Part shown: one piece after another, positions 1 to 64,000 of the stretch
How the letters are laid out: each line of letters begins with the position of its first letter
Numbering within the stretch: the stretch's first letter is position 1
NCBI GenBank assembly: GCA_964428495.1
Contig: CAYRXY010000002.1
Location: 19,784 to 83,783, forward strand
Direction of reading: 5' to 3'
Length of the DNA: 64,000 bases
DNA from: an uncultured archaeon
Lineage (GTDB): Archaea > Aenigmatarchaeota > Aenigmatarchaeia > GW2011-AR5 > JAHLMP01
The notes under the pieces: model-generated
What the model saw: the letters and a program-made list of their open reading frames with translations, nothing else
Told to the model about the DNA's origin: nothing
Database searches by the model: none
Program-made: the position numbers and the translations under genes

Positions 1-2
1 AT

Positions 3-548
3 ATGATGAAGAAGATCAGTATTCCAGAAGGAGTTGAAGTTGATATTCAAGGAAAGGTTGTTACTATTAAAGGACCGAAGGGAGAACTTTCGAGAGATTT
101 TGGAAATGTTTTTACTCAAAATATAGACATAAGAAAAGAAAATAACGATGTTACTGTTGAGTCTAAAAGAGAAAGAAGAAAGGACAGAGCATTAGTTGGT
201 ACCATAATCGCTCACATAAGAAATATGTTTACTGGTGTAACACAAGGATATAGCTACACTTTAAAAGTTCATTATGTTCACTTTCCTATAAATGTTGAAG
301 CAAAAAAGAATGGAGATGAAATAGAAATAATAGTAAAGAACTTTTTAGGTGAGAAAGTCCCGAGAACTACTAAGGTTAAAGGCGTTAACGTAGAAGTAAA
401 AAAAGATGAAATTATTATAAAGGGTATAAATAAAGAGCTTGTCGGTCAAGCAGCTGCCAGAATAGAACAAATATGTAAAGTAAGAAGACGTGATAGAAGA
501 GTTTTCCATGATGGAATTTACCTAATTAGAAAGGAAGTTGGTATGTGA
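3..548 (+). CDS. rpl6: 50S ribosomal protein uL6
   Basis: N-terminus IPEGVEV..VTIKGPKGELSRDF is typical of archaeal L6. First gene of an overlapping r-protein run. Confidence 0.93.
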   Translation: MMKKISIPEGVEVDIQGKVVTIKGPKGELSRDFGNVFTQNIDIRKENNDVTVESKRERRKDRALVGTIIAHIRNMFTGVTQGYSYTLKVHYVHFPINVEAKKNGDEIEIIVKNFLGEKVPRTTKVKGVNVEVKKDEIIIKGINKELVGQAAARIEQICKVRRRDRRVFHDGIYLIRKEVGM

Positions 549-928
549 TTGATATGGCAAAGAAAAAATTCAAACGACGGAATTGGCTTTTGGAACGCCT
601 AGGAGAAAAATGGAGGAAACCGAAGGGGAGACAATCTAAGTTGAGGCTCCAAAAGAAAGGGAAAGGAAAATTACCAAAGATTGGTTTTAGAACTCCAAAA
701 TCTGAAAGAGGTAAGATAAAGGTTGGAAATAAACTTTTAGAACCAATCAAAATTATGAATGTTAATGATCTAAAAAAGATTGATGCAAATAAACAAATTG
801 GTATTGTTGGTTCAGCTGTTGGAAAAAGGAAGAGAGAGTTAATTAAAGAAGAAGCTAAAAGGCTCGGGGTAAGACTTTTGAATTTGAAAATAAAAAAGAA
901 GAAAGAAGTAAAGGGTGATAATAAATGA
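545..928 (+). CDS. rpl32e: 50S ribosomal protein eL32
   Basis: WRKPKGRQSKLRLQKKGKGKLPKIGFRTPK motif of L32e. 4-nt overlap with rpl6. Confidence 0.92.
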   Translation: MIDMAKKKFKRRNWLLERLGEKWRKPKGRQSKLRLQKKGKGKLPKIGFRTPKSERGKIKVGNKLLEPIKIMNVNDLKKIDANKQIGIVGSAVGKRKRELIKEEAKRLGVRLLNLKIKKKKEVKGDNK

Positions 929-1584
929 AAGAAAAAATATTCATTGAAGATGCAAAGAAGTATGTTCAGGTAAAAGAGTTTATAAAGAATGAGCTCAAAG
1001 ATGCACTTTGTGGTGATATTGAAATACAGGACACACCCTTAGGAACAAGAGTCGTGATTTATACTCTTACTCCTGGAATTATTATAGGAGCTGGTGGTGA
1101 AAGAATCAAGAAGCTTACAAAGGTTTTAGAAAATGATTTTGGATTTAAGAATCCACAAATTGATATAAAGAAGATAGATAAACCGTTTCTAGATCCCAGC
1201 ATTGTTGCTCGTTACATTGCTTCTGCTCTTGAACGTGGTGCACATTTTAAAAAGATAGCAAATTATTATCTTTCTCGTGTTATGCAGGCAGGTGCTACTG
1301 GTTGTGAAATTGTCATTTCTGGAAAGCTTGGAAGCGAAAAATCGAGGACAGAGAGATTTAGTGCTGGCTATGTAGAGAAAAGTGGTCAACATGAGAACGT
1401 CCTAAAAGCATATAGAATAGCAGAGACAAAACCAGGTGTTATTGGAATTCGAGTCTATATTATGATTAAACCAAAGGAAGAGTTTAAGAAATTGAAGGAA
1501 ATCGTTAGTAAGGAAATTGATATGAATTTAGAAGAGAATAAAGAGGGTGATTTTAATGAGGCTTCAAAGGAGAATGGCAGCTGA
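925..1584 (+). CDS. rps3: 30S ribosomal protein uS3 (KH domain)
   Basis: TPLGTRVVIY..PGIIIGAGGERIKKLT (KH GxxG) and ALERGAHFKK..ISGKLGSEKSRTERFSAGY match archaeal S3. ATGA overlap with rpl32e. Confidence 0.93.
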   Translation: MKEKIFIEDAKKYVQVKEFIKNELKDALCGDIEIQDTPLGTRVVIYTLTPGIIIGAGGERIKKLTKVLENDFGFKNPQIDIKKIDKPFLDPSIVARYIASALERGAHFKKIANYYLSRVMQAGATGCEIVISGKLGSEKSRTERFSAGYVEKSGQHENVLKAYRIAETKPGVIGIRVYIMIKPKEEFKKLKEIVSKEIDMNLEENKEGDFNEASKENGS

Positions 1585-2005
1585 AATATTGAAATGTGGT
1601 GAAAATCGTGTATGGATGGATCCGGCAAGGCTAGATGAAATAAGGCAAGCTATTACTAAGACTGATATTCGTAGATTAATAAAACAGGGTCTTATCAAGA
1701 AGCTTCCTGAAGAGGGTGTTAGTCGGGGAAGAGCTAGAAAGATTGCTGTTCAAAAAAAGAAAGGTAGGAGAAAGGGAAGAGGAAGTCGAAAAGGTGTATC
1801 AAAGACAGAAAGTAAAGAACAGTGGATTAAACGTATAAGAGCTATAAGGAGATACTTGAAGAAGTTGAGAGAGGATGAAAAGATAACGAAAGAGACCTAC
1901 AAGGATCTTTACAGAAAGGCAAAGGGTGGATTTTTCAAGTCAAATAATCACGTAAAGATATACTTGCAGCGTAATGAACTTTTTGTTAAGAAAGGTGAGA
2001 AATGA
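1556..2005 (+). CDS. rpl19e: 50S ribosomal protein eL19
   Basis: MRLQRRMAAEILKCGENRVWMDP is a typical L19e N-terminus. ATG at 1556 is preceded by GAGGGTGA; the track start at 1547 is a GTG. Confidence 0.93.
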   Translation: MRLQRRMAAEILKCGENRVWMDPARLDEIRQAITKTDIRRLIKQGLIKKLPEEGVSRGRARKIAVQKKKGRRKGRGSRKGVSKTESKEQWIKRIRAIRRYLKKLREDEKITKETYKDLYRKAKGGFFKSNNHVKIYLQRNELFVKKGEK

Positions 2006-2607
2006 TGTTTAGGAAACTAAAAAGAAGAATAGAGAAAAAAACGGACTATTATCAAAGGTTGAGGTTGCTGAAATCTGGAAAGGTAAGATTAGTTGTTAGA
2101 AGATCTTTGAGAAGTATGCTGATTCAATTGGTAGAATATAAACCTGAAAGTGACAAGATTCTTATGACCGTAACGGCAAAGCACTTGAGAAAATTTGGAT
2201 GGAAGGGTGGAAACAACATCGCTTCTGCATACTTAACTGGTCTTCTTGCTGGTTTTGAGGCTCTTAAAAAAGGTATCGGAGAAGCAATTCTTGATATTGG
2301 ACTTCATAGAATAACTCCTCAAAGCAAAATCTTTGCTGTTGTTAAAGGGTGTAATGATGCTGGTCTTTATGTTCCAATTGGAGAAGATGTTATTCCATCT
2401 GATGAAAGAGTTTCAGGAAAGCACATCGAGGAGTATGCTAAAAAATTGAAAGATGATAAAGAACGATATGAAAGGCAGTTTTCTCAATATTTGAAGAATG
2501 GTCTAAAACCAGAGGAAATTTCATCGCATTTTGAAGAAGTTAAAAATAAAATTATAGATACTTATAAGGATGTTGTTAAAAAGGTGAAAGAAGATGGCAA
2601 CGAATAG
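2002..2607 (+). CDS. rpl18: 50S ribosomal protein uL18
   Basis: RRIEKKTDYYQRLRLLKSGKVRLVVRRSLR resembles L18P/L5e. Sits between eL19 and uS5 as in the archaeal spc cluster. Confidence 0.92.
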   Translation: MMFRKLKRRIEKKTDYYQRLRLLKSGKVRLVVRRSLRSMLIQLVEYKPESDKILMTVTAKHLRKFGWKGGNNIASAYLTGLLAGFEALKKGIGEAILDIGLHRITPQSKIFAVVKGCNDAGLYVPIGEDVIPSDERVSGKHIEEYAKKLKDDKERYERQFSQYLKNGLKPEEISSHFEEVKNKIIDTYKDVVKKVKEDGNE

Positions 2608-3292
2608 AACCAAGATGCTAGCAGAAAGTATAAATAAACAAATAAAGGCTAAACTTTCAGAATGGGCACCAAAAACGTCATTGGGAAAGAAGGTTTTAGA
2701 AGGTAAAATAAAAAGTATAGATGAAATATTTCCTCAAGGTGAAAAAATAAAAGAACCTGAAATTATCGACTATCTTATTCCTAATCTTCAGGTAAGTCTA
2801 ATCGAAATTGGTGGTACTCCAGGAAAGGGAGGGGGTCAGAGAAGAACACCTACAAAGAGAACTGTAAGGATGCATAGATCTGGAAGAAGATATAAGATAT
2901 CTGCTATGGCTGTTGTTGGGGATGGTAATGGTCATGTCGGAGTTGGTAGAGGCTCTGCTAAAGATCATAGAGCTGCAGTCGAAAAGGCGATCCAAAATGC
3001 AAAGCTAAATATTATTCCTGTAAGGCGTGGATGTGGTTCATGGGAATGTAGTTGTAGTGATCCACATTCTATTGATAAGACAGTAGAAGGGAAAAGTGGT
3101 TCTGTAAGAATAGTCTTAATTCCAGCACCAAGAGGTTTAGGTTTATGTTGTTCAGAACCTGTGAAGGAAGTTATGAAAGCAGCTGGTATAAAGGATATTT
3201 GGGTAAAGACGTTCGGCGACACGAGAACCAGAGAGAACCTAATTCTCGCAACATTTAATGCTTTTAAAAATTTAAATAAGATGAGAAAGTAA
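2594..3292 (+). CDS. rps5: 30S ribosomal protein uS5
   Basis: AVVGDGNGHVGVGRGSAKDHRAAVEKAIQNAK and GSGLG-type C-terminal domain. SD AAGGTGA lies upstream. Confidence 0.94.
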   Translation: MATNRTKMLAESINKQIKAKLSEWAPKTSLGKKVLEGKIKSIDEIFPQGEKIKEPEIIDYLIPNLQVSLIEIGGTPGKGGGQRRTPTKRTVRMHRSGRRYKISAMAVVGDGNGHVGVGRGSAKDHRAAVEKAIQNAKLNIIPVRRGCGSWECSCSDPHSIDKTVEGKSGSVRIVLIPAPRGLGLCCSEPVKEVMKAAGIKDIWVKTFGDTRTRENLILATFNAFKNLNKMRK

Positions 3293-3301
3293 GTGGTTAA
3301 T

Positions 3302-3496
3302 ATGATGATACCTGTTCGTTGTATTTCATGTGGGCGTCCATTAGCAGGACTTTGGGAAAAATATAAAAGGGAAATTGAAAAAGGTAGAAATCCTAAAGAG
3401 GTTCTAGATGAGCTTGGTATTACAAGTTATTGTTGCAGAGCTATGTTCTTAACTCATAGAGATACATTAGAAAAAACAGCAAAATTCAGAGTCTAA
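3302..3496 (+). CDS. rpoN: DNA-directed RNA polymerase subunit N (Rpo10)
   Basis: MMIPVRCISCGRPL...YCCRAMFLTH is the zinc-bundle signature of RpoN/Rpb10. ATG at 3302; the track start at 3293 is a GTG. Confidence 0.92.
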   Translation: MMIPVRCISCGRPLAGLWEKYKREIEKGRNPKEVLDELGITSYCCRAMFLTHRDTLEKTAKFRV

Positions 3497-4125
3497 AAAA
3501 CCATCTTTCTCGACTTTTGGAATCTCTCTTCTTTTTTGTCCAGTTTTGATCCTATATTTCTTCTATTAATCAAGAATAGTGGATCCTTTTCTTTGCCTAT
3601 GTAAATTACATCAGCCTCTCTAAGATATGTACCTTGAGTATCTATAGACTTTATCCTATTTCTATTGGCATAGAGTGGGATTTCCGGTATAGTTGCAAAC
3701 GCTTTCAAGAAGAGTCTCGGATAAATGAGCCCGTTTTCCTCTCTAAATAATTCTTGATAGAGAATAAGAATATCACCAGGGAGGTCATCAGGAATTGATA
3801 TATAATCTACTATGTATTTTGATTTTTCTTTATCTTTCTCCCAATCAAGTAAGTCATCTAGTGTTGGTAAAATATTGTCTGGATATTTTTTTCTTTTTCC
3901 AGCTCCATACATCTCTTCTATTAAAACAAATTCTGGGAGTTTATCTGTTTTAGAAAATCTTTCATCTAATTTTTCTACCAACCTTCGATAGCTTGCCTTA
4001 TTTCTGACTTTAGACTCTTTTAGAATAACATTTTTTACATCTTTATATGGTATCTCTATAGATTCAGGATTTTGTTTCTTAAACCCTTCTTGTTCTTCCC
4101 CTATGTATACCATACTAAAGGGCAT
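3493..4125 (-). CDS. hypothetical protein (210 aa)
   Basis: Long non-overlapped ORF with normal composition. No motif recognised. Confidence 0.55.
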   Translation of the reverse strand: MPFSMVYIGEEQEGFKKQNPESIEIPYKDVKNVILKESKVRNKASYRRLVEKLDERFSKTDKLPEFVLIEEMYGAGKRKKYPDNILPTLDDLLDWEKDKEKSKYIVDYISIPDDLPGDILILYQELFREENGLIYPRLFLKAFATIPEIPLYANRNRIKSIDTQGTYLREADVIYIGKEKDPLFLINRRNIGSKLDKKEERFQKSRKMVF

Positions 4126-4188
4126 AATTAGTAAATTAAGCGAAAAGCTTAAATAAGTTTTATAATATCTTTTCGATAATCACTAATT

Positions 4189-6600
4189 ATGAAACTTAAG
4201 ATGTTTCTTCTTGATGCAGACTATATAGAGGATAAAAGAGAGAGCAAGGTAACAATACGACTTTTTGGGAAAACGAAGAATGGAAAAAACGTTGTTGCAC
4301 TTTGTGATTATCAACCCTATTTCTATGTTTTACCAAGTAATGTTGAGAGGGCAAAGAAAGAAATTCAGAAACTTGCTGGCGATAAGATTGTGAAGATGGA
4401 AACTGTTGAAAGAATTTTGGGAAGAGAAAAAAAGAAATTTATTAAGGTATATTGTAAACTTCCACAAGATACACAGAAAATTCGTGATATAGTGAAAAAA
4501 CTTGAAAAGAGGCGTGGCGGTTCTGGGTCAGTTATCGAGGAATATGAATACTCCATAAACTTTTACAGAAGATTTTTGATTGATAAAAACTTAAGTCTAT
4601 GGATAGAGGTAGAAGGTGAAAAGATAGAGGAAAAGTACGATGTAGATATTGTGCTAAGATGTAAAGCTCTAAAAAACTTAAAAGAAAGAAACATACCAAA
4701 ACTTAAGGTTTTAGCATTCGATATTGAGGTTCTTGAGAAAGACGGGAAGAGAAAAGTCTCTATGATTTCTCTTTTTGGGAATGATATAAAAAAAGTCTTA
4801 ACATATCGAAAGGCTTCTTACCCCAATTGGGTCGAGTGTCTAAAAGATGAAAAAGAAATGATTGAGCGATTTGTAGAGATTGTTAGAGATTATAACCCAG
4901 ATATAATTGTTACATTTAATGGTGATTCTTTCGACTTCCCAATACTCATAGAACGTGCAGAAGAGTTTAAAGTTTCTATGAACTTAGGAAGGGATGGATC
5001 TGAACCTAAATTTTCACGAAGAGCCAGAATGAGTTCTGCTAGAATTGCCGGGAAACCCCATATTGATGCATTCATTTTTATAAACAATATTTTGTCTCCA
5101 AGTTTGGATACAGAAGTTCTTACTCTTAATGCGGTGTCAACTGAGTTATTAGATGATCATAAAATAGAGATGCAGTACGAAGAGATGCTTGAAGCTTGGT
5201 ATAAGAATAGAGATATGAAAAAATTTGCTGAGTATTGCTTAAAGGATTCTGAACTTACATTTCGATTATTGAACCTTTTATTGCCACAAATAGTTGAAAT
5301 ATCTGGGTTTATAGGTCAAACACTATTCGATACGTCTCGTATGACCTATAGTCAAATAGATGAATGGTATCTATCGAGAAAGGTTGTTGAAAGAAATATG
5401 ATAATTCCCAATCAACCAAAATGGGAAGAGATTCAAAAAAGAAGAATGTTTACATATACAGGTGGATATGTCAAGGAGCCCATCGCAGGAATTCATGAAA
5501 ATATTTCCGTTATTGATTTTAGGTCTTTGTACCCAAGTATAATAGCGACTTTTAACATTTCACCCGAAATGTTTAATGCTCCATGCAAAGATAAAAAATT
5601 CGTTCCGGGTAAGAATTACTGGTTCTGTGGTGATGAGGAAGGATTCATCTCAGGTATTTTAACGTATCTCATAAAAAGGAGAGTAGAAGTCAAGAAAGAA
5701 CTGAAAAGAGCTACCGGTTCAAGAAGGGAGGCTTTAGATAGGGAGCAACACGTTCTTAAAATTATTGCGAATTCTATGTATGGATACTATGCCTTTCCTG
5801 GAAGTAAGTGGTACTGCAAAGAATGTGCAGAGGCAGCAGCTGCTTTTGGAAGACACTTTATTAAATTTGCTATAAATGAAGCAGAAAAATTTGGATTTAA
5901 GGTTATATACTCTGACACAGACTCATGCTTTATTAAATCGGGGAATGATACGAAGAAAAAAACAAAAGAGTTCTTGCAATACATAAACAAGAAGCTTCCT
6001 GGATTACTTGAAGTTGATTTTCAGGGATTTTACAAGAGAGGTATCTTCATTCCACGCGGTGCAGCACCTGGAACAGCAAAGAAGAGATATGCTCTTTTAG
6101 ATGAGAATGGAAATCTTCTCATAAGGGGTTTGGAAACTGTTAGACGTGATTGGTGTAATCTTGCTAAGGAGGTTCAGAGAAAAGTTCTTGAATTTGTTCT
6201 CAGGGACAACGATGTTGAAAAAGCAGTTAAATATGTGAAAAACGTTATAGATGATCTCAAAAAACACAAAGTACCTTTGAAAGAATTAGTGATTCATGAA
6301 CAATTGACAAAGCCAATCGAGGAATACAAACAAATTGGTCCTCATGTTGTAGCTGCTAAAAAACTTAAGCAAAGAGGGGAGGATGTTTTTGAAGGAATGA
6401 TCATACGCTTTGTTATCACTAAGGGAAGTGGTTCCATCTCGAAGAGGGCTGAACCTGTAGATTATGTTACCGTTAATAAAATAGACGAGAGTTATTATAT
6501 TAAGAATCAGATTGTTCCTGCCGCCCTTCGTGTTCTCCAAGTGCTAGGTATCGAAAAGGAAAGATTTCTTGGAGGAGGACTCAAGAAGTTTCTATCGTAA
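4189..6600 (+). CDS. polB: family B DNA polymerase
   Basis: Exo motifs LAFDIEV and EYCLKDSEL. Pol motifs SLYPSII, KIIANSMYGYYAF and VIYSDTDS. 803 aa with contiguous motifs, so no intein. Confidence 0.96.
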   Translation: MKLKMFLLDADYIEDKRESKVTIRLFGKTKNGKNVVALCDYQPYFYVLPSNVERAKKEIQKLAGDKIVKMETVERILGREKKKFIKVYCKLPQDTQKIRDIVKKLEKRRGGSGSVIEEYEYSINFYRRFLIDKNLSLWIEVEGEKIEEKYDVDIVLRCKALKNLKERNIPKLKVLAFDIEVLEKDGKRKVSMISLFGNDIKKVLTYRKASYPNWVECLKDEKEMIERFVEIVRDYNPDIIVTFNGDSFDFPILIERAEEFKVSMNLGRDGSEPKFSRRARMSSARIAGKPHIDAFIFINNILSPSLDTEVLTLNAVSTELLDDHKIEMQYEEMLEAWYKNRDMKKFAEYCLKDSELTFRLLNLLLPQIVEISGFIGQTLFDTSRMTYSQIDEWYLSRKVVERNMIIPNQPKWEEIQKRRMFTYTGGYVKEPIAGIHENISVIDFRSLYPSIIATFNISPEMFNAPCKDKKFVPGKNYWFCGDEEGFISGILTYLIKRRVEVKKELKRATGSRREALDREQHVLKIIANSMYGYYAFPGSKWYCKECAEAAAAFGRHFIKFAINEAEKFGFKVIYSDTDSCFIKSGNDTKKKTKEFLQYINKKLPGLLEVDFQGFYKRGIFIPRGAAPGTAKKRYALLDENGNLLIRGLETVRRDWCNLAKEVQRKVLEFVLRDNDVEKAVKYVKNVIDDLKKHKVPLKELVIHEQLTKPIEEYKQIGPHVVAAKKLKQRGEDVFEGMIIRFVITKGSGSISKRAEPVDYVTVNKIDESYYIKNQIVPAALRVLQVLGIEKERFLGGGLKKFLS

Positions 6601-6632
6601 TAATTTTAACCTTTTACTATCAATTTTTTATC

Positions 6633-7040
6633 ATGATTGATTATCACGTGATAGATCTTGAGAAGGCGGTTATCCTTGCTGCAGAAGATGTTCACCGTAG
6701 GATTTCTGATCTGTCTAAGTATAGAGAAATGGCAAAGAATAATAGACGTTTGAAGTTGTTCCTTGGTGTCTCTTATATTGTGACGGCTAAATGGTTTGAA
6801 AAGAACAAAAAATTTAATTTAGAGGAGAATTTATTGGGAGTCGGTGAGAAATATCTAGGGGTTGTATTAGGTTTAGACGGTTTAAGTGAAATGAAATTCC
6901 CAGTGGATAATTCTCAGGATATCGAAACTATTTCAAATGTTTTGTACGATGATTCGTTTATTAAGACGTTAAAATCTAATTCAAGAGAGATTCATGAGAT
7001 ATTAACAAGAGAAATAAATAAACCAAAAATTTATTTTTGA
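6633..7040 (+). CDS. hypothetical protein (135 aa)
   Basis: ORF only. No recognised motif. Confidence 0.5.
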   Translation: MIDYHVIDLEKAVILAAEDVHRRISDLSKYREMAKNNRRLKLFLGVSYIVTAKWFEKNKKFNLEENLLGVGEKYLGVVLGLDGLSEMKFPVDNSQDIETISNVLYDDSFIKTLKSNSREIHEILTREINKPKIYF

Positions 7041-7657
7041 TTCGCGAATGCGTTTACGATGGCTTCTGCAACTGATTCTTCTAACCCCTTAGGTCCTTTT
7101 ATTATTGGTGTGAGTATGACTTTTCCGTCCTGTGTATCTAGGTTGAAGTCGAATACGTAGTTTATTGTTGCTTTCTTTGGATATCCATCTTCGCAATCTA
7201 CTTTCAATTTCTTATTTTTCCAAGATTCTAAAAACTTGTATGGTTCTATTTCAATATTTTCCAGATCCTCGTATGTAAGTTGTTTGTGTTCTTCCAAGTT
7301 TTCAGATTTTAACCAATCTTTTTCGTCCTTCTTTGAATCATATTTCATAATTTTTCCTATCCTCTCTAGGTCATTCTTAGGTCTATCTGTACTTACAAGC
7401 GGATGAAATTTTCCTAGCTTATTCTTTTCAATCTCTATGTAACCTATGGGTACTGTTTCTGACATTCTTGAGAACACATATAGTACGTCATAATGTTGAT
7501 TTTTGCCCATTCTTCTTACAACTACCTTTAAGTCTCCCATCTTTTGTAATGAGTCGAAAATCCTGAAGTCTATTGGGTATGGAGCTATAAAATAGTCATT
7601 TCCATCGTATAACTCACGCTCCTGATCTTTCAGCTCTGAGAAGACATCTTTCTTCAT
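7031..7657 (-). CDS. hypothetical protein (208 aa)
   Basis: ORF only. Convergent 10-nt overlap with 6633..7040. Confidence 0.55.
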   Translation of the reverse strand: MKKDVFSELKDQERELYDGNDYFIAPYPIDFRIFDSLQKMGDLKVVVRRMGKNQHYDVLYVFSRMSETVPIGYIEIEKNKLGKFHPLVSTDRPKNDLERIGKIMKYDSKKDEKDWLKSENLEEHKQLTYEDLENIEIEPYKFLESWKNKKLKVDCEDGYPKKATINYVFDFNLDTQDGKVILTPIIKGPKGLEESVAEAIVNAFANQK

Positions 7658-7740
7658 AAAAATAAAGAGTTTATAAAATATTAAATGTTTTCTTAATTGG
7701 ATGGAACTATTTTATAAGCTTTGGGTGAAATCTAAATATT

Positions 7741-8634
7741 ATGAAGAAGATTTTTTTAATCTTAACATTTTTACTGCTCAATACAATAATAGTCAGTGCA
7801 GTCACAATTTCAGAGAAAGAGGTTAGAATATCTATTAATGATGATGGTTCATCCGACTGGTACGTTAAATTAGTTTATCCGAATCCTGTCGAAATGTCAA
7901 ACATTTTTGTATTGGCAGATGTGAGTTTCGTTTCTGTATATGCTAACGATAAGAAACTGGATTGTTCTATAAACACACAGTCATTGGGGACTTCAATAAT
8001 TTGTAATAATGTTAATTCTTCTGAAATTGAGTATAAGTTCAAGATATATGGACTGGTTGAAAGGAGAAATAATATGTATATCTTTTCATATTCATTCCCA
8101 ACACCTAACATAGTTAAGAAGTTTGATTTAACAGTTAAACTACCTATCGGTGCTGTTATTGCGGATAAAAACGAGATTTCTCATCTTGGATTAGAACCAT
8201 TTACTCCATCGGATGGAACCGAAGGAACGGATGGTAGACAGATATTTGTAAAGTGGTTATTTGAAAATCCAGAGCTTGGGAAATCTATAGATGTGAGCGT
8301 AATCTATGAAAAGCCATTCATGGCGTTTCCCTTTGTCTCAAATCTAATATTTATAATTGGAGTTTTAGTCGTCGTTGTAACAGGTCTTGGTTTTTACATA
8401 TATAGGAGAAGTAGCGTTGAGAAAGTTCTTCCAATTTTAGATAAACCAGAGAGAGAAGTTATGAAAATCATTTTAAGAGATAGGAAAAACATAAATCAGA
8501 AGAAAATCGTAAAAGAAGTTGGATATTCTAAGGCAAAGGTTTCTAGAATAGTAAAGAGCCTAGAACAAAGAGGGCTTATTACCGTTGAAAGACGTGGAAG
8601 AACTAACATAATTAGTTTGAAGAAAAAAATTTAG
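7741..8634 (+). CDS. membrane-anchored winged-helix (MarR-like, COG2512-type) regulator with extracytoplasmic N-terminal domain
   Basis: Signal/anchor LILTFLLLNTIIVSA, about 190-aa outer domain, TM IFIIGVLVVVVTGLGFYIY. C-terminal wHTH QKKIVKEVGYSKAKVSRIVKSLEQRGLITVERRGRTNII. Confidence 0.7.
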   Translation: MKKIFLILTFLLLNTIIVSAVTISEKEVRISINDDGSSDWYVKLVYPNPVEMSNIFVLADVSFVSVYANDKKLDCSINTQSLGTSIICNNVNSSEIEYKFKIYGLVERRNNMYIFSYSFPTPNIVKKFDLTVKLPIGAVIADKNEISHLGLEPFTPSDGTEGTDGRQIFVKWLFENPELGKSIDVSVIYEKPFMAFPFVSNLIFIIGVLVVVVTGLGFYIYRRSSVEKVLPILDKPEREVMKIILRDRKNINQKKIVKEVGYSKAKVSRIVKSLEQRGLITVERRGRTNIISLKKKI

Positions 8635-9185
8635 ATCCTCTTTTTTACATATAGAATTCTTTGGATTATCGTTATAAAGGAAAATACGATTACTATTATA
8701 AGGGCTTCTCGAATATAATTGAATAAAAGACCTATTAAGATAACTATAAGCCTTTCACTACGTTCCATTATACCGACAGAATAATCGACACCTAAAATTT
8801 TTTCTCCCTTTGCCTTCGTATAACTTACTAATGCACCTATTACGATAGCTATTGAGGCTAAAATCCACTCTCCTGATAATATGCCGATACCTATAAGAAT
8901 GGCACCGTCTGTGAACCGATCACATACGGAATCTAGAAATTCGCCGAATCGAGTAGTCATTCCATGATTCTTCGCCAAGGCTCCATCTAGCATATCTAAT
9001 AGTCCTGTAATGGAAAGGAGAATTACTCCACAAACTATCTTTCCAGATGCAATTAAATATCCAGTTATAATACTTAAGACACATGCTAGTATTGTAAGAT
9101 GGTTTGGTTTTATATGTAGCTTATAGATAATTCTGGTAATGGGTTCAACAGAATTTTCTATAGTCCTTTTTACTCTACTAAGCAT
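8631..9185 (-). CDS. CDP-alcohol phosphatidyltransferase family protein
   Basis: Family motif DMLDGALAKNHGMTTRFGEFLDSVCDRFTD (DGx2AR..G..D..D pattern). Multiple TM segments. Confidence 0.85.
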   Translation of the reverse strand: MLSRVKRTIENSVEPITRIIYKLHIKPNHLTILACVLSIITGYLIASGKIVCGVILLSITGLLDMLDGALAKNHGMTTRFGEFLDSVCDRFTDGAILIGIGILSGEWILASIAIVIGALVSYTKAKGEKILGVDYSVGIMERSERLIVILIGLLFNYIREALIIVIVFSFITIIQRILYVKKRI

Positions 9186-9195
9186 AACTACACCT

Positions 9196-9993
9196 TTATA
9201 TAAAGTCCTTTAAATCATGCTTAAGCTTTTCTAACGAGTCTATATCTATCTTCATAAAATCATCAGCTGGTATAGTTTTTACCCCGGTTTCCCTTTCCAT
9301 TATTTTTGCTTGTTTGTAGACATCAGCTCGTAGTATCCAAAATGAAAAGTGGGATAAAATCACAAGTTTAGGTTTGTCATTTAAATTGTTGATAAATGAT
9401 ATTGCTCCGTCTAACGTCATGTGCTTTTTCGGCAAAGGCTTTTCTCCATGAGGAGCCAATACGTTCATTATCATTATATCACTTCCTTCGAATGGTTTTT
9501 CTTGACCTTCAAAATATGGACCATCCGATGTATAGCCAATTATTCTTGAGCCAGAAATTTTGAAACCAACGGTCGGAACGTAATGATCTGCCTTTGTTGT
9601 TTCGACTTTAATTCCATTGGGAAGTTCCACCTTACTTCCAGGGTCAACGATCATAAGACTCTTTACCTTTTTTAGATGATATTTTGATACTACTGGATAT
9701 CGATCTTCGCTTTGTTCGACACAATGCCTTTCTGCAACTAAAAATGGATCCTTTATGCCATCTAAATATACATTTACATCGTTTGAATGATCTATATGCA
9801 GATGAGATAGTAATATACCATGGGGTTCTGGTAGTTTTAATTTTCTGAACCAAACCAAGGATCCTGGCCCCGGATCAATTATGAACCTCAAATCATCTAA
9901 GGAGACATAAATTCCGCCTGTAGCTCTAACTTGAGCATATAGAACGCTACGGCCTCCCCCAGTACCTAGAAATACTAAGTAGTTTTTCATCAA
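9196..9993 (-). CDS. MBL-fold metallo-hydrolase
   Basis: FLGTGGG start and HLHIDHSND (HxHxDH) metallo-beta-lactamase motif. Substrate not assignable. Confidence 0.8.
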   Translation of the reverse strand: MMKNYLVFLGTGGGRSVLYAQVRATGGIYVSLDDLRFIIDPGPGSLVWFRKLKLPEPHGILLSHLHIDHSNDVNVYLDGIKDPFLVAERHCVEQSEDRYPVVSKYHLKKVKSLMIVDPGSKVELPNGIKVETTKADHYVPTVGFKISGSRIIGYTSDGPYFEGQEKPFEGSDIMIMNVLAPHGEKPLPKKHMTLDGAISFINNLNDKPKLVILSHFSFWILRADVYKQAKIMERETGVKTIPADDFMKIDIDSLEKLKHDLKDFI

Positions 9994-10038
9994 ACCACCG
10001 AGATGTTATATAAATTATATTCATAATTTTAATTAATT

Positions 10039-10569
10039 ATGTCTACCATTGTCATATCTGGGTTATCCGGAACGGGAAAGACAACTATTGCAAGAAAATT
10101 AGCAAAGAAATTAGGAATAGATTACTTTTCAGTTACTGATCTTTTTAGGGATATATATCCAAGGGATAAAGAGCTTGAAAGAATAATCAAAATATGGAGG
10201 GAGTATAAGATTACTAAAGCGACCCAACTTAAAATAGAAAATTCTCAAATTCAGGTAGCAAAAAGAGGTAATGTCGTCATAGACGGAGAAATAGCAATAT
10301 ACGTCTTAAGGCGCGTGCCTTCATTTAAGATTTGGCTAACAGCAGAAGAATCTATAAGAGTTGAACGGATAGCAAAACGTGATGGATTTGGTATTGAGGA
10401 AGCTAGAACGATACTTGCGAAGAAGGAGAGGTATGAATCGGAATTTTTTAGAAAATTTTATGGAATCAAATTAAATATTTTAGATACTTATGCAGATTTC
10501 ACAATAGATACATCGTTTCTTCCTACAGAGGAAATTATAAATAAGATCATACGTGTTATGCCAAAATAA
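10039..10569 (+). CDS. cmk: archaeal-type cytidylate kinase (AAA/P-loop NMP kinase)
   Basis: P-loop ISGLSGTGKTTIARKLAKKLG. Size (176 aa) and IWLTAEESIRVERIAKRDG resemble archaeal Cmk. Confidence 0.8.
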   Translation: MSTIVISGLSGTGKTTIARKLAKKLGIDYFSVTDLFRDIYPRDKELERIIKIWREYKITKATQLKIENSQIQVAKRGNVVIDGEIAIYVLRRVPSFKIWLTAEESIRVERIAKRDGFGIEEARTILAKKERYESEFFRKFYGIKLNILDTYADFTIDTSFLPTEEIINKIIRVMPK

Positions 10570-10597
10570 TTTAAATAAGAAGTGAAATAATTCTTTT

Positions 10598-10861
10598 ATG
10601 TATCACAAGTTTGATTGGCGACTCACTTCTACTATTATTGGTATTGTCATTCTCATTGCTCTTATAGGTATCTTCTTCTTTAGATCAACACAGAGTAAAA
10701 CACAAGAGACTTTACCACCAATAACAGGAGGATTTATAGAGGGTTCTACTCCTAAGGATACCGGAGATATTGCTTCAGCTGCTGTGTGTGGTGATGGGTT
10801 TTGTGTACCAGAAGTCGAAAATTGTACTTCCTGTCCTTATGATTGTGGCGTTTGTGAATAA
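10598..10861 (+). CDS. small membrane-anchored protein with C-terminal 6-Cys module
   Basis: TM IIGIVILIALIGIFFF followed by CGDGFCVPEVENCTSCPYDCGVCE. Confidence 0.5.
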   Translation: MYHKFDWRLTSTIIGIVILIALIGIFFFRSTQSKTQETLPPITGGFIEGSTPKDTGDIASAAVCGDGFCVPEVENCTSCPYDCGVCE

Positions 10862-10873
10862 AATCTTCTAAAG

Positions 10874-10956
10874 CGCTGGGGCTGGGATTCGAACCCAGGC
10901 AGGCATACGCCAACGGGCTTAGCAAGCCCGCGCCTTAACCGCTCGGCCACCCCAGC
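10874..10956 (-). tRNA. tRNA-Ser (anticodon GCU)
   Basis: Reverse complement folds as a cloverleaf. Acceptor GCTGGGG/CCCCAGC, anticodon stem CGGGC/GCCCG with loop TTGCTAA, long variable arm (GGC..GCC), T-loop TTCGAAT. No encoded CCA. Confidence 0.93.
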
Positions 10957-11017
10957 ACTTAATATTAATGAGAGAATAAATAAAAATACTTTTTCTTTAA
11001 ACAAACTTTTTAAATTC

Positions 11018-12202
11018 ATGACGCTTAGAAATATTATGGACGAGTTTACTATGTTTCTTGTTATAGGATTGATATTCATAGTTCTAGCATTTGTATTTCT
11101 CGGTCCTTGGTCTCATTTTGAAATTACTACAATAAATACTTCTCAAGAAAACCATACAGAAACAACTACAACCTTACCGATTATCACAGTGAATAAGGAA
11201 GGGAAGCTGGTCGGGCCTCAGAAGGTCGATGTATGGAGATCGTTTGATCTTGGTAAAATAAATGTAAGTTATGGTTCATACGAGCACGTGACTGGAATTG
11301 AACAGAAAAAGATTTATAATGGGGTATTGTTTGGCTCAAGTAAGATTGAAATGAATGTAGATATAGATAAGGAGAATTTATTGGGTGGTTACGTTCAATT
11401 CAAGGTTGATGATACAAACGGATATGGACCTCTTATTATAAAGTTTAATGATCTTGTCTTGAATAAATCAAGATTCGCTCCTGGTGTGTATAAGATTATG
11501 ATCGACAAAGGAATGATAGAAAAATCAAATAAACTAGAGATAGAGGCAGGTTCCTCATCTTGGAAGATATGGGCACCAACGGTCTATGATTTAAGTGGTG
11601 TGAAGTTTGTCTACCTAACCCACTACTCAGTTCCTAATACCATCAAGTTTACATTGTATCCTGATGAGTATCATAATTTAGAGGGTAAAACAGGAAGATT
11701 AGTTTTAGATCTTTCGGAGCATAAAGGTACACTGAACATTGATTTGAATGGTAAAAATATATTTCGTAACGAGACTAAAACCTATCAAGTTATATCCTTC
11801 AATGAAAGCATGCTCCTGCCAGGGGAAAATGAGATTCAATTATATTCAGAAGGAAATAGCTTAATTCAAGGAGATGTTAGACTTATCATATATTATACTA
11901 CAGAGAGAGAAAATCAATTTGAAAAGACATTTTTTGTTTCATCAGATGATTTTGAGAAACTTAATACAACTCATGGGACAATCGAATTTAATGTCACATC
12001 CGTAATTAATGATGGTGGGATGGCAGTAGAAATAGAGGATTCTGATGGAAATCTCCATACAGTTGGTTATGAGCTTACTACTCCAGGAATGCATGTGCTT
12101 TATTTCAATAGTACACAGTGTACAGAAGAGTATAACAAACTTTTGATAAAATCTGTTGACAGCGGAACCTTCTGGATTAATGACGTTTCTATAAACATTT
12201 AA
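11018..12202 (+). CDS. hypothetical N-terminally anchored extracytoplasmic protein (394 aa)
   Basis: N-terminal TM FLVIGLIFIVLAFVFLG, then a long Thr/Asn-rich soluble domain with many N-x-S/T sequons. Confidence 0.6.
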   Translation: MTLRNIMDEFTMFLVIGLIFIVLAFVFLGPWSHFEITTINTSQENHTETTTTLPIITVNKEGKLVGPQKVDVWRSFDLGKINVSYGSYEHVTGIEQKKIYNGVLFGSSKIEMNVDIDKENLLGGYVQFKVDDTNGYGPLIIKFNDLVLNKSRFAPGVYKIMIDKGMIEKSNKLEIEAGSSSWKIWAPTVYDLSGVKFVYLTHYSVPNTIKFTLYPDEYHNLEGKTGRLVLDLSEHKGTLNIDLNGKNIFRNETKTYQVISFNESMLLPGENEIQLYSEGNSLIQGDVRLIIYYTTERENQFEKTFFVSSDDFEKLNTTHGTIEFNVTSVINDGGMAVEIEDSDGNLHTVGYELTTPGMHVLYFNSTQCTEEYNKLLIKSVDSGTFWINDVSINI

Positions 12203-12236
12203 TTTCTTTAAACTTTCAGTATGATAAATTCTTTTT

Positions 12237-13253
12237 ATGAAGATACTCACTTATAATAAGAAAAAGAAACTGATGAAGATAAAAGTTGAGACGGAGGAAG
12301 ATCTATACGTTCTTGAAAAGATTCTGAAAGCAGGTGATGAAATCGAAGGTAAGACATCAAGAAGTATAGTAATTAGAAGAGGTGATGAAAAGATCAAAGC
12401 AGAAAGAAGATCAATCATAGTCAAAATCAAAGTCGAAGGAGCAAAACTCAGTAATGACGGTCGTGAACTTAGAGTTAAAGGAAAAATAATAGAGGGACCA
12501 GAAGACGTTGAATTTTCATATCATACATTTGAAATTTTACCTGGTACTGAGGTTAAAATTTGGCACGACTGGAGGAATTATGAAATTGATAAACTTAGAG
12601 AGTTGAAAGTGAGAGTTCCAAAGGTTCTCATACTTGTTCTTGATGATGAAGAGTGTGATATAGCCTTATTTGATGGTTCTCTAAAACTTCAAGGATCTAT
12701 AAAGGGAGTGAGTGGTAGAAAGTCTGAAGATACAGAGGAGCGACGGAAAGTATATTTAGGGAAAGTTTTGAAGTTCATTGGAGATTCGAATTTTGAGAAA
12801 CTTATTATTGTTGGTCCAGGTTTTACTAAAGATGAATTGGTGAAAATGATAAGGGAGAAAGATAAGAAACTTTTAGATAAGATAATTTTAGATTCTGTTT
12901 CTCATGTTGGTGAGCCCGGTATAAATGAAGTTTTCAAGAGAGGAATCATAGAAAGAGTTGTTGAAAATTCTATAATGGTTAAGGAAACGAGGATTGTTGA
13001 AAGATTTTTTGAAGCTCTCTCTAAGAACGAAATGGTTGTTTATGGAATAAAGGAAGTCGAGGAGGCTGTTAGTATGAGAGCGGTTGATACGCTTCTTATT
13101 TCTGACAAGCTAGTTCATGACAATCAAAGTTTATTAGAAAGTGCCGAAAAGTTTGGTGCTAAAGTAAAAATTATTTCAACTAAACACGACGCAGGTAAAC
13201 GATTTCTTGGCATTGGAGGAATTGGCGCGTTTTTAAGATTTAGGGTAAAGTAA
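12237..13253 (+). CDS. pelA: mRNA surveillance protein Pelota (aRF1-like)
   Basis: KIKVETEEDLYVLEKILKAGDEIEGKTSR N-domain and GPGFTKDE central motif. 338 aa. Confidence 0.9.
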   Translation: MKILTYNKKKKLMKIKVETEEDLYVLEKILKAGDEIEGKTSRSIVIRRGDEKIKAERRSIIVKIKVEGAKLSNDGRELRVKGKIIEGPEDVEFSYHTFEILPGTEVKIWHDWRNYEIDKLRELKVRVPKVLILVLDDEECDIALFDGSLKLQGSIKGVSGRKSEDTEERRKVYLGKVLKFIGDSNFEKLIIVGPGFTKDELVKMIREKDKKLLDKIILDSVSHVGEPGINEVFKRGIIERVVENSIMVKETRIVERFFEALSKNEMVVYGIKEVEEAVSMRAVDTLLISDKLVHDNQSLLESAEKFGAKVKIISTKHDAGKRFLGIGGIGAFLRFRVK

Positions 13254-13286
13254 ACATTTAAATATGTGTATTGCAGGGTATATATC

Positions 13287-13388
13287 ATGGAATATGACAT
13301 TCCTAGATGTGAAGTTTGTGGAACACCATTAATAAAGATCGGTGACTCTTGGGTTTGCATTGTTTGTGAGCCATTTGATGAAGTGTAA
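13287..13388 (+). CDS. candidate 33-aa zinc-ribbon mini-protein
   Basis: Not in the ORF track. ATG..TAA translates to MEYDIPRCEVCGTPLIKIGDSWVCIVCEPFDEV (CxxC-x12-CxxC). Lies in an otherwise empty 200-nt gap. Confidence 0.35.
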   Translation: MEYDIPRCEVCGTPLIKIGDSWVCIVCEPFDEV

Positions 13389-13452
13389 AGTCTTTTTTTG
13401 TTTCTCCTTTTCTAATGTTAGAGCTTTAAAATGTTATTATTTATTAGTTATT

Positions 13453-13938
13453 ATGATAGTTTCGAATATACCTATTATGAAGCCGTTTCCAGAAGGTAAA
13501 GGGGAAATCTACGATTTTGTAGTGGTGAATGAGACGTATGGTGATGGCTTATTTTCTGCTATTGGAATTCCTGTACTTCCAGAAAGTCATTTGAAAGAAA
13601 GTCTAATGCGCAGATTATATGGTGATTTTACGTTAAAAAATGTTGGGAGAATTGTTATTTATGAATTCCCTTCTGATATAAAATCAGTAGAAATGAAAAA
13701 ATTGATTGAAGAAGTGGAAAGCGCTACATTATATAATAATATAGATGTTTTTGTCATAAACCCACCACAACAACACTGGATTATTGATCCAGTAAAAGGT
13801 AAGGTTCCAGTAGGGCCTTACGATCCCGATGACGAAAGAAAACGCTTGGAAAAGGTCGTATTAGAACTCGGTTACGAGAAGAAGACATACCCTAATCCGT
13901 TTGACATGGGAACAAGATATGTGAAAGATTTGGAATAG
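13453..13938 (+). CDS. hypothetical protein (about 160 aa)
   Basis: ORF 13342..13938. The first 37 codons are hydrophobic junk overlapping the mini-ORF, so ATG 13453 or 13477 is more plausible. Confidence 0.55.
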   Translation: MIVSNIPIMKPFPEGKGEIYDFVVVNETYGDGLFSAIGIPVLPESHLKESLMRRLYGDFTLKNVGRIVIYEFPSDIKSVEMKKLIEEVESATLYNNIDVFVINPPQQHWIIDPVKGKVPVGPYDPDDERKRLEKVVLELGYEKKTYPNPFDMGTRYVKDLE

Positions 13939-13970
13939 TTTAGCTGATATATCAAATACATTCTAAAAAT

Positions 13971-15164
13971 TTATTCACCAAATATCTCCCTAATAACCTT
14001 TTTAGCATCGAACTTTTCCAGATCTTCGTAACCTTGCCCTGTTCCTAGAAAGAGAATGGGCTTTCGAATTGCGAACACAGCAGAGATAGCAGCTCCTCCC
14101 TTTTCGTATACATCTGCTTTTGTAAGAATTATTGTATCTATTCCCACTGTCTCATCAAATTTTTTAGCTTGCTCTACTACATCGTTTCCAGTAAGTGAAT
14201 CTAGAACCAGAATCTTTAGATCGGGTTGATTAACTCTACATACTTTCTTAAGCTCATCCATCAAATTTGCATTTGCGTGACTCCTACCTGCTGTATCCGC
14301 TAGGACTACTGAATTTGGAACTTTTTTTGCATGTTCTCGTGCATCGTAAATCACAGCAGCTGAATCAGCTCCATACGTATGTTTTATGACTTCACATCCA
14401 AGATTCTTTCCATGAATCTCAAGCTGCTCTATGCTTGCGGCCCTAAATGTATCTCCAGCAGCCAAAATAGGAGTGTAGCCTCTCCTTTTTAACCAGTAAG
14501 CAACCTTTGCTAAGGTTGTTGTTTTTCCAGTTCCATTGAATCCAAGAAATATTATTATTGGTACTTTTCCTTCGTTATTTGCTTTGTTTATGATATTTTC
14601 AATATCAATTTTTGGTACGTCGAAAATATCGATAATAGATTTTTCCAGAGTTTCCATAACAACTTTTTCAATTTCACCACGCTTAATGACCTTTCCTATC
14701 AACGCATTCTTTACATCATTACAAATCTTTTCAGTAACATCGAACGCAACATCACATTTAAGTAATGTGAATTTTAGATCGTTAAGAAATTTCTCGATAT
14801 CTTTTTCTTTCAGCTCTTTTTTTGTAATTTTTTCTAACAAGCCAATCTTTTTCGGTTCTCCGGTTTTTTGTTCTTCACTAACTTTTTTCACTTTTCTTGG
14901 CTCTTTTGTTATAATTTTTGGTTTTGCTTCAACTTTTTTCTCTCGTTCTTTACTAAGTTCCTCTTCCGACTTTTCCAATTTTAATTCTTCCTTCTTTTGG
15001 ATTTCTTCTGTTTTAGCTTCTTCAATGGTTTTCTCTTCCTTTAACTCTTCAGTCGGGACCTCTTTTAGTTCTGTTTCCTTCGTCTTCTCCTCGACTTTTT
15101 CCTCTATTTCTTCCTTACTTTTCTTTAGCAAACCTTTGAGTTTTTCTTTGAGGAATTTGAACAT
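13971..15164 (-). CDS. ftsY: signal recognition particle receptor FtsY
   Basis: K/E-rich N-terminal domain, then NG domain: FLGFNGTGKTTTLAKVAYW, AAGDTFRAASIEQL, DTAGR, LTKAD. Confidence 0.95.
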   Translation of the reverse strand: MFKFLKEKLKGLLKKSKEEIEEKVEEKTKETELKEVPTEELKEEKTIEEAKTEEIQKKEELKLEKSEEELSKEREKKVEAKPKIITKEPRKVKKVSEEQKTGEPKKIGLLEKITKKELKEKDIEKFLNDLKFTLLKCDVAFDVTEKICNDVKNALIGKVIKRGEIEKVVMETLEKSIIDIFDVPKIDIENIINKANNEGKVPIIIFLGFNGTGKTTTLAKVAYWLKRRGYTPILAAGDTFRAASIEQLEIHGKNLGCEVIKHTYGADSAAVIYDAREHAKKVPNSVVLADTAGRSHANANLMDELKKVCRVNQPDLKILVLDSLTGNDVVEQAKKFDETVGIDTIILTKADVYEKGGAAISAVFAIRKPILFLGTGQGYEDLEKFDAKKVIREIFGE

Positions 15165-15231
15165 AAGTATATTCTTACATTTATTCTTTTAATCTTTATG
15201 AAGAAGTTAAAAAGAAAAAGTAAAAAAATGT

Positions 15232-15804
15232 TTATTTTTTCTTCTTTTTAGATTTCATTTCTCGTACCTCTGGTACAGGAAACATCGGATATCCTATTTT
15301 TGCTATATCTACAATGGCATTTGAATTCTTTACTCCGTTCAACACCATAGCAAGGTAGGCTCCGAGATCTGCCATAGTTCTGTAGTAGCCCATTGGCTCC
15401 TCTCCACTCCTCCCTTTATCTTCGTACGCCTTACCTATAGTCAAAATGGCTCCCATATGAGAGTACGGATCAACGCCGTATGCAGGGTAAAATCCAGAGT
15501 CCATACTTTGTGTTGAAGTTCTAGTTTTGCGTGAGCCAGTACTTCTCTTGCTTTTTGTCGTTTCTTTAGGAGTTTTCTTTGGGCTTTGATTATTTTGGAT
15601 ATATTGGAGTATTTCTTTTTGATTCTTACCGAATTCAACTAAAACATTGTTTATATTTTCTATACTTTTTTCTAATCCTTTGTACATATTTCCCAATTGT
15701 TCATATCCTTTTTCCAAATTTTCTATTCTTTCTTCTAAATCGCTATAATCCTTCTCTTCTATTTCGTTTTTTCTCCAATTTAGCCAACGAAACATTTTCA
15801 CCAC
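15232..15804 (-). CDS. hypothetical coiled-coil protein (190 aa)
   Basis: N-terminal heptad region, basic S/T-rich linker, C-terminal PAYGVDPYSHMGAILTIGKAYEDK module. SD GGTGGTGA. Confidence 0.55.
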   Translation of the reverse strand: MVKMFRWLNWRKNEIEEKDYSDLEERIENLEKGYEQLGNMYKGLEKSIENINNVLVEFGKNQKEILQYIQNNQSPKKTPKETTKSKRSTGSRKTRTSTQSMDSGFYPAYGVDPYSHMGAILTIGKAYEDKGRSGEEPMGYYRTMADLGAYLAMVLNGVKNSNAIVDIAKIGYPMFPVPEVREMKSKKKKK

Positions 15805-15813
15805 CTAAGAGCA

Positions 15814-16416
15814 TTAAACATACATAGGTACTTCATTCTTCTCATTCTTTTTCTTTGAATTCTTCTCTTTAGGGTTGATAATCTCCTTTAGAGTCCTCTG
15901 ATTATATTTCATAAGCCTTTCCAGAGACTTCATCATTTTTTCATATTTATCAATACTTAGGCCAACTGTCTCCAAAGCAGCCATAAGTGGGTATGAATAT
16001 CCAGCTATTATTTCTCTTATAGCTTCTGGGTCGTATCCACCAGCAGGAATTATAATTGGTTGTGGTGGCTGATATGGTGGTACTATAGGTTCAATAGGTG
16101 TTTCTGGGCTTGGCTCTCCTGGTTCTGTTGGTTGCTTTGGAGGATTTTCAGGCTCTTCAACATCCGGTATACTAGGCTCATAAACCTTTTGCCTTTCCTC
16201 CATAGATTCTTTTATTTTTTCGTAAGCCTCATTTATCGTATCTTTATAATCCTCGTAAAAATTTTTCTTAGCATCATACTTTCCATCAATATAGGTGTCT
16301 ATAGGAAACGTTTCCATCAAAATATCCAAGATTGATACAGGTGTATTTCCAAGGGCTTCGGATATTGCATCTTGATTATTCATTTCATATCCAACATTTT
16401 GTTTTTTTTCCATCAT
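15814..16416 (-). CDS. hypothetical Pro-rich protein (200 aa)
   Basis: Acidic Pro-rich linker PDVEEPENPPKQPTEPGEPSPETPIEP. PAGGYDP..YSYPLMAALETVGLSIDKYEK module similar to the neighbouring gene. SD GGTGGTGA. Confidence 0.55.
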   Translation of the reverse strand: MMEKKQNVGYEMNNQDAISEALGNTPVSILDILMETFPIDTYIDGKYDAKKNFYEDYKDTINEAYEKIKESMEERQKVYEPSIPDVEEPENPPKQPTEPGEPSPETPIEPIVPPYQPPQPIIIPAGGYDPEAIREIIAGYSYPLMAALETVGLSIDKYEKMMKSLERLMKYNQRTLKEIINPKEKNSKKKNEKNEVPMYV

Positions 16417-16498
16417 TCACCACCAAGTAGTTAAAACTAAATAACTATTATCCACAAGTATTTAAATACTTTTCGGTAGTGAAAGATATATGTCAGAA

Positions 16499-17083
16499 CT
16501 ATATGATTCTTCTCATCTTGTGAATTTCAGCCTCTAATTCAATTTTTCTTTGAATTAATTTACCTCTTTCCGCCGTGAGTGTTTTCACTCTTTGCTTTTC
16601 GTCTTCTGTTGCAGTTCGGCTAGCTATTTTTTGATTCAATACAGCAAGCTCTCTATCGATTTCATTTATAGATTGGAGGACTGCATCCCTTTCGATATTC
16701 AAGTCTCTGATAACTCCATATTTCCCTAAGAAGCTCTTCCCACCGAGTTTTTTCATTGAATCTCTAGAAATGAACCTGCTTACGAAGAATAAAACACCTG
16801 CAAATATTAAGAATAATACTATATAGCTCGATGTAAACGCCGCGAAGGAGCCATACCACCCGTTTGCAACTATTACTAAGAAAAGCGCTATGATCATCAC
16901 TTCCTTCAGTTTATTATGTCCTCGAATAAATATTTTGACAACAAAATCTAGAAATATTATAAGGACGATAGCGGGTAGAATTACCAAATTTGTTATATCC
17001 TTTAGGAAATTTCCTGTAATCATTTCTGGAGGTATTCTTAGTATTGTCTCAAGTATCGTGTTTGCGATCTGACCATATACCAT
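16499..17083 (-). CDS. hypothetical membrane protein with C-terminal coiled coil (194 aa)
   Basis: Three or four hydrophobic helices, then the heptad-rich tail INEIDRELAVLNQKI..KIELEAEIHKM. Confidence 0.6.
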   Translation of the reverse strand: MVYGQIANTILETILRIPPEMITGNFLKDITNLVILPAIVLIIFLDFVVKIFIRGHNKLKEVMIIALFLVIVANGWYGSFAAFTSSYIVLFLIFAGVLFFVSRFISRDSMKKLGGKSFLGKYGVIRDLNIERDAVLQSINEIDRELAVLNQKIASRTATEDEKQRVKTLTAERGKLIQRKIELEAEIHKMRRII

Positions 17084-17123
17084 TTATACCACAATTATCC
17101 TTTGTAGCCCCTTATTTAAAAAA

Positions 17124-17468
17124 TTATTTTAACAATGGTAATGAGCTCGTGACCTTATCTATCTTTTCTTCTTTATCGGGTCCTATTACTAAGCAAGTTA
17201 TTGTTCCTGATGGTACCTCTGTCTTTCCGGCATCTCTAACAAGGTATGCCTTTAATTTTAATTTATCTGCCTTTACCTTGAGTTTTTTTAATTCTTCTAA
17301 ATTCTTCGCCCTAAGAACAATCTTCTTTTCCCCTTCTAGTTCCCATCTTTTTCTCTTCATCCAAGATGCGTTTTTATATCCAATTATTGATCCATGACAG
17401 CATTGAGCAATCAGCTTTCCAGTAGAAAGTTTTAAATCGTCTCGAACAACCAATACCTGCTTATACAT
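17124..17468 (-). CDS. pth2: peptidyl-tRNA hydrolase, archaeal Pth2 type
   Basis: VVRDDLKLSTGKLIAQCCHGS and DAGKTEVPSGTITCLVIGP are Pth2 signatures. 114 aa. Confidence 0.9.
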   Translation of the reverse strand: MYKQVLVVRDDLKLSTGKLIAQCCHGSIIGYKNASWMKRKRWELEGEKKIVLRAKNLEELKKLKVKADKLKLKAYLVRDAGKTEVPSGTITCLVIGPDKEEKIDKVTSSLPLLK

Positions 17469-17487
17469 AAAATTAATTTGTAATAAC

Positions 17488-18048
17488 TCATTTTAAGCTT
17501 TCTAGAATCGGAACTTCGTACTCTACAAAGCATATTGCCACTAAAGACGTTGCATATCTCTTTTTAGGCACAAAGCTCTCCATGTACATCTCTCTTTTTG
17601 CAATTTCATATTTATCTTTATCAAATCTAGATTCGAACATCTCGTCTAAGCTACTATTTAGAATATCTTTAGCTTCACCATAAGAACCATGACCCCCGTA
17701 CTCGGCTACCAGTCCTAGAACTCTTTTCTGAGTCTCTATATTATTTACCCATCCAATCACTAACCCAGAAGTAACTCTTTTGTTATTTTGTGTGTTAGAA
17801 ACTGCAGCTATTGTTTCAACAACAGCGCCATGCTCCACACCTTTTTTGTCTATTTCAACCGCATCTGGCGGTATTATAGATGAGTAAAAAAGAAAATTAT
17901 AATTTTCTATTCCAGCATTTCTTAATGCAAGATCAAAAGAACCGGCATGGATCTGAATATCACTTTCGCCGTGCCCAGATGTTATAAAATACTTTTTCGG
18001 TTTCCTATTTCCTATTTTAATCTTTTCCATATGTATGACAATCCCCAA
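17488..18048 (-). CDS. pdaD: pyruvoyl-dependent arginine decarboxylase
   Basis: SGHGES..HAGSFDLALRNAGIENYNFLFYSSIIPP matches the PdaD self-cleavage region (Ser-Ser). Confidence 0.85.
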   Translation of the reverse strand: MGIVIHMEKIKIGNRKPKKYFITSGHGESDIQIHAGSFDLALRNAGIENYNFLFYSSIIPPDAVEIDKKGVEHGAVVETIAAVSNTQNNKRVTSGLVIGWVNNIETQKRVLGLVAEYGGHGSYGEAKDILNSSLDEMFESRFDKDKYEIAKREMYMESFVPKKRYATSLVAICFVEYEVPILESLK

Positions 18049-18089
18049 AAATATAAAAAATTTAATTTTATAGTCTCTATTGTGATGAC

Positions 18090-18800
18090 ATGGATCAATA
18101 TGATAAAAAAATTCACGAGCTTTCTATGAAGATGCCTCAGGACGATATCTATGGCTATCTTATTGCGAAATGGTGGAAGAAATATGAGAATGATATAGTT
18201 ACGAGAGATATGAAATATGGATTTACTTCTGTCTACCAATTTCTTCAAGTTTTAGGAAGAACTAATACAAGCATTTGGGTAGACGGAGATATAGACTGGA
18301 TATTAAAATTTACGACTAAAAAGGTGAAAAGAAGTAATAGAGATAAAATTAAACCGGTAATAACTCCCAGCTCTATAGTATGCAGAGGTGCTATCTTTTA
18401 TAACGATAAAGATAGAGAAATTTTAAGGGGGATGGATGAAGGCAAGTTTAAGGTTCCAGAAAAAGGTTATTTACTATGTAGTGCACTCTTATATCCTATA
18501 CCCAGAGTTATAGAGTACAAGAGGATTGATAAGCCTGTAAAGGGGGCTGCTGGACTAGATAAGGTTTGTAGACGCGGAGGCTGTGAATTTAAGAAGTTAT
18601 TAGAAGACGCTGGTGCAAAAAAGATAAGAGAAACATCAACTGGGTATTTAGCTGATGAAGTGATTGAACTAGTAAATGGGAAATATTCAAAATATTTAAA
18701 GGAACTCGATTCAATAGATGTAAACAAACCAAACTTTATGGATACAAAAATCCTTGGTTTATGGGAAGATGAAGAGGAGGAAATGAGAAACTATTTTTAG
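18090..18800 (+). CDS. hypothetical protein (236 aa)
   Basis: ORF only, divergent from pdaD. Acidic C-terminus. Confidence 0.55.
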   Translation: MDQYDKKIHELSMKMPQDDIYGYLIAKWWKKYENDIVTRDMKYGFTSVYQFLQVLGRTNTSIWVDGDIDWILKFTTKKVKRSNRDKIKPVITPSSIVCRGAIFYNDKDREILRGMDEGKFKVPEKGYLLCSALLYPIPRVIEYKRIDKPVKGAAGLDKVCRRGGCEFKKLLEDAGAKKIRETSTGYLADEVIELVNGKYSKYLKELDSIDVNKPNFMDTKILGLWEDEEEEMRNYF

Positions 18801-18820
18801 TTCCTAATAGAAGAATTATT

Positions 18821-19393
18821 ATGTTTCATCAATTAGATAGGAAATATCCAAAGTTTAGGCATATTTTACTAGATAAATTTGTAGGAAGAGTGAATCCAAG
18901 CTTAATTAGTATTTTGGCACTGATTTCTGCAATAATTTCGGGAATCTTCTTCTTTTATGGTCGTTTTATTTTTGGTGGAATTTTTGTACTGTTGAATGGG
19001 TTTTTTGACATACTTGATGGGGAAATTGCAAAAAGAGAAAAAAAGCAAACTAAGATTGGGGATTTCATAGATCACACGCTTGATAGAGTTTCCGATATAT
19101 TTATTTTTGGCGGTATCTCAATGAGTGGCTATGTACCTCAGTATTTGGGATTTTTGGCTCTTATATCTATACTCTTTGTTTCTTATCTAGGAACCCAAGC
19201 TCAAGCACTCTTAGATAAAAGATATTATGGAGGAATTTTAGGAAGGGCTGATAGGTTGTTTATTCTTTCCCTTTTTTCTATCCTTACACCATATCTTAAA
19301 ATTATAATGTACTACGGAATTTGGATAATATTTATTCTTTCAATAATTACAGCAATTCAAAGAATAAAATTTATCTATGATAACCTATCTTAG
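18821..19393 (+). CDS. CDP-alcohol phosphatidyltransferase family protein (second copy)
   Basis: DILDGEIAKREKKQTKIGDFIDHTLDRVSD motif. Polytopic membrane protein. Confidence 0.85.
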   Translation: MFHQLDRKYPKFRHILLDKFVGRVNPSLISILALISAIISGIFFFYGRFIFGGIFVLLNGFFDILDGEIAKREKKQTKIGDFIDHTLDRVSDIFIFGGISMSGYVPQYLGFLALISILFVSYLGTQAQALLDKRYYGGILGRADRLFILSLFSILTPYLKIIMYYGIWIIFILSIITAIQRIKFIYDNLS

Positions 19394-20175
19394 CCAATAT
19401 ATTCTAGGTCTTTTCTCTCTTCACTAATCTTCTGGAGCATCTGTTTGTGAATTTCCTCAGCTTTCTTTATTTTTTCTTCAAGTTCTTTTACCTCCTTTTC
19501 AAGGTCGGTTAGATCAACATCAAACCCAAACATATCTATGAGAATTCTCAACATAGAATCTGCAGCTATTGGATCTGCGAGCATGAATGGAAATCCAGGC
19601 GTCTCTGCCATCAAAGAAAATGCAGGTATGCCTTTTATCTTAGCAAGACCTACAAGTATTCCGGAAATCCCAACAATAGTTTCAGGTACGTGTGGTTTGA
19701 AGTTTATTCCGTATTTTTTTAGTTTCTTAATTAGTTTTTCGTCATTTACTACTCCATATATTTTAGGCTCTTTTTCTATTTTTCCAGTTGCCATCCCACC
19801 GAGAGTTACAATTTGCTTCACGCCTAATTGGATGGCAAAATCAAGTATTTTTCCAGAGATTTCATAATATCCATCCGACGTGGTTGACTGAAAGTCTCCG
19901 ATAAGAACAATGAAGTCATTCGTTTTTCCTTTGATTAAGAAAAACTCTGACTTTAATAAATGTGCCATACTTTTTTCATTAACAACAATTAATGGTAGAA
20001 AGTGCGGTGAATACATTTCTGCAATTTTTTTAGCTTTCATTTTATTAACTAAGTAACCAGCAGCAGCTCTACCAACATTTCCGATTCCTGGAAGTCCCTC
20101 TATGAGTATTGGATTTTTCAACTTTTTCGGTTTCTCAAAAATATGAATGTAAGTTTCACTCATGATTTTTTTCAC
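19390..20175 (-). CDS. PAC2-family proteasome assembly chaperone-like protein
   Basis: ILIEGLPGIGNVGRAAAGYL N-terminal motif of the PAC2/DUF75 family, plus a C-terminal coiled coil. Confidence 0.8.
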   Translation of the reverse strand: MKKIMSETYIHIFEKPKKLKNPILIEGLPGIGNVGRAAAGYLVNKMKAKKIAEMYSPHFLPLIVVNEKSMAHLLKSEFFLIKGKTNDFIVLIGDFQSTTSDGYYEISGKILDFAIQLGVKQIVTLGGMATGKIEKEPKIYGVVNDEKLIKKLKKYGINFKPHVPETIVGISGILVGLAKIKGIPAFSLMAETPGFPFMLADPIAADSMLRILIDMFGFDVDLTDLEKEVKELEEKIKKAEEIHKQMLQKISEERKDLEYIG

Positions 20176-20208
20176 CTTTATAATTATTTATCTAACCGGT
20201 ATATAAAG

Positions 20209-20670
20209 TTACTTTGGTATCTCAACTTCTGCAAGTTTGTTTATGTATTTTTCCAGTCGCCTTACCTCTCTCTCAATGTTTCTTAGCGCACTTTTTAATT
20301 TAGGATCGTTCGTTTTCCTGTACTTATCGAATTCACTCAACGTTTCCTCTACTACCTTCTTAACTTTTATTAATATTGCATCTCTCAATGCATTTAGAAG
20401 GTCTCCCTCCAATCGTACATATACTTTTCGATCTCCACTTTTCTTGATTTTTTTAACGACACCAAAAAACTCTAGAAGATCAATCGCTAGGGAAATTGAG
20501 GCCAATGAATATTTCGTTTTTTTGGCTAGCTCTTGAAGGGAAATTGGTTTTCCTTCTACCAAAAGAACCGCGATTATCTTTCCATGAACATCGGAATAGC
20601 CTATTGTTGATGTTATGTTCGAAAACAGTGAATATAATTTATGTTCCAATTCTGATTTTTTATCAGTCAT
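20209..20670 (-). CDS. winged-helix transcriptional regulator (GbsR/MarR-like)
   Basis: HGKIIAVLLVEGKPISLQELAKKTKYSLASISLAIDLLEFFGVVKKIKKSGDRKVY is a wHTH pattern. Confidence 0.65.
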   Translation of the reverse strand: MTDKKSELEHKLYSLFSNITSTIGYSDVHGKIIAVLLVEGKPISLQELAKKTKYSLASISLAIDLLEFFGVVKKIKKSGDRKVYVRLEGDLLNALRDAILIKVKKVVEETLSEFDKYRKTNDPKLKSALRNIEREVRRLEKYINKLAEVEIPK

Positions 20671-20756
20671 TTCTAGACACCAGGCACAAATATTTATATT
20701 TTTCGTTACATTACTTATAAAATAAAGTTTTAAAGCTTTTTAAAACTTGTAAAATA

Positions 20757-22328
20757 ATGTTGATCTATATGACAGAAGAAAATGAAAGGAAATTCATAAT
20801 TGAAAAGACTCAGTCTGTCTGCCCTGTTTGTAATAAGGTAATAGAGGCGACTATTTTTGAGAGGGATGGAAAGGTCTGGATAGAAAAAGATTGTCCCGAA
20901 CATGGTCACTTTGAAGACCTATACTGGGGCTCCTATGAAATGTATGTTAAAGCACGAAAGTGGGCTCATGATGGAAAGGGTATTCTAAATCCTAATACAC
21001 AGAGTGAATATTGTCCCTTCTCGTGTGGTCTATGTCCGATTCATAAAAGTCATACTGCTCTTTTAAATATTGTAGTCACGAATCGATGTAACTTAAGATG
21101 TTGGTATTGCTTCTTCTATGCTGAAAGAGCCGGATACATCTACGAACCAACATTAGAACAGATAAAAGAGATGCTAATAAATGCAAAAAGTGAAAAGCCT
21201 GTGAGATGCAATGCCGTTCAACTTACAGGAGGAGAACCTACACTTAGAGATGATCTCTTGGATATTATAAGACTCGCTAAAGAACTTGGATACGATCACG
21301 TACAGGTAAATACAAATGGTGTGAAACTTGCTCAAGACCCTGAACTATGTAAAAAGATTAGGGAAGCAGGATCTTCTACCATTTACATGAGCTTTGACGG
21401 AGTAACTAAGAGAACTAATCCAAAAAATCATGAGTTTGTTCCTAAGATATTAGAGAATTGTAGAAACGGTGGACCAGGAATTGTGTTAGTCCCTACTGTT
21501 ATAAAAGGTGTTAATGATTGTGAACTTGGTGATATCTTGAAATTTGCTGCACAAAATATTGACATAGTAAGGGGTGTGGTCTATCAGCCTGTTTCTCTAG
21601 TAGGTTCGATGCCTAAGAAGGATATTGAGAAATTTAGAATTACGATTCCAGATTGTATTGAAAGAATAGAAAGACAAACAAACGGTGAGGTCACTAAAGA
21701 TGATTGGAGACCTATACCCAGTGTCGTTCCTATTACTCATCTTATAGAAGCTTTAACAGGAAAACCTCAATATGAATTGACCTCACACTTTGCATGTGGT
21801 ATGGCAAGTTACATATTCCTAGGTGATGATGGAAAGATGGTTCCGATAATGAGATTTGTGGACGTAGATGGACTTCTTGAATATATAGATAAGTTAGCTG
21901 ACGAAGTAAGATATACAAAGCTCTTCAAATCAAGAAAAATTATCAGTGCTCTGAAGAAAGTTGATCAGTTTGTAAATAAGGATAAACAGCCTAAGGGATT
22001 TGACTTTACGAAAATGTTGATAAATATAGCAAAAAATAGGGGAAACTACGATGCATTAGGTGAGTTCCATAGAAGAACATTATTCGTAGGTCTTATGCAC
22101 TTTATGGATAAATATAATTACGACGTTGAGAGGGTAAAGCGTTGTGTTATTCATTATGGAATGCCGGATGGAAGGATCGTTCCGTTCTGTGCCTTTAATG
22201 TCTTTCCTGAGATCTACAGAGATGCAGTACAGAAGAGATATGGAATTTCTATTGACGAATGGGAGAGAAAAACTGGAAGGAAGCTTTCAGACGACTTTGT
22301 AAAGGATGTGAAGCCTTCTGAAGAGTAA
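20757..22328 (+). CDS. radical SAM protein, Tes/GDGT-MAS-like (candidate tetraether lipid synthase family)
   Basis: N-terminal CPVC..CPEHGH metal site. Two CX3CX2C motifs (CPFSCGLC and CNLRCWYC). 523 aa. Confidence 0.75.
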   Translation: MLIYMTEENERKFIIEKTQSVCPVCNKVIEATIFERDGKVWIEKDCPEHGHFEDLYWGSYEMYVKARKWAHDGKGILNPNTQSEYCPFSCGLCPIHKSHTALLNIVVTNRCNLRCWYCFFYAERAGYIYEPTLEQIKEMLINAKSEKPVRCNAVQLTGGEPTLRDDLLDIIRLAKELGYDHVQVNTNGVKLAQDPELCKKIREAGSSTIYMSFDGVTKRTNPKNHEFVPKILENCRNGGPGIVLVPTVIKGVNDCELGDILKFAAQNIDIVRGVVYQPVSLVGSMPKKDIEKFRITIPDCIERIERQTNGEVTKDDWRPIPSVVPITHLIEALTGKPQYELTSHFACGMASYIFLGDDGKMVPIMRFVDVDGLLEYIDKLADEVRYTKLFKSRKIISALKKVDQFVNKDKQPKGFDFTKMLINIAKNRGNYDALGEFHRRTLFVGLMHFMDKYNYDVERVKRCVIHYGMPDGRIVPFCAFNVFPEIYRDAVQKRYGISIDEWERKTGRKLSDDFVKDVKPSEE

Positions 22329-22364
22329 TTTTAAATTGATATTCCCCCAAATAAACTCTAACTA

Positions 22365-23510
22365 GTGATACTTATGATTGACTTTAATACAGTTTTTTTC
22401 CTATCATTTTTAGTCGCTTTAGGTATTCTTATCACAATTTATAGAAAAAGAATAAAAGTTGAAGGTCCTATTTTTATTTTTCGAACCCTTGAAGCAAAGC
22501 GATTTATAGAGAGAGTGGGGAAGAAGTACGCTAAATTCTGGAATTTTATTGGAACAATAGCAGTCGTTATTGGTGTTATAGTTTCAATTATAACGTCATT
22601 TCTTTTAATTAAGAATGCATATCTTATTTCTATTGGTACTGGTGGTCAGGGAGCCGCCCTAATTCTCCCTGCCCCTGTCTCTGGTGCTCATCTCCAGTAT
22701 GGAATTCTTTGGTTCCCGTTTCAACTTTGGATCATTATAATACCGTTACTTATAATTCCACATGAATTCTTTCATGGGTTCATTTCAGCAGCAAATAAGA
22801 TTAAAATAAAATCTCTCGGTCTTATTCTATTTCTCTTTATTCCGGGAGCTTTCGTTGAACCAGACGAAAAAAAGCTAAAAACATCTAAGTTGATGACCCA
22901 GCTAAGAATATATGCAGCAGGTTCATTCGCAAATCTTCTTGTTGCAGGTATGATACTTCTCATTGTTTCGGCATTTCACCCATATTTTTACAGTCCTTTA
23001 GGATTAGGTTATCAAGGGAATTTGAAAGGGTATCCAGCTGCTCAAGTCAATTTAAGTGGTATAATTGAAGAAATCAATGGGGTTAAAATAACTAGCGTCC
23101 AGACTATGCGATCTGTTCTGTCAAATATATCACCGAATACAACTATAACGATAAAAACAAGTACCGGAACATTCAATTTGACTACGGTAGCTAATAAGAA
23201 TCTTACAGGTTCATTTATTGGAATTGCTGGTCCATTTTCTACAGCTTATAAAATAAAATCAGAGTTCGTTATATTCAAACCGATCATAGACGGAATAAAT
23301 TTGGTATTGAAATGGGGATTTCTATTCAGCATCTTTATAGCCATGGTAAATCTGCTTCCGATGAAACCGCTTGATGGCGGATTAATGTTAGAAGCTATAT
23401 TGAAAAAATATGTAAAGGATGACGGGAAAATTGTGAATTTTGTATCTATTCTATTTCTCTTCATTTTAGTTTTCAATATAATTGGACCATATGTGATGAG
23501 AATCATCTAG
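22365..23510 (+). CDS. site-2 protease (peptidase M50) with PDZ domain
   Basis: HEFFHGF zinc motif and NLLPMKPLDGG motif in TM helices. Central PDZ-like GIIEEINGVKITS. Confidence 0.88.
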   Translation: MILMIDFNTVFFLSFLVALGILITIYRKRIKVEGPIFIFRTLEAKRFIERVGKKYAKFWNFIGTIAVVIGVIVSIITSFLLIKNAYLISIGTGGQGAALILPAPVSGAHLQYGILWFPFQLWIIIIPLLIIPHEFFHGFISAANKIKIKSLGLILFLFIPGAFVEPDEKKLKTSKLMTQLRIYAAGSFANLLVAGMILLIVSAFHPYFYSPLGLGYQGNLKGYPAAQVNLSGIIEEINGVKITSVQTMRSVLSNISPNTTITIKTSTGTFNLTTVANKNLTGSFIGIAGPFSTAYKIKSEFVIFKPIIDGINLVLKWGFLFSIFIAMVNLLPMKPLDGGLMLEAILKKYVKDDGKIVNFVSILFLFILVFNIIGPYVMRII

Positions 23511-24049
23511 AATCTTCTTCTTGCTGGAGGAGCTACGAAAATATAATATTTTTCTTTTCCTTCAAGCTCTCTTAATATGCGTTCCCTAATCACTTTAACA
23601 GGATCCGGTAATTCAGCCTTGTTTTTGACTTCTTCAAAGGATAAAAACGGTCGATGTTCTAGTATCTTTTCTACTGATTTCTTTCCTATGCCTGGTAAGA
23701 GTTCTAATTGATGAAGCCTTGGAGTAACCGTGCCGGCCTTATTGAAAAATTCTACAAATCTTTGTTCATTCTCCCTTATTAAATTATCCAAAATTTCTTC
23801 AAGAACCGTATGTGCAACGTTCGTTAATTGAGATAGTGTTAACCTCCGTCTGATTGATCTGATTTTATCTCTTTTACCTTCTCCTATATATACCCTTTCC
23901 TCTTGATGTAATTGAATACCATCCTTAGCTATGAGCTCTAGTAATGAAAAGTAACTTGTTCCGATAACTTGAGCTATGGGTATCGAGTGTCTAGATCCAG
24001 GATATCCATTTGGTAAAAAATCTAATATAATTGCATATTCCTCTCTCAT
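23507..24049 (-). CDS. DUF655-family RNA-binding protein (OB fold plus HhH)
   Basis: EEYAIILDFLPNGYP..IAQVIG and LELLPGIGKKSVEKILEHR. ATG at 24049 preceded by AGGTGA. Follows rpoF, as in other archaea. Confidence 0.8.
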   Translation of the reverse strand: MREEYAIILDFLPNGYPGSRHSIPIAQVIGTSYFSLLELIAKDGIQLHQEERVYIGEGKRDKIRSIRRRLTLSQLTNVAHTVLEEILDNLIRENEQRFVEFFNKAGTVTPRLHQLELLPGIGKKSVEKILEHRPFLSFEEVKNKAELPDPVKVIRERILRELEGKEKYYIFVAPPARRRF

Positions 24050-24097
24050 AACTATCACCTGATATTAGTTATATTCAAAGTAAGTAATAAAAAGCTG

Positions 24098-24430
24098 TTA
24101 CTTCGTGTACTTATTCACAATCTCGATTATTTTTTCTGCTTCAGGTTTCTTTATTTCCTTTCCAAGAAGGAGCATTACTTCATCAAGAATTGTAGGGAGG
24201 ATGTTTATAGTAAGTACAATCTGCTTGTGGTTTAAAAACCCTAAACCTTCCAATTCTTCTCTAAGTTTTTCTGCCTTTGACGCAGGCAACATTGGAACCT
24301 TTGTAAAGTAGTCATGAAGGATCTTTTGTTCATATTTAAGATCCTTTTTTACCTTAGCCCTTTCCAGGAGTATCTTTTTCGCCTCAATCATAGGGATTGC
24401 TTCTTCCTCCAAAACTTTCATAAAATTCAC
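24098..24430 (-). CDS. rpoF: DNA-directed RNA polymerase subunit F (Rpo4)
   Basis: 110 aa, helical. AEKLREELEGLGFLNHKQIVLTINILP. Conserved position between L21e and DUF655. Confidence 0.85.
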   Translation of the reverse strand: MNFMKVLEEEAIPMIEAKKILLERAKVKKDLKYEQKILHDYFTKVPMLPASKAEKLREELEGLGFLNHKQIVLTINILPTILDEVMLLLGKEIKKPEAEKIIEIVNKYTK

Positions 24431-24711
24431 CTTTTCATTAATTTTAGATGTTCAGGCCTTACTATTATTTTCTTTTTCGCCTTTAAATCAGTTACCTCGA
24501 TTATATAGGACTTTCCTCTAATACCGAGTATCTTTCCTGTCTTTCCTTGAAACTTATGATGAGGTATGGAAGTTTGTGAAAATAAATCTATATGAACCAT
24601 ATCTCCTACTTTAAACTTCTGTAGAAACTTATTCGGAGTGAGAACATCCTTTCTATCTAGTTTAAGCTTCTTTCTAGATTTTTCTCTTGGACCATGGGAT
24701 TTTTTTACCAT
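24427..24711 (-). CDS. rpl21e: 50S ribosomal protein eL21
   Basis: MVKKSHGPREKSRKKL..FKVGDMVHIDL..HHKFQGKTGKILGIRGKSY matches L21e. Confidence 0.93.
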   Translation of the reverse strand: MVKKSHGPREKSRKKLKLDRKDVLTPNKFLQKFKVGDMVHIDLFSQTSIPHHKFQGKTGKILGIRGKSYIIEVTDLKAKKKIIVRPEHLKLMKR

Positions 24712-25059
24712 TTAATCACCCAGCTTTAGAGATGGTACTAATTTTTCTAGTTTTTCTTTATCCTTTTTAATCATTTCCTTAAAGGTTTTTTCATTCTTTT
24801 CTAAAGATTTTATTCTTACATCAAGTTCTTCTTTTTTCTCCCCAAGTTCTTTCTTTAGTTCACTAGAGCTCTTTTTGACTATTAATGGACCGACGATTTT
24901 GTATGCTTCCTTCTTGCTTTCAATTTGCTTCAAGGCCTCTTCGATTTCAGTTTTTTCTAAGCTGAGCTTTTGTTTCTGGAGTATAATTGTCTCTAATTGT
25001 TGATTCTCAAATTGAAATCTAACAAGTAATTCTTCTATCTCCTTTTTATTATCCATCAT
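24712..25059 (-). CDS. pfdB: prefoldin beta subunit
   Basis: 115-aa two-helix coiled coil flanking AYKIVGPLIVKKS (beta hairpins). Confidence 0.85.
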   Translation of the reverse strand: MMDNKKEIEELLVRFQFENQQLETIILQKQKLSLEKTEIEEALKQIESKKEAYKIVGPLIVKKSSSELKKELGEKKEELDVRIKSLEKNEKTFKEMIKKDKEKLEKLVPSLKLGD

Positions 25060-25064
25060 ATATC

Positions 25065-25196
25065 CTACCTCGCAATAAATTCCTTAGTTCCTTCTCTTTC
25101 CTTTTTTCTTACAATTCTTGAACCACAAAATGGGCACTGAACCTTGTCTTGAAGTTCAAATTCCTTTCCACAATTAACACAGACGTATACAACCAT
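25065..25196 (-). CDS. rpoP: DNA-directed RNA polymerase subunit P (Rpo12)
   Basis: Not in the track (43 aa). MVVYVCVNCGKEFELQDKVQCPFCGSRIVRKKEREGTKEFIAR is a zinc ribbon. Directly downstream of rpl37ae, as in other archaea. Confidence 0.8.
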   Translation of the reverse strand: MVVYVCVNCGKEFELQDKVQCPFCGSRIVRKKEREGTKEFIAR

Positions 25197-25197
25197 T

Positions 25198-25383
25198 TTA
25201 TTTCACCTTAAACTCATAAGCATGAGATGAAAATTTAGTTCCACATTTTTTACATTGCCATATACCAGCAGCTACCCTTACAACGGCTACACGAGAGCAA
25301 ACCGGACATCTATATCGCTTGCTGCTCGAAGCCTTTGCCTTTTTCCATCTTTCTCGTGGAGTCTTTCCATATCTAGATACCAT
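25198..25383 (-). CDS. rpl37ae: 50S ribosomal protein eL43 (L37Ae)
   Basis: RYGKTPRERWKK..YRCPVCSRVAVVRVAAGIWQCKKCGTKF is the L37Ae zinc ribbon. Confidence 0.93.
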   Translation of the reverse strand: MVSRYGKTPRERWKKAKASSSKRYRCPVCSRVAVVRVAAGIWQCKKCGTKFSSHAYEFKVK

Positions 25384-25465
25384 AGAAAATCATTATGCCC
25401 AGAATATTTAAATAATTTAGAAAGTCCAAGAATTGGAAGAATTTAGTATTAAAGGCTTGTGAGTA

Positions 25466-25549
25466 TGCGGGGGACGGGATTCGAACCCGCGTACCCACTG
25501 AGGGACCGGCCCCTCAAGCCGGCACCTTTGACCGCTCGGCCACCCCCGC
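25466..25549 (-). tRNA. tRNA-Leu (anticodon GAG)
   Basis: Reverse complement GCGGGGGTGGCCGAGCGG.. has anticodon stem CCGGC/GCCGG with loop TTGAGGG, a long variable arm and T-loop TTCGAAT. Confidence 0.93.
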
Positions 25550-25622
25550 ATCATTTAACTAATTAATCAAAAATAGCTTAAATTTCTTGAGATTTTTAAA
25601 TCATCCATAATAATAACTATAT

Positions 25623-26228
25623 ATGGGGAAGATTATCGGTTCTATAAAAAAGAGTAAATTTTTACAACATGAAACAAAGAGGTACGCACTTAGAAAATTT
25701 TTACTCATTCTTTTAATTGTGGTGGGATATTTTGTCTTTGTTTCGTTAAAGTTTGGAATTGAGAATGGACTCTGGGTAACGATACTTACATGGTCATTTT
25801 TCGTATTTTGTACACCAATAGCAGACGCTGGTTTTCTTTTTGACTTTCCAATTAGACTTACTACTGGTATAAGAATGTTCCATTCTGAAATCGGCGTTTG
25901 GATGTTTGCTGTTATTCTCAACATATTTACCTTAAAGTTCAATCCAGAAATATATCAAAAAACAATAGTATTAAAACTATTTCACTATATCATCGTTCAT
26001 CCATTTCCATACTGGTTAATCACAGTATTATCGGCAATCGGAACTTATCTATCCATTTATTTTGGTGACGAATTAATAGACGTAGCAAGACATAGAAATC
26101 GATCAAAGTACTTTAGGCACAGAGGAAAACATGAATTTGTTATATTTCTCTTCTTAATAGTTCTAACAATAATTTTGTACAATTTCTTGCTTGAAAGGCT
26201 GGGAATTAACATTATTCACTGGGTATAA
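25623..26228 (+). CDS. hypothetical polytopic membrane protein (201 aa)
   Basis: Five or six hydrophobic helices. Preferred over the overlapping minus-strand ORF 25601..25942. Confidence 0.55.
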   Translation: MGKIIGSIKKSKFLQHETKRYALRKFLLILLIVVGYFVFVSLKFGIENGLWVTILTWSFFVFCTPIADAGFLFDFPIRLTTGIRMFHSEIGVWMFAVILNIFTLKFNPEIYQKTIVLKLFHYIIVHPFPYWLITVLSAIGTYLSIYFGDELIDVARHRNRSKYFRHRGKHEFVIFLFLIVLTIILYNFLLERLGINIIHWV

Positions 26229-26249
26229 ATAACAATATGGGTCTACAAA

Positions 26250-26792
26250 ATGAAAATAAAAACTAGTCCAAATGTTTATGAACCAAGAGAAGATACATAT
26301 CTTCTTTTGGATGTTGTAAAAAGATTAAAGGCAAATAAAGCGCTGGAAATTGGTATTGGAACGGGAATCATTTCTCTTTATTTGGCAAGAAATTGTAGAG
26401 AAGTCCATGGAGTAGATATAAATCCAGAAGTTATTAATCTTGCTAAGCAAAATGCAAAGATTAATGGAATAAGGAACGTTAAATTTTGGATTAGTGATTT
26501 ATTTTCTAATGTAAAAGATACGTACGATCTTATTATTTTCAATCCACCGTATATTCCAGGCAAGGCAAAGAAAGAAATAGAAAAAAGTTGGGCAGGTGGT
26601 AAAAACGGAAGGGAGATTATTGAAAACTTTCTTAGAAATGTGAGAAATTATCTTCAACCAAATGGAAAATTTTTTATATTAGTTTCATCTTTTAACAATC
26701 CTGAATACCTGATCGAGAAATATAGTTTAAAAATAGTAAAAAATACCAGTCTATTTTTTGAAAAACTCTTTGTGTTAGAAGGCTATAAATAG
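26250..26792 (+). CDS. HemK/Mtq2-like N5-glutamine (NPPY) SAM methyltransferase
   Basis: SAM motif LEIGIGTGIISL and catalytic IIFNPPYIP. 180 aa. Confidence 0.82.
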   Translation: MKIKTSPNVYEPREDTYLLLDVVKRLKANKALEIGIGTGIISLYLARNCREVHGVDINPEVINLAKQNAKINGIRNVKFWISDLFSNVKDTYDLIIFNPPYIPGKAKKEIEKSWAGGKNGREIIENFLRNVRNYLQPNGKFFILVSSFNNPEYLIEKYSLKIVKNTSLFFEKLFVLEGYK

Positions 26793-26820
26793 ATTTAAGA
26801 AGTCCCGATAAGTCATAATT

Positions 26821-27630
26821 ATGAAAATTTTTCTTGGTCCAGCAGGAATACCGTTAGCTTGCAATGGAAATGTCTTAGATGGCATTAAGATGGTAAAGGA
26901 CTTAGGTCTAAATGCTATGGAAATTGAATTCGTTCATGGTGTTAGAATGAGTTTAGACTTAGCAAAGGGTGTGGAAAAGCTTTCTTCTAAACTTGGTATA
27001 AAACTTTCTGTCCATGCACCTTATTTTATAAATCTATGTAATCCGGAAAAGGTTCAAGCATCTATCTCGAGAATTCTTCAATCAGTTGAAAGAGCTCATT
27101 ACATGAATGCCTGTGTTGTTGTTTTTCATCCAGGCTACTATGGAAATAGTTCAAGAGATAAATGTAAAGAGTTTGTAATATCAGCGTGTGAGGAAATGTA
27201 CAAGAAAATGAAAAAGAATGGCTGGGATGACGTCTACTTAGGAATGGAAACAACAGGAAAGGTTTCACAATTTGGGACTATAGATGAGTTAATTGATATT
27301 TCGAGAAAAATTAATGGATGTATACCAGTTATAGATTTTGCTCATATTTATGCGAGGAGTGGTGGCAGAATAAATTATGCTGGAATATTCGATAAACTTT
27401 CAAGCCTAAAGCTTAAACACATTCACTCTCACTTCTCTGGTATTGAATATGGATTAAAGGGAGAGAGGCGACATTTACCAATCTCTCAAGCAGGTCCAGA
27501 TTTCGAAAAACTTGCTAAAGAAATTCTCAAAAGGAAATTGAATATAACAATCATAAGTGAGTCCCCGCTTCTAGAAAAGGATTCTCTTGTTATGAAAAAA
27601 ATCTTTGAAAATCTGGGATACCAATTTTAG
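26821..27630 (+). CDS. AP endonuclease family 2 (endonuclease IV-like) TIM-barrel protein
   Basis: VHAPYFINL, VVVFHPGYY, GMETTGK, IDFAHIYA and HSHFS parallel the endonuclease IV metal-ligand motifs. Confidence 0.75.
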   Translation: MKIFLGPAGIPLACNGNVLDGIKMVKDLGLNAMEIEFVHGVRMSLDLAKGVEKLSSKLGIKLSVHAPYFINLCNPEKVQASISRILQSVERAHYMNACVVVFHPGYYGNSSRDKCKEFVISACEEMYKKMKKNGWDDVYLGMETTGKVSQFGTIDELIDISRKINGCIPVIDFAHIYARSGGRINYAGIFDKLSSLKLKHIHSHFSGIEYGLKGERRHLPISQAGPDFEKLAKEILKRKLNITIISESPLLEKDSLVMKKIFENLGYQF

Positions 27631-27782
27631 AATACAAGCCTCATGAATATTACTAGAAACATAAACAGTATTGAAATTATTACAACATGTTCCGGTTTTA
27701 ACTTTACAAGTGTTTTCTCTTCCTCAAAGTATCTAACTAACCCTGCAGTAGACATTGGAAGATAGGACTTTTTTTCTGCCAT
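27627..27782 (-). CDS. secG: preprotein translocase subunit Sec61-beta (archaeal SecG)
   Basis: Not in the track (51 aa). MAEKKSYLPMSTAGLVRYFEEEKTLVKLKPEHVVIISILFMFLVIFMRLVF has the GL(V/M)RYF motif and a C-terminal TM. Confidence 0.75.
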   Translation of the reverse strand: MAEKKSYLPMSTAGLVRYFEEEKTLVKLKPEHVVIISILFMFLVIFMRLVF

Positions 27783-27825
27783 AAGTAACTTTTATCAGAG
27801 TAAATTTTTAAGCTTTAGAAATCAT

Positions 27826-28200
27826 CTAAAGACTCTTTCTAAGTATTTCACATAATTCTTCTATTTTACTTTCATACTCTTTGTCCGGTATTTCGGCATT
27901 ATCGATTAGATTATTTATCATTTTTTCAACTCTTTCTAATAAATTCCATCGATTTTCTAGTTTAATATCACGACGTTCGGCCCACATAACAAAATCAGAA
28001 TGAGATTTGAACTTTTCTATCGCTTCCCTTTCTTTTCCAGGACTCGTTTTATAGATAAATATGTTATATCCATGTCTATACTCATCATCACTTAGCTCGT
28101 AACCTAAAACCTCACCGAATTTTCTTGCAAAGTCCTTATCTATACTCTTCGAAAAAGCAACTAAAATTTCTCCTTTTGCATATTGTGGTTCGTATCTCAT
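27826..28200 (-). CDS. hypothetical protein (124 aa)
   Basis: ORF only. Confidence 0.5.
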   Translation of the reverse strand: MRYEPQYAKGEILVAFSKSIDKDFARKFGEVLGYELSDDEYRHGYNIFIYKTSPGKEREAIEKFKSHSDFVMWAERRDIKLENRWNLLERVEKMINNLIDNAEIPDKEYESKIEELCEILRKSL

Positions 28201-28291
28201 AAATTATTTTCTACATCGTAAGTTTTTAAGATGGCTTTAACCTTTTTATTCTTAAATCCAAAAATTAACTATAATTTAAAGGTGCAAGTAA

Positions 28292-29647
28292 ATGTTGGAT
28301 AAGCTAGGAAAAATGCTTCCTGCAATAGAAGAACCGAAATATGCTCTAAAATTTAGGACAAGACTGATGTGGATTGGAATCATTCTTATACTATTCTTAG
28401 TGATGGGACAAATACCTCTTTATGGCGTTGCTCCGGAGACTTATGAAAGATTTAAGTACATGCAGCTAGTTCTTGCAAGTAAAATGGGGACGTTGATGAC
28501 GCTAGGTATCAGCCCAATTGTTATGGCATCTATTATACTTCAATTGTTAGTTGGAGCAAAGATATTACCTTTAGATCTTACAAAGCCTGAAGATAGAATA
28601 AAGTTTCAAGATATGCAAAAGATTGTAACAGTGCTCTTCTGCATCTTTGAGGGAACAGTATATGTACTTTTTGGGGTTATAAAACCTGGAAGTCCAGACA
28701 TATTTACTATATTACTTTTGATTGCTCAACTCTCGTTCGGAGGATTCTTGGTTCTCTTAATGGACGAAGTGATTCATAAGTGGGGCGTTGGATCTGGAAT
28801 CTCATTATTTATTGCCGCTGGTGTTTCACAGACAATTTTCGTTAGAGCTCTTAATCCATTCACAATGGGAGCTGAACTTCCTGCAGGTGCAGTTCCAAGA
28901 TTTATTACAGCTTTAGGTATTGGAGAGATAGGTACAGCCATAGATGCAATAATTCCAGTCATCGCAACGGTGATTGTATTTCTTATCGTAGTTTATGTTC
29001 AAGGCATAAAGGTCGAGATTCCTCTTGCATTTGGTTCTCTGAGCGGATTTGGAAGAAGGTGGCCATTAAAGTTCATCTATACATCAAACATTCCCGTAAT
29101 ATTAACTGCCGCCCTACTTGCAAACTTCCATCTATTCGGAACGATGATTCATAATCCTTGGATAGCTCAGTATGATTCATCAGGAAACGTAATAGGTGGG
29201 CTTTTATACTATCTATCTATGCCAAGAGGGCTAATCCTTTCCATAATCCACGGAACTATTACTACTGGTATGATTCTCCAAGCTATTGGATATGTTCTCT
29301 TTATGGCAATAGGTGCTACGTTATTCTCTATTTTATGGATATATACCTCGGGAATGGATCCAAGATCTGTCGCCGAGCAAATAAAATCTATTGGATTTCA
29401 AATACCTGGATTTAGAAGAGATCCAAGAATCATAGAGCAGGTTCTCGCAAGATATATACCGCCATTAGCACTTATGGGTGGTTTATTTGTTGGTTTATTG
29501 GCAGCTTTTGCTGACTTTACTGGAGCCCTAGGTACCGGTACTGGTATACTTTTGACTGTTATGATTATCTATAACTTCTACGAGGAAATCTCAAGAAGAT
29601 ATGTAGAAGAGATGCATCCTGAATTGAGAAAGTTCTTTGGAAGGTAA
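28292..29647 (+). CDS. secY: preprotein translocase subunit SecY
   Basis: 451 aa, 10 TM. GISPIVMASIILQLL, DE..KWG.GSGISLFI, YTSNIPVIL. Confidence 0.96.
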   Translation: MLDKLGKMLPAIEEPKYALKFRTRLMWIGIILILFLVMGQIPLYGVAPETYERFKYMQLVLASKMGTLMTLGISPIVMASIILQLLVGAKILPLDLTKPEDRIKFQDMQKIVTVLFCIFEGTVYVLFGVIKPGSPDIFTILLLIAQLSFGGFLVLLMDEVIHKWGVGSGISLFIAAGVSQTIFVRALNPFTMGAELPAGAVPRFITALGIGEIGTAIDAIIPVIATVIVFLIVVYVQGIKVEIPLAFGSLSGFGRRWPLKFIYTSNIPVILTAALLANFHLFGTMIHNPWIAQYDSSGNVIGGLLYYLSMPRGLILSIIHGTITTGMILQAIGYVLFMAIGATLFSILWIYTSGMDPRSVAEQIKSIGFQIPGFRRDPRIIEQVLARYIPPLALMGGLFVGLLAAFADFTGALGTGTGILLTVMIIYNFYEEISRRYVEEMHPELRKFFGR

Positions 29648-29735
29648 GAAATCTTAAAATTTATAGCCCAAAAACAATTTAATTTTAAAAACATTTGTTC
29701 GAATAAATTATTCTTAGACGAAAAGTTCCCACTAT

Positions 29736-29807
29736 CCCGGTGTAGCTCAACGGCAGAGCGGCCGGCTGTAGACCGGCAGGTTGCAGGTTCAAATCCTGCC
29801 GCCGGGA
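29736..29807 (+). tRNA. tRNA-Tyr (anticodon GUA)
   Basis: C1-G72 acceptor CCCGGTG/CGCCGGG, anticodon stem GCCGG/CCGGC with loop CTGTAGA, T-arm GCAGG TTCAAAT CCTGC. No intron, no CCA. Confidence 0.93.
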
Positions 29808-29936
29808 CTGAATTTTGTTCAGTCCCCTACCGGTATATAAAAGGAAGATCCCGTAGGGGTTTATTCATGTACGGAAATAATGAAAAAAGCTAATAATTGA
29901 TCTAAATTTTATTTTTATTAATAGAAATAAAAGAAT

Positions 29937-30554
29937 ATGCAAAAGAAAACTCATATAGCATTTGGTGTATTCATTGGGTCAATTATGTTTTACTTTGGGA
30001 TTCCATTACCATATGTGATACTAGTTGGATTTATGGCTTTCTTTCCTGATATAGATTGGTTAATGGACAAAATATGGCTCAATAAAAATGGAATAGTTAA
30101 ACGAATTTGGTTGAAGGTATTTAAAACAAAGTCTATACATCGAACTTTTCTTCATAACATATGGTGCATGATTTTTCTTATGGTAGTTCTTGGATATTTC
30201 TCTTCCTGGGATTTGTACACTATTATTTCAGTATTTTTCGGGTATATTTCTCATTTAATTATGGACTCATTAACGGTTTCTGGTGTATATTGGTTATGGC
30301 CTTATGGATTTTCTTCTAGAAAATTTTTTATAAATGGTAAATTTGTTACAGGTAGAGCAATAGAGAAAATTCTATTTAGTATCTTTATAATTCTAGGTGG
30401 TCTCTTCTTTGGTTTGAGTTTTATGAAAACAATAAGCTTTAAGGATGTACTTGAGTCTCTTATTACAATAGTTATGCTTTCACTTTTTGGAATCGCTTTA
30501 ATGAAAAAAATTGTAAGATCATTGGAAAAAGTAACTTCTAAAATTTTTAAATAG
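29937..30554 (+). CDS. membrane-bound metal-dependent hydrolase (YdjM/DUF457 family)
   Basis: KKTHIAFGV.., FFPDIDW, HRTFLHN and SHLIMDSLTVSGVYWLWP are family hallmarks. Confidence 0.75.
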   Translation: MQKKTHIAFGVFIGSIMFYFGIPLPYVILVGFMAFFPDIDWLMDKIWLNKNGIVKRIWLKVFKTKSIHRTFLHNIWCMIFLMVVLGYFSSWDLYTIISVFFGYISHLIMDSLTVSGVYWLWPYGFSSRKFFINGKFVTGRAIEKILFSIFIILGGLFFGLSFMKTISFKDVLESLITIVMLSLFGIALMKKIVRSLEKVTSKIFK

Positions 30555-30572
30555 CCAAGAAAATAGTTAATT

Positions 30573-30755
30573 ATGCCGGAATGTCCATATTGTGGGAAAT
30601 GGTTTAGAAGTAATAAGGCACTCAAACAACATATTACAAAGGCACACACGGTAAAGACTGGTATGGGAACTAGGATGTTAGCTATAGGAACTGTTGAACC
30701 ATTTGGAGCTATGGAAAGAAGGGCAAAAAGAAGAAAGAGAAGGGGATTATTTTAA
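30573..30755 (+). CDS. C2H2 zinc-finger protein (60 aa)
   Basis: CPYCGKWFRSNKALKQHITKAH fits C-x2-C-x12-H-x4-H exactly. Basic tail KRRKRR. Confidence 0.6.
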   Translation: MPECPYCGKWFRSNKALKQHITKAHTVKTGMGTRMLAIGTVEPFGAMERRAKRRKRRGLF

Positions 30756-30775
30756 AATTAAGGATGTGAGAGCTT

Positions 30776-31177
30776 ATGAGTGATAAAAAACAGAAATCAA
30801 TTAAGACTGCCTTAGTCGTAGCAGGAATTTATTTTGCTATTGCCTTTATGATGGGTTTGGTTGAACAAAATTTTATTGAGGGGCTGATAATCGGAATAGT
30901 TGGAGGGTTAATTTTTGGAAGCATTACGTTTCTTATTTCTAGATCCGTCATAAAAAATAAAGTTAATTTTAAGTGGTGGCAATGGATTTTATATTTTATT
31001 GGGTGGATAACAGGTATTTTTAACCTGACTTTTTGGTTAATTATGTATGTAGCCCACCTAATATATGACTATGAAGAACCGTTTTTCAATAAAAAATTCC
31101 ATCAGAGAGTATATAAGTGGGGGCTTGTAATGAGTATTGTATTAATTCTAATCATAGTATTATCGTTGTTTATTTGA
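30776..31177 (+). CDS. hypothetical membrane protein (133 aa)
   Basis: Four hydrophobic helices. Confidence 0.5.
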   Translation: MSDKKQKSIKTALVVAGIYFAIAFMMGLVEQNFIEGLIIGIVGGLIFGSITFLISRSVIKNKVNFKWWQWILYFIGWITGIFNLTFWLIMYVAHLIYDYEEPFFNKKFHQRVYKWGLVMSIVLILIIVLSLFI

Positions 31178-31224
31178 TTAAAAATTGAAGAGCTAAATAA
31201 ACTATGTGAACTTATTCAAAGGCT

Positions 31225-31635
31225 TTAAAATATGTATGGATAATCTGAAAAAAGCATCATATTCTGAATAGCTTCAAGTTGCTTTTCTTCAACTTCCCTT
31301 TTCAAATTTTCTAGCTTTTCGTATGGGAACACCTTAAATCCTTTCATGTGCTGATGATAGTATCCTATCTTAACTCCATTTATTTCCTTGTATCCAACTA
31401 CTATCCAGTCACCTTTTTTCTTCTTTAGTGCAAGCTCTATTGCACCATAGATCGGTATGAAAATGTCCCTTATCCCAGACTTCGCTAATGCTCTCCACTC
31501 CTTCTCTGTAAGCAGTGTATTGGCAGCGTCCTTATAGAAATCTGGGACAAATTTTTCACTGAAGAAAAATTCATAATTCTTTATTGGCTTTTCCTTTCTC
31601 ATGATTAAAATTTTGGGATTAAACTTAAAAATCAA
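31225..31635 (-). CDS. hypothetical protein (136 aa)
   Basis: ORF whose start overlaps the ABCE1 stop by 4 nt. No motif recognised. Confidence 0.5.
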   Translation of the reverse strand: MIFKFNPKILIMRKEKPIKNYEFFFSEKFVPDFYKDAANTLLTEKEWRALAKSGIRDIFIPIYGAIELALKKKKGDWIVVGYKEINGVKIGYYHQHMKGFKVFPYEKLENLKREVEEKQLEAIQNMMLFSDYPYIF

Positions 31636-33341
31636 ATAGAAGCGAAATAGTGTCCAGATTCTCTTTGTTCTCTATCTTTTACAGATCCGGGCTTATTTGG
31701 TTTCAGTCTTCTTGTTTCCTCGTCACGTCTAAATGTTATATTTACCTCTTTTAAGAACTCGTTCAAACCTTCCTGTAAGGAATACATCTTTGCACATCCC
31801 CACTTACCGCCCTCACCGCTGAATAACATACACCTATCGGCGATTGAGCTTATGAAAAGAATATCATGATCAATTATAACAAATGTTCTTTCCAGATTTC
31901 TAATTAATTTTATTAACATTACTCTTTGATCTACATCGAGGTACGCAGATGGTTCGTCAAGTAAATATATATCTGCACCCCTTCCTAGGCACAGAGCTAT
32001 CGCTACTCTTTGTAGTTCACCACCAGATAACTTGTTTACAGACTTCTGCAAAATAGTTCCCAACTTTAATTTAGATATTATTGGCTTGAAATCATCACTG
32101 AAAGGATCTTTTACCGTAGCAAGAAGATCATATACTCTTCCATCAAAGTTTACCGAAGAAATATATTGAGGTTTATATGATATTTTTAGCTTCCCATCAA
32201 TTTTACCATCTACCTTTTCTATTCCCGCGAGTATCTTAGCAAAGGTTGTCTTACCAAGGGCATTCCCACCTATTATTCCAAGTATTTCATTTTTGTAGAT
32301 TTCACCAGGCTCCACAGTAAGAGTGAATGATGAATATTCCTTACTAAGTTTACTAAACTTAATCAAGACTTCATTGCCTTTCTCCCTTTGGATCGTTTCT
32401 GTAAAGGTAATAGGCTCTCGTATTTTTACGTTTTCCTCTCTTAAATATCCTTCTAAGAATGCGTTTATACCATTCTTTACTCCATAAAGACCTGAAACTA
32501 TTCCAAATGCTCCAGGGACTCCATAAAATATATGAATCCAATCCGCTAGATAATCAAGCATTGCTAGATCATGTTCCACAATCATTATGGACTTTCCAAG
32601 TGATTGCTCTCTTATAAACTTTGCAACCTTCATTCTCTCTTTTATATCAAGGAAGCTCGAGGGTTCATCTATATAGTATATATCAGCGTCCTGTGAAAAT
32701 GCATGAGCTATGGCAATTTTTTGTAGCTCACCACCAGATAAACTTTTAAGATCTTTTGATAGGTCTATATTCAGCTTTTTTGCTATGTCTTTATCAATAT
32801 TTAACTCATCAATACTAGAAAACTGCTCCGGTATCAGATCGACTTTTTGTGGTTTGTAAACAGTTCTAACTTCACTCTTACTTAATTTTTCTAAGTATTG
32901 TTGTATTTCTGTTCCCCTGTAATATCGAATTATCTCTTTCCAGTCAACTTCTTCATAGAAATTTCCAAGATTTGGCCTAACTGCGCCAGCAAGTATCTTT
33001 AACGCAGTGGTTTTTCCAATTCCGTTTGCACCCAATAACCCTACAATACCTTTCTTTGGTATAGGTAATCTAAACAGTCTAAATGAGTTTGGTCCAAACT
33101 GTACAATAGGTTTCTCATCCAATTCTTCAGGAAGATTGACAATTTTTATCGCGTTAAAATCACATCTTTTTACACAAATCCCACAACCTATACACAGATT
33201 TTCATCAATAACAGGAAATCCATCTTCTCCTTTTATTATACATTTTTTTTCAGATCTATTTATCGGACAAACATTCATACAAACATATTTACACTTCTTG
33301 AACTCACATAGATCTTTACCAACAATTGCAACTCGAGTCAT
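31632..33341 (-). CDS. ribosome-recycling ATPase ABCE1 (RNase L inhibitor homologue)
   Basis: N-terminal 4Fe-4S motifs CMNVCP and CIGCGICVKRC. Two ABC cassettes: GANGIGKTT, LSGGELQ, GGNALGKTT. Start taken at MTRVAIV (33341). Confidence 0.96.
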   Translation of the reverse strand: MTRVAIVGKDLCEFKKCKYVCMNVCPINRSEKKCIIKGEDGFPVIDENLCIGCGICVKRCDFNAIKIVNLPEELDEKPIVQFGPNSFRLFRLPIPKKGIVGLLGANGIGKTTALKILAGAVRPNLGNFYEEVDWKEIIRYYRGTEIQQYLEKLSKSEVRTVYKPQKVDLIPEQFSSIDELNIDKDIAKKLNIDLSKDLKSLSGGELQKIAIAHAFSQDADIYYIDEPSSFLDIKERMKVAKFIREQSLGKSIMIVEHDLAMLDYLADWIHIFYGVPGAFGIVSGLYGVKNGINAFLEGYLREENVKIREPITFTETIQREKGNEVLIKFSKLSKEYSSFTLTVEPGEIYKNEILGIIGGNALGKTTFAKILAGIEKVDGKIDGKLKISYKPQYISSVNFDGRVYDLLATVKDPFSDDFKPIISKLKLGTILQKSVNKLSGGELQRVAIALCLGRGADIYLLDEPSAYLDVDQRVMLIKLIRNLERTFVIIDHDILFISSIADRCMLFSGEGGKWGCAKMYSLQEGLNEFLKEVNITFRRDEETRRLKPNKPGSVKDREQRESGHYFASI

Positions 33342-33393
33342 AAACTTTAAATTAAGACTAAAATACAAAAAGCTTTTGAACAATAGTTATCTT

Positions 33394-33657
33394 ATGTTCA
33401 AAACTAAGCGGGAACTTTGTAGAATGATATCATCCAAATATAAAGATATGGGAGAGAAATTACTCAAATCGTACCAACCCTTTTTGGACAATGAGCCCTT
33501 TCCTCGTAATTCTGCGGATGATATGGATGACATATTTTATAGATCTATAGAGTATGAAGAAAAATCAAAGTATTATGAATCATTAGCTAAGTCTAGAATT
33601 AAGATCATCTTTATCTCTAAGAGAAAATTAAACGATATTCTAAAGAATTTGGAGTAG
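33394..33657 (+). CDS. hypothetical protein (87 aa)
   Basis: Only the non-antisense tail of track ORF 33007..33657, from ATG 33394. Weak support. Confidence 0.35.
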   Translation: MFKTKRELCRMISSKYKDMGEKLLKSYQPFLDNEPFPRNSADDMDDIFYRSIEYEEKSKYYESLAKSRIKIIFISKRKLNDILKNLE

Positions 33658-33671
33658 ATATTGAAATGGCT

Positions 33672-34190
33672 CTATTTCTTTTCCTCAATTACGATTCTAT
33701 AACCTAGTGGTAACTTATGTTTAGCTCTGTTCAAGGCCTCCTTAGCTGCATTCACAAACTCCTTGTTTACACGAACCTCAAAAATCTTTTGTCCCCTTCT
33801 GACTTGTGCTGCTGTCCCTATAGGTACCCCAAAACTATGTCGCATTCCTTGCTGAAATCGATCAGCACCTGCACCTGTTGCTAATCTATTTTCACGAAGG
33901 ACATGATGAGGATAAACTCTTAATTTTATAAAGAATTCCTTTGTTGCCTTTTCTACAGTTTTAACTACGGCCATTCTAGCTGCCTCTAATGCATTATGCC
34001 TAATTTGTAAGGTCTGATCAGAAACTAAGTATAAAGTGACGTCATAATCCTTCTTCGTACCCATTTCAAATTGACTAATTCGACTACCAGGTACTCCCTT
34101 TACATAGCCCTTTCTAGGATTTCGTTTAGACTGCCTAGTATAAGGACGACGAAGTTTTCGGTAGCACCTCCCTGGCCTCAACTTTGCCAT
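33672..34190 (-). CDS. rpl10e: 50S ribosomal protein uL16 (L10e)
   Basis: MAKLRPGRCYRKLRRPYTRQSK..GVPGSRISQFEMG is the L10e N-terminus. Confidence 0.94.
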   Translation of the reverse strand: MAKLRPGRCYRKLRRPYTRQSKRNPRKGYVKGVPGSRISQFEMGTKKDYDVTLYLVSDQTLQIRHNALEAARMAVVKTVEKATKEFFIKLRVYPHHVLRENRLATGAGADRFQQGMRHSFGVPIGTAAQVRRGQKIFEVRVNKEFVNAAKEALNRAKHKLPLGYRIVIEEKK

Positions 34191-34260
34191 TAAATCACCT
34201 GCTTAATACTTCTAATTTTATTAAATTCATCTTTTAAATCTTTTAAATTTGATTTAGAAA

Positions 34261-35013
34261 TCAATCTTCCTCTTCTAAAACTTCCAATGACTCAAAACAT
34301 CCATATTTCCTTGCAATGGATTCTATTTTGTCACTTATTTTCTCTATCTCTTGATCTAGCTTTTTAGTTCTTTTTGTTTTTAACCTAATAAGATATGATG
34401 GTGCTGCTATGTACTTTACCTCTAAGCCTAGCTTTTCAATATCTTCTAGAAGTCTTTTTATTTTGTTTACACCGTCACCATCATAACTCTTAAGATTTAA
34501 TTTGAATTTTACAACTATCTCCTTTTCTTTTACCATTTTCTTTGATATTTCACCGATTTGTTCTATCCACTTATCTGTGAGCACTCTTTTCAAAAGTTCT
34601 GGATTTCTTATACTCAGCTCAAAAACCTTTGTAATAGAACCGAATTCCTCCTTGAGCATATTCTTTATTTCTTCAAACTTCTTAGCTTGTCTCATTTTCT
34701 TTGCTATCATCTCTAATGCTTTCTCTGCCCCTTTTTCCCTTTTGTATTCTTTTAATTTATGCTTTCTCTGCTCTCGTTTAACCCTCTTTATTGAAAGATT
34801 TATTACATTTTCATCTGCAAAAACTACTTTAGTCACTACGATTTGCCCCTCCTTCAAATGGTTCTTAATATCTTTAATCCAACCACTCGCAACCTCACTT
34901 ATATGGATCATACCTTCACGATCGTAATCTTCTATGTATGCAAAAGCAGAATGAGGATTAACCTTAGTTATCTTACATACGACTAATTCCCCCTTGGATG
35001 GTGTTTTTTTCAT
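34261..35013 (-). CDS. eif2a: translation initiation factor aIF2 alpha
   Basis: S1 domain GELVVCKITKVNPHSAFAYIEDYDREGMIHISEVASGWIKDI. Follows rps27e, as is conserved. Confidence 0.92.
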   Translation of the reverse strand: MKKTPSKGELVVCKITKVNPHSAFAYIEDYDREGMIHISEVASGWIKDIKNHLKEGQIVVTKVVFADENVINLSIKRVKREQRKHKLKEYKREKGAEKALEMIAKKMRQAKKFEEIKNMLKEEFGSITKVFELSIRNPELLKRVLTDKWIEQIGEISKKMVKEKEIVVKFKLNLKSYDGDGVNKIKRLLEDIEKLGLEVKYIAAPSYLIRLKTKRTKKLDQEIEKISDKIESIARKYGCFESLEVLEEED

Positions 35014-35016
35014 CTC

Positions 35017-35190
35017 TTAACCGCCTTTCAATGGTTTGAGAACTGTAGTTTTTATTATGGCCTTTCCTCCACTAGGCACAGCTAACTCCTCTCCACAAAC
35101 TAAACATTTAATCCTAGTACTAGCTTTGGAGAATATTATTTGTTCGTTCTTGCACTTTTTACATCTAACCTTCAAAAATATTCCTGGCAT
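35017..35190 (-). CDS. rps27e: 30S ribosomal protein eS27
   Basis: FLKVRCKKCKNEQIIFSKASTRIKCLVCGEELAVPSGGKA zinc ribbon. Start at internal ATG 35190. Confidence 0.9.
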   Translation of the reverse strand: MPGIFLKVRCKKCKNEQIIFSKASTRIKCLVCGEELAVPSGGKAIIKTTVLKPLKGG

Positions 35191-35314
35191 AGATAAAGAT
35201 TTACAAATGAAGTTTAAAAAACTTATTGCTACGCGTTTTATCTGATTGAGATTTATATTTAAACTTTTAAATTTAATCAAACAAAAAGATAAACTATATT
35301 CATGAGGGATTAAG

Positions 35315-35860
35315 ATGATAAAGAAGAAATGGTATGACGTTTATGCTCCAAAGATATTTGGCGGAATAAGAATAGGTGAAATCCTCGTCACCGATCCTAA
35401 AACATTGACCGAAAGGGCTGTTGAAGTATTGTTAAGTGATATAATTCAAGATCCATCTAAGTTCTACATAAAACTCAAATTTAAGGGAGATAAACTAGAG
35501 AATGAAAAGCTTTACACTAAGTTTGTGGGTCATGAATGTCTTAGAGATTACATTTCCCATATTGTAAGGCGTGGCGTAACGCGGGTAGATAATAATGTAA
35601 TCGTCACAACAAAGGATGAAAAAAAGCTAAGAGTCAAAGGAATCTTAATCACTTCAAGAAGGGTCAATGTATCCACAAAAAGTAAAATAATTAAGGCTAT
35701 GGACAAAGTTATTATAGAATATGCAGGAAAGACAAATTTTGATGACTTTGTCAAGGACATGGTATTCGGTGTCATAGCTGGAAAGATCAAGAAAGCATGT
35801 AAGAAAATTTACCCTGTTTCTAAGGTTGAGATAAGGAAAAGCCATGTACTAAATAAATGA
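35315..35860 (+). CDS. rps3ae: 30S ribosomal protein eS1 (S3Ae)
   Basis: KKKWYDVYAPKIFG...DPSKFYIKLKFK is typical of S3Ae. Confidence 0.93.
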   Translation: MIKKKWYDVYAPKIFGGIRIGEILVTDPKTLTERAVEVLLSDIIQDPSKFYIKLKFKGDKLENEKLYTKFVGHECLRDYISHIVRRGVTRVDNNVIVTTKDEKKLRVKGILITSRRVNVSTKSKIIKAMDKVIIEYAGKTNFDDFVKDMVFGVIAGKIKKACKKIYPVSKVEIRKSHVLNK

Positions 35861-35881
35861 TTTTGTCTATATATCATCGAC

Positions 35882-36577
35882 TCAATACTGAATATCGATT
35901 TGTTTCAAAATATCCTTTAATTCCTTCAATGACTTTATCTGAAAGTCAGGTTCTCCTTCTTTTCTGATGTTAAGAAGAATCGTTTTAATTCCGATTTCCT
36001 TCGCTGGTTTCAGATCTTTTTCCCATGAGTTACCAATAACAACTACTTCATTCGATTTGAGATCAAGTTTTTTCATAGAGAATTCATAGAATCGCTTACT
36101 AGGCTTCATAATTTTAGTTTCATCTGGTGTAATCAGAAATTTAAAGTACTTTTTCCAATCACCTAGGACTGCATCTAGTTTCTTTTTTAAAATATTTTCG
36201 AATTCCTCACTCGTAACAACTAGTATATATCTATTTGATAAGTCTTCCAAAACTTCCTTTGCGTATGGCATTGCTTCCATTTCAAGAAGCACGATATACC
36301 AAAACAACTCAAGAGACTGTTTAATTATTAATTCAATATTCTCAACGTTAAAATATTCCAATACTTTTCTTAAAAGATATTCTCTTTTTCTCTTTTCTGG
36401 ATCCCATCGAGCTTGTGAATTCATGATCTCATTCTTAAGTTCATTCCATTTATCCTCTATTAATTTTCTATCGAGTTTTATTCGGTCTTCTAAAAATTTG
36501 AATAATTCATCGTATGCACGCTTTTTGTTTATTCTATATAGAGTTCCATCTGCATCGAAAAACACTGCCCTTATCAT
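35882..36577 (-). CDS. HAD-superfamily hydrolase
   Basis: Motif I VFFDADGTLY, motif IV GNSWEKDL. 231 aa. Confidence 0.85.
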   Translation of the reverse strand: MIRAVFFDADGTLYRINKKRAYDELFKFLEDRIKLDRKLIEDKWNELKNEIMNSQARWDPEKRKREYLLRKVLEYFNVENIELIIKQSLELFWYIVLLEMEAMPYAKEVLEDLSNRYILVVTSEEFENILKKKLDAVLGDWKKYFKFLITPDETKIMKPSKRFYEFSMKKLDLKSNEVVVIGNSWEKDLKPAKEIGIKTILLNIRKEGEPDFQIKSLKELKDILKQIDIQY

Positions 36578-37833
36578 TTCAATCGCTTCCTTATGATACT
36601 TTCAAATTTAGAATAAAATAAGGTATTGTCAGGAACGTTTTCTCTTACGATCGTATGAGGCCCGATAATAGAATCTCTACCTATGAGAATACCTGGCATT
36701 ATACTAACATTGATGCCAATTCTCACATCTGATCCAACGATTGTTCCGAGAGATTTCACTTTCGTATCAACGCCTTTGTTCTTAACGACAACCTTAATAT
36801 AATTTCGATCAAGACGCACGTTCGCTGTAACGATTCCCGCACCAATTCTAGTATTTTTACCGATAACCGAGTCACCAACAAATCCGCTATGAATATGAAC
36901 ACCTTCTTGTAGAACGCTTCTGGCTATTTCAGAATGTGCTCCAACTATACAATTATTCTCTATATCTGTGTAGTCTCGTATCAGTGCGTGATCACCAATT
37001 ATGCAGTTGTCACCAATCCAAACGGGACCTTTTATAACTGCATGATTCATTATCTTTGTGTTCTTTCCGATGTGAACAGGACCTTTTATTACAGCACTGT
37101 CTGAAATCTCAACGCTTTCATCTATTTCTCGACCTTTTATCTCAAGCAATTTCAATCTTGTAATATCCAAAATATGCCATGGATATTTCAAAGTTGGCAA
37201 ATCTCTATCTGTTATAATAACTCTGACATCTTTCTCCTTCATGTAAAGTTTTAGAGCATCTTCATAATCATACATATGTTTTTCAACACGATCATAATAT
37301 TCAAAGAACTCTTTGGGTAACAAATAAATACCAGCAACTTTAATGTTAGATGGCTCTTCTCCCTGCGTTGGCTTTTCAACAAGATCGACTGCACGATCAC
37401 CATCTAATTTTAATATACCATATAACCATGGCATATCTGTCTTTTTACCTAAAAGAACCACTGGAGATCCACCATCAACCTGTCTATTCAGTAAATCTTC
37501 TATTAATTCATGGGTAAAGAAATGTTCTGGATTTAAGACGAAGAATTGTTCTTCAAGTAGTTCTTTTGCTTGATAAAGAGCATTTCCCATGCCTAATGGT
37601 TCTTTTTGAATTACATAGTTTATTCTAGCATCTCCAATTTTGTTACCTATAATTTTTTCGACATCTCTTTCTGATCCCTGAACAACAATAATTTGATCTA
37701 TACCCGCTTTAATGAGGTTCTCTATCGTATGCTGTATAATAGGCTTCCCAGTTATCCTTACCAACGACTTGTGCATATCATTTAACGGCCAAAATCTTGA
37801 TGAAGCACCAGCTGCAAGTATTACAGCCTGCAT
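36574..37833 (-). CDS. bifunctional sugar-1-phosphate nucleotidyltransferase / hexapeptide acetyltransferase (GlmU-like)
   Basis: MQAVILAAGASSRFWPL NTP-transferase motif. C-terminal left-handed beta-helix hexapeptide repeats (IGDN.IIGDH..I). Confidence 0.88.
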   Translation of the reverse strand: MQAVILAAGASSRFWPLNDMHKSLVRITGKPIIQHTIENLIKAGIDQIIVVQGSERDVEKIIGNKIGDARINYVIQKEPLGMGNALYQAKELLEEQFFVLNPEHFFTHELIEDLLNRQVDGGSPVVLLGKKTDMPWLYGILKLDGDRAVDLVEKPTQGEEPSNIKVAGIYLLPKEFFEYYDRVEKHMYDYEDALKLYMKEKDVRVIITDRDLPTLKYPWHILDITRLKLLEIKGREIDESVEISDSAVIKGPVHIGKNTKIMNHAVIKGPVWIGDNCIIGDHALIRDYTDIENNCIVGAHSEIARSVLQEGVHIHSGFVGDSVIGKNTRIGAGIVTANVRLDRNYIKVVVKNKGVDTKVKSLGTIVGSDVRIGINVSIMPGILIGRDSIIGPHTIVRENVPDNTLFYSKFESIIRKRLK

Positions 37834-37959
37834 TTTTACCACTATTAGAATATAACATTTGGGTATTTAAAGATTGCAACGACACATCATGTAAATTATT
37901 TTTTTGGAAACGAAATGGCCTGATAATTTAAGATTTAAATATTTTTGTCTTTTACTATC

Positions 37960-37976
37960 TATATCGAATCGATATA
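37960..37976. promoter_or_regulatory. perfect 17-nt palindrome TATATCGA-A-TCGATATA, candidate operator
   Basis: Read directly. Arms TATATCGA/TCGATATA around a central A. Ends 13 nt before ATG 37989, just before SD GAGGTGA. A PadR gene lies in the operon. Confidence 0.4.
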
Positions 37977-37988
37977 TGAGGTGATGAA

Positions 37989-39212
37989 ATGAATAAGAAA
38001 TTTACAAGAATGTTTTTGCTTAGGATTCTTGCCTTTATGATTGTATTAAACGCAATAACATATGCTTATATTCTTAATTCTACTGTTTTACAAATTCAAG
38101 AAATTAAATATGATCCATATCCCGCAGAAGCAGGTAAATATATGAATTTGTGGATAAAGGTTGAGAACATAGGGACAGAAGAGGCTAGTGATGTGACGTG
38201 TGTTCTTTTGCCTGAGTACCCATTTTCTTTAGATCCGAATGAAAATGCAACTAGGCATATTGGAAAATTATCAGGAACAGAAGATGCAATTCTTCAATAC
38301 AAACTTAGAGTCGATTCCAATGCCGTAAAAGGATGGAATGAAATGAAAATAAAGTGTCAAGCTGGGAATTCAAACGTTTGGATAACACATAAATTCGAAA
38401 TCTATGTAGAGTCGAAAATTCCAAAATTTGAGATAGGATCCGTAGTATCAGAACCGACAAAACTATTTCCTGATTCGGAAGATAATAAAGTCTCCGTAGA
38501 AATTCAAAATATAGGCACAGGTAATGCAAAACTTGTGACAGTAAAACTTATAGCACCTGAAGGTATTACACCAACTGAAAGCTATTCCAATATAGCAAAT
38601 CTAGGAACCATAGAGGAGGGTGAAAGTAAAACAGCTGATTTCTATCTAGATATTGACAAGAATGTAAAACCGGGAATACATAAGGCAATGCTTACTGTAA
38701 AATATAAAGTTGAGAACAACAACAGAGAAGAATATAAGAATCAAACCTTAGCTGTTGATATTGTCGTAAAACCTTTACCTTTATTTGAAATTAAAGAAAT
38801 AACTACGAATCCTGAGAAGCTATCACAGGGAGATAATGCAGAGCTAATACTAAAAATAGAAAATACTGGCTATGAAGAAGCAAAGAGTACCTCTGTCAGA
38901 ATTTATAAACAAAGTGACCAACCACTTGATTTTGACGAAAAATATGACTACATTGGAAATCTTAAACCAAATCAAACTGGTGAAGCTATATTTAGATTTA
39001 GTATTGATGATAATGCAAACCTTAAAACATATTTCTTGACAGCAGAGATAAGATACCTCACTGATGACGAAGTAAAAATCGTGGAAAAACAAATTCCAAT
39101 CAAGGTCGAAATAGAAAGAGAAGATCCTAAGCTATTTAGCTTGGGAATAATTCTCATAATTCTCCTCATAACATTGGGTGCGTACTATGGCTGGAAAAAG
39201 GTTAAAAAATAA
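37989..39212 (+). CDS. cell-surface protein with CARDB/COG1361-like repeated beta domains
   Basis: N-terminal anchor, three or four roughly 100-aa repeats (..IENTGYEEAKS.., ..IQNIGTGNAK.., ..VENIGTEEAS..), C-terminal TM GIILIILLITLGAYYGW. Confidence 0.65.
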   Translation: MNKKFTRMFLLRILAFMIVLNAITYAYILNSTVLQIQEIKYDPYPAEAGKYMNLWIKVENIGTEEASDVTCVLLPEYPFSLDPNENATRHIGKLSGTEDAILQYKLRVDSNAVKGWNEMKIKCQAGNSNVWITHKFEIYVESKIPKFEIGSVVSEPTKLFPDSEDNKVSVEIQNIGTGNAKLVTVKLIAPEGITPTESYSNIANLGTIEEGESKTADFYLDIDKNVKPGIHKAMLTVKYKVENNNREEYKNQTLAVDIVVKPLPLFEIKEITTNPEKLSQGDNAELILKIENTGYEEAKSTSVRIYKQSDQPLDFDEKYDYIGNLKPNQTGEAIFRFSIDDNANLKTYFLTAEIRYLTDDEVKIVEKQIPIKVEIEREDPKLFSLGIILIILLITLGAYYGWKKVKK

Positions 39213-39717
39213 CTTGAAACAGATTGTACCTAGAGGTTTTTTAGAATCCTACATTCTATCGCTTTTGATAGAATCTCCATTACATGGCTATGAAATTATG
39301 AATAAAATTAAAGAGAAGACCAAATTTTGGAAACCATCTCCCGGAACAATTTATCCAGCCTTGCATTCTTTGATGAAAAGAGGGTTAGTAAGGGTTATTC
39401 AGGAGGGGCGAAGAAAAAAATACATATTAACAAAGAAAGGATTGAAAATCGCTAGAGAGGTTAAGGACTTCAAGATAGTAATAAGGGAAAAAATGATTGT
39501 AATACTCAGAGAAGTTCTAGAGATAGATAAAAAGGAGCTCGAGAGGTTCTTTAGGGATGCTGAAAAAAGGTGTAATAATCCATTTAATTTTTATGTTCAG
39601 AAAATGTTTACGGTACTATTTAAAATCTCTGACAACCCAGTAAAATCTTTGAAGGCAGTCGAAATCCTAAAAGAGGCAAATGAAAAATTAAGAAAAATAG
39701 AAAAAATGAAGGTGTGA
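39187..39717 (+). CDS. PadR-family transcriptional regulator
   Basis: SYILSLLIESPLHGYEIMNKIKEKT..WKPSPGTIYPALHSLMKRGLV is the PadR wHTH signature. Confidence 0.88.
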   Translation: MAGKRLKNNLKQIVPRGFLESYILSLLIESPLHGYEIMNKIKEKTKFWKPSPGTIYPALHSLMKRGLVRVIQEGRRKKYILTKKGLKIAREVKDFKIVIREKMIVILREVLEIDKKELERFFRDAEKRCNNPFNFYVQKMFTVLFKISDNPVKSLKAVEILKEANEKLRKIEKMKV

Positions 39718-39720
39718 AAG

Positions 39721-40887
39721 ATGAACATTCTGAAAAATCTTGCAAAAATTCAGTATAAGTATTCGTCTTTAATTTTCATAGTAAGTGTAATTTTTACAAT
39801 AGCAATAGGGTTAGGTATTCAGAACATTCATTTACAAACAGATCTAAGTAAAGAATTGCCCCAAGACTTAGATGTAATAAAACTTCAAAATATGGTTTCT
39901 GATAAATTTGAGGAATCAGATACTGTAATGATTCTTATAAGATTGAATAAGAGCTGTGAAATAGAAAATTCGCCTATAGATATAAGAGATCCTAGAGTAA
40001 TTAAAATGATTGTTAATCTCGAGAATGAAATAAAAAAAGAATCTTCTGTTACTTCAATTCAGTCTGTTGCCTCATTTTTCATATCTCCTGAAAATGTTCC
40101 AAACAATATAGAATTAATAAAGAAGATTTTTGTAAATATGCCTAACAGTAAGATGTTTTTTAACAAGGACTATTCTGCTACTATAATGTTAATTTCAGCA
40201 GACTTTGGAAAAAGTGAGGAAAAAATTGACAATTTTATCTCAAAAATTGAGAGAGATATAAAAAGTGTCGAAAAACCAGCTTGTGTTGATGTAAGTATTA
40301 CTGGGAATCCTTCCATAAGGGCTGTTCTGATGGAAATCCTTCAACATGATATGGTTTATACTATGGCTATTGCTGCAATCATAATTTTACTTTTACTTAT
40401 AGTACTGAAAAAATCTTTTACAAAGGGTCTACTTATTTTTACTCCATTAATGCTAGGTCTTACTTGGACTCTTGGATTGATGGGCTGGCTCAACATTCCT
40501 CTATCTGTAGCAACTGTCGGAATCGGGGCAATGATCTTGGGTTTAGGAACAGAATATGGAATTTTCCTTGTAGAGAGATATGGGGAAGAAAGAAAGAAGG
40601 GTAAAAATCAGAAGAGAGCATTGATCACAGCTCTACCATCTGTTGGTTCAGGAATTATAGGTTCTGGAACTACAACGATTGTTGGCTTTCTTGCACTTTT
40701 ACTTGCGTCAATGCCTATGATACATCACCTGGGAGAGACTCTTGCTTTGGGAATTTTTTGCATTTTATTTGCAACTATAGTTATATCTCCTTCGGTCATA
40801 CTTATTGAAGAGAGATTTATCAAAAACATAGAAAAGATTGAACTAAAAATTCTTAGAGGGGGTATGAAATATGAAAAAACTAATTGA
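39721..40887 (+). CDS. MMPL/RND-superfamily exporter, half-size subunit 1
   Basis: N-terminal TM, extracytoplasmic domain, five C-terminal TMs. GLGTEYGIFLVERYGEERKKG resembles the MMPL motif. Confidence 0.8.
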   Translation: MNILKNLAKIQYKYSSLIFIVSVIFTIAIGLGIQNIHLQTDLSKELPQDLDVIKLQNMVSDKFEESDTVMILIRLNKSCEIENSPIDIRDPRVIKMIVNLENEIKKESSVTSIQSVASFFISPENVPNNIELIKKIFVNMPNSKMFFNKDYSATIMLISADFGKSEEKIDNFISKIERDIKSVEKPACVDVSITGNPSIRAVLMEILQHDMVYTMAIAAIIILLLLIVLKKSFTKGLLIFTPLMLGLTWTLGLMGWLNIPLSVATVGIGAMILGLGTEYGIFLVERYGEERKKGKNQKRALITALPSVGSGIIGSGTTTIVGFLALLLASMPMIHHLGETLALGIFCILFATIVISPSVILIEERFIKNIEKIELKILRGGMKYEKTN

Positions 40888-42586
40888 AAGATATGCAGAT
40901 TTTGTAGCTAAGAAACCTCATGTGATTTTAATAATCGTTGTTATACTTACTCTAATTTCTTTTGTTGGAATGAGTCTTGTGAAAACAGAGGGTATGTCAT
41001 ACAAAGATATGCTCCCTGAAAATGTGGAAGAAATAGATGCGATTAATTATATCGCTGATGAATTTGGAACTTCTGGAGAATCTGCAATAATTATATTAAG
41101 AACAAATCCAAACTATGTAGGTTCAAATGAAATTAGAGATATTCGTGATCCAAGGGTTGTAGAATACTCAGATATTTTAGAGCAGAAAATAAGAGGAATG
41201 GAGGATGTAGTTTCTGTAACTGGTTTTTCTGATATTCTCAAGACCATGAATTCTGGACATCTCCCAAAAACAAAAGCAAAAATTATTGAACTTATGAATA
41301 AAAAAATTGTTATAAACCAATCTTCTTTTAATCTCCCAGAAGTTCTTTCTCAATTTTCTGAAGGATTAGAAGGTATAGAGGAAGGTATGAAAGGAGAAGA
41401 ACAAATTATAGAAGGTTTAACATATGGTCTAAACGGATCCTCTATAGCACTGAAGCAAATTCAATATACTCTTTTAGCAATAGCGGAAGGTATGAATCAG
41501 GAAGAAAACCTAACTCAAATAAATCAGACTATCTCTCTAATTGACCAAATAGAATTCTTGGTGAATCAATCAAATGCAACGAATATGAGTATGATAATTG
41601 GCTCTTTGGAAGGGCTAAAAAATGGTATGAATGAAATGATTGCACAGGCGAGTGAGGCACAAGAAGGAATGCTCCACTTATCTATGTCACTAAATGGGAT
41701 GGCTAATGCTATTGGAGAAGTTTCCTCCGGTCTTGAAAAAATGAAGAACACAAGTCTGATATTAGGTAATCTTACTTCTAATTTAAGAGATGGCATTTCT
41801 GAAATGAGTTCCGGTCTAGATGAAATTAACAAGTATATAGAATTGTATGAAGGTAAACAGAAGAAGGAAAAGCCAATAAGTTTAAATCAATTTAAGTATT
41901 ACGTCAGTAAGGACTACACTACAACCATTATAAGAATAAATCTAGGAGAAATGAATGATGAAAAGAGAAAAAATTTTGTGGAAGAGCTAAAGTATATAAT
42001 TGATGAAACGGAAAAACCAGCGGGATTAAATGTTGGAATAACTGGAGGCCCTGTAGTGTCTCTAGAACTAAGAAAGCAAATTATGCCAACTATGCAGAAA
42101 ACCTCGATGTTTTCTTTGATAGGGATTTTCATAATTGTATCCCTGCTTTTCCTTTCCATTAGGCGTGGTATAATTTCTCTCCTTGCGATAGGATTTGGAA
42201 TAATCTGGGTCTATGGAACTTTGGGAATTCTCGGATTACCTATAAGTTCTACAATGTCTGGTGGTATATCTATGATCATGGGAATAGGAATAGACTTCGG
42301 TATTCAAGTCGTAAACAGATTTAGACAAGAAAGAAAAAAGAATAAAGTAGAGAAAGCAATTAAGATAACACTTTCAAATGTATTTACGCCTATGCTTATA
42401 ACTACCTTAGCAGCTTTGATAGGTTTCAGAGCCATGTCTTTAGGACAGCTAACATTACTATCTGATTTGGGAAACATGATGTCCTTAGGCGTGCTATTTT
42501 GCTTTATTGCTGCAGTTACTGTGATACCTGCTATATTAGTTATTAGTGAAAAACTTCAATATAGAAGAAAAAGATTTAGAAAGTGA
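40871..42586 (+). CDS. MMPL/RND-superfamily exporter, half-size subunit 2 with heptad-repeat insert
   Basis: Same topology as subunit 1. GIGIDFGIQVVNRFRQERKKN motif. 17-nt overlap with subunit 1. Confidence 0.8.
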   Translation: MKKLIERYADFVAKKPHVILIIVVILTLISFVGMSLVKTEGMSYKDMLPENVEEIDAINYIADEFGTSGESAIIILRTNPNYVGSNEIRDIRDPRVVEYSDILEQKIRGMEDVVSVTGFSDILKTMNSGHLPKTKAKIIELMNKKIVINQSSFNLPEVLSQFSEGLEGIEEGMKGEEQIIEGLTYGLNGSSIALKQIQYTLLAIAEGMNQEENLTQINQTISLIDQIEFLVNQSNATNMSMIIGSLEGLKNGMNEMIAQASEAQEGMLHLSMSLNGMANAIGEVSSGLEKMKNTSLILGNLTSNLRDGISEMSSGLDEINKYIELYEGKQKKEKPISLNQFKYYVSKDYTTTIIRINLGEMNDEKRKNFVEELKYIIDETEKPAGLNVGITGGPVVSLELRKQIMPTMQKTSMFSLIGIFIIVSLLFLSIRRGIISLLAIGFGIIWVYGTLGILGLPISSTMSGGISMIMGIGIDFGIQVVNRFRQERKKNKVEKAIKITLSNVFTPMLITTLAALIGFRAMSLGQLTLLSDLGNMMSLGVLFCFIAAVTVIPAILVISEKLQYRRKRFRK

Positions 42587-42625
42587 CCCAATCTTTTTTA
42601 ATTGTTCCTATAATAAAATTTATCC

Positions 42626-43309
42626 ATGCAATTGGCAGCGTTGTTTTCAGGTGGAAAGGATTCGACCTATGCCACGTACTTGGCGTCGAAAGAACACAAA
42701 ATAAGATATCTAGTCAGTCTTATCAGTGAGAATCCGGAAAGCTACATGTTTCACACTCAAAACATCGAACTGACGAAGGTGCAGGCAGAAGCAATGGGCT
42801 TACCAATTATTACAAGATTGACAAAAGGAGAAAAGGAAAAGGAGTTAGAGGACTTGAGGGAAGTTTTAAAAAACATAAAAGATGAAGTCGATGGTATTGT
42901 TTGTGGGGCAATTGAAAGTGAATACCAGAGAACTAGAATAGCAAAAATATGTGAGGAACTAAATTTAGATTGTGTAGCACCTCTCTGGAAGAGTGATCCA
43001 GTAGAGATTCTTCGTGGAATGCTTAAGTCTGATTTTAAAATAATGATCGTTGCTGTTGGCGCTGTAGGTCTATCTAAGGATTGGTTAGGTAGGATAATTG
43101 ATGAAAAATGCCTGAAGGATCTGATAGAGCTAAACAGGAAATATAAAATACACATTGCGGGGGAGGGTGGCGAATTTGAAACGTTTGTCCTCGATTGTCC
43201 CCTATTCAGGAAGCGAATCGAAATAACAGACTACGATATCTCATGGGATGAAAAAACACAATCTGGTGAATTGATAATAAAGAAGGTAAAAACAATTAAA
43301 AAATCCTAA
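42626..43309 (+). CDS. dph6: diphthine-ammonia ligase (Dph6-like ATP pyrophosphatase)
   Basis: PP-loop ALFSGGKDSTYA and GEGGEFETFVLDCPLF motif. Confidence 0.85.
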   Translation: MQLAALFSGGKDSTYATYLASKEHKIRYLVSLISENPESYMFHTQNIELTKVQAEAMGLPIITRLTKGEKEKELEDLREVLKNIKDEVDGIVCGAIESEYQRTRIAKICEELNLDCVAPLWKSDPVEILRGMLKSDFKIMIVAVGAVGLSKDWLGRIIDEKCLKDLIELNRKYKIHIAGEGGEFETFVLDCPLFRKRIEITDYDISWDEKTQSGELIIKKVKTIKKS

Positions 43310-43773
43310 CATTTCTCTATCATTTTTGATATATTTTCTGATAAACGAATTATGTTTGTCTTTCCATAAGGTTCCTTTACAATTACACCTTTCTTTCTCA
43401 ATTTTTCGACGATTCTAAATATTTTTACCTTATCAAATCCAGTTCGTTTCATCAAAGAAGCCTGAGTTATTTTTCCACTCTCTATAATTTCTTTAACAAC
43501 TTTACCTTCATCTTTATCAAGAAAAGAAATTATAATTTCATCTATTTTTATTCTTTTCTCAGTTACTGGTCTTAGGAGGTAATAAATCAAAGTTCCTATA
43601 AAAAAGCCGATGGAAGAAAGGAATGGAACGAATATGTAAAGTGGGATTGCACATCCACAAATGCTCCCACTTTCTATCTGAATTTGAATATATAAAGAGC
43701 TAACGGCTACTATCAGTACAAATATAGAGATTATGAGCATCGCGACTACGATCTTTTTTTCAAACTCCACCAT
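43306..43773 (-). CDS. membrane-anchored winged-helix regulator (COG2512-like)
   Basis: Two N-terminal TMs, then ITQASLMKRTGFDKVKIFRIVEKLRKKGVIVKEPYGKTNIIRL. Confidence 0.65.
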   Translation of the reverse strand: MVEFEKKIVVAMLIISIFVLIVAVSSLYIQIQIESGSICGCAIPLYIFVPFLSSIGFFIGTLIYYLLRPVTEKRIKIDEIIISFLDKDEGKVVKEIIESGKITQASLMKRTGFDKVKIFRIVEKLRKKGVIVKEPYGKTNIIRLSENISKMIEKC

Positions 43774-43807
43774 AGTTTCAAGTTTTGAAACCTAAATATT
43801 TAAAAAT

Positions 43808-44110
43808 TCAGTCATCAAATCTAAGAAGAATGCCCTCTATTTCAACTATCCCATCTTTTTTTAATTTCTTAAGTTTTCCTTTATATTCCACTATCATTCT
43901 TCTACTAACAGAATTCATAGTCCAAGTGTTTGATTTCTTCTTGTAGGCTTTAATTGCTTTTTTTATTCCATTTATTACATATCTCTTTATCATTTCTTTC
44001 TCGATTTTAGTAGAGCATCTAAGATAATCCCGAATACGCTCCAAGTCACTCTTAAAGAATGATCCATATTCAATACTCTCAAGTTCTCTCTGAATTTCCT
44101 CGAGAGACAT
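43808..44110 (-). CDS. hypothetical protein (100 aa)
   Basis: ORF only. Basic, helical. Confidence 0.45.
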   Translation of the reverse strand: MSLEEIQRELESIEYGSFFKSDLERIRDYLRCSTKIEKEMIKRYVINGIKKAIKAYKKKSNTWTMNSVSRRMIVEYKGKLKKLKKDGIVEIEGILLRFDD

Positions 44111-44162
44111 AAATAAGTTAAAACCCTAAACTTTTAAATCATATTTCACTTGAACAATAATT

Positions 44163-45350
44163 ATGAGTAAAAAGCTTAAAGCAAAGATATTTTTGAAAGA
44201 TGACAAGATCCTTGCTGTAGACGAGGCTAGCATTCAAGTATTTTATAGGAGCCACTATGGAATTTTAAAGGGAAGTTTAGAGCTGGATCCAGTTGAAGCT
44301 CTTTACCTAGTGAATATGAGAAAGATACCGTGTTTAGAGGATGGAAAACTGCTCACATTCAAAGATCTTCTCTACAAATTTTCAAATAGAGAAAAACTAT
44401 TTGTAAGGTATAATGTATTTAGGGATTGGAGAGAACGTGGATTATATATTCAACTTCCGAATCAGATAGAGTTGAAACACTTCGGCGATTCTCCTGTTGT
44501 AAATTATCCATCAAAGGAGATAAACTTTCCAATTTTAAAAACAAAATTATTTTTTGACCCAGATAATATGATATCGTTTATATTCGATCTACCTGCTGCC
44601 CGTAAATTATTTGAAGATTATTGGATAGGTCAACTTGGCGTATATAAGCAACACACAAGAGATAAGATACTTAAATTAGATATTTTTGAGACATTATTTC
44701 TAGCTAGGCTTGGATATGAAGTTAATAACATGAAGACAAAAAGAAAGATAGGTTTTGATTCCCTAATCAAATTGGCAAAAAAGAAGGATCCATCGATTAC
44801 AGCACTTTACGATGTCTATGAGGATTGGAGAATGAGAGGTTATGTCGTGAAGACTGGTTTTAAGTTTGGGTCTCACTTCAGAATTTATTTTCCCGGTGCT
44901 TCGCCGATAAAATCTAAGTCCAAGTGGATACACTCAAAACATGTTCTTCAGGTATTCCCGAAGGATAAGAAACTAAAAATGAATGAATGGGCAAGATCGG
45001 TTAGAGTTGCTCATGGAGTTCGGAAGACATTCATAATGGCAATACCTAAAATGAGTGAATCTGATTATGAAAAAATCAAGCCCGATTTTGTTGCGTATCA
45101 TAGAAAAAGAGATGATGTAGAAAAGCCGAATAAAGATAATCCAAGATTCATAATGGTTGCAATTTCTGAAGATGATGAAATTGATGGAAAAAAATCAGCA
45201 TCATTTTTAAGAATTGCTAATGAACTCGGGTTAAGCCTAATAATCGCAATTTCTGATCGAGAAACTGCTGTAACCTATTATATGGCAAAGCTGATAAACC
45301 TACCGGGCTCTAGAAATAAATACTATGAAATTGAATGGTTTCAACCTTAG
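44163..45350 (+). CDS. endA: tRNA-splicing endonuclease, long three-unit form
   Basis: Catalytic unit YDVYEDWRMRGYVVKTGFKFGSHFRIYFPG..HSKHVLQV..AHGVRKTF (Tyr/His/Lys). Extra N-terminal unit with YNVFRDWRERGLYI and an extra C-terminal unit. Confidence 0.9.
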   Translation: MSKKLKAKIFLKDDKILAVDEASIQVFYRSHYGILKGSLELDPVEALYLVNMRKIPCLEDGKLLTFKDLLYKFSNREKLFVRYNVFRDWRERGLYIQLPNQIELKHFGDSPVVNYPSKEINFPILKTKLFFDPDNMISFIFDLPAARKLFEDYWIGQLGVYKQHTRDKILKLDIFETLFLARLGYEVNNMKTKRKIGFDSLIKLAKKKDPSITALYDVYEDWRMRGYVVKTGFKFGSHFRIYFPGASPIKSKSKWIHSKHVLQVFPKDKKLKMNEWARSVRVAHGVRKTFIMAIPKMSESDYEKIKPDFVAYHRKRDDVEKPNKDNPRFIMVAISEDDEIDGKKSASFLRIANELGLSLIIAISDRETAVTYYMAKLINLPGSRNKYYEIEWFQP

Positions 45351-45385
45351 AAACATTTTAATTCTTAAATAAATTATTACTCTTT

Positions 45386-46075
45386 ATGGTAAGTGTTGAT
45401 AAAGCAGTAATTGCGAGGCTAGAAAAAGGTGGAAAGCACTTTGAAATTCTTGTCGATCCAGAGCTTGCATACGCATTTAGAGAAGGAAAGAGTGTAAGCT
45501 TTAACGAGATGCTCGCTGTTGATGAAGTTTTTAAGGACGCTAGAAAAGGTTTACCTATCAGCAGGCAAGATCTGTTGGACACCTTCAAGACTGAAGATAT
45601 AAATGAAATAGCAAAAATTATTCTAAAAGAAGGTGATATACAGCTTACTACAGAGTTTAGAAGGAAAAAATTAGAAGAGAAAAAGAGGCAAATTGCTGAG
45701 TTTATATCTAAGAATTCCGTTGATCCACAAACAAAAAATCCACATCCTCCAGAAAGAATAATGAATGCCATGGAACAGGCAAAAGTACATATAGATGTTT
45801 TCAAAAGTATTGAAGAACAGATAGATGATGTAGTAAAAGCGATAAGAGGTATACTTCCGATATCATTTGAAAAGATTAGGATAGAAGTAAAAATACCTTC
45901 TCAATATTCTGGAAGGGCATATGGAATAATAAAGTCAATTGGAGTAGAACCTAAATGGCAATCAGATGGTTCATTATATGCTATTTTGGAAATTCCTGCT
46001 GGCCTTAGAGAAAGCTTATATACTAAAATAAACAATATTACACATGGAGATTGTGTTATAGAAGAGAAAAAATAG
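45386..46075 (+). CDS. SBDS/Sdo1-family ribosome maturation protein
   Basis: AVIARLEKGGKHFEILVDPELAYAFREGK N-terminal FYSH domain. Precedes the exosome genes. Confidence 0.92.
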   Translation: MVSVDKAVIARLEKGGKHFEILVDPELAYAFREGKSVSFNEMLAVDEVFKDARKGLPISRQDLLDTFKTEDINEIAKIILKEGDIQLTTEFRRKKLEEKKRQIAEFISKNSVDPQTKNPHPPERIMNAMEQAKVHIDVFKSIEEQIDDVVKAIRGILPISFEKIRIEVKIPSQYSGRAYGIIKSIGVEPKWQSDGSLYAILEIPAGLRESLYTKINNITHGDCVIEEKK

Positions 46076-46099
46076 TTACATTTTGTTACGGGTGTGATT

Positions 46100-46861
46100 A
46101 TGGATACTGAAACTGAAAGGATACCTGATGAAAAAGTACAAGAATACGAAGAACAGGCAAAGAAAAGAAGGCTTGTCCTCCCCGGTGATGAACTAGGTTA
46201 TGGGATTGCAGGAAGTGGTACATACATAGAGCATGGTAAGATTATTTCTAAGGTAATTGGATTGGCCGAAGTAAAAAATGATCATCACTTTGTCATTCCA
46301 TTAAATGGAGTCTATACACCAAAGAGAGGAGACGGTGTAATAGGAATAATCAAAGAGGTTGGATTTTCAAAATGGACTGTCGATATAAATTCTCCATATA
46401 GCGCAGTTCTATCTCTGAGTGAAGGTGTAAATGAGTTCGTAGATTTAACAAAAACCGATTTAACAAAGTATTATGATCTAAATGATATAATATTCGCAAA
46501 GGTTCAAACCGTTACGAAGTCTAGAATGGTTGTACTAACAATGAAGGATAGAAGATGTAGAAAGCTTTTCGGTGGTAGAATAATAAAAATAACACCAACC
46601 AAGGTCCCAAGAGTGATTGGAAAGAATGGAAGTATGGTTGAATTGATAAAGAAAAAGACAAAATGTCAAATCGTAGTTGGTCAAAACGGGCTGGTATGGA
46701 TTAGAGGCGAATATCGACATTTAGCTGCAGAAGCTATTAAGAAGATTGAAGCGTATGCTCATATTGTTGGTTTAACAAATAAGATTGATGAGTTTTTAAC
46801 AAAAAAACTAGAGGAAACGGGAATTTCAGAAGAAATTAAAGGTGAAAAAAATGAAGAATGA
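46100..46861 (+). CDS. rrp4: exosome complex RNA-binding protein Rrp4
   Basis: RRLVLPGDELG N-domain, S1 domain PKRGDGVIGIIKEV, KH domain VPRVIGKNGSMVELIKKKT. Confidence 0.92.
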   Translation: MDTETERIPDEKVQEYEEQAKKRRLVLPGDELGYGIAGSGTYIEHGKIISKVIGLAEVKNDHHFVIPLNGVYTPKRGDGVIGIIKEVGFSKWTVDINSPYSAVLSLSEGVNEFVDLTKTDLTKYYDLNDIIFAKVQTVTKSRMVVLTMKDRRCRKLFGGRIIKITPTKVPRVIGKNGSMVELIKKKTKCQIVVGQNGLVWIRGEYRHLAAEAIKKIEAYAHIVGLTNKIDEFLTKKLEETGISEEIKGEKNEE

Positions 46862-47579
46862 AGAGATATTATTAATAAAAGATGGTAAAAGATTGGATGG
46901 TCGTCTTCCAAACGAGATGAGACCTGTTACAGTAAAGGCTGGAATATTAAGGAATGCTGATGGATCTGCGTTGTTTGCATTTGGAAAGACAATAGTAGTT
47001 GCTGGAGTTTATGGACCAAAGCCTGTCCATCCAAGGCATCTAGAAGATCCAGAAAGAGCAATATTAAGAACTATTTATTCAATGGCGCCCTTCTCAACAG
47101 AAGAAAGAATAAGGCCGGGTCCATCAAGAAGGTCAACTGAAATTTCTATGGTTGTCAGGAAGGCTTTGGAACCTGTTCTATTTTTGGAGGAGTTTCCAAA
47201 AACAATGATAGATGTTTATATTGAGATACTTCAAGCCGATGCATCTACGCGGTGTGCTGCAATAAACGCTGCATCTGTTGCACTTGCGGATGCCGGAATT
47301 CCGATGAGGGATTTGATCTCTAGCGTTTCAGTTGGAAAGATAAATGGCCAGATCGTCGTCGATATTGCAGGAAAGGAGGATGAATTTGGTGATGTTGACT
47401 TTCCAATCGCATATTATCCAAGAAGGAAACAGATTACGCTAATGCAAATGGATGGTATCATAACAAAAGATGAGATAAAGGAGGCTGTACAACTTGCAAT
47501 AAAAGGATGTGAAAAAATTTACGAAAAACAAAAAGAGTCATTAAGGAAAGAGTATACAGAACTTGAACCAAATTTATAG
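46851..47579 (+). CDS. rrp41: exosome complex exonuclease Rrp41
   Basis: DGKRLDGRLPNEMRPV..NADGSALFAFGKTIVVAGVYGP RNase PH fold. SD AAAGGTGA. Confidence 0.95.
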   Translation: MKNEEILLIKDGKRLDGRLPNEMRPVTVKAGILRNADGSALFAFGKTIVVAGVYGPKPVHPRHLEDPERAILRTIYSMAPFSTEERIRPGPSRRSTEISMVVRKALEPVLFLEEFPKTMIDVYIEILQADASTRCAAINAASVALADAGIPMRDLISSVSVGKINGQIVVDIAGKEDEFGDVDFPIAYYPRRKQITLMQMDGIITKDEIKEAVQLAIKGCEKIYEKQKESLRKEYTELEPNL

Positions 47580-47588
47580 GGTGATTTG

Positions 47589-47813
47589 ATGGCATGGAAA
47601 GAAAATTTTGATTGGATTGGAAAAAATTATGGTAATCTCGTGAAAGAGTATAAAGATAAATGGATTGCTGTTTTAGATAAGAAAGTGATAGGAGTTGCAG
47701 ATAGTTTAGAAAAGTTGAAAAAGATGGTTAAGAACAAGAGTAAAGATCGTTTAGAAGAGATTGCATTTGAATTTATAACAGATAAAAAATTTCCAGATTT
47801 TGATAGCGGGTGA
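47589..47813 (+). CDS. small hypothetical protein (74 aa) inserted in the exosome operon
   Basis: ORF between rrp41 and rrp42, with SD GGGTGA. EYKDKWIAVLDKKVIGVADSLEKLKKMV resembles small archaeal DUF5678-type proteins (weak). Confidence 0.55.
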   Translation: MAWKENFDWIGKNYGNLVKEYKDKWIAVLDKKVIGVADSLEKLKKMVKNKSKDRLEEIAFEFITDKKFPDFDSG

Positions 47814-47818
47814 AAAAT

Positions 47819-48604
47819 ATGATAGTTGAAAAAGAAATTATTCGAGAAATAATTGAAAGGGGAAGCAGGTTGGATGGAAGAGGCTTTCACCAGTTTAGAG
47901 ATATGAAGATAGAGACCGGTGTAATTCCAAAGGCAGAGGGTTCCGCGAGGGTTGAAATTGGAGATACAAAGGTTATGGTCGGCGTTAAATTAGAACCGGG
48001 TGAACCTTTTCCAGATTCTCCTAACGAAGGGATACTCATGGTTTCATGTGAATTGGTTCCACTTGCATCTCCTGAATTCGAACCAGGCCCACCCGGTGAA
48101 GAAGCAATAGAGATAGCTCGTGTTGTTGACCGGGCTATTCGTGAATCAAACGCAATAGATTTAGAAAAGCTCGTGATAAAGGAAGGTAAAGTATGGAAGG
48201 TTATGATAGATATAGTTGTTCTTGATGATGGTGGAAACTTAATAGACGCAGCAAGCTTAGGTGCAATAAGTGCATTGTTGGATACAAAAATTCCAGCGTA
48301 CACGGTTGAAGGGGATGAAATCAAAATCGATAGAACCGTAAAGGAAACTCCATTACCACTAAAACGAAAGCCAATTTGTGTGACTGTGGTAAAAATAGGA
48401 AACAAATTACTTCTTGATCCGAATCGTTCGGAGGAAGAAGCAATGGATGCAAGATTAACGCTAGGTGTTTTTGAAGAAGATGAAGAAATAAAGTTTTGTG
48501 CTATGCAGAAGGGGGGAAATGGCGGTATAACTTATGAGGAGTTTGAAAGGATTTTAGATCTCGTAACAGAGAAGGCAAAAAAACTACTGAAACACGTAAA
48601 ATAA
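47819..48604 (+). CDS. rrp42: exosome complex protein Rrp42
   Basis: GSRLDGRGFHQFRDMKIETGVIPKAEGSARVEIGDTKVMVGVK RNase PH-like. SD GGGTGA. Confidence 0.94.
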   Translation: MIVEKEIIREIIERGSRLDGRGFHQFRDMKIETGVIPKAEGSARVEIGDTKVMVGVKLEPGEPFPDSPNEGILMVSCELVPLASPEFEPGPPGEEAIEIARVVDRAIRESNAIDLEKLVIKEGKVWKVMIDIVVLDDGGNLIDAASLGAISALLDTKIPAYTVEGDEIKIDRTVKETPLPLKRKPICVTVVKIGNKLLLDPNRSEEEAMDARLTLGVFEEDEEIKFCAMQKGGNGGITYEEFERILDLVTEKAKKLLKHVK

Positions 48605-48639
48605 TTTTACTTTAAATTTTAGAGATCGACATAAGAATT

Positions 48640-49233
48640 ATGCGTGCATTTCTTGTTATTGGTAATAAAGTTGTGACTAGACCATTTAGCTTAAATGACC
48701 TTCCTGGTGCCGGTAGAATGGATATTCTTTGTCGTTGCGTTTCTCAGTCATTATTGATCTCACATGGTATACGAAAAGATTCTGAAATTTATTTAATGTT
48801 ATTAGGTGAACCGGAACCATCAAAAGTAGTAAGAATCGTTGGGAGCGAAGTTAAAAATCTTGCTCCTGATGAAAGGAACGCTGCTGGATTAATTAGAAAA
48901 GCACTTAGTATGATCGTCGGAAGTGAATGGAAAAGGAGTAGTCCTGGTATTTATGTAGTAAAGAAAGATCTTGGATCTCTACTCAATGAGTTATCTAAAA
49001 AGTATGAGATTGTTTATTTAAGAGAAGATGGAAAAGATATTAGGAAAGTGATAAAGAAACTAAAAGATCCACTTTTCGTTCTTGGTGATCATTTAGGTTT
49101 AAAAAAAGCAGATGAAGAAATCGTACTAGAATATACTAATCTTATTGTTAACGTTTCTTCACTATCCCTTCAAGCAGATCAGTGTATAACAATAGTGAAT
49201 TATGAATTGGACAGAATAGGCAATAACTTTTAA
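48640..49233 (+). CDS. trmY: tRNA (pseudouridine54-N1)-methyltransferase TrmY (SPOUT, DUF358)
   Basis: MRAFLVIGNKV..FSLNDLPGAGRMDILCRCVSQSLLISHGIR matches TrmY. Confidence 0.85.
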   Translation: MRAFLVIGNKVVTRPFSLNDLPGAGRMDILCRCVSQSLLISHGIRKDSEIYLMLLGEPEPSKVVRIVGSEVKNLAPDERNAAGLIRKALSMIVGSEWKRSSPGIYVVKKDLGSLLNELSKKYEIVYLREDGKDIRKVIKKLKDPLFVLGDHLGLKKADEEIVLEYTNLIVNVSSLSLQADQCITIVNYELDRIGNNF

Positions 49234-49260
49234 ATCTCAATAACCAAAATCTATTAAGAT

Positions 49261-49333
49261 GCGCCGGTAGTCCAGTTGGTTAAGACACGGCCCTGCCACG
49301 GCCGTGACCCGGGTTCGAATCCCGGCCGGCGCA
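49261..49333 (+). tRNA. tRNA-Gly (anticodon GCC)
   Basis: Acceptor GCGCCGG/CCGGCGC, anticodon stem CGGCC/GGCCG with loop CTGCCAC, T-arm CCGGG TTCGAAT CCCGG. Confidence 0.94.
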
Positions 49334-49362
49334 TTTTTATTATTTCTCACAAATAATATAGT

Positions 49363-49872
49363 ATGGAACGACCTTCAAAGGATGGATACTATTTAAACAT
49401 TGCAAAGATAGTTGGTCGGCGTTCTACTTGTCTTCGTAGAAAATTTGGTGCTGTAATCGTAGTGGATGACGCGATCGTTTCTACTGGATACAACGGACCT
49501 GCTCGTGGTGTTGTAAATTGTGAAGAAGTTGGCTGTGCAAAGGATCTGGCAAATATACCCTCTTATCAGGGATATGATGTCTGTCCGGCAGTTCACGCAG
49601 AGGAAAACGCTGTAATAAACGCAGCGCGTTTAGGAGCCAAGGTACTGGGTGGCACGCTATATATAGTAGGTCAGTCACCAGACGGTAAGCCTGTGCCTTC
49701 ACATCCATGTGATCGATGTAAGCGCGTTCTGATCAATGCTGGTATCGAGAGGGTAGTGACTGAGAATGAAAATGGGGACATAATTGTATTCAACGTCAAA
49801 GACTGGATAAGATACGACACGGACAAATATAAGAAGTTGGTAGAAGACTTGAAAAAATCTAAACAAGGATAG
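49363..49872 (+). CDS. dCMP (deoxycytidylate) deaminase
   Basis: CPAVHAEENAVINAA and PCDRCKRVLINAGI zinc-ligand motifs (HAE / PCxxC). Confidence 0.9.
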   Translation: MERPSKDGYYLNIAKIVGRRSTCLRRKFGAVIVVDDAIVSTGYNGPARGVVNCEEVGCAKDLANIPSYQGYDVCPAVHAEENAVINAARLGAKVLGGTLYIVGQSPDGKPVPSHPCDRCKRVLINAGIERVVTENENGDIIVFNVKDWIRYDTDKYKKLVEDLKKSKQG

Positions 49873-49916
49873 GTTATTCCTAAAAAGAATTTATTAAATT
49901 GTTTCTAATTTTTAGT

Positions 49917-50255
49917 ATGGTAAAATCAAAGTCACAAATGCTAAAAATAATAGGTATGAGGAAAAAGATTGCAAAAGAGAGGATTCAAATTCTCTTTGAG
50001 GAAGCGGAGAAAGCCGCAAAAAAAGATAGATTCGAGCTTGCTGATCGATACGTCGAACTTGCAAGAAAGATTGGGATGAGATACAACGTCCGAATACCAC
50101 GTGAACTTAAAAGACGTTTCTGTAAGTATTGTTATACCTATCTATATCCTGGAAAAACTGCAGAGGTAAAAATAGATTCTAAAAAAAAGGTCGTAAAGGT
50201 AAAATGTCTAAAATGCGGAAAGGTAATGAACTTTCCATATGTAAAAAGAAGGTGA
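49917..50255 (+). CDS. rnp4: RNase P protein component 4 (Rpp21/Rnp4)
   Basis: IAKERIQILFEEAEK..LADRYVELARKIGMRYNVRIP..FCKYCYTYL..VKCLKCG is the zinc ribbon of Rpp21. Confidence 0.85.
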   Translation: MVKSKSQMLKIIGMRKKIAKERIQILFEEAEKAAKKDRFELADRYVELARKIGMRYNVRIPRELKRRFCKYCYTYLYPGKTAEVKIDSKKKVVKVKCLKCGKVMNFPYVKRR

Positions 50256-50259
50256 GAAA

Positions 50260-51126
50260 ATGAATAAGAATATAGCGATAATAGGAGATGTAAAGACGGA
50301 TCTTGGAAAAAAAGGAAATACAGTAGATATTCAGTATTTTTCAAAAAATTATCTTGGGGATATTTATAGTATATTTCTCCCTATTAAGTATCCAGAAAAA
50401 GTTCAAAGCCTTCTTGTTGCTATAAATCTCGCGGACTTTGTTATCCTTAAAATTGATAAGATTGATTGGATGTTGGGAGAAGAAATAGTTGCATGTGAAC
50501 TTCTTGGAAAGAAGGGTATCATCTTTACTGAAGAATGGATATACTCTGAGGTAAAAAGATTCATAGAAGGAACATCATTATCTAAATGGCCGTTAGTTAA
50601 AAGCGATGAAGAAATGTGGGAATATCTGAGAGAGTGGAAACCTAAGGAAAGAGATGGTAAAGAAATATGGATAGATCAATCCTTTAAGGTGAAGAGTGTC
50701 GGTACGGTCGTACTTGGTGTTCTAAAGGCTGGTAGTATCTCAGTTCATGATAGGTATAAAATATTTCCAGCTGAAAAAGAGATCGAAATAAAAAGCATTC
50801 AGATGCAAGACAAAGATCAGAAAAATGCATGCTGTAATGCGAGGGTTGGTTTGTCGTTGAAAGGAATTGAACCTGAGGAAATCCCAAGAGGAAGTATAAT
50901 CGGTGATTCAAAGCTGGTAGAATCCATAGAGAGTTGGGAAAAATTAAAATTTTACAAGGGAGATGAGAAGAAAATAACACATATCTTTCATGGTATTTCA
51001 TTCGTGGGATACCAAAATGGAAAAATAGTAAAAGCTATACCAAAATCAAAAACAAACAATAGATTCCTACTAATTGAAAACACCGATAAAGAGCATCTAA
51101 GGATTGCCGGCTACGGTGAATTTTAG
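50260..51126 (+). CDS. EF-Tu domain-2-containing GTPase-like protein with degenerate G motifs
   Basis: KVKSVGTVVLGVLKAGSISVHDRYKIFP..IKSIQMQDKDQKNACCNARVGLSLKGIEPEEIPRGSIIG is an EF-Tu D2 barrel. The N-terminal IAIIGDVKTDLGKKGN lacks GxxxxGK[ST]. Confidence 0.65.
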   Translation: MNKNIAIIGDVKTDLGKKGNTVDIQYFSKNYLGDIYSIFLPIKYPEKVQSLLVAINLADFVILKIDKIDWMLGEEIVACELLGKKGIIFTEEWIYSEVKRFIEGTSLSKWPLVKSDEEMWEYLREWKPKERDGKEIWIDQSFKVKSVGTVVLGVLKAGSISVHDRYKIFPAEKEIEIKSIQMQDKDQKNACCNARVGLSLKGIEPEEIPRGSIIGDSKLVESIESWEKLKFYKGDEKKITHIFHGISFVGYQNGKIVKAIPKSKTNNRFLLIENTDKEHLRIAGYGEF

Positions 51127-51300
51127 GTTCATAGAGGGTGAAGAAATCTATTATCTGCTCTGAATCAATCATTTTCTCCAGTTCATATATGACTGCATTA
51201 AAATATTTTCTAAACCCTCTCTTCGATTATTTCCAATCTTCTTCGTTAAGATCCTCAAAGTGATCAAAGTTTTAAAAGAATTATAAGGAGAATTATAAAA

Positions 51301-51633
51301 ATGGAAACCATAAAATTTGATGACTTTGCAAAAATCGACCTCCGAATTGCAAGAATTGTTAGCGCAGAGAAGATCGAAGGGGCTGATAAACTGTTAAAAC
51401 TTATCGTGAGTCTCGGAGAAGAGGAAAGGCAAATAGTGGCCGGGATTGCACAGCACTATTCTCCAGAAGAGCTTGTAGGAAAAAAGATTGTTCTTGTTGC
51501 AAATCTTGAACCGAAGAAGCTCCGTGGAGTCGAGTCACAAGGAATGCTTCTTGCAGCCGTGAAAGGAAATGATGAGGAGATCGCACTGCTTATACCTGAT
51601 AAAGACATAGGAGAAGGAACAAAGGTGAGTTGA
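51301..51633 (+). CDS. tRNA-binding domain protein (Trbp111/CsaA/MetRS C-terminal-like)
   Basis: FAKIDLRIARIVSAEKIEGADKLLKL..VAGIAQHYSPEELVGKKIVLVANLEPKKLRGVESQGMLLAA. Confidence 0.88.
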   Translation: METIKFDDFAKIDLRIARIVSAEKIEGADKLLKLIVSLGEEERQIVAGIAQHYSPEELVGKKIVLVANLEPKKLRGVESQGMLLAAVKGNDEEIALLIPDKDIGEGTKVS

Positions 51634-52176
51634 TTGGATCGAGAGGAAGCATTACAACTTGTAAATAAACTTGGCGACAAGATGAAGAAGCATTCCCTAG
51701 CAGTAGAGGCGATCATGAGAGAGTTGGCAGAATATCTTAGTGAAAATAAGGAACTATGGGGTCTTGTAGGTCTTCTTCATGACATAGACTATGAAGAGAC
51801 GAAAAATAATCCAGAGAAACACGGTCTAATTGCTGCTGATCGATTGATAGGTAAATTACCAGATAAAGCTATATATGCAATAAAGGCACACAATTCAAGA
51901 AACGGATTTGAACCGAAGAGTAAACTTGATTATGCACTTATTGCGAGCGATGCAGTCTCTGGACTGATTATAGCATGTGCACTCATACTTCCTACCAAGA
52001 AGTTAGAGGATGTAACTATGGATTTTGTTATGAAAAAGTTTAAGCAGAAGGACTTCGCAAGAGGTGCAAGCAGAGAGAGAATTTTGTACTGCGAAAAAAT
52101 CGGGTTGACAAAAGAGAAACTCTTCGAGTTGGCTCTAAAAGGTCTTCAGAGAATAAATAACGAGCTAGGATTATGA
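51634..52176 (+). CDS. HD-superfamily hydrolase (COG2316-like)
   Basis: KHSLAVEAIMRELA..LVGLLHDIDYEET..HG. TTG start abuts the upstream stop. Confidence 0.85.
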   Translation: MDREEALQLVNKLGDKMKKHSLAVEAIMRELAEYLSENKELWGLVGLLHDIDYEETKNNPEKHGLIAADRLIGKLPDKAIYAIKAHNSRNGFEPKSKLDYALIASDAVSGLIIACALILPTKKLEDVTMDFVMKKFKQKDFARGASRERILYCEKIGLTKEKLFELALKGLQRINNELGL

Positions 52177-52249
52177 AAATGGGGAAAAGTTAAATTTTTA
52201 ATACTTTCAATTTAAATTATTCTCTTATTATAAAGTTTATGGTGGTGTA

Positions 52250-52675
52250 ATGGTTTCGATAAAGGAAGTCCCATGTCAAAAGTTGATTGAAGTATTGGCG
52301 GAGGAATTGAAAAAAGAAAAAATAATTGAATATCCTGAATGGGCAAGATATGTTAAAACGGGCTCCTTCAAAGAGAGGCCACCGGAGCAGGAAAATTGGT
52401 GGTACTTGCGAGCTGCAAGCACTTTAAGGCGCATTGCTCTAGATGGACCAGTAGGTGTTCAACGATTAAGAACTTACTATGGCGGTAGAAAAAATCTTGG
52501 TCATCAACCATCTCATTTCAAAAGGGCTGGTGGGAAAATCATAAGAAACATACTGCAACAGCTCGAAGAGGCTGGTTTAATAGAGCAGAAAAAAGAAGGA
52601 AGGAAAGGGAGAATTCTAACCCCAACCGGTCAGAAGTTCATCGATAAAGTAATAAAGAAGGTGATAAAGCAATGA
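52250..52675 (+). CDS. rps19e: 30S ribosomal protein eS19
   Basis: PEWARYVKTGSFKERPPEQENWWYLRAASTLRRI..GVQRLRTYYGG. Confidence 0.94.
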   Translation: MVSIKEVPCQKLIEVLAEELKKEKIIEYPEWARYVKTGSFKERPPEQENWWYLRAASTLRRIALDGPVGVQRLRTYYGGRKNLGHQPSHFKRAGGKIIRNILQQLEEAGLIEQKKEGRKGRILTPTGQKFIDKVIKKVIKQ

Positions 52676-52938
52676 TAGATCCCAATATGGTAAATCCACA
52701 GCAACTAGAAGAGGAGCTAAAGGTTATAAGGAAGACGCTTGCAAAAATATTGGATAAGAAAGCTATGGAAAGGCTCGCAAATGTAAGACTTGTGAAACCT
52801 GAGCTTGCTGTTCAATTAGAATTGTATTTATATCAACTTTATCAAACAGGTCAGCTTGATCATGTCACAGATGAGCAGATGAAATCGATTTTACAACAGC
52901 TTAACAAAAAACCTGAATTTAAAATAAGGTGGAAATGA
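52672..52938 (+). CDS. PDCD5-like dsDNA-binding protein
   Basis: 88 aa. AMERLANVRLVKPELAVQLELYLYQLYQTGQL. Conserved position after rps19e. Confidence 0.8.
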   Translation: MIDPNMVNPQQLEEELKVIRKTLAKILDKKAMERLANVRLVKPELAVQLELYLYQLYQTGQLDHVTDEQMKSILQQLNKKPEFKIRWK

Positions 52939-53102
52939 TGGCATCTCGAAAACCTGCGGGTAAAAAGTTGAAGTTGGTAGCTGCTCAGACAAAAAGAGCT
53001 CCAAGATGGGCAGATATAAAAAAGTTTGGATTGAAGAGAGCTAGAACAAGGAGAATTAGATCAGACACAAAACATTGGAGAAAAGGAAGAATAAAGGTGT
53101 AG
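52935..53102 (+). CDS. rpl39e: 50S ribosomal protein eL39
   Basis: Not in the track (55 aa). MMASRKPAGKKLKLVAAQTKRAPRWADIKKFGLKRARTRRIRSDTKHWRKGRIKV. ATGA overlap with the upstream gene. Confidence 0.88.
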   Translation: MMASRKPAGKKLKLVAAQTKRAPRWADIKKFGLKRARTRRIRSDTKHWRKGRIKV

Positions 53103-53110
53103 GTGGTTGA

Positions 53111-53677
53111 ATGGAAGAAAAGAAAAACCAAAAAGATAAGGTGCAAAATACTGATAAGAAAGTTGAAAAATCAAAATCTAAGGTTAAGAGAGAGAAGAAG
53201 GAGTTCCAATTACCTGCAAATGCAAAGGTATTTACAGCACCTCTTAGAAAGGCTTTCAAGAAAACAAGAAAGAAAAGAGTTCCTTATGCTATCAAAATTC
53301 TAAAGGAATTTGTAAGAAGGCATATGAAGGTAAAGGAAGGAGAAGTAAAGATAGGTACTCACTTGAATGAAAAGATGTGGGAAAGAGGTATAGAAAAACC
53401 ACCAAGGCGTGTAAGGATTTATGTTGTAAAAGTTGATAATGAATATCGAGCAGAACTTCTTGGATTTGAATATAAAGAATTCAAACCGATAAAAGTTGAA
53501 GAGAAAGGACTGACCGATAAATTGATGTCAAGATTAGGTCCTAAGGCGTTGAAGAAACAGGAAGAAGAAAAAATGATAGAAGGAAAGAAGGAAAAGAAAA
53601 TCAAGGATGAAAAAAAGGTCGAAAATGAAAAGAATGAAGAAAAAGGCGTTGAGAATGTCAAACCATCTTCTAACTGA
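53111..53677 (+). CDS. rpl31e: 50S ribosomal protein eL31 with K/E-rich N- and C-terminal extensions
   Basis: Core VFTAPLRKAF..KILKEFVRRHMK..IGTHLNEKMWERGIEKPPRRVRIYV. 188 aa, versus about 90 aa for the core. Confidence 0.9.
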   Translation: MEEKKNQKDKVQNTDKKVEKSKSKVKREKKEFQLPANAKVFTAPLRKAFKKTRKKRVPYAIKILKEFVRRHMKVKEGEVKIGTHLNEKMWERGIEKPPRRVRIYVVKVDNEYRAELLGFEYKEFKPIKVEEKGLTDKLMSRLGPKALKKQEEEKMIEGKKEKKIKDEKKVENEKNEEKGVENVKPSSN

Positions 53678-54311
53678 TTTTTTAGGCGACCCAAACCTTG
53701 GTTTGTTCGGTTTTGCCACGGATAAGTATTGCTTATTGGGAGAAGGATTAAAGCATTATAATGAAATAGAAGATGTTCTAGGGGTAAAAGTAATAAAAAC
53801 TAGAATTCTGGGAACAAATCTCGTAGGGATTTTTTCTGCTGGAAATTCTAAAGGGGTAGTTGTTCCTTCATTGGCATACGATTATGAAATTGAAAATCTG
53901 AGAAAGGAACTAAATGTGTTGGTCTTGGAATCTGAATACACGGCTCTGGGAAATCTTATACTCGTGAACGATAATGGCTGTGTTTTATCGCCTCTTCTAA
54001 AGAAACATAAGGAAGAATTAGAAAAATTCTTCGGTGTGAAATGTCGAGTAATGAAGATTACTAAATTGAATGTTGTCGGTTCAGCTGCTATAGCAAATCG
54101 TCATGGTTGTTTAGTTCATCCCAATACTACTGATGAAGAAGGTGAAATTATCAAAAAAATATTAAAGGTTAAAAACGTTGATGTAGGAACTGCAAACTTC
54201 GGTTCTCCGTTCATTGGTGCAGGAATAATTGCAAATTCAAAGGGATTTTTAACGTCATACCACACCACAGGTCCAGAAATGGCAAGAATAGATGAGGTTT
54301 TATTCAAGTAA
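53655..54311 (+). CDS. eif6: translation initiation factor aIF6
   Basis: FLGDPNLGLFGFATDKYCLL and five-fold pseudo-repeat (GTNLVGIF, LGNLILVND, VGSAAIANRHG, IGAGIIANSKG). Start at ATG 53655. Confidence 0.92.
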   Translation: MSNHLLTDFLGDPNLGLFGFATDKYCLLGEGLKHYNEIEDVLGVKVIKTRILGTNLVGIFSAGNSKGVVVPSLAYDYEIENLRKELNVLVLESEYTALGNLILVNDNGCVLSPLLKKHKEELEKFFGVKCRVMKITKLNVVGSAAIANRHGCLVHPNTTDEEGEIIKKILKVKNVDVGTANFGSPFIGAGIIANSKGFLTSYHTTGPEMARIDEVLFK

Positions 54312-54356
54312 TTTTACTATTTATAGATTCCTCTACTTATTAGAAATGTGATAAAT

Positions 54357-54770
54357 ATGTCTGAGAAATTAGAGGAATTATACATAAGATACGAAGAAGT
54401 GAAGAACTCGTTAAACTCATTACTTGCTGAGAGGAATGTTTTAGATAACGAATTGACAGAGCTCAATCTAACACTAAATGTTCTTGATGAATTTAAAAAT
54501 CTAAAGAAGGGTAGTGAGATCCTTTCACCAATAGGTTCTGGGATCTTTGTAAAATCAAGTGTAGTTGATAATGAAGAACTAATTGTGAATGTTGGTGCGA
54601 AAGTTTTGAAGAATATGGAACTCAAAGAAGCAAAAGATTTCATAGACAGAAGAATAAAATCTGTAGAAAAGGTTATGAAAGAAATGGATCAAAAGATTGC
54701 AGAGCTAGCACAATCATTACAAATAATCGAACAAAAATTACAAGAAGTATATAAGACCGGAAAATCTTAA
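54357..54770 (+). CDS. pfdA: prefoldin alpha subunit
   Basis: Coiled coil, then SEILSPIGSGIFVKSSV..LIVNVGAKVL, then coiled coil. ATG at 54357. Confidence 0.85.
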   Translation: MSEKLEELYIRYEEVKNSLNSLLAERNVLDNELTELNLTLNVLDEFKNLKKGSEILSPIGSGIFVKSSVVDNEELIVNVGAKVLKNMELKEAKDFIDRRIKSVEKVMKEMDQKIAELAQSLQIIEQKLQEVYKTGKS

Positions 54771-55202
54771 TTATTGTTTGTTCTCTTCTTTTGTCTCTTC
54801 CTTTTTGGAAAGAATCTCCTCTAATGGTTTTTCTCCTCTCTTAATAACCTTACAGCTTACCTGAACAATAGTCTTATCTATGGTATTTCCTCTGACTGTT
54901 TTTCTCTTTCTAAGACCTTTTATTTTTACAAGCTCCTTTCTTCTTCTTTTTCTTCCCTGAAATCCTACAGACTCTTTAAGTAGTAATCTCTTCTTGACTG
55001 CTCCCTCCAAGTCCGGACGCATCGGAAAGCCATCCTTATCTGTTCCACCGGTGATCTTGAATACATAACCATTAAGCCCTATAATTTCTCCATTAAATCT
55101 ATCACCAATTTTCAACTCTATTAAATCCGAGCAGTCAGATTGGTCGCGCTCTACCTGAAAGCTTTTTCCCTTATCTGAGATAACAAACTTAAATACTCCC
55201 AT
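54771..55202 (-). CDS. rps6e: 30S ribosomal protein eS6
   Basis: MGVFKFVISDKGKSFQVE..ITGGTDKDGFPMRPDL..RKRKTVRGNTI. Confidence 0.93.
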   Translation of the reverse strand: MGVFKFVISDKGKSFQVERDQSDCSDLIELKIGDRFNGEIIGLNGYVFKITGGTDKDGFPMRPDLEGAVKKRLLLKESVGFQGRKRRRKELVKIKGLRKRKTVRGNTIDKTIVQVSCKVIKRGEKPLEEILSKKEETKEENKQ

Positions 55203-55298
55203 AATAACCACTTTGATATTATCCTATTTTTAGTTTAAATGTTTTTATTTTTTTAATTTTACCTCATTCTTTTATATTCCTAAGAAAAATCTATAATT

Positions 55299-55814
55299 AT
55301 GAAACCTAATATAGGAAAGGGAGATAAAGGAGAAACTGAGGTATTTGGCAAAAAAATCAAGAAATCTTCTGAACTAGCTGAACTTATTGGAAAGGTAGAT
55401 CACCTAAACAGTCTCATTGGTTTTGCAAGAAGCTTGAATGCCCATAAAGATATAGACAAAATACTCGAAAGCGTACAGACTGATCTGTTTCTAATAGGTT
55501 CAGAACTTGCGGGTGCTAGGAATGACTTTAGTAGAGAAAAAACCGACAATCTGAAGAAAACCATCGAAGAATTGGAAATGGGGCTTAAGCCACTTCATCA
55601 TTTCATATATCCATCAGGATCTAAATCTTCAACTATATTTCAAGTTTGTCGTTCCTTTTGTCGAATAGTCGAACAAACCACATTTAGGGTATCCGAGAAA
55701 GAGAAAATTAACCCAAACATACTTTCATATCTAAACAGACTATCTGATCTATTATTTACCATTGCACGATTGGAGAATAAAAGAGATGGATTTGAGGAAA
55801 AGGAATGGAGTTAA
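55299..55814 (+). CDS. PduO-type ATP:cob(I)alamin adenosyltransferase
   Basis: GKGDKGETEVFG..KSSELAELIGKVDHLNSLIG and LHHFIYPSGS motifs. Confidence 0.88.
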   Translation: MKPNIGKGDKGETEVFGKKIKKSSELAELIGKVDHLNSLIGFARSLNAHKDIDKILESVQTDLFLIGSELAGARNDFSREKTDNLKKTIEELEMGLKPLHHFIYPSGSKSSTIFQVCRSFCRIVEQTTFRVSEKEKINPNILSYLNRLSDLLFTIARLENKRDGFEEKEWS

Positions 55815-55956
55815 ATATAAATTTTTCGTTTCTTTAATGATGTGTTTCTAAAACAAAAATTTGATTTTATATTTTGAAAAAATTACAATGATGTAAACAA
55901 ATACTTAAAAACTTCTAAGACTAAATATTAGTTTATCTCTCTAATTTTAGGTTGAT

Positions 55957-58554
55957 ATGATGATTAAAAAAATCAAAAAGCGTGACGGTACCATTGTTTC
56001 TTTTGATAGGAAAAAGATTTCTGAGGCCATATGGAAAGCTGCTCGCTCTGTTGGTGGCAAGGATAAAGCAACTTCCGAAAAGCTTGCAGAGCAAGTTGTT
56101 GAACTTCTAGAAAAATCACTAAAGGAAGGTGAAATACCTACAGTAGAACAGGTTCAAGATATAGTAGAAAAGATATTGGTAGAGAACGGACACTACCAAA
56201 CCGCAAAAGCATATATTACTTACAGAAAGGAAAAAGAAAGAATTAGAAAAGAAAAAATTGCTCTTCTCGGTAAGTTTTATGATGAAAAGGTGGCAAAGAG
56301 GTTTTCCATAAATGCCATTAAGCTTATGGTTAATCGATATCTCCTAAAGAATGAGAAGAGAGAAATCATAGAGGGCCCGAAGCAACTATTTCAGAGAGTT
56401 GCGATGCTTATCGTAATACCTGATATTCTCTATAATAAAGATGTATATGATAAGGAAGGTAAGCAGGAGATAAAACCAAAAGAGGAATTCAATCCAGAAG
56501 AATGGGAAGGAAAACTTGGATTTGAAATAGATGGTGAATTCATAAGCTGGAATAAATATCATTTAGAGAGGATGAAGTACTTATATGATGAACTTAATGA
56601 AAAGGGTTATATGAAAATTACTTGGTCTGACCTTCTAGAGCTTCTGAAGAATAATGAATTTCAGGATTATTCGAAAAACTTTTTGAGATACTTTAACCTT
56701 ATGATAGATAAAAAGTTTATTCCCAATTCTCCTACCCTTTTCAATGCAGGTGCACCGCTAGGTCAACTATCTGCTTGTTTTGTTATCGATATGGATGATG
56801 ATATGGAGAATATAATGGATGCTGCAAAACATGCCGCTATGATATTTAAATCAGGTGGAGGAATTGGAATCAATTATTCCAAGTTGAGACCAGAGGGGGA
56901 TGTTGTTGCATCTACAGGGGGTGTAGCATCTGGACCTGTAAGCTTTATGAGGATAATTGATGTTGTAACTGACGTTGTAAAACAGGGGGGAAAGAGACGT
57001 GGGGCAAATATGGGAATATTAGAGAGCTGGCACCCAGATATATACACATTTATTCATGCAAAAGGTAAGGAGGGTGTTTTAGAAAACTTTAACATTTCTG
57101 TTATGGTCGATGATAAATTTTGGGAAGCCTACAAAGAAAAGAAGCCATATCATCTTATCAATCCTAGAAACGATGAGATAGTCGGTGAAACAGATTCAGA
57201 GAAATTATTAAATGAAATTGCATACATGGCATGGAAAACTGCAGATCCTGGTGTACTCTTTTTAGATAATATAAATGCAAGGAATGTTCAAAGAGAAAAG
57301 CGTGGATTTATAAGAGCAACCAACCCTTGTGGTGAACAGCCACTATATCCATACGAATCATGCAACCTTGGATCTATAAATCTTTATGCATTTGTTAAGT
57401 TTGATGATAAAGCAGATCCTTATTTCGATTGGGATGAGTTTAGAGAAGCGACCAAGATTGCATACAGATTTTTAGATAATGTGATTGATGTTAACAAGTA
57501 TCCGATTCCTCAAATAGAAAAGGCTTCAAAAGCTGTAAGAAGAGTTGGATTAGGGTTTATGGGTCTTGCCGATACTTTGTATGCAATGGGGATTCCTTAT
57601 AGTTCTGAAGAAGGATTTGACTTTACAAGAAAGGTAAGCGAATGGTTAACATATTATTCAATGGAAGAATCTGTAGAAAGAGGTAAAGAAAGGGGTCTTT
57701 TCGACCTTTATGAGCTTTCATCATACTCTAAGGGGGAAATGCCTATTGAGGGGGTTTACCATAAGGAACTCTGGACTTTAGATTGGGAAAAACTTCAGAA
57801 AGATATAATGAAGTATGGAATAAGAAATGTGGAGGTAACATCTATTGCACCTACTGGTTCTATATCCATGTTCTTTGATGTTTCCTCTGGTATTGAGCCA
57901 CAATTTGCTCTTGTTTATGAGAAAAGAGTTGTTGCGGGTCAATTTTTCTACACGGATCTGGAATTTGAGAGACAATTAAAGACTCATGGATTATATAATG
58001 ATGAAATACTGAAGAAAGTCTCTGATAATGGAGGTAGTGTTCAAGGAATAGAAGAAATACCTGAAAAGTTGAGAAGAATATTCGTCACATCACTTGATAT
58101 TCCTTGGTGGGATCATATAAGAGCTGAAGCGGTTTCTCAACTATGGATAACAACATCTATTAGTAAAACGATAAACATGCCTGAATGGGTCACAGAAGAC
58201 GACGTTAAAAAGGCGTACATGGTTGCACATGCCATGGGCTGTAAAGGAGTGACTATTTACAGAGAGAAAAGTAAATCAAAACAGGTCATATACCTACCGG
58301 GTGAAATATCCAAGAAGAGAATAAAAGAAACGTTAAAACTTATTAAAAACAAAACGCCTGAACTAATAAAAGAACTTGGAATTGAAATGCCAGAATGGTA
58401 TAAGAATATAGAGAATGGTGAAAAGATATTTTCTAAGGTCATGGAGGAGGAAGACGTAGAAAAATGTCCTGTATGTGGGAGCACCAACCTCGTACACCAA
58501 GGAGGATGTATAACATGTCTTGACTGTGGCTGGTCTGAGTGTGTTATAGCTTAA
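55957..58554 (+). CDS. nrdJ: adenosylcobalamin-dependent (class II) ribonucleotide reductase with ATP-cone
   Basis: ATP-cone KIKKRDGTIVSFDRKKISEAIWKA. Active site NPCGEQPLYPYESCNLGSINL. C-terminal CPVCGS..CITCLDCGWSEC zinc ribbon. 865 aa. Confidence 0.95.
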   Translation: MMIKKIKKRDGTIVSFDRKKISEAIWKAARSVGGKDKATSEKLAEQVVELLEKSLKEGEIPTVEQVQDIVEKILVENGHYQTAKAYITYRKEKERIRKEKIALLGKFYDEKVAKRFSINAIKLMVNRYLLKNEKREIIEGPKQLFQRVAMLIVIPDILYNKDVYDKEGKQEIKPKEEFNPEEWEGKLGFEIDGEFISWNKYHLERMKYLYDELNEKGYMKITWSDLLELLKNNEFQDYSKNFLRYFNLMIDKKFIPNSPTLFNAGAPLGQLSACFVIDMDDDMENIMDAAKHAAMIFKSGGGIGINYSKLRPEGDVVASTGGVASGPVSFMRIIDVVTDVVKQGGKRRGANMGILESWHPDIYTFIHAKGKEGVLENFNISVMVDDKFWEAYKEKKPYHLINPRNDEIVGETDSEKLLNEIAYMAWKTADPGVLFLDNINARNVQREKRGFIRATNPCGEQPLYPYESCNLGSINLYAFVKFDDKADPYFDWDEFREATKIAYRFLDNVIDVNKYPIPQIEKASKAVRRVGLGFMGLADTLYAMGIPYSSEEGFDFTRKVSEWLTYYSMEESVERGKERGLFDLYELSSYSKGEMPIEGVYHKELWTLDWEKLQKDIMKYGIRNVEVTSIAPTGSISMFFDVSSGIEPQFALVYEKRVVAGQFFYTDLEFERQLKTHGLYNDEILKKVSDNGGSVQGIEEIPEKLRRIFVTSLDIPWWDHIRAEAVSQLWITTSISKTINMPEWVTEDDVKKAYMVAHAMGCKGVTIYREKSKSKQVIYLPGEISKKRIKETLKLIKNKTPELIKELGIEMPEWYKNIENGEKIFSKVMEEEDVEKCPVCGSTNLVHQGGCITCLDCGWSECVIA

Positions 58555-58850
58555 AAAGATCCTATCAAACTATAGATTCCCTTCAATATCATAAAAATTC
58601 CTATGTATGTAAATGGAGACCAAAAATGACCGTGCATTTCTAAGACAATTATTACTCCCGTCAATGTATCTAAGATGCTAAAGATTACTCCTGACATATA
58701 ACTCCAAGAAACTCCCATGGTCCATAGTCCTTTTATTATGAATATTGCTGCAAGATAAGATGAAAGAAAGACCCTAAAAATGATGCATATACCTCCAATT
58801 AGATCTAAAATACCTAGAATGACGAGTCCTATAGATCTAATATATATCAC
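58551..58850 (-). CDS. hypothetical small membrane protein (99 aa)
   Basis: Three or four hydrophobic helices. Confidence 0.5.
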   Translation of the reverse strand: MIYIRSIGLVILGILDLIGGICIIFRVFLSSYLAAIFIIKGLWTMGVSWSYMSGVIFSILDTLTGVIIVLEMHGHFWSPFTYIGIFMILKGIYSLIGSF

Positions 58851-58887
58851 CTGAGAAATAAACTAAAAAAAGAAAAATTTATATTAG

Positions 58888-60015
58888 TTATACGTTTCTT
58901 CTTTCTTTTGTTCTAATTCTCTCTTTTGCAATTTCCATCGCTGCATCTCTTGGTTTCACATTCAACTCCTTTGCCTTTTCTAATGCTAATTTTGTATTCT
59001 TCTTGACCTTCTCTTCGATTAGTTCAAATGCTTTCTTCTCGTCATAGCCCATGTATTCTGCATAACTAGATATTACACCACCTGCATTCGCTACAAAGTC
59101 TGGTATGATAAGAATACCTTTCTTGTGCAGCTGCTCTTCTATGTGTTCCTTCATTGGAATGTTTGCTGCTTCAACAATCAACTTTGCCTTTATCTTATCT
59201 ACATTCGATTCATTTATTACGTCAGAGAGTGCCGCAGGTATGAGAACATCAACGTCAAGACCAAATATATCATCTATAACTTTTCCATCCTTGTAGTTTA
59301 CAACACTTCTTGTCTCTTGTTTGACCTTGATTAGTTCCTCAACGTCAAGTCCATTCTCATTGTAAATAACTCCTTTACTGTCTGATACTGCAACGATCTT
59401 TGCTCCCTTCTCTGCAAGGAACTTTGCTGTGAAACTACCCACATTACCAAATCCTTGAACGCCTACTTTGACATCAGAGACACTCAAACCAAGAAACTCA
59501 ATTCCAACCATTGTTGAATGAAAGGCTCCAAAACCGGTTGAACCAAGTTCGTGTGGTAAGCCACCAAGGTCTTTTGGCTTTCCTGTACAGGAGTCTAAGT
59601 TTCTATTTCCCTCAACGAACCATCTCATTTCCTCTTCTCCTGTATTTACATCTGGAGCTGCTATGTACATCTCCGGTGCAATTCTCCTTAGTGCTCGTCC
59701 AAATGCTCTCATCAGTTCTTTCTTTCTCTCCTTGTTCATAATGTCCTCCCTGCTTGCAGCGATTCCTGACTTTGCTCCTCCAAACGGTATGTCTGCCATT
59801 GCATTCTTCCATGTCATAGTTCTCGCGAGCCTAAAGACCTCTTCTATACTTACTGTAGGCGTCATTCGAATTCCTCCTTTTCCCGGGCCAAGTGTTGTAT
59901 TATCTATTACCGTAAATCCATACAACCCTGTCTTTGGATCGTAAATCTCTATTATCTTTTCAGGACCAAATTTATCTCTTTTGATCGTCATGGCATATAA
60001 TATAGTTGTAAACAT
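58888..60015 (-). CDS. Glu/Leu/Phe/Val-family amino-acid dehydrogenase (glutamate dehydrogenase-like)
   Basis: GPGKGGIRM, IPFGGAKSGI and Rossmann VQGFGNVGSFTAKFLAEKGAKIV. Alternative ATG at 59991. Confidence 0.9.
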   Translation of the reverse strand: MFTTILYAMTIKRDKFGPEKIIEIYDPKTGLYGFTVIDNTTLGPGKGGIRMTPTVSIEEVFRLARTMTWKNAMADIPFGGAKSGIAASREDIMNKERKKELMRAFGRALRRIAPEMYIAAPDVNTGEEEMRWFVEGNRNLDSCTGKPKDLGGLPHELGSTGFGAFHSTMVGIEFLGLSVSDVKVGVQGFGNVGSFTAKFLAEKGAKIVAVSDSKGVIYNENGLDVEELIKVKQETRSVVNYKDGKVIDDIFGLDVDVLIPAALSDVINESNVDKIKAKLIVEAANIPMKEHIEEQLHKKGILIIPDFVANAGGVISSYAEYMGYDEKKAFELIEEKVKKNTKLALEKAKELNVKPRDAAMEIAKERIRTKERRNV

Positions 60016-60017
60016 AT

Positions 60018-60425
60018 TTATACGTTGAACTCTTTCATATTAAGTTCTCTAATAATTTCATAGAAATTTTGAATGTTGGAAACCTTTACCAAATGCGAAG
60101 CACATTTGCAGTCTGAAGAACCAAATCCCGGAACATAATTGAAGTCCTGTATCATGATTGTAGCTATCCTGCATTCCATATCCTTATCTGAGGTTAAGTA
60201 GAAAACCTTCTGAATTGATGAAAAACTATTGGAAAGAAGATAGTCGATATGCCAAAATTTTTTCTTTCGTTTCCTAAAGTGTCTTTTTATTCGATTCTCT
60301 AAACTATTTTGAGCGGAACCCACATACGCATAAAAGCCCTTACTAAATTTAATTACTCCTAGACATCCGACTTTCAATTTCACATTTCTAGAAACTTTTA
60401 TTAATAAAACATATACTCCTTTCAT
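60018..60425 (-). CDS. GIY-YIG-superfamily DUF123 (Uri-like) nuclease
   Basis: GVYVLLIKV..KFSKGFYAYVGSA..LENRIKRHFRKRKKKFWHIDYLL. ATG 60425 preferred over TTG 60452. Confidence 0.82.
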   Translation of the reverse strand: MKGVYVLLIKVSRNVKLKVGCLGVIKFSKGFYAYVGSAQNSLENRIKRHFRKRKKKFWHIDYLLSNSFSSIQKVFYLTSDKDMECRIATIMIQDFNYVPGFGSSDCKCASHLVKVSNIQNFYEIIRELNMKEFNV

Positions 60426-60438
60426 ACCTACCAATATC

Positions 60439-60448
60439 TTTTTAAATA
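60439..60448 (+). promoter_or_regulatory. TATA box (TTTTTAAATA) for the 5S rRNA gene
   Basis: A/T box centred about 25 nt upstream of the predicted 5S 5' end (60469), in the 43-nt gap shared with the divergent DUF123 gene. Confidence 0.45.
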
Positions 60449-60468
60449 CCAATCACTAATAATATTCT

Positions 60469-60588
60469 GGTTGACGACCAAAGCGGGCGGGGTACGCCGG
60501 TTCCCATTCCGAACACCGAAGCTAAGCCGCCCAGCGATCTCGTGAGTACTGCGCCATCTGGCGTGGAAAAGCGAGGACGTCGTCAACC
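60469..60588 (+). rRNA. rrf: 5S ribosomal RNA
   Basis: 120 nt. Helix I GGTTGACGAC/GTCGTCAACC. Conserved CCCATTCCGAACACCGAAGCTAAGC and GAGTACTG. About 60% GC against an AT-rich background. Confidence 0.95.
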
Positions 60589-61206
60589 GCTTTTCATCCA
60601 TTCGTTCTCCCATTTTTTGATTTCATCTTCTGAAAGTATTTTTATTTTCGGTTTCTTTTTTTCTCCATACTTTGGTCTAAGAAGAAATCCATATACAACA
60701 CCAGTGCCTAGCCCTGCAAGATGACCTAGATGAGCAACATTATCAGAACCGAAAATACCGATGAAATCTAATAATGCCCATATAACTAACGCAACCAACA
60801 TAGGCATTGGAATTCCCATTACCCATACCACCAGTCTTGGTCTAAGAATTCCAAGAGTTCCGAGAATACCGAATATAGCTCCAGATGCACCGATTATCGA
60901 TGAATAAAACAATAATCCAACAAGTCCAGATGCAATTCCTGACGCAAAATAAATCATTAGAAATCTCTTGCTTCCTATTACACTTTCTAGAATAATTCCA
61001 AAGAGTAGTAATGCAAACATATTGTAAAATATATGGCTCAGCGAATTCAAGCTGTGAACGAACATATAAGTAATTAAGCTCCAAGGAGCATTCAAGATAT
61101 TCTTAGAGGAAAGTGCTAAATAATTTATAGTTTGGGGAAATACCAGCTCTAAAACATAGACAAAAATGCATAATAAAAAGATAGATATAGTCGCTCTATA
61201 TTTCAT
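60583..61206 (-). CDS. rhomboid-family intramembrane serine protease
   Basis: GASGAIFGILG (catalytic Ser) and AHLGHLAG (catalytic His). Six TMs. Confidence 0.9.
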   Translation of the reverse strand: MKYRATISIFLLCIFVYVLELVFPQTINYLALSSKNILNAPWSLITYMFVHSLNSLSHIFYNMFALLLFGIILESVIGSKRFLMIYFASGIASGLVGLLFYSSIIGASGAIFGILGTLGILRPRLVVWVMGIPMPMLVALVIWALLDFIGIFGSDNVAHLGHLAGLGTGVVYGFLLRPKYGEKKKPKIKILSEDEIKKWENEWMKSG

Positions 61207-61334
61207 TTCTTTTTTTTCACCTTCTTTTCCTGAATTAAAAAACTGCCAATATCGTAAATCAGATCAACAAAACCGCAAATTAGCTTAGCAAAATCATTGT
61301 CCCAGTTTATTTCATACTTATACTTCTTACCCAT
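61203..61334 (-). CDS. candidate 43-aa ORF coupled to the rhomboid gene
   Basis: Not in the track. MGKKYKYEINWDNDFAKLICGFVDLIYDIGSFLIQEKKVKKKK. Its TGA overlaps the rhomboid ATG (ATGA). Weak. Confidence 0.25.
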   Translation of the reverse strand: MGKKYKYEINWDNDFAKLICGFVDLIYDIGSFLIQEKKVKKKK

Positions 61335-61409
61335 ATACTTTATTTTGAAGGATTCAGAATAAATAAAAAACTTTTAATTTGTAGAGAATTATTATTTAAA
61401 CTATCGTTT

Positions 61410-61484
61410 GCCTCGGTGGTGTAGTCCGGTCTAGCATACAGCCCTGTCGAGGCTGTGACCCGGGTTCAAATCCCGGCCGAGGCG
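61410..61484 (+). tRNA. tRNA-Asp (anticodon GUC)
   Basis: Acceptor GCCTCGG/CCGAGGC, anticodon stem CAGCC/GGCTG with loop CTGTCGA, T-arm CCGGG TTCAAAT CCCGG. Confidence 0.93.
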
Positions 61485-61517
61485 TGACCGAAAACATTTA
61501 GTTTCCAAACACATTTT

Positions 61518-61640
61518 GGGCCCGTAGCTCAGTCTGGACAACACAGCATTTCGATACAACCTTTTTGAAAGGTTGTGTTGGGATAATAGAGCGCCGGCCT
61601 TTTAAGCCGAGTGTCGCGGGTTCGAATCCCGTCGGGCCCA
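61518..61640 (+). tRNA. tRNA-Lys (anticodon UUU) interrupted by a roughly 49-nt intron in the D-loop
   Basis: Acceptor GGGCCCG/CGGGCCC. D-stem GCTC (61527-30)/GAGC (61589-92) separated by 58 nt. Anticodon loop CTTTTAA, T-arm GCGGG TTCGAAT CCCGT. Intron about 61538-61586. Confidence 0.8.
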
Positions 61641-61697
61641 TCAAATTCTTAAAATTATTTAAGCTTTGCTACGCAATCTAATCAACAGGTGTAATTT

Positions 61698-62231
61698 ATG
61701 GAGTTAGTGTTGGATGACGGATGTCGAATATATAAGTCATATCCTGAAGATTGGAAAAAAATAAAGGAAAGAATAATTGAAATTGATGAAAAAGCCTTTG
61801 AGAAACGATATAGAGATACTGAAAAAAGTATGGAAAGAATATTCACGGATTCTGAAAATCTGAACTTGATAGCATATGCTCGAGATAAACTATGCGGATA
61901 TTCTATTGGAGGGAGTATGAAAAAATTTAAAGACAGAAGTAAAAAACCGTGGATATATCCATCCTTAGAAGGAATAGACGATTCCGATGTATTCTATATA
62001 TACGGGACTGGTATTGATCCTAAATTTCAGGGGAATGGAATAGGTACAAAACTAAAGAAGGTCCAAATAGATCTTGTAAAAAGCATGGGGTACAAGGCTA
62101 TGACTTCTCATGCCCTGAACGATATCATAAAACACATAGAGGGGAAATTTGGTTTTAAAGAGAAAGGTTATATAGAAAAAGAAGGAACTTATATGGTGCT
62201 AATATTTAATGATGAGAATGATAACAAATAA
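61698..62231 (+). CDS. GNAT-family N-acetyltransferase
   Basis: Acetyl-CoA motif GIDPKFQGNGIGTKLKK. Confidence 0.85.
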   Translation: MELVLDDGCRIYKSYPEDWKKIKERIIEIDEKAFEKRYRDTEKSMERIFTDSENLNLIAYARDKLCGYSIGGSMKKFKDRSKKPWIYPSLEGIDDSDVFYIYGTGIDPKFQGNGIGTKLKKVQIDLVKSMGYKAMTSHALNDIIKHIEGKFGFKEKGYIEKEGTYMVLIFNDENDNK

Positions 62232-63132
62232 AGACTTTGAGATCATTAGAGAAGAAATCAAAAAGCTAAAAAAAAGGAAACCGAAGATAATGATACAAAT
62301 TCCTGAAGGACTTAAATCGGAGGCTACAGAACTTATAGATACATTATCTGAATTTTGCGAACCAATACTCGAACTAGATCCATGTTACGGTGCATGCGAT
62401 ATCAGATGTGAAGAGGCAAAGATAATGAAGTGTGATGCTATTTTACATATCGGGCATATTAAATTCTACAGAGATATTGACTGTGATATTCCGATAATAT
62501 ATTATCCACTAAATATTGATGTTGAAATTCCAGAAGAGGAGCTAGAAAAAATACCGTTCAAAAGGGTTGGACTTATTTCCACGGTTCAACACATATCTAG
62601 TCTTGAAAAAATAAAAAATGCTCTCGAGAATAAGAACAAGAAAGTCATAATAGGTGGTGAAATTTTGGGTTGTTGGACTGCTAACGTAAAAAGAATTGAA
62701 AAAAATGTTGATTGTTTTCTACTAGTTTCGAGTGGTAGATTTCATGCACTAGGAATAAAAACAGAAAAACCTGTCTATATCTTTGATCCAGAGAGAGGTA
62801 TCGTAGAGGAAATTGATAAAAGTGAAGAAATAAGCCGCTTGAAAGTATTGTATGCAAGACTGGATAAATTAAAGAATTCAAAGAAGATTGGACTGATAGT
62901 ATCAAGAAAACCAGGTCAGTTTTACAACGATTGGAAAAAAATAAAGGAAAAATTAGAGAATATGGGTAAAAAGGTTTATGTTCTGATGATGGATTATATT
63001 ACAAATGATAAATTAATGGGTCTAGACGTGGACGTTCTAATTAATACGGCGTGTCCTCGCTTGTTTGATGATCACCTTGATAAACCATTAATAAACCTAG
63101 AAGATTTGCTAAAATTTATTTCTTCTAAGTAG
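62209..63132 (+). CDS. dph2: diphthamide biosynthesis radical-SAM enzyme Dph2
   Basis: IQIPEGLKSEATELIDTL, DPCYGACDI and ILHIGH motifs. 307 aa. Confidence 0.88.
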   Translation: MMRMITNKDFEIIREEIKKLKKRKPKIMIQIPEGLKSEATELIDTLSEFCEPILELDPCYGACDIRCEEAKIMKCDAILHIGHIKFYRDIDCDIPIIYYPLNIDVEIPEEELEKIPFKRVGLISTVQHISSLEKIKNALENKNKKVIIGGEILGCWTANVKRIEKNVDCFLLVSSGRFHALGIKTEKPVYIFDPERGIVEEIDKSEEISRLKVLYARLDKLKNSKKIGLIVSRKPGQFYNDWKKIKEKLENMGKKVYVLMMDYITNDKLMGLDVDVLINTACPRLFDDHLDKPLINLEDLLKFISSK

Positions 63133-63134
63133 TA

Positions 63135-63150
63135 CCGAAATCTTTAAACA
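63135..63150 (+). promoter_or_regulatory. candidate BRE/TATA (CCGAAA-TCTTTAAACA) for the downstream structured RNA
   Basis: Purine-rich BRE-like element plus an A/T box centred about 28 nt upstream of 63174. A second TATATAAT box at 63163-63170 is an alternative. Confidence 0.3.
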
Positions 63151-63173
63151 CTATCATATCTCTATATAATTTA

Positions 63174-63287
63174 GGTTGTAGGAGGGAATATCCAGGGTTT
63201 ATTACTTACCTTTTTAGGTAAGTGTAGTACCGAAGTTCCTTCGGGATACTTTGGTACTTAGGGCTTTGGATCCTAGTTCCTACAGCC
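63174..63287 (+). ncRNA. candidate structured ncRNA, 114 nt, family unknown
   Basis: Four nested/adjacent helices read directly: 10-bp closing stem, 8-bp stem, 8-bp hairpin with UUUU loop, about 13-bp hairpin with UUCG tetraloop. 44% GC versus 26% in the flank. G-U pairs valid only on the + strand. Confidence 0.5.
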
Positions 63288-63320
63288 GGTTCTAAAACAT
63301 TTAAATTTTCTCTTGAAGAA

Positions 63321-63530
63321 ATGAGTTTTATGTTCGGTAATTTTATTCATAAAGCTAAAGAGTTTATTCGCCAGTGTAGAAGAGTATTGATGGTCGCAAC
63401 AAAGCCAGACTTAGAAGAATTTAAAACCTCTGTAAAAATAACTGGTCTCGGCTTTTTAGTCATAGGAATCATAGGATTTATAATATCCATGATATTTTTT
63501 ATAATTCAAAACCATATAGGTCAAGTATAA
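63321..63530 (+). CDS. secE: preprotein translocase subunit SecE (Sec61-gamma)
   Basis: EFIRQCRRVLMVATKPDLEEF then a single TM GLGFLVIGIIGFIISMIFFII. Precedes spt5, as is conserved. Confidence 0.85.
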   Translation: MSFMFGNFIHKAKEFIRQCRRVLMVATKPDLEEFKTSVKITGLGFLVIGIIGFIISMIFFIIQNHIGQV

Positions 63531-63539
63531 GGTGGGTAG

Positions 63540-64000
63540 ATGATAGTAGCAGTTAGAACTACAACAGGTCGAGAAGCAGCTGTTGTCGAATCATTAGTAA
63601 TAAGGGTAAAATCAAGATTGATGAAAGAACCTGATGCGGCTGACGAAGTTAAAATAAAGGTTGGTGCATTCAAAGGAAAAGAAGGAATTGTTAAGGAAAT
63701 AGATAGTGATACCGAAGAGCTTAAGATAGAGGTCAAGGATTCTGGTCAAATGATAACATTAGAGAAAAAGGATGTAGAGGTCGTTAAAAAGGCTAAACAA
63801 CCTATAAAGGCAATACTTCAAACAGAGGATCTCAGAGGATATATATTCATCGAGGCTGATGATGAAGATAAAATACTAGAGCTAGTTAAAGGTGCTCCAC
63901 ATATCAGGGGGCTGGTAGGTAAGGAGGTAAGTATTGATCAGCTCGAAAGATTCATAGTACCAGAAAAACAAACAATAAAGATAGAACCTGGAGATATCAT
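63540..64000 (+). CDS. spt5: transcription elongation factor Spt5 (NusG homologue), 3'-truncated by the window end, with an insertion in the NGN domain
   Basis: Not in the track (runs off the window). SD AAGGTGGG. MIVAVRTTTGREAAV..LRGYIFIEADD..VKGAPHIRGLVG NGN motifs. Open frame to 64000. Confidence 0.88.
   Translation, partial: MIVAVRTTTGREAAVVESLVIRVKSRLMKEPDAADEVKIKVGAFKGKEGIVKEIDSDTEELKIEVKDSGQMITLEKKDVEVVKKAKQPIKAILQTEDLRGYIFIEADDEDKILELVKGAPHIRGLVGKEVSIDQLERFIVPEKQTIKIEPGDI

Follow-up and report, generated by a model that had tools for sequence, protein, structure and literature searches.

An open reading frame at positions 44163..45350 of the window (by which we mean the whole stretch of DNA analysed here, 64,000 nucleotides in length) raises the question of which kind of tRNA-splicing endonuclease (EndA) it encodes. 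The host is a member of Aenigmatarchaeota, known from a MAG of 0.65 Mb (G000). The three-unit epsilon2 enzyme is the textbook fourth architecture of archaeal EndA. In the literature it is known from ARMAN-1, ARMAN-2 and Mancarchaeum (Micrarchaeota) only, on which account its origin is called elusive, and in that literature on epsilon2 we found no mention of Aenigmarchaeota in this connection. An earlier note, made from the letters of the window, had described the 395-residue product as a three-unit EndA resembling the ARMAN-2 enzyme, and had adduced a non-canonical intron in tRNA-Lys at 61518 in support. We therefore ask here what the protein is, which RNAs it may cut, and how it relates to the other EndA of its host.

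Architecture, fold and functional residues of the endonuclease

The peptide motifs quoted in the earlier note were all found in the 395-residue translation of the reading frame. The limits of the units were taken from the study of the ARMAN-2 enzyme (PMC3488258) and transferred through a HMMER alignment to ARMAN-2; the functional residues, as defined for ARMAN-2 in that study and in its 2025 successor (PMC12397907), were mapped through the HMMER alignment as well. The resulting features are as follows.

44163..45350, plus strand: gene assigned to the epsilon-type tRNA-splicing endonuclease; uninterrupted ORF of 395 amino acids plus stop codon, with a full-length match to 4fz2
44190..44453, plus strand: alphaN unit, residues 10-97, a copy of the N-terminal subdomain of EndA that is not catalytic (ARMAN-2 residues 2-97, 34/88 identical; tRNA_int_endo_N at 10-70)
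44454..44540, plus strand: linker 1, residues 98-126 (ARMAN-2 linker 98-125)
44541..45044, plus strand: alpha unit, residues 127-294, the complete catalytic unit (ARMAN-2 126-288, 87/163 identical; tRNA_int_endo at 215-296)
44637..44669, plus strand: ARMAN-specific loop (ASL), residues 159-169, GVYKQHTRDKI (aligned with ARMAN-2 158-168, GTYKVSEHGNL)
44886..45026, plus strand: active-site stretch with Y242 (44886-44888), H257 (44931-44933), S258, R281 and K288 (45024-45026) (ARMAN-2 Y236/H251/R275/K282)
45045..45086, plus strand: linker 2, residues 295-308 (ARMAN-2 289-300)
45087..45347, plus strand: betaC unit, residues 309-395, structural (ARMAN-2 301-387, 39/87 identical; weak PF01974 at about 308-372; beta-subunit NCBIfam at 328-380)

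Parsing of the domains with Pfam, as the earlier note had proposed, recovered both tRNA_int_endo (residues 215-296, E 3.6e-30) and tRNA_int_endo_N (residues 10-70, E 2.8e-13). When the whole genome was searched in six frames with PF01974 (tRNA_int_endo), a second, weak stretch appeared in the same frame at about 308-372, which corresponds to the C-terminal unit, and NCBIfam models of beta subunits matched residues 328-380. When all PDB chains were searched with phmmer, the best match was 4fz2_A (E 3.9e-103), in which residues 10-395 of the query were aligned in one stretch with residues 8-387 of the chain; the 4fz2 sequence is also present in 9w2k. 4FZ2 is the crystal structure of the epsilon2 EndA of ARMAN-2 (PMC3488258), and the HMMER alignment gave 45.6% identity to this protein over 375 columns. 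The proposed likeness to the ARMAN-2 enzyme is thus borne out over the full length of the chain.

An AlphaFold2 model, built on an alignment of 43 homologues, reached a pLDDT of 92.1 and a pTM of 0.87. In a Foldseek comparison with the PDB, it superposed on 4fz2_A and 9w2k_B at TM 0.90/0.92 (rmsd 2.2-2.4 Å, about 396 columns), and the runner-up was the fused alpha-beta enzyme of M. kandleri (5x89, TM 0.55). The structure prediction and the alignment of the units therefore agree with the three units claimed for this protein.

The residues with assigned functions in the two enzymes correspond as follows.

Catalytic triad: Y236/H251/K282 in ARMAN-2, Y242/H257/K288 here
Bulge clamp: R275/W384 in ARMAN-2, R281/W392 here (W392 codon 45336-45338)
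ASL pair: Y160/K161 in ARMAN-2, Y161/K162 here
Basic pocket: K228/R234 in ARMAN-2, K234/R240 here
L10 loop of betaC: D357/E359 in ARMAN-2, D365/E367 here (45255-45263)

Among the 12 functionally assigned residues of ARMAN-2, all are identical here except K241, which is dispensable in the ARMAN-2 enzyme (PMC3488258, PMC12397907). The catalytic triad, which had been recognised from its motif context, is intact (Y242 in FRIYFPG, H257 in HSKHV, K288 in GVRKTF), and it lies in the middle alpha unit only, as the alphaN and betaC stretches showed no such context. The functional positions are invariant in the 43 homologues, save D365, conserved in 90% or more of them. Across the host family (nine genomes), none of the functional residues is replaced; one genome (G007) has an alignment gap at R281.

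Alternatively, the protein might be a plain alpha'2 homodimeric EndA with two units, as found in Euryarchaeota, and merely long. Two observations speak for this: 395 residues is close to the length of alpha'2 proteins, and the NCBIfam models of alpha'2 (PRK09300 variants) have the best E-values among the NCBIfam matches. However, these equivalog models (NF006795, NF006796 and NF006794) score 161, 117 and 84 bits, which is below their curated cut-offs of 501, 518 and 383, respectively. The alpha'2 structures 2gjw, 1rlv and 3p1y reach TM values of only about 0.50 to the model, against 0.90 for 4fz2, and the last 87 residues form a beta-like unit with an L10 loop and the Trp of the clamp. The fold comparison refutes the alpha'2 assignment, which we regard as exceedingly improbable. 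With high confidence, we conclude that the gene encodes an epsilon-type EndA, in which two linkers connect a non-catalytic alphaN unit, a complete catalytic alpha unit and a betaC unit of structural role within one chain of 395 amino acids.

On the basis of homology to the ARMAN-2 enzyme, for which the roles of the residues and of the ASL Tyr and Lys and the position of cleavage have been described (PMC3488258, PMC12397907), the dimerisation, the activity and the substrate range of the protein can be sketched. Two chains would form an epsilon2 homodimer, in which the acidic L10 loop (D365/E367) of each betaC unit enters the basic pocket (K234/R240) of the alpha unit of its partner; these interface residues are conserved between the two proteins. 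The two active sites of the dimer, one Tyr/His/Lys site per alpha unit, would thereby be spaced to match the pair of bulges in a bulge-helix-bulge (BHB) motif. Y242 would act as the general base, H257 as the general acid and K288 as the lysine that stabilises the transition state, while the first base of the bulge would be sandwiched by R281 and W392. In ARMAN-2, alanine in place of the residues equivalent to Y242, H257, K288 or K162 abolishes cleavage. Y161 and K162 of the inserted ASL would grip the backbone at the bulge; in ARMAN-2, it is this grip that makes the cutting of relaxed BHB motifs possible. Each bulge would be cut after its second nucleotide to leave 2',3'-cyclic phosphate and 5'-OH ends, and these would then be joined by the RtcB ligase, whose gene is present in the host genome (C2:6104-7411, E 8e-176). 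The likely substrates are about 18 interrupted tRNA genes, including that of tRNA-Lys(UUU) with its D-loop intron, and other BHB-flanked RNAs.

The gene lies between a gene of Dph6-type diphthamide synthase on one side and SBDS-Rrp4 on the other, and two small genes on the opposite strand are found upstream of it. Conservation of the order Dph6 - epsilon - SBDS - Rrp4 is confined to the host family, and the gene order is uninformative on the function of the endonuclease because it is kept within the family only. A scan for sigma-70 promoters is not meaningful, as the host is an archaeon.

Candidate substrates in the host genome

Two loci of the window are likely substrates of a splicing endonuclease, and are given here as context and not as parts of the enzyme.

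61518..61640, plus strand: tRNA-Lys(UUU) gene, with a 49-nt intron (61538-61586) in the D-loop after G19
63190..63276, plus strand: 87-nt RNA within a perfect hBHBh' motif (BHB scan: H 4/4, h at least 10, h' at least 10), likely a stand-alone endonuclease substrate

The unspliced tRNA-Lys gene at 61518 was missed by both ARAGORN and Rfam, and deletion of 61538-61586 gave a clean 74-nt tRNA-Lys(UUU) in ARAGORN. The intron is thus real and stands at a non-canonical position. What does not stand in full is the argument which the earlier note had drawn from it. The BHB motif of this pre-tRNA is close to strict (H = GUCU/GGAU, bulges GG|A and AA|U, h' of 8 bp), with the D-stem as its outer helix. 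Orthologous D-arm introns of tRNA-Lys are found in relatives with the alpha-type EndA only (42 nt in G014 and 24 nt in G012), and the gene is uninterrupted in one epsilon-bearing member of the host family. Since such introns also occur where the alpha-type enzyme is the only EndA, and since the host genome itself encodes that enzyme, the intron is no proof that the epsilon enzyme is needed. As, in addition, the motif is nearly strict and the alpha-only relatives have no more intact tRNA genes than the carriers of epsilon, the argument is weaker than had been stated. The idea that carriers of the epsilon gene have more disrupted tRNA genes was likewise unsupported, as full-length RF00005 matches average about 23 in the epsilon family and about 17 in the alpha-only families.

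We took a census of the tRNA genes of the host genome with a heuristic script that scores the cloverleaf together with the BHB motif. This script replaced ARAGORN, which was too permissive for choosing splice sites, whether run with the option -i or on candidate spliced sequences. The census gave about 24 uninterrupted and about 18 interrupted tRNA genes, eight of the latter at non-canonical sites. About 10 introns are at 37/38, several of which do not have a closed 5' bulge; tRNA-Gly(UCC) is an example of the latter, and the canonical intron of tRNA-Met(CAU) is strict. Introns in the D-loop were found in seven genes (Arg CCU, Arg UCU, Arg UCG, Lys UUU, Val UAC, Val CAC and Gln UUG), and tRNA-Arg(CCU) has two introns, the second of which is canonical. 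In the gene of tRNA-Ala(CGC) (C3:21841-21978), an intron of 67 nt interrupts the T-loop after linear position 58; its motif is hBH-like (H 4, h 5, h' 1), and it lies at about the T-loop site of pre-tRNA-Cys, the test substrate of the ARMAN-2 enzyme.

Some further features of these genes may be recorded. The D-loop introns of tRNA-Arg (CCU, UCU and UCG; C1:8436-8595, C1:116652-116755 and C4:19130-19246) and of tRNA-Lys(UUU) in the window are at the same site after G19 and have nearly identical BHB motifs (H = GYCU, bulges GG|A and AA|A/U); their intron bodies, of 30-49 nt, are unrelated. tRNA-Val(CAC) (C1:44717-44835; Rfam score 28.9 bits) has a D-loop insert of about 47 nt, and the intronless 77-nt tRNA called by ARAGORN at C1:44760-44836 is a mis-call of this gene. 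A tRNA-like gene of 146 nt (C3:18378-18523) has perfect acceptor and T arms, and deletion of one or two BHB-bounded inserts gave no solution for its insert or inserts and anticodon. At C1:81371-81476, the best splice gives a tRNA-Pro with the anticodon AGG and an alternative splice gives GGG; an A at the wobble position, as in the AGG candidate, has been reported for ARMAN-4 and ARMAN-5.

Distribution of the epsilon type and its coexistence with an alpha-type enzyme

The closest homologues of the protein (54-59% identical) come from records named Aenigmatarchaeota, and proteins of Micrarchaeota are about 47% identical. At least 581 GTDB species genomes encode a relative, and the best 80 of these are all full-length and come from Aenigmatarchaeota and Micrarchaeota, apart from a few evidently mislabelled bins. 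In a library of representatives at 50% identity, 36 clusters matched at E <= 1e-30. Hundreds of epsilon homologues thus stand unremarked in the databases, in both phyla. In Aenigmatarchaeota, a second DPANN phylum beside Micrarchaeota, the architecture is widespread: among 251 sampled genomes of this phylum, 79 have the epsilon gene (37 together with an alpha-type gene and 42 with epsilon alone), and 165 have EndA genes and no epsilon.

In phylogeny, the epsilon proteins group by phylum. In our tree, ARMAN-2 is placed within a clade of 46 rows from Micrarchaeota, and the protein from the window falls in a clade of six rows from its family (96/91) within a clade of 16 rows from Aenigmatarchaeota (100/99). 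Because of this position, a recent transfer from Micrarchaeota is unsupported.

Several representatives (P0137, P0139, P0140, P0142 and others) are 330-350 amino acids long and align with residues 34-395 at E 1e-40 to 1e-55; these may represent shortened forms of the three-unit chain. Two records with discordant titles, L084 (Kaiserbacteria) and L095 (Marsarchaeota), have epsilon genes of the Micrarchaeota type, the former identical to the gene of L083 and the latter nearly identical to that of ARMAN-2, and these are probably misbinned contigs. In the sample of 251 genomes of Aenigmatarchaeota, a further 26 have two PF01974 matches and no epsilon gene, which suggests another two-gene arrangement.

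The host genome also encodes, outside the window, an alpha-type EndA of 187 amino acids (contig C3, L001 1474..2037, minus strand). Its closest likeness is to EndA of M. kandleri, M. jannaschii and N. equitans, and its L3 loop is basic, like that of Nanoarchaeum. At the column of the canonical catalytic Lys it has Ala (NIRA[RK]ML), with mostly R or K at the next position, and this Ala is shared by every one of the 38 genomes in the order and by 119 of the 120 nearest homologues. The alpha-type enzyme is presumably active, since most of those genomes have no other EndA. We rejected the possibility that it is a paralogue that decayed after the gain of epsilon, as the Ala is present in all 38 genomes, including 30 without epsilon. 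In the host family, the epsilon gene is present in all nine genomes and the alpha-type gene in eight of them, and in the other families of the order, the alpha-type gene is present in 30 of 32 genomes and epsilon in none of the 32. Within the family, the alpha-type proteins are 64-73% identical and the epsilon proteins 51-59%. The alpha-type gene keeps its place beside a tRNA cluster across the order.

How the two genes share their work can be read in more than one way, and their co-occurrence might in principle be a binning artefact, with the contig of the alpha-type gene (C3) or that of the epsilon gene (C2) derived from another organism, as the two genes sit on separate contigs in the host genome. 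This is very improbable, given an estimated contamination of 0.02% in the host genome, the recurrence of the pair in eight of nine family genomes and 37 of 251 genomes of the phylum, and the conserved position of the alpha-type gene by the tRNA cluster; moreover, G121 has both genes on one contig (C1 122136-122414 and 380169-381329). A reading of more weight, to which we give somewhat less than an even chance, is that the epsilon enzyme is real but redundant or accessory, and that the conserved alpha-type enzyme does the bulk of tRNA splicing. Epsilon would then serve as a backup, or for a subset of substrates such as introns of the hBH type or in the T-loop and non-tRNA BHB RNAs. The occurrence of both genes in nearly the whole family, the better conservation of the alpha-type protein, and its being the sole EndA in 30 of the 32 genomes of the sister families, where intact tRNA genes are nevertheless few and D-arm introns occur, all point in this direction, and the alpha-type enzyme could process some or all introns of the host genome. 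Against this, epsilon is the only EndA in 42 genomes of the phylum and so suffices alone there, purifying selection evidently acts on its functional residues, and the canonical catalytic Lys is replaced by Ala in the alpha-type enzyme.

A division of labour between the epsilon2 and alpha-type enzymes over classes of BHB substrates would be an undescribed two-enzyme arrangement for RNA splicing in Archaea, and we propose it only tentatively. The classes could be canonical as against D-loop or T-loop tRNA introns, stems for rRNA processing, and stand-alone excisable RNAs. On this reading, which we hold possible but less likely than not, about half of the epsilon-carrying Aenigmatarchaeota, the present host among them, would stably maintain two endonucleases, either of which suffices alone: the epsilon2 enzyme with its ASL, and the alpha-type enzyme with its basic L3 loop and its unusual Ala at the Lys column.

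As for the gene in the window, taken as an epsilon-type EndA, it is an expected housekeeping enzyme with no new mechanism. Its main interest lies in the distribution of the family and in its frequent coexistence with an alpha-type enzyme, which provide comparative material on the origin of the three-unit enzyme and on whether the type of endonuclease co-evolves with the type of intron.

Comparison with known splicing endonucleases

The alpha'2 EndA of Euryarchaeota (Archaeoglobus fulgidus, 2GJW/1RLV) is likewise a long-chain homodimer with a catalytic and a structural repeat and the same Tyr/His/Lys chemistry, although for the present protein the dimer is predicted by analogy. Unlike the present protein, the alpha'2 enzymes have two units, an Arg/Arg clamp and no ASL, and cleave the strict BHB motif only; their structures and equivalog models stand correspondingly far from it (TM about 0.50; cut-offs unmet). 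With the (alpha-beta)2 EndA of Crenarchaea and Nanoarchaeum (Aeropyrum pernix, 3P1Z; N. equitans, 3IEY), it shares a catalytic alpha unit beside a structural beta-like unit, the Trp/Arg clamp, and a lysine-bearing loop near the active site, which gives broad specificity. In contrast to the present protein, those enzymes are made of two polypeptides and do not have an alphaN unit, their CSL/L3 loop is not homologous to the ASL, and their TM values to the model are 0.35-0.37 when normalised by the query.

The closest known group consists of the epsilon2 EndA of ARMAN-2 (Candidatus Micrarchaeum acidiphilum, 4FZ2/9W2K) and its homologues from ARMAN-1 and Mancarchaeum Mia14. The ARMAN-2 enzyme has the same alphaN-alpha-betaC chain of about 390 amino acids (45.6% identity), an identical triad, the same Arg/Trp bulge clamp, the same Tyr-Lys pair in the ASL and the same L10 and pocket residues, and the predicted fold agrees with it at TM 0.90. 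The hosts are also alike, each being a DPANN archaeon with a small genome in which many tRNA genes are interrupted, one of them by an hBH-like intron in the T-loop. The two enzymes differ in that the ASL beyond G-x-Y-K is mostly different (3/11 identical) and that K241 of the second loop is Ser here. The present host belongs to Aenigmatarchaeota and not to Micrarchaeota, with its protein in a separate clade of the tree, and its genome also has an alpha-type EndA, whereas a single annotated splicing endonuclease was described for ARMAN-2 in the 2011 paper.

Follow-up and report, generated by a model that had tools for sequence, protein, structure and literature searches.

Introns in the D-loop are a catalogued class of tRNA introns (PMC4090602, PMC3241643, PMC5829648), position 20/21 belongs to the recognised non-canonical intron positions (PMC4090602), and tRNAscan-SE 2.0 counts 673 non-canonical introns in 217 archaeal genomes. 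Pre-tRNA-Thr2(UGU) of Aeropyrum pernix carries a bulge-helix-bulge (BHB) intron in the D-loop that is matured in vivo and cut in vitro by an (alpha-beta)2 splicing endonuclease (EndA) bearing a specificity loop; cleavage of BHB introns at this place is enabled by such loops, and the loop-less enzyme of A. fulgidus hardly cuts the D-loop intron (PMC3241643). Pre-tRNA-Glu(UUC) of Methanopyrus kandleri has an intron at 20b/21 with a relaxed HBh' motif, together with a second, canonical intron (PMC5829648). ARMAN-2 (Ca. Micrarchaeum acidiphilum) possesses the epsilon2 three-unit type of EndA (PMC3239211, PMC3488258, PMC12397907; PDB 4FZ2, 9W2K).

The stretch of DNA analysed here, called the window, is a 64-kb segment of contig CAYRXY010000002.1 (GCA_964428495.1) from a member of the Aenigmatarchaeota (DPANN). 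Its tRNA-Lys(UUU) gene resembles that of A. pernix tRNA-Thr2 in that a BHB intron interrupts the D-loop of a tRNA normal in other respects, in a host whose EndA has a specificity loop with the conserved lysine. The two systems differ in the tRNA (tRNA-Lys versus tRNA-Thr), in the lineage (DPANN versus Crenarchaeota) and in the enzyme (epsilon2 with an ASL versus (alpha-beta)2 with a CSL) and, unlike tRNA-Thr2, the intron of the window has a strong competing hairpin. The intron lies at nearly the same place of the D-loop as that of M. kandleri tRNA-Glu, adjoining A21, whereas both bulges are found in the window and the intron is the only one of its gene. The three-unit EndA is shared with ARMAN-2, which belongs to another phylum, the closest homologues of the window enzyme being labelled Aenigmatarchaeota. 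The non-canonical introns featured in the main text on ARMAN-2 are in the T-loop (53/54, 59/60), while that of the window is in the D-loop.

We favour, with a probability of roughly 85%, the reading that the locus is a functional tRNA-Lys(UUU) gene with an intron, which the epsilon2 EndA would excise from the transcript at a near-canonical BHB; transcription, cleavage and ligation are all predicted steps. The intron is an Aenigmatarchaeota addition to the established class of D-loop introns, nothing categorically new, and leaves the understanding of archaeal tRNA splicing unchanged. It adds an example from this phylum to the link between loop-bearing endonucleases of broad specificity and introns outside the anticodon loop.

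The interrupted tRNA-Lys(UUU) gene

The gene is organised as follows:

61518 to 61640, + strand: pre-tRNA-Lys(UUU) gene, 123 nt, CCA not encoded, assigned by base-by-base cloverleaf pairing and by ARAGORN on the spliced form
61518 to 61537, + strand: 5' exon, Sprinzl positions 1-19 including 17a
61538 to 61586, + strand: intron of 49 nt, boundaries placed by BHB geometry and by the restored D-loop AGUCUGGUA
61587 to 61640, + strand: 3' exon, positions 20-73
61518-24 with 61633-39, + strand: acceptor stem, 7 bp, pairs verified base by base
61527-30 (GCTC) with 61589-92 (GAGC), + strand: D-stem, pairs verified base by base
61594-98 with 61606-10, + strand: anticodon stem, first pair C27.A43, loop CTTTTAA with anticodon TTT at 61601-61603
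61616-20 with 61628-32, + strand: T-arm, checked base by base

An earlier sequence-only reading had recognised all cloverleaf elements with D-stem halves 58 nt apart, and a C27-A43 mismatch in the anticodon stem; the base-by-base check bears out both statements. It had also proposed that removal of 61538-61586 restores a normal D-loop, and indeed ARAGORN identifies the resulting 74-nt sequence, with D-loop AGUCUGGUA, as tRNA-Lys(ttt). Nucleotides U8, A14, G15, G18, G19, A21, U33, C48, G53, T54, T55, C56, A58, C61 and A73 are all present. The cloverleaf formed after splicing, the invariant nucleotides and the anticodon UUU are thus those of a tRNA-Lys(UUU), C27.A43 being the sole exception. The intron position, given before as about 20/21, is right as a count of gene nucleotides; in Sprinzl numbering it is 19/20 (G19/U20). 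G+C content is 66% in the exons and 37% in the intron, a contrast commonly shown by the tRNA introns of archaea with AT-rich genomes.

The unspliced gene escapes standard finders. ARAGORN in default mode calls no tRNA at 61518-61640, and the Rfam tRNA model aligns only the 3' two-thirds of the gene at 28.9 bits, just below the gathering threshold of 29. With introns allowed (-i), ARAGORN reports a tRNA-Ile(aat) with a 32-nt anticodon-loop intron at 61517-61642. In this model the D-stem is reduced to one pair, the extra arm is very long and the real anticodon arm falls into the variable region; the call is an artefact, because ARAGORN permits introns in the anticodon loop only. That the insert was created by assembly is excluded, since two further assemblies carry the locus, identical in one (L041) and homologous in another from a third sample (L045). 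It is therefore hardly credible that the gene is either a tRNA-Ile(AAU) or a product of misassembly. Since the finders miss it, the genome would seem to lack tRNA-Lys(UUU). Apparent gaps of this kind recur in DPANN genome bins, for which incomplete tRNA sets have been noted (PMC5829648), and it is in annotation that the case has its practical value.

Two other roles of the insert were considered and rejected. Neither the C box RUGAUGA nor the D box CUGA of a C/D-box guide RNA, of the kind encoded in the Haloferax tRNA-Trp intron, is present in 61538-61586, and a self-splicing intron is ruled out by the size of 49 nt.

The neighbourhood contains two other RNA genes on the same strand, the three lying within 1.2 kb (60470-61640):

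60470 to 60588, + strand: 5S rRNA
61409 to 61485, + strand: tRNA-Asp(GUC), 32 nt upstream of tRNA-Lys

The short gap and common strand suggest that tRNA-Asp and tRNA-Lys may be co-transcribed. A mechanically called ORF for a 207-aa rhomboid protein (60583-61206, minus strand) shares 6 nt with the 3' end of the 5S gene; the overlap disappears in L041 because the gene is called shorter there (160 aa). The five remaining tRNA genes of the window (Ser-GCU, Leu-GAG, Tyr-GUA, Gly-GCC and Asp-GUC) are uninterrupted, and a permissive Rfam scan of the 64 kb gave no further tRNA fragments. Disruption, at one gene in six across the 64 kb, is therefore far below the 56% of tRNA genes given for ARMAN-2 (PMC3239211).

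Bulge-helix-bulge motif and competing hairpin

In a strict archaeal BHB, a 4-bp helix lies between two bulges of 3 nt each, which are on opposite strands (PMC3239211). A motif of this 3-4-3 type spans both exon-intron junctions of the tRNA-Lys gene. It was returned by a strict BHB finder (5' exon of 20 nt, intron of 49 nt, H = GTCT/GGAT, h' of 9 bp, h = D-stem), and each base pair was confirmed individually:

61527 to 61530 (GCUC) with 61589-61592 (GAGC), + strand: outer helix h, which is the D-stem, in the same layout in six of seven same-position homologues
61532 to 61535 (exon GUCU, D-loop nt 15-17a) with 61581-61584 (intron GGAU), + strand: central helix H, 4 bp, showing covariation in homologues
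61536 to 61538, + strand: 5' bulge GGA, predicted cut G61537/A61538
61539 to 61547 (CAACACAGC) with 61572-61580 (GUUGUGUUG), + strand: inner helix h', 9 bp with one G-U pair
61585 to 61587, + strand: 3' bulge AAU, predicted cut A61586/U61587
61572 to 61584, + strand: 3' strands of the inner (61572-80) and central (61581-84) helices, a segment also taken by the competing hairpin

The GGA bulge, the GUCU:GGAU helix and the AAU bulge reproduce the 3-4-3 arrangement. The inner helix is flush with the 5' bulge, while the 4-bp D-stem is parted from the 3' bulge by A14 (61531) and A21 (61588), which stay unpaired between h and H. In mature tRNA, A21 packs against the U8-A14 pair, so that continuous stacking from the D-stem into the BHB is plausible; if A14 and A21 stack, the motif has the flanking helices of a BHB, and otherwise it is slightly relaxed. 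The A14/A21 gap, on the 3' side, is the only departure from a textbook BHB, and the motif is near-canonical overall.

The sequence-only reading had seen no canonical BHB and had proposed a BHL-like geometry. This view has to be abandoned: the 3-4-3 BHB exists, and its cuts fall at the very boundaries which that reading had chosen. The pairing CAACAC/GTGTTG that it mentioned as an alternative corresponds to the inner helix. Its description of the 3' junction is fair, considering the A14/A21 gap, while the 5' junction, which it put in a loop, is in a proper 3-nt bulge. Relaxed BHL, hBH or HBh' motifs have one bulge missing or looped; here both 3-nt bulges can form, and the 5' bulge is absent in the hairpin conformer only.

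In the crystal structure of ARMAN-2 EndA with RNA, the nucleophile is the 2'-OH of bulge nucleotide 2 and its target the phosphate of nucleotide 3 (PMC12397907), so that cleavage falls between these two. This rule leads to the cuts G61537/A61538 and A61586/U61587, which are the boundaries that restore the D-loop AGUCUGGUA and yield the mature 74-nt tRNA-Lys. As a control, the same rule yields 37/38 for the canonical intron of a related tRNA-Lys gene (L047). In the primary transcript, the 49-nt intron would thus separate G19 from U20 in the D-loop, and the exon-intron junctions would fold as the BHB, with the D-stem outside, the exon GUCU/intron GGAU helix in the centre, the GGA and AAU bulges on opposite strands and the 9-bp helix inside. 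The genome's own epsilon2 EndA, as a dimer, would cut both bulges between nucleotides 2 and 3, and an RtcB-type ligase would join the halves into the 74-nt tRNA.

The likelihood of a BHB arising by accident was estimated from 100,000 shuffles of the 49-nt insert, searched for a BHB with an inner helix of at least 3 bp at 63 nearby boundary combinations. Some BHB appeared at any of these combinations in 5,066 of the 100,000 shuffled inserts; among these, 174 had it at the exact boundaries and 11 had an inner helix of at least 9 bp, giving a chance origin of about 1e-4 for a motif such as that of the window.

The same intron can fold in a second way:

61548-64 with 61568-84, + strand: competing hairpin of 17 bp, loop UUG, with four G-U pairs, the predicted minimum free energy (MFE) element

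The extent and loop of this hairpin had been described correctly, its G-U pairs being four rather than the six first counted. The hairpin and the BHB are mutually exclusive because 61572-84 is the 3' strand of both. The whole gene folds with -54.3 kcal/mol (MFE; z = -4.4 against shuffles), versus -51.4 kcal/mol when constrained to form the BHB. In the 37 C ensemble of the naked transcript, the hairpin pair C61552-G61580 has a probability of 0.99, and the BHB helices 0.005 (H) and 0.011 (h'); at 70 C the latter rise to 0.09 (H) and 0.24 (h'). By the nearest-neighbour model, which leaves protein binding and tertiary contacts aside, the substrate conformer would be a minority species, which is the chief reservation about the BHB reading. 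The BHB was overlooked earlier because the 17-bp hairpin shares its 3' strand and dominates the predicted fold. The way out of the hairpin is likely that the BHB is a minor conformer captured by the enzyme, or one stabilised by the tRNA body.

The hairpin conformer itself could instead be the substrate, as a relaxed BHL/HBh'-like structure with the 3' site in an AAUA bulge that parts the 17-bp hairpin from the D-stem and the 5' site in an open loop, cut by an EndA of broad specificity. The predominance of the hairpin in the predicted ensemble, the position of the 3' site 2 nt past the helix end and the cleavage in vitro of relaxed hBH motifs by epsilon2 EndA (PMC3239211) agree with such a substrate. 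However, it leaves the 5' cut unpositioned, since G61537/A61538 lies 10 nt before the base of the hairpin and no helix-bulge adjoins it, whereas the BHB conformer fixes both cuts exactly, restores a canonical D-loop and has the low chance of accidental origin given above. We regard cleavage of the hairpin conformer as decidedly unlikely, and more so in view of the introns at the same position in other lineages, which are plain BHBs and mostly have no competing hairpin.

With the BHB retained as substrate, the hairpin might be a built-in conformational gate that withholds 61572-84, where the 3' strands of the BHB lie, and makes maturation depend on refolding, triggered by temperature, by an RNA chaperone or helicase, or by capture by EndA. 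If so, splicing of what is presumably the only tRNA-Lys(UUU) would be rate-limiting or regulated. This proposal is speculative and we hold it to be improbable. As most introns at the same position in other lineages are without such a competitor, a gate would be a lineage-specific addition.

The splicing endonuclease encoded in the window

The window codes for an EndA of the three-unit type:

44163 to 45350, + strand: three-unit (epsilon2-type) EndA, 395 aa, with Pfam PF02778 (N-terminal domain) and two stretches of PF01974 (catalytic domain)

Its presence had been reported in the sequence-only reading and is established by homology over the full length to the ARMAN-2 enzyme, residues 10-395 aligning to 8-387 of 4FZ2_A (PDB 4FZ2/9W2K) with E = 3.9e-103. 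The catalytic residues Y242/H257/K288 correspond to Y236/H251/K282 of ARMAN-2, and Y161-K162 to Y160-K161 of its specificity loop (ASL), a pair required for activity. A single full-length polypeptide of about 390 aa homologous to ARMAN-2 EndA, with the triad and the loop Tyr-Lys kept, identifies the epsilon2 type. In vitro, ARMAN-2 EndA cuts strict and relaxed BHBs, including hBH, and it is for this enzyme only that the homodimer and broad specificity are shown experimentally (PMC3239211). The EndA of the window is, from its sequence, the presumed enzyme excising the tRNA-Lys intron. The link drawn earlier between intron and enzyme is reasonable; its relevant point is the position of the intron in the tRNA body and not a relaxed motif.

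The best 120 matches to the window EndA consist of full-length homologues of the three-unit type (about 380-440 aa; P0002-P0120), which come mostly from metagenome-assembled genomes (MAGs) labelled Aenigmatarchaeota and Micrarchaeota, with one Marsarchaeota. The account of 2018 knew the three-unit type only from ARMAN-1/-2 and Mia14 (PMC5829648). The epsilon2 type is therefore far wider in DPANN than stated there.

Introns in tRNA-Lys of other archaea and at the Dph2 locus

Species-representative genomes were surveyed with a degenerate exon pattern for inserts of 20-50 nt in the tRNA-Lys D-arm, a restrictive scan that matched 40 loci (L001-L040). One of these, L015:714-783 on a contig of Methanobrevibacter RUG823, is a partial tandem duplication and not an intron: the first 25 nt of tRNA-Lys are duplicated (GGGCCCGTAGCTCAGTCTGGCAGAG), followed by ATCA and by the gene again. 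The remaining 39 are D-arm introns with about eight cut positions:

after gene nt 15: 7 loci, including Aenigmatarchaeota (CUU genes)
after gene nt 16: 1 locus
after gene nt 17: 11 loci, mostly Micrarchaeota
after gene nt 19: 2 loci
after gene nt 20: 7 loci, in Micrarchaeia (L011, L012), Woesearchaeota (L021, L028), a Nanoarchaeota MAG (L031) and Methanosarcinales-labelled MAGs (L024, L035)
after gene nt 21: 3 loci
after gene nt 22: 1 locus
after gene nt 23: 7 loci, in Nitrososphaeria and Thermoprotei

Introns in the D-arm of tRNA-Lys are widespread, with a cut position that is largely lineage-specific. The rarity attributed earlier to introns at the position of the window was overstated, considering these 39 introns, seven of them at the same position, and the catalogued class of D-loop introns. 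Each locus was scored by the best BHB among the excisions that restore a D-arm, a procedure that leans towards finding BHBs because the best candidate is chosen; with it, the central helix is paired at 4/4 positions in 33 of the 39 loci and at 3/4 in the other six. Another intron, in the T-loop or the anticodon arm, is present in many of the tRNA-Lys genes with a D-arm intron.

All seven same-position introns are cut exactly where the window intron is, after gene nucleotide 20. Six share its complete layout, with the D-stem, an A, the 4-bp helix formed by D-loop nt 15-17a, the GGA bulge and a helix on the 5' side, and the helix, 4-bp helix, 3-nt bulge, A21 and D-stem on the 3' side; L031 differs by a GGC bulge and an unformed D-stem. 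The introns, 24-49 nt long, are unrelated in sequence to that of the window. The central helix co-varies with the exon D-loop (GUCU/GGAU, GCUC/GAGC, GCUC/GGGC, GCCU/GGGC, GCCU/GGGU), and the inner helix of the window and its homologues has several Watson-Crick pair types at every position. The predicted probability of the BHB is at least 0.9 in five of the seven homologues (up to 0.99), 0.80 in L031 and 0.30 in L012, versus 0.015 in the window.

Two assemblies give a closer comparison. In L041 (GCA_021160745.1, labelled Aenigmarchaeota), an independent assembly, the tRNA region is identical and the gene order is the same. L045, from another sequencing run, codes for a Dph2 that is 63% identical, and its contig begins inside a homologous intron whose 3' half (...AAAGGTTGCGTTGGGATAA|TAGAGC) has the 3' junction of the window and one T-to-C change, matching position 61576. 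Because the L045 sequence begins inside the intron, this change is no discriminator between BHB and hairpin. The homologous intron with the same 3' junction indicates that the interrupted gene is conserved across substantial divergence. Pair 27:43 is a regular C-G in L045, versus C.A in the window; the mismatch is therefore specific to the lineage of the window. Two metagenome pattern scans for further close relatives sharing the exons found none.

The mismatch could be taken as a sign that the gene is a pseudogene, inactivated by the 49-nt insertion and decaying while another gene supplies tRNA-Lys(UUU), and the prediction of the BHB as a minor conformer would fit this. However, non-standard 27:43 pairs are found in 16 matched tRNA-Lys genes, counting that of the window and its duplicate L041, although in two or three of them a second intron close by, in the anticodon arm, may distort the pair. 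Given their recurrence, C27.A43 is no pseudogene sign by itself. No invariant position is lost and every other stem is intact; the BHB carried by the insert is precise and statistically unlikely, and the interrupted gene with its intron is kept in a relative as distant as L045. DPANN genomes are also small and usually have single tRNA copies, which counts against a second supplier. A decaying gene is thus very improbable, and we retain the functional, spliced tRNA-Lys(UUU). The types U.C, A.C, U.U and C.A recur at 27:43 in DPANN tRNA-Lys (L001, L005, L008, L017, L027, L040 and others), U27.C43 being present in almost all UUU tRNA-Lys genes of Micrarchaeota.

In several Aenigmatarchaeota relatives, tRNA-Lys lies just upstream of the Dph2 gene. 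In the group of the window a GNAT gene lies between the two, and in L045 also Ham1; a protein search with the product of the adjacent GNAT gene matched only a fragment of itself. The tRNA-Lys genes at this locus are interrupted at different positions:

window 61518-61640 and L045:1-76: tRNA-Lys(UUU), intron in the D-loop at 19/20
L046:7903-7989: tRNA-Lys with anticodon CUU, 13-nt intron at about 30/31
L047:1844-1953 (L048 identical): tRNA-Lys with anticodon CUU, canonical intron at 37/38
L049:7878-7973 and L050:3162-3261 (L051 identical): tRNA-Lys with anticodon CUU, T-loop intron at about 59/60

The four intron positions next to Dph2 suggest intron turnover at one locus, or gene replacement. 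They may be the record of an active turnover or transposition of introns in DPANN, as proposed for Thermoproteales.

Follow-up and report, generated by a model that had tools for sequence, protein, structure and literature searches.

A conserved structured RNA gene closed by a bulge-helix-bulge stem in uncultivated Aenigmatarchaeota

The locus and its fold

The gap between dph2 and secE in this archaeal genome raises the question of whether an RNA is made from it, and if so which part of that RNA is the product. An earlier note on the same DNA had described the segment at 63174–63287 (+), which lies between the dph2 stop codon and secE, as a 114-nt multi-helix RNA candidate that might instead be a 5′ leader of secE-spt5. 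The window referred to here is the whole stretch of DNA that was analysed, 64 kb (64,000 nt) in length, and positions are counted from its first letter. Its Dph2 is 99% identical to the Dph2 of a Candidatus Aenigmarchaeota MAG, and the host is an uncultivated archaeon of the Aenigmatarchaeota (DPANN). Pfam matches to Dph2, SecE and Spt5 agree with the flanking genes named in the earlier note, no ORF of at least 30 aa overlaps 63133–63320 on either strand, as that note had also held, and its GC content of 44% was reproduced (0.44). The features of the locus are as follows.

62209–63132, dph2, encoding Dph2 (Pfam)
63130–63148, + strand, promoter with BRE-like ACCGAAA and TATA-like TCTTTAAA in the block TAGTACCGAAATCTTTAAA, conserved in four genomes
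63174–63287, + strand, the element
63288–63309, + strand, candidate 3′ trailer GGTTCTAAAA, then a T-tract at 63306–63309; overlaps the secE promoter (TTTAAA at 63300–63305)
63321–63530, + strand, secE, encoding SecE (Pfam), with spt5 (Spt5, Pfam) next

An Rfam search over the window called one 5S rRNA and five tRNAs, all outside the element. The 5S rRNA gene (60470–60588, +, 80.6 bits) stands alone, with 16S and 23S genes not linked to it within the window, and its 3′ end overlaps by 6 nt the 3′ end of a convergent rhomboid-protease ORF (60583–61206, minus strand).

On the + strand the element has a minimum free energy (MFE) of −56.2 kcal/mol against −30.2 ± 3.5 kcal/mol for dinucleotide shuffles (z = −7.44), and none of 200 shuffles folds as well, in keeping with the proposal of a structured RNA. 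The reverse complement reaches only −38.1 kcal/mol, 18 kcal/mol worse, as expected if G·U pairs are selected on the + strand, and all wobble pairs are G·U on that strand, as the earlier note had observed. Covariance models score the + strand far above the − strand in every homologue described below (101.9 vs 18.1 bits for the window copy). Fold energies and model scores therefore both favour the + strand, and the strand call made previously was right.

All four helices proposed before are present at their stated positions: P1 (63174–63183 with 63278–63287, 10 bp with one G·U), hairpin A (63204–63211 with 63216–63223, loop UUUU) and hairpin B (63227–63239 with 63244–63257, UUCG loop, 1-nt bulge). 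P2 as then drawn (63190–63197 with 63264–63271) can form, but in the MFE fold it competes with a better arrangement, in which G63184–A63187 pair with U63271–U63274 and two 3-nt bulges lie on opposite strands at 63188–63190 and 63275–63277. The 10-bp outer helix is then separated from a 10-bp inner helix by a 4-bp helix with a 3-nt bulge at either end, the outer bulge on the 3′ strand and the inner one on the 5′ strand. Two 3-nt bulges on opposite strands with a 4-bp helix between them define the bulge-helix-bulge (BHB), by which the splicing endonuclease of archaea recognises its substrates (PMC7714728, PMC6379350). With this 3-4-3 geometry and both flanking helices present, the stem as modelled in the window is therefore a strict hBHBh′ motif. 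The two-part stem of the earlier description is present, but the region between P1 and P2 is this motif and not an internal loop. The parts of the element are listed below.

63174–63183, + strand, outer helix, 5′ strand GGUUGUAGGA, pairing with 63278–63287; predicted transcript start at or adjoining 63174
63184–63187, + strand, central 4-bp helix, 5′ strand GGGA, pairing with UCCU at 63271–63274 in the MFE fold
63188–63190, + strand, 5′ bulge AUA in the MFE fold; predicted cut after U63189
63190–63276, + strand, predicted excised product of 87 nt (inner helix and hairpins A and B), from the predicted BHB cuts
63191–63200, + strand, inner helix P2, 5′ strand UCCAGGGUUU, pairing with 63261–63270
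63203–63224, + strand, hairpin A, 9 bp, loop UUUU at 63212–63215 (MFE fold)
63226–63258, + strand, hairpin B, 14 bp with one bulged U, loop UUCG at 63240–63243 (MFE fold)
63261–63270, + strand, inner helix P2, 3′ strand GGGCUUUGGA (MFE fold, alignment)
63271–63274, + strand, central 4-bp helix, 3′ strand UCCU (MFE fold, alignment)
63275–63277, + strand, 3′ bulge AGU; predicted cut after G63276, placed as for the 5′ bulge
63278–63287, + strand, outer helix, 3′ strand UCCUACAGCC (MFE fold, alignment)

An 11-mer, GTAGTACCGAA, occurs twice on the + strand, at 63129–63139 in the promoter block and at 63224–63234 in the 5′ strand of hairpin B. A weaker likeness is seen in two of the homologues described below, L006 and L007 (TAGTWCCAAAA vs AGTAATACCGAA), and is absent from the third, L034, and the shared 11-mer may be due to chance or to a small duplication.

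Homologues, promoter and independence from secE

Relatives were drawn from contigs coding for the next-closest Dph2 and Spt5 (61–75% identity). Copies were found in three other Aenigmatarchaeota assemblies, giving four with the window, and the Dph2 proteins of the genomes that bear them are 61–66% identical.

L006, 1580–1701, between dph2 and secE
L007, 2276–2406, between dph2 and secE; this contig overlaps L036, which runs on into secE
L034, 11384–11495, found by a three-sequence covariance model (window, L006 and L007)

The L034 copy is more diverged, scoring 59 bits (E = 2e-14) with the three-sequence model and 92 bits with a four-sequence model. Covariation in relatives, to which the earlier note had looked as a check, is present: standard pairs fill 97.9% of the pair cells when the three sequences are aligned, and 11 pairs are altered on both sides, a level reached by 0 of 500 shuffles, and pairing drops to 27–53% when partners are slid by 1–3 columns as a control. 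The covariation rests on four sequences from one narrow clade. The outer helix differs in sequence in each genome with its pairing kept (GGUUGUAGGA, GGUCGCGGGA, CCCGAUUAUAGGG and AGUUGCAGGG), and 5 of its 13 pairs are altered on both sides. In the central helix, which reads GGGA/UCCU in the window, GAAG/CUUU in L006, AAAG/CUUU in L034 and CAAG/CUUU with one C·U in L007, three of the four pairs are altered on both sides, compensatory changes that amount to about one evolutionary split (the window versus the other three). The spacing between outer and inner helix is exactly 7 nt on each strand in all four copies and the 5′ bulge is always 3 nt long, whereas junctions and loops vary in length.

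The inner parts are kept in sequence as well. The core of the inner helix (UCCAAAG/CUUUGG) is retained in all homologues, and hairpin A is the best-conserved arm, with ACUYACC, a U-rich loop and GGURAGU in 4/4 copies and a U-A pair replaced by C-G and U·G. Hairpin B persists as an arm of 14–17 bp; in L034 it has 14 bp of almost wholly different sequence and a UUUU loop, so in this arm it is structure and not sequence that is kept. Nearly all of the inner RNA is helical, with almost no conserved single-stranded nucleotides. Read from the alignment, an outer helix kept in pairing only, around inner parts kept also in sequence, is the signature of a putative processing stem around a functional cargo.

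The RNA was found only in these four assemblies, all of which encode a long Spt5 (204–211 aa). More distant dph2 or secE-spt5 loci of Aenigmatarchaeota and Woesearchaeota (L001–L003, L038, L039, L042, L043 and L045) gave no match to the R1/R2 models and no strong BHB. Scanning metagenome contigs with the DNA pattern TACCGAAGTTN{0,1}CCTTCGGG returned 26 hits, all unrelated on inspection, and the DNA-pattern scan of viral contigs gave one chance hit without a model match. Two contigs of near-identical strains (L046 and L047) end before the RNA. Each locus carries one copy. No other was found in the rest of the window or in ~190 kb of related DNA, and the 10–12-mers that recur in the window are chance matches, except for the 11-mer that also occurs in the promoter of the element.

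The length of Spt5 is itself unusual, as in this clade the protein has 204–211 aa (window 63540–63998, +; L006, L034 and L036) rather than ~146 aa. A KOW-like motif (Pfam) lies at residues 35–61, before the bulk of the NGN match (72–139), an order that points to an insertion within the NGN domain or ahead of it. The L11-L1-L10-L12 genes that usually come after spt5, as in L038 and L042, are not found there in the genomes with long Spt5.

The BRE/TATA-like element that the earlier note had placed about 28 nt upstream is present and kept at all four loci, with TTTAAA at 63143–63148 in the window, 25 nt before G63174. The 19-nt promoter block (TAGYACCRAAAWCTTTAAR) has a mean pairwise identity of 83% over the four loci compared with 38% for the adjacent spacer, and spacer and flanks together are 35–42% identical. 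From the end of the TATA-like element to the first base of the outer helix there are 24–26 nt in 4/4 loci. A similar block, ACCGAAAACATTTAG (ACCGAAA...TTTAG), precedes a tRNA-Lys gene in the window, and the promoter is of the strong, stable-RNA type. On the other side of the element, (G)GTTCTAAAA follows the outer stem at 63288–63297 in the window, at ~1705–1714 in L006 and at ~11501–11510 in L034, where it is kept although no secE is there; it lies farther downstream in L007 (~2428–2437). It may serve as a 3′ trailer or termination signal, or be a remnant of the secE promoter region. The T-tract at 63306–63309 could, from its sequence, terminate a short transcript; the sigma-70/terminator scan called no intrinsic-terminator pattern and is uninformative for an archaeon.

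The suggestion of a secE-spt5 leader is contradicted by two observations. Firstly, in L034 neither dph2 nor secE adjoins the copy, which is found ~2 kb downstream of spt5 with a minus-strand gene on either side. T-tracts immediately follow its stem and the next gene is convergent, with none downstream in the same orientation, so that a role as secE leader does not fit the element. Secondly, secE has its own TTTAAA 24–25 nt before the likely start codon in all three syntenic loci (window, L006 and L036), and its mRNA appears to be leaderless. In the window this TTTAAA (63300–63305) lies 24 nt 5′ of the second ATG (63330), which may be the true secE start rather than 63321.

The same evidence bears on a related explanation, that the element is a BHB intron in the 5′ UTR of secE-spt5 whose excision remodels the leader and regulates secE, as in Haloferax HVO_1309. 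There is precedent for such an intron (PMC7714728), and the element is directly upstream of secE in three of the four genomes. Set against this are the position of the L034 copy with no co-oriented gene after it, the leaderless spacing of secE's own TTTAAA, and a spacer between RNA and secE that ranges from ~35 nt (window) to ~170 nt (L007/L036); moreover, the supposed intron is conserved and the supposed exon sequence is not. We regard a 5′ UTR intron as improbable, with only a small chance of being correct. Within the long spacer of L007 (2407–2458) and L036 (1–143), TCTACTAAAGA is directly repeated, a hint that sequence was duplicated or inserted locally downstream of the RNA gene. Taken as a whole, we are highly confident that the element is a real, conserved and independently transcribed structured RNA gene.

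The earlier note had recognised no known family, and this held for the window and for its homologues. An Rfam search at gathering thresholds placed no family on the element, a permissive search of 63100–63340 returned only NrrF (15.9 bits against a cut-off of 60, a meaningless score), and the RNAs of L006, L007 and L034 matched no family. ARAGORN called no tRNA at the element, and with the Rfam result this upholds the view that it is neither tRNA-like nor 5S-like, nor an SRP or RNase P RNA. Reading of the four sequences found no C/D boxes (RUGAUGA, CUGA), tandem G·A pairs or conserved boxes, and ACA occurs only in the window copy, where it is part of the paired outer helix, so the absence of a C/D or H/ACA layout was likewise borne out. 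Nor were K-turns, SRP helix 8, hammerhead or riboswitch cores seen on reading the sequences. Riboswitches and ribozymes built on a three-way junction (purine, TPP, hammerhead) were considered and rejected, as the junction strands here are 0–4 nt long, A/U-rich and unconserved in length or sequence. A permuted tRNA was also rejected: ARAGORN made no call at default settings on tandem-duplicated inner RNAs, and a lowered threshold gave one spurious hit in one of the four sequences.

Another candidate is a known RNA (tRNA, SRP RNA or an rRNA fragment) in disrupted or permuted form that could be recognised only once it had been excised and circularised. Other archaea have permuted genes for tRNA and SRP RNA with flanking BHBs (PMC3978253, PMC4731332), and the host genome has non-canonical tRNA introns. 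However, beyond the silence of ARAGORN on the duplicated inner sequences, no Rfam family reaches E < 10 on any homologue bar the chance NrrF match, the helices are almost perfectly paired, and inspection revealed no conserved loop motifs of SRP RNA, 5S rRNA or tRNA. A hidden member of a known family therefore seems to us very improbable.

A tRNA-Lys intron in the same genome

The window also holds a natural control for the BHB geometry. A tRNA-Lys(UUU) gene at 61518–61640 (+), 1.6 kb upstream of the element and missed by both ARAGORN and Rfam, carries a 49-nt intron in its D-loop at a non-canonical site (61538–61586); this GC-rich stretch starts 33 nt after tRNA-Asp (61409–61485). The BHB of the intron comprises the helix GUCU/GGAU, bulges GGA and AAU, and an inner helix of CACAAC type, CAACAC/GUGUUG, and it shares its strand layout with the element: outer helix, 4 nt, 3 nt and inner helix on the 5′ strand, and inner helix, 4 nt, 3 nt and outer helix on the 3′ strand. 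The splicing endonuclease cuts a BHB after the second nucleotide of each bulge. When the intron is cut in this way, ARAGORN calls tRNA-Lys(ttt) with a canonical D-loop. The same rule therefore puts the equivalent cuts in the element after U63189 and G63276. The presence of this intron further implies that the cell has and uses splicing enzymes, also at non-canonical sites, and it is from the tRNA-Lys gene that we infer EndA and an RtcB-type ligase in the organism; a search of the 64-kb window for an RtcB signature found none.

Chance occurrence of the motif depends on the length of the flanking helices. A lax scan for BHB geometry (helices of at least 5 bp, G·U allowed) gave ~50 sites per strand in the window, the same as in shuffled sequence. 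When both helices had to be at least 7 bp, the element was the sole site in the window, with helices of 10/10, and shuffled windows gave ~2 sites per strand, none of them far above the 7/7 limit. The L034 homologue, with 12/11, has the sole comparable site in ~190 kb of related DNA.

Kinship between the element and the tRNA-Lys intron was tried and rejected, as their local alignment is no better than those of shuffled sequences (97–315 of 1000 shuffles as good). This also bears on a DNA-level or selfish origin, be it an inverted-repeat mobile element, a dph2 terminator or a free-standing mobile copy of a BHB intron. Long inverted repeats and a position that differs between genomes would suit such an origin, but besides the insignificant likeness to the intron, wobbles are G·U on the + strand only with the − strand folding 18 kcal/mol worse, every locus has just one copy, with no further ones in the window or the ~190 kb of related DNA, and a conserved promoter stands at a fixed distance. 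We give a selfish or DNA-level element the slightest of chances.

It is also possible that the element makes a stable linear small RNA of ~114 nt in which the 7 × 7 region is an internal loop or protein-binding site and is never cut. In L006, L034 and L007 the MFE structure has a symmetric internal loop (6 × 6 or 3 × 3) and not a BHB; only in the window copy is the BHB the MFE. The A/U-rich 4-bp helix is weak, and the BHB conformer of the homologues lies 3.9–7.3 kcal/mol above their MFE. L006 and L034 can form a strict BHB, and L007, with one C·U, a relaxed motif. Against an uncut RNA, the leading four nucleotides on the two strands of this region have kept their complementarity despite three double changes, and the spacing is fixed at 7/7 where other unpaired stretches differ. 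The outer helix shows the evolution expected of a processing stem that is thrown away, the same geometry is processed in tRNA-Lys of the same cell, and the loop has no K-turn or loop-E signature. On these grounds we think a linear, unprocessed RNA unlikely. By analogy with known BHB substrates, we judge instead that the closing stem is probably a functional BHB, so that the mature product would be the excised, probably circular inner RNA.

Proposed processing and significance

The explanation that we favour overall, with reasonable though not strong confidence and again by analogy, is an independent gene whose ~114-nt precursor would be opened by EndA to release a core that is probably circularised. 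Transcription would start at the first base of the long outer stem. The earlier proposal of a 114-nt RNA stands as far as a conserved structured RNA gene is concerned, but the 114-nt species itself is most likely a precursor and not the RNA that accumulates. EndA would cut at both bulges, after U63189 and G63276, giving an 87-nt core (63190–63276); the predicted products of the homologues are 95, 98 and 85 nt. The ends of the core would be held by the inner helix, so that an RtcB-type tRNA ligase would most likely join them, with a predicted back-splice junction from G63276 to A63190 (...GGAUCCUAG/AUCCAGGG..., equivalent to ...CUUUGGAUCCUAG/AUCCAGGGUUU...). The stem remnants would be ligated from U63189 to U63277 (predicted exon junction ...GGAGGGAAU/UUCCUACAGCC...) into a short hairpin of 27–33 nt, non-conserved in sequence, and discarded. 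The ligated core would be Y-shaped, a covalently closed RNA of three arms and U-rich loops. When folded as a circle, the window core forms three arms at −35.1 kcal/mol, and all four predicted cores fold as circles with three arms and U-rich loops. The outer stem would then be only a processing signal, much like an rRNA processing stem, and the inner RNA the functional product. The cargo is nearly all helical and lacks conserved single-stranded nucleotides. This speaks against a role as guide RNA, riboswitch or ribozyme and agrees with a stable scaffold, and the most plausible role on this model would be a nuclease-resistant protein-binding scaffold.

To our knowledge, the natural substrates known for the archaeal splicing endonuclease are tRNA introns, rRNA processing stems, two mRNA cases and one permuted SRP RNA. 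Stable ORF-less rRNA introns and the C/D-box-containing tRNA-Trp intron illustrate that an intron can be the useful product. In vivo excision and circularisation has been described for substrates outside tRNA (rRNA stems, a 5′ UTR, cbf5 mRNA and permuted SRP RNA; PMC7714728, PMC4731332, PMC6379350), and the steps proposed after transcription are drawn by analogy from tRNA introns, rRNA stems, the HVO_1309 5′ UTR intron and Thermoproteus SRP RNA, for all of which in vivo excision and circularisation is documented (PMC7714728, PMC4731332, PMC12558985). A small RNA gene that is flanked by a BHB and stands alone was nowhere described in the literature that we searched.

Each known system resembles the element in part. 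Archaeal tRNA and rRNA BHB introns share its hBHBh′ geometry, the predicted use of EndA and an RtcB-type ligase, and the expectation of a circular excised piece; unlike them, the element has no host gene and has its own promoter, and its exons are only a 10–13-bp stem beginning at the transcription start, unconserved in sequence, that would leave a hairpin of 27–33 nt. The stems of archaeal 16S and 23S pre-rRNA are likewise long flanking helices with a BHB whose flanks covary and whose enclosed RNA is the conserved product, released there via a circular intermediate, whereas the putative cargo here is 85–98 nt, has no rRNA similarity, belongs to a separate transcription unit and gives no sign of later linearisation. 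The circularly permuted SRP RNA of Thermoproteus is, like the element, neither tRNA nor rRNA and matures through a BHB and circularisation (PMC4731332), but the circle there restores a known RNA and the predicted product here matches none, permuted or not, as far as our tests reached. The 5′ UTR intron of Haloferax volcanii HVO_1309 (PMC7714728) and the cbf5 mRNA intron of Crenarchaeota extend EndA substrates beyond tRNA and rRNA and yield small circular RNAs, as we propose; both lie inside mRNAs, where the spliced mRNA is the presumed point, and the element is not tied to a downstream gene, as the L034 copy makes clear. Finally, the tricRNAs of metazoans are stable, structured non-coding circles that the tRNA splicing machinery makes from a BHB-like motif (PMC4536317), with the difference that they come from genuine eukaryotic tRNA genes, and the element involves no tRNA.

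The element represents a new RNA family, so far in four uncultured genomes, and its proposed maturation would be a new variant of BHB-dependent processing. It adds a conserved non-coding RNA to the DPANN archaea, in which RNA biology is almost unexplored. These archaea cannot be grown alone. The exact junction sequences predicted above are a sharp prediction that can be searched for in metatranscriptomes. If the proposed processing is true, the self-contained unit of promoter, textbook BHB and structured cargo would be a new use of the splicing machinery and a natural "circRNA expression cassette", a design copied in vectors of the tricRNA and Tornado type. Whether archaea can have dedicated genes for small circRNAs, with the tRNA-splicing machinery as the biogenesis route of a free-standing functional circRNA, is to our minds evenly balanced; if so, this machinery would be more than a device for intron removal and rRNA maturation.

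Follow-up and report, generated by a model that had tools for sequence, protein, structure and literature searches.

A predicted KOW domain nested in the NGN domain of Spt5 in one family of Aenigmatarchaeota, most simply explained as a copy of the protein's own C-terminal KOW

Can the domain by which Spt5 binds RNA polymerase (RNAP) harbor a second KOW within itself? The question was raised by a gene at the 3′ edge of a 64,000-nt stretch of DNA (termed here the window; G000:C2:19784-83783). Archaeal Spt5 is regarded as the minimal NGN-KOW form of Spt5/NusG, which is to our knowledge the sole transcription factor common to all cellular life, and the presence of multiple KOWs is regarded as a eukaryotic elaboration. 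In a first-pass annotation of the window, the NGN motifs of its Spt5 were proposed to be split by a segment with a KOW signature, located at 63618-63797 (aa 27-86). The spt5 open reading frame (63540..63998, forward strand) matched the letters quoted in that annotation and was found to be open at the window end. Extension into the contig, where the gene runs for another 166 nt up to G000:C2:83949, completed a protein of 208 aa with the C-terminal end ...VRLYEKKKENS (...AAIPIAVTIPMAAVRLYEKKKENS; full ORF L002:1324-1950). The source genome (649 kb in 13 contigs, 87% complete) is the small genome of a DPANN archaeon, and the named homologs of the protein are all Spt5 of 'Candidatus Aenigmatarchaeota archaeon'. 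The spt5 gene is single copy, with one full-length match detected per genome in the window's genome and 60 relatives; the five additional matches in this 61-genome search were split or short partial matches. The gene is located directly behind secE, an order that was kept in all insert-bearing relatives examined. The features of the region are as follows.

63321..63530, forward strand: secE (Sec61-gamma), 69 aa, directly 5′ of spt5 (Pfam SecE, 34.2 bits)
63531..63536, forward strand: GGTGGG, a putative Shine-Dalgarno-like element read from the sequence, right behind the secE stop codon and 4 nt before the spt5 ATG
63540..63623, forward strand: N-terminal piece of NGN, aa 1-28, with strand β1 and helix α1 (AlphaFold E2-7 and H12-27; aligns with aa 1-26 of insert-less and M. 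jannaschii Spt5)
63624..63800, forward strand: inserted KOW (KOWi), aa 29-87 (Pfam, AlphaFold, Foldseek, and hhalign; missing in insert-less relatives)
63642-63722, forward strand: Pfam KOW motif core of KOWi, aa 35-61
63801..63959, forward strand: C-terminal piece of NGN, aa 88-140, with β2, β3, α2, β4, and α3 (Pfam Spt5-NGN, phmmer match to 4zn1_A, and predicted secondary structure)
63960..64000, forward strand: linker and start of the canonical C-terminal KOW, aa 141-153 (full ORF; Pfam KOW at aa 150-180)

The protein was found to have the architecture NGN(N-part) - KOWi - NGN(C-part) - linker - KOW. When the full protein was scanned with Pfam, Spt5-NGN (PF03439) was detected at aa 72-139 with 55.9 bits (cut-off 22.4) and KOW (PF00467) was detected in two stretches, aa 35-61 and aa 150-180. 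By phmmer, the NGN/KOW match to M. jannaschii Spt5 (4zn1_A, E 3e-30) spanned aa 24-146 of the M. jannaschii protein. Alignment with more than 40 Aenigmatarchaeota Spt5 proteins of 145-152 aa revealed a clean insertion of 59 residues, flanked by ...RVKSR(LM), where α1 ends, and by P88-IKAIL, at β2; outside this insert, the window's Spt5 aligned with the same proteins free of gaps. The insert was missing from compact archaeal Spt5, the nearest relatives included, as had been anticipated, and the boundaries first given for it were correct within two residues, with aa 29-87 (63624-63800) providing the best fit. The canonical C-terminal KOW likewise starts where it was expected, at IKIEPGDI on the window edge, and is complete once the contig is extended.

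The fold of the insert was examined by profile and structure prediction. When excised, the insert matched Pfam KOW at 27.0 bits (E 3.6e-6), above the gathering cut-off of 22.3, which bears out the KOW signature noted at first pass. In a full-length AlphaFold2 model, made on P0002 (identical to the window's protein except for G46E), the insert had a pLDDT of 90-93, the maximum of the chain, and displayed five strands in a pattern as in the C-terminal KOW. In the same model, α1 of NGN was placed at H12-27, β2 started from residue 91, and the linker (aa 139-145) was of low pLDDT; the pTM of 0.54 indicates that the inter-domain geometry is not reliable, and we therefore make no claim on it. When folded alone, with the window's own insert and eight homologs as input, the insert reached a pLDDT of 90.7, with predicted strands at positions 10-13, 22-29, 34-39, 45-49, and 53-57 of the excised segment. 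Foldseek comparison with the PDB returned the M. jannaschii Spt5 KOW (4zn3_A) as the best match (TM 0.88, rmsd 1.5 Å, 63 columns), and the top matches were NusG/Spt5-type KOWs only. The models thus predict a complete Spt5/NusG-type KOW barrel of five strands for KOWi, able to fold independently and placed in the α1-β2 loop. Pfam, AlphaFold, Foldseek, and the alignment agree that a real KOW-fold domain interrupts NGN, and the segment is thereby not an unstructured loop common to the lineage.

The distribution of the insert was determined at three levels: (i) among the genomes of the GTDB family and order; (ii) in a profile search of 5.8 billion proteins; and (iii) in a HMMER scan of 1.84 billion cluster representatives. 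Within one GTDB family, three of six genera and five of nine genomes carried the insert, namely the window's genus, a second genus with three carrier genomes, and a third with one, while the four genomes from the three other genera of the same family were without a trace of it. The 52 genomes searched in seven further families of the order were likewise without the insert, one of these genomes giving no spt5 match. In the profile search, 14 clusters at 90% identity carried the insert with scores of 277-344 bits, followed by a sharp drop to insert-less proteins at no more than 238 bits, and the named members among the 14 clusters were all Aenigmatarchaeota. The HMMER scan yielded one representative with a KOW insert, P0122, among the 21 matches inspected (the long or full-span sequences of 150 matches listed, with Pfam run on 8). 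A word-based search with the insert alone matched only the near-identical P0002 and thus adds nothing on the range of the insert. Together, these searches suggest that the KOW insert does not extend beyond a single family of Aenigmatarchaeota.

The first-pass annotation had itself named an assembly duplication of the C-terminal KOW as an outcome that would overturn its proposal. That the insert is an artefact of sequencing or assembly, in which the 3′ end of the gene was chimerically duplicated, is favored only by the relatedness of the two KOWs, and it was countered by several observations. The carriers come from NCBI, JGI, ENA, and Logan assemblies of different samples and have the same secE-spt5 synteny. 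The two KOWs are merely about 30% identical (32% when KOWi and the C-terminal KOW of the same protein are compared), and substitutions in the insert follow a coding pattern. Since 14 distinct and divergent clusters derive from independent assemblies, an assembly artefact is excluded, and we put the chance of any such origin at practically nil.

The history of the insert within the family was examined by comparing insert sequences and by two phylogenies. Across the 14 clusters, the inserts share the same site and homologous sequence, such that a single gain is the economical reading. When the Spt5 tree was built without the insert columns, the family was recovered (100/99), and carriers and non-carriers were interleaved in a manner that implies at least two to three changes; the AU test admitted a topology with all carriers as one clade (p-AU 0.06). 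The RpoB tree (1083 columns) gave full support to the family (100/100) and to a clade that unites carriers of two genera (100/100); it left the window's genus without firm placement inside the family, and a single carrier clade had a p-AU of 0.30. The sister genera may have shed the domain cleanly or may always have been without it.

To what is KOWi most closely related? When the insert family was aligned with the cognate C-terminal KOW family by hhalign, the two matched with a probability of 98.5% (E 2.1e-15, 57 columns). The match covered the whole domain, with I-K-I-E-x-G-D at its start and E-K-K-K at its end, and was broken only at the A-I-P-I-P loop, where three residues are deleted. An HMM built from nine inserts was then compared with (i) the ORFs of the same genome; (ii) the sequences of the PDB; and (iii) the C-terminal KOWs (KOW-C) of related archaea. 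In its own genome, the HMM scored highest on the C-terminal KOW of the insert-bearing protein itself (48.2 bits, HMM positions 4-60), and the runner-up was a partial match of 24 bits to an ORF that is apparently uL24. Among PDB sequences, the best single domain was the KOW of M. jannaschii Spt5, matched end to end at 50.5 bits; yeast SPT5 equaled this score only as the sum over several KOWs, with a best single domain of 17.4 bits, while other archaeal Spt5 KOWs scored 39-40 bits and uL24 entries 22-30 bits. Median scores for KOW-C were 45.7 bits in insert-bearers, 43.2 in insert-less members of the family, and 38.0 in other Aenigmatarchaeota. These comparisons point to the C-terminal KOW of Spt5 itself as the closest relative of KOWi, and the simplest origin would be that the KOW-coding 3′ segment of the gene was copied in frame to a place about 360 nt upstream. 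The score gradient in favor of the family's own KOW as the donor is modest, with the M. jannaschii KOW scoring equally high, and the timing of the copying can thus only be inferred. Ribosomal proteins often contain KOW domains, and the insert gave weak Pfam matches to KOW5_SPT5, DUF3912, and KIN17 SH3, as might be expected had KOWi been captured from another KOW protein (e.g., uL24, eL14, eS4, or a foreign gene) instead of from Spt5. The insert HMM scores disfavor uL24 and other KOW proteins as the source, both in the host genome (full-length match to the C-terminal KOW vs partial match to the apparent uL24) and in the PDB (39-50 bits for archaeal Spt5 KOWs vs 22-30 for uL24), and the match reaches into the C-terminal E-K-K-K tail that is specific to Spt5. 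We consider capture from another protein to be very improbable.

The first-pass annotation had raised the possibility of altered contacts with the RNAP clamp, Spt4, or the ribosome, and we next asked whether a protein interrupted in this manner retains the contacts by which Spt5 works. [quoted passage not shown] The residues A4 and Y101 (clamp), E105 (Spt4), and H121 and R123 (upstream DNA) were found to be invariant or nearly so in the family alignments. Of the window's own genome and four insert-bearing relatives, all but one gave Spt4 (PF06093) above the cut-off, the exception being a relative whose genome is 63% complete. In the window's genome, Spt4 is encoded at G000:C2:139774-139938 and Rpo1N/Rpo2 at G000:C1:164100-169812. 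Comparison of carriers with non-carriers revealed no systematic change in Spt4. Based on the conservation of the NGN contact residues and the presence of an encoded Spt4, the protein very probably still performs the ordinary Spt4/5 job on the RNAP clamp. The idea that the insert replaces Spt4 was ruled out, Spt4 being present and without systematic change in the carriers.

The position of KOWi relative to these contacts may be estimated from the topology of NGN. With an RRM-like strand order of 4-1-3-2, β2 should be the NGN edge strand that pairs with Spt4, and KOWi, inserted in the connection from α1 to β2, should emerge at the Spt4-side edge of the domain. The β-sheets of Spt4 and NGN have been described to pair edge to edge, with the strand not named, and α4 of Spt4 to touch α1 and α3 of NGN (PMC2896526); the Spt4-side edge of NGN faces away from the polymerase surface (PMC3094117). 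KOWi would project from this Spt4-side, RNAP-distal edge.

Partner binding by KOW domains provided a further point of comparison. In T. kodakarensis Spt5, residues F106, V131, V132, and I134 are cited as contacted by FttA (bioRxiv 10.1101/2024.01.05.574147), and bacterial uS10 binds F141, F144, and I164 of NusG (PMC8116511). By gapless alignment, these FttA/uS10 contact positions map to F161 and A186/I187/I189 of the window's protein, i.e., to the Phe of GPFKG and the AAIPIP loop, both of which are invariant in KOW-C. This canonical NusG/Spt5 partner patch, a hydrophobic Phe/Ile surface by which the canonical KOW binds FttA and probably uS10, was not kept in KOWi: the residue at the Phe position varies among F, L, K, Q, and Y across the 14 clusters, and the AIPIP loop is shorter by three residues and not constant in sequence. 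The insert was also found to be acidic to neutral, with a net charge of -5 to 0 and a pI of 4.7-6.5. Taken together, the loss of the hydrophobic patch and the lack of basic character suggest that KOWi is probably neither a duplicate of the canonical docking site nor a clamp of the type of bacterial domain II (DII). A second canonical-type site for FttA or uS10 (the ribosome) appears unlikely from these alignments, as does a DII-like role in non-specific DNA clamping. KOWi would therefore probably be a KOW by fold and descent and not by partner specificity, although loss of the canonical patch may also be compatible with the same partners being bound in another way.

Sequence change in KOWi was compared with that of the canonical domains. 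In the four carriers for which DNA was available, pN was 0.18-0.36 in the insert, 0.10-0.16 in NGN, and 0.06-0.14 in the C-terminal KOW; pN and pS are given in place of dN/dS because synonymous sites were saturated (pS 0.65-1.0), which blocks dN/dS for most pairs. Columns of the insert alignment were on average 55% identical, as compared with 81% in the alignment of the cognate KOW-C. Residues M28, K29, D35, G42, V51, K84, and P88 were invariant or nearly so, and no frameshifted or decaying copies of the insert were found among the 14 clusters. These patterns suggest that KOWi is under purifying selection, yet changing two to three times faster than NGN and the C-terminal KOW.

What the domain does was weighed in light of these findings. 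The reading that we favor, and hold with moderate confidence as a whole, is that a copy of the protein's own KOW became nested in a single spt5, that the ordinary Spt4/5 job was kept, and that KOWi would most likely provide the elongation complex with an additional docking module particular to this lineage, in principle a parallel to the extra KOWs of eukaryotic Spt5. The faster change and the absence in sister genera, which manage without KOWi, may mean that the domain is dispensable. KOWi might accordingly be viewed as a tolerated passenger, an accidental duplication in a permissive surface loop that folds only so as to spare an essential protein and has neither partner nor role. In favor of such a view are its two- to threefold faster evolution, the lower column identity, and the lack of a conserved canonical binding patch. 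The permissiveness of the α1-β2 loop is also evident from at least six other archaeal Spt5 representatives (P0134, P0153, P0176, P0184, P0205, and P0263) in which the same place is taken by unrelated inserts (about 35-150 aa) that are not KOWs but helical or otherwise folded. No Pfam KOW was found in these other-insert representatives, and the insert of P0263, which is β-looking and in the same loop, had no Pfam KOW match and no profile similarity to KOWi. The α1-β2 loop thus appears to be a recurrent insertion site in archaeal Spt5, the particular feature here being a KOW copied from the same protein. Countering the notion of a domain without a role, carriers whose proteins are as little as about 50% identical, and whose synonymous sites are saturated, have kept KOWi in spite of strong reductive pressure on their genomes (0.5-0.8 Mb); M28, K29, D35, K84, and P88, all non-structural, are invariant or nearly so; and none of the 14 clusters has a decaying copy. 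On balance, we regard it as unlikely that the domain is carried without function, while giving this possibility real weight.

We also considered that KOWi may act within its own molecule, as a decoy of KOW-C on the NGN/Spt4 surface or on a polymerase site that tunes open and closed states, similar to the autoinhibited NGN:KOW contact of Thermotoga NusG and RfaH. Its derivation from KOW-C and its place adjoining the Spt4-binding edge would suit such a regulator, NGN:KOW autoinhibition is known in T. maritima NusG (PMC5224480, PMC7819879), and M. jannaschii Spt4:Spt5 has been crystallized as conformations A and B (entry titles of 4zn1 and 4zn3). However, the full-length model, at its pTM, offers no usable predicted contact, and KOWi has lost the very hydrophobic patch through which bacterial proteins make such contacts; we judge this intramolecular role to be improbable. 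Returning to the extra docking module, a stronger version of that reading is that KOWi is a second effector platform through which one Spt5 holds two partners at once. The C-terminal KOW would then hold the lead ribosome or FttA, and KOWi would hold a lineage-specific factor, a nucleic acid, or a host-derived component, the DPANN cells that carry KOWi being probably symbiotic. We put this version forward as a speculative and rather doubtful one.

The nested KOW was further compared with known systems. The canonical archaeal Spt5 (M. jannaschii 4ZN1/3LPE, P. furiosus 3P8B/3QQC/8P2I, and T. kodakarensis 9BCT; PF03439 and PF00467) has the same NGN and C-terminal KOW, the same clamp, Spt4, and DNA residues, a single gene copy behind secE, and a partner Spt4. 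It differs in being 147-152 aa in length with an uninterrupted NGN, whereas the protein described here is 208 aa with a 59-aa KOW nested between α1 and β2. Eukaryotic Spt5 (DSIF, KOW1-KOW5/7) also has more than one KOW per chain, the extra KOWs having diverged and made different contacts, and the insert profile also matches KOW5 of yeast and human. The eukaryotic KOWs stand in tandem, C-terminal to NGN; unlike these, the second KOW here is nested in NGN and is of independent origin within one DPANN family. The first-pass annotation had likened the insert to domain II of bacterial NusG (Thermotoga maritima 2XHC and Aquifex aeolicus 1M1G), an analogy that stands in principle, as DII is likewise a lineage-restricted folded domain nested in NGN, and is weak in detail, since the fold and charge, and probably also the loop, differ. 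The DII domains of Thermotoga and Aquifex, which are not related to each other, are described as basic, nucleic-acid-binding, and non-KOW, with binding of dsDNA and RNAP (PMC5224480), and as inserted in a 'flexible β loop' of NGN (PMC2995049). Using the conserved Pro after β2 and the GY at β3 as sequence anchors, we infer that this loop is the β2-β3 hairpin, at the opposite end of β2 from KOWi; a MAFFT alignment with E. coli NusG was subject to gap attraction. KOWi, by comparison, precedes β2, is acidic to neutral, has a KOW fold, and appears to be a copy from its own protein.

An archaeal Spt5 with an internal KOW was not described in the full-text literature searched, including a 2026 survey of elongation-factor domain architectures in 40 archaeal proteomes (PMC13289920), in agreement with the first-pass remark that none was known. 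Public records label the insert-bearing proteins plain 'Spt5', and Pfam splits their NGN match, such that the finding has an impact on annotation. The carrier clade is small and uncultivated, which limits the reach of the finding. Within that reach, the family provides a clean and datable natural case of a prokaryotic Spt5 that would have gained a second KOW by self-copy, inside the polymerase-binding domain and not at an end, and of a copied KOW that lost its canonical partner patch yet remained folded. It also represents a natural experiment in (i) the addition of interaction modules to an essential and universally conserved factor; (ii) which NGN loop tolerates insertions, the α1-β2 loop being used repeatedly in archaea; and (iii) the divergence of duplicated KOWs. 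If it is true that one Spt5 holds two partners at once, these archaea would have arrived independently at a multi-KOW logic so far deemed eukaryotic, through nesting and not through tandem addition.

Comparison of the Spt5 encoded in the window with the near-identical representative of its database cluster (P0002) revealed a single residue difference, G46E (codon 46, window 63675-63677), which falls within the G-x-F-K-G motif of the KOW domain inserted in the NGN alpha1-beta2 loop (aa 29-87). This difference looks like a strain-level polymorphism at the motif glycine. The structure model of full-length Spt5 was computed on the G46E variant. Elsewhere in the same genome, two long ORFs (C4:10079-13333 and C1:181010-183751) were found to carry runs of masked bases (N), read as X in translation.

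The usual gene array is secE-spt5-rpl11. At the window locus (63540-64000 and beyond), rpl11 was absent directly after spt5, the stop codon of which was overlapped by 6 nt by a convergent gene. This spt5/convergent CARDB-like gene arrangement was also found in relatives (L047 and L050). At L051, the gene after spt5 is rps6e, and the CARDB-like gene does not take that place. The two genes concerned are:

L002:1945-3339, minus strand, convergent gene after spt5 for a 464-aa membrane protein with faint CARDB-like matches
L051:478-1068, Spt5 with inserted KOW (P0008), called start 'MGRENAV...'

Because it was called from this start, P0008 is without strand beta1; probably either the start codon was mis-called or the L051 contig is divergent.

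Other archaeal Spt5 cluster representatives were examined among 21 of the 150 listed HMMER matches. Six of 260-315 aa (P0142, P0164, P0174, P0234, P0237, and P0259) had an N-terminal extension of ~110-180 aa, which by eye looks beta-rich, preceding a normal NGN-KOW. At least another six (P0134, P0153, P0176, P0184, P0205, and P0263) had unrelated inserts of ~35-150 aa in the alpha1-beta2 loop, at the same position as the inserted KOW; these were mostly helical, with that of P0263 (~50 aa) beta-looking, and none had a Pfam KOW match. The NGN alpha1-beta2 loop of archaeal Spt5 appears to be a hot spot at which insertions recur.
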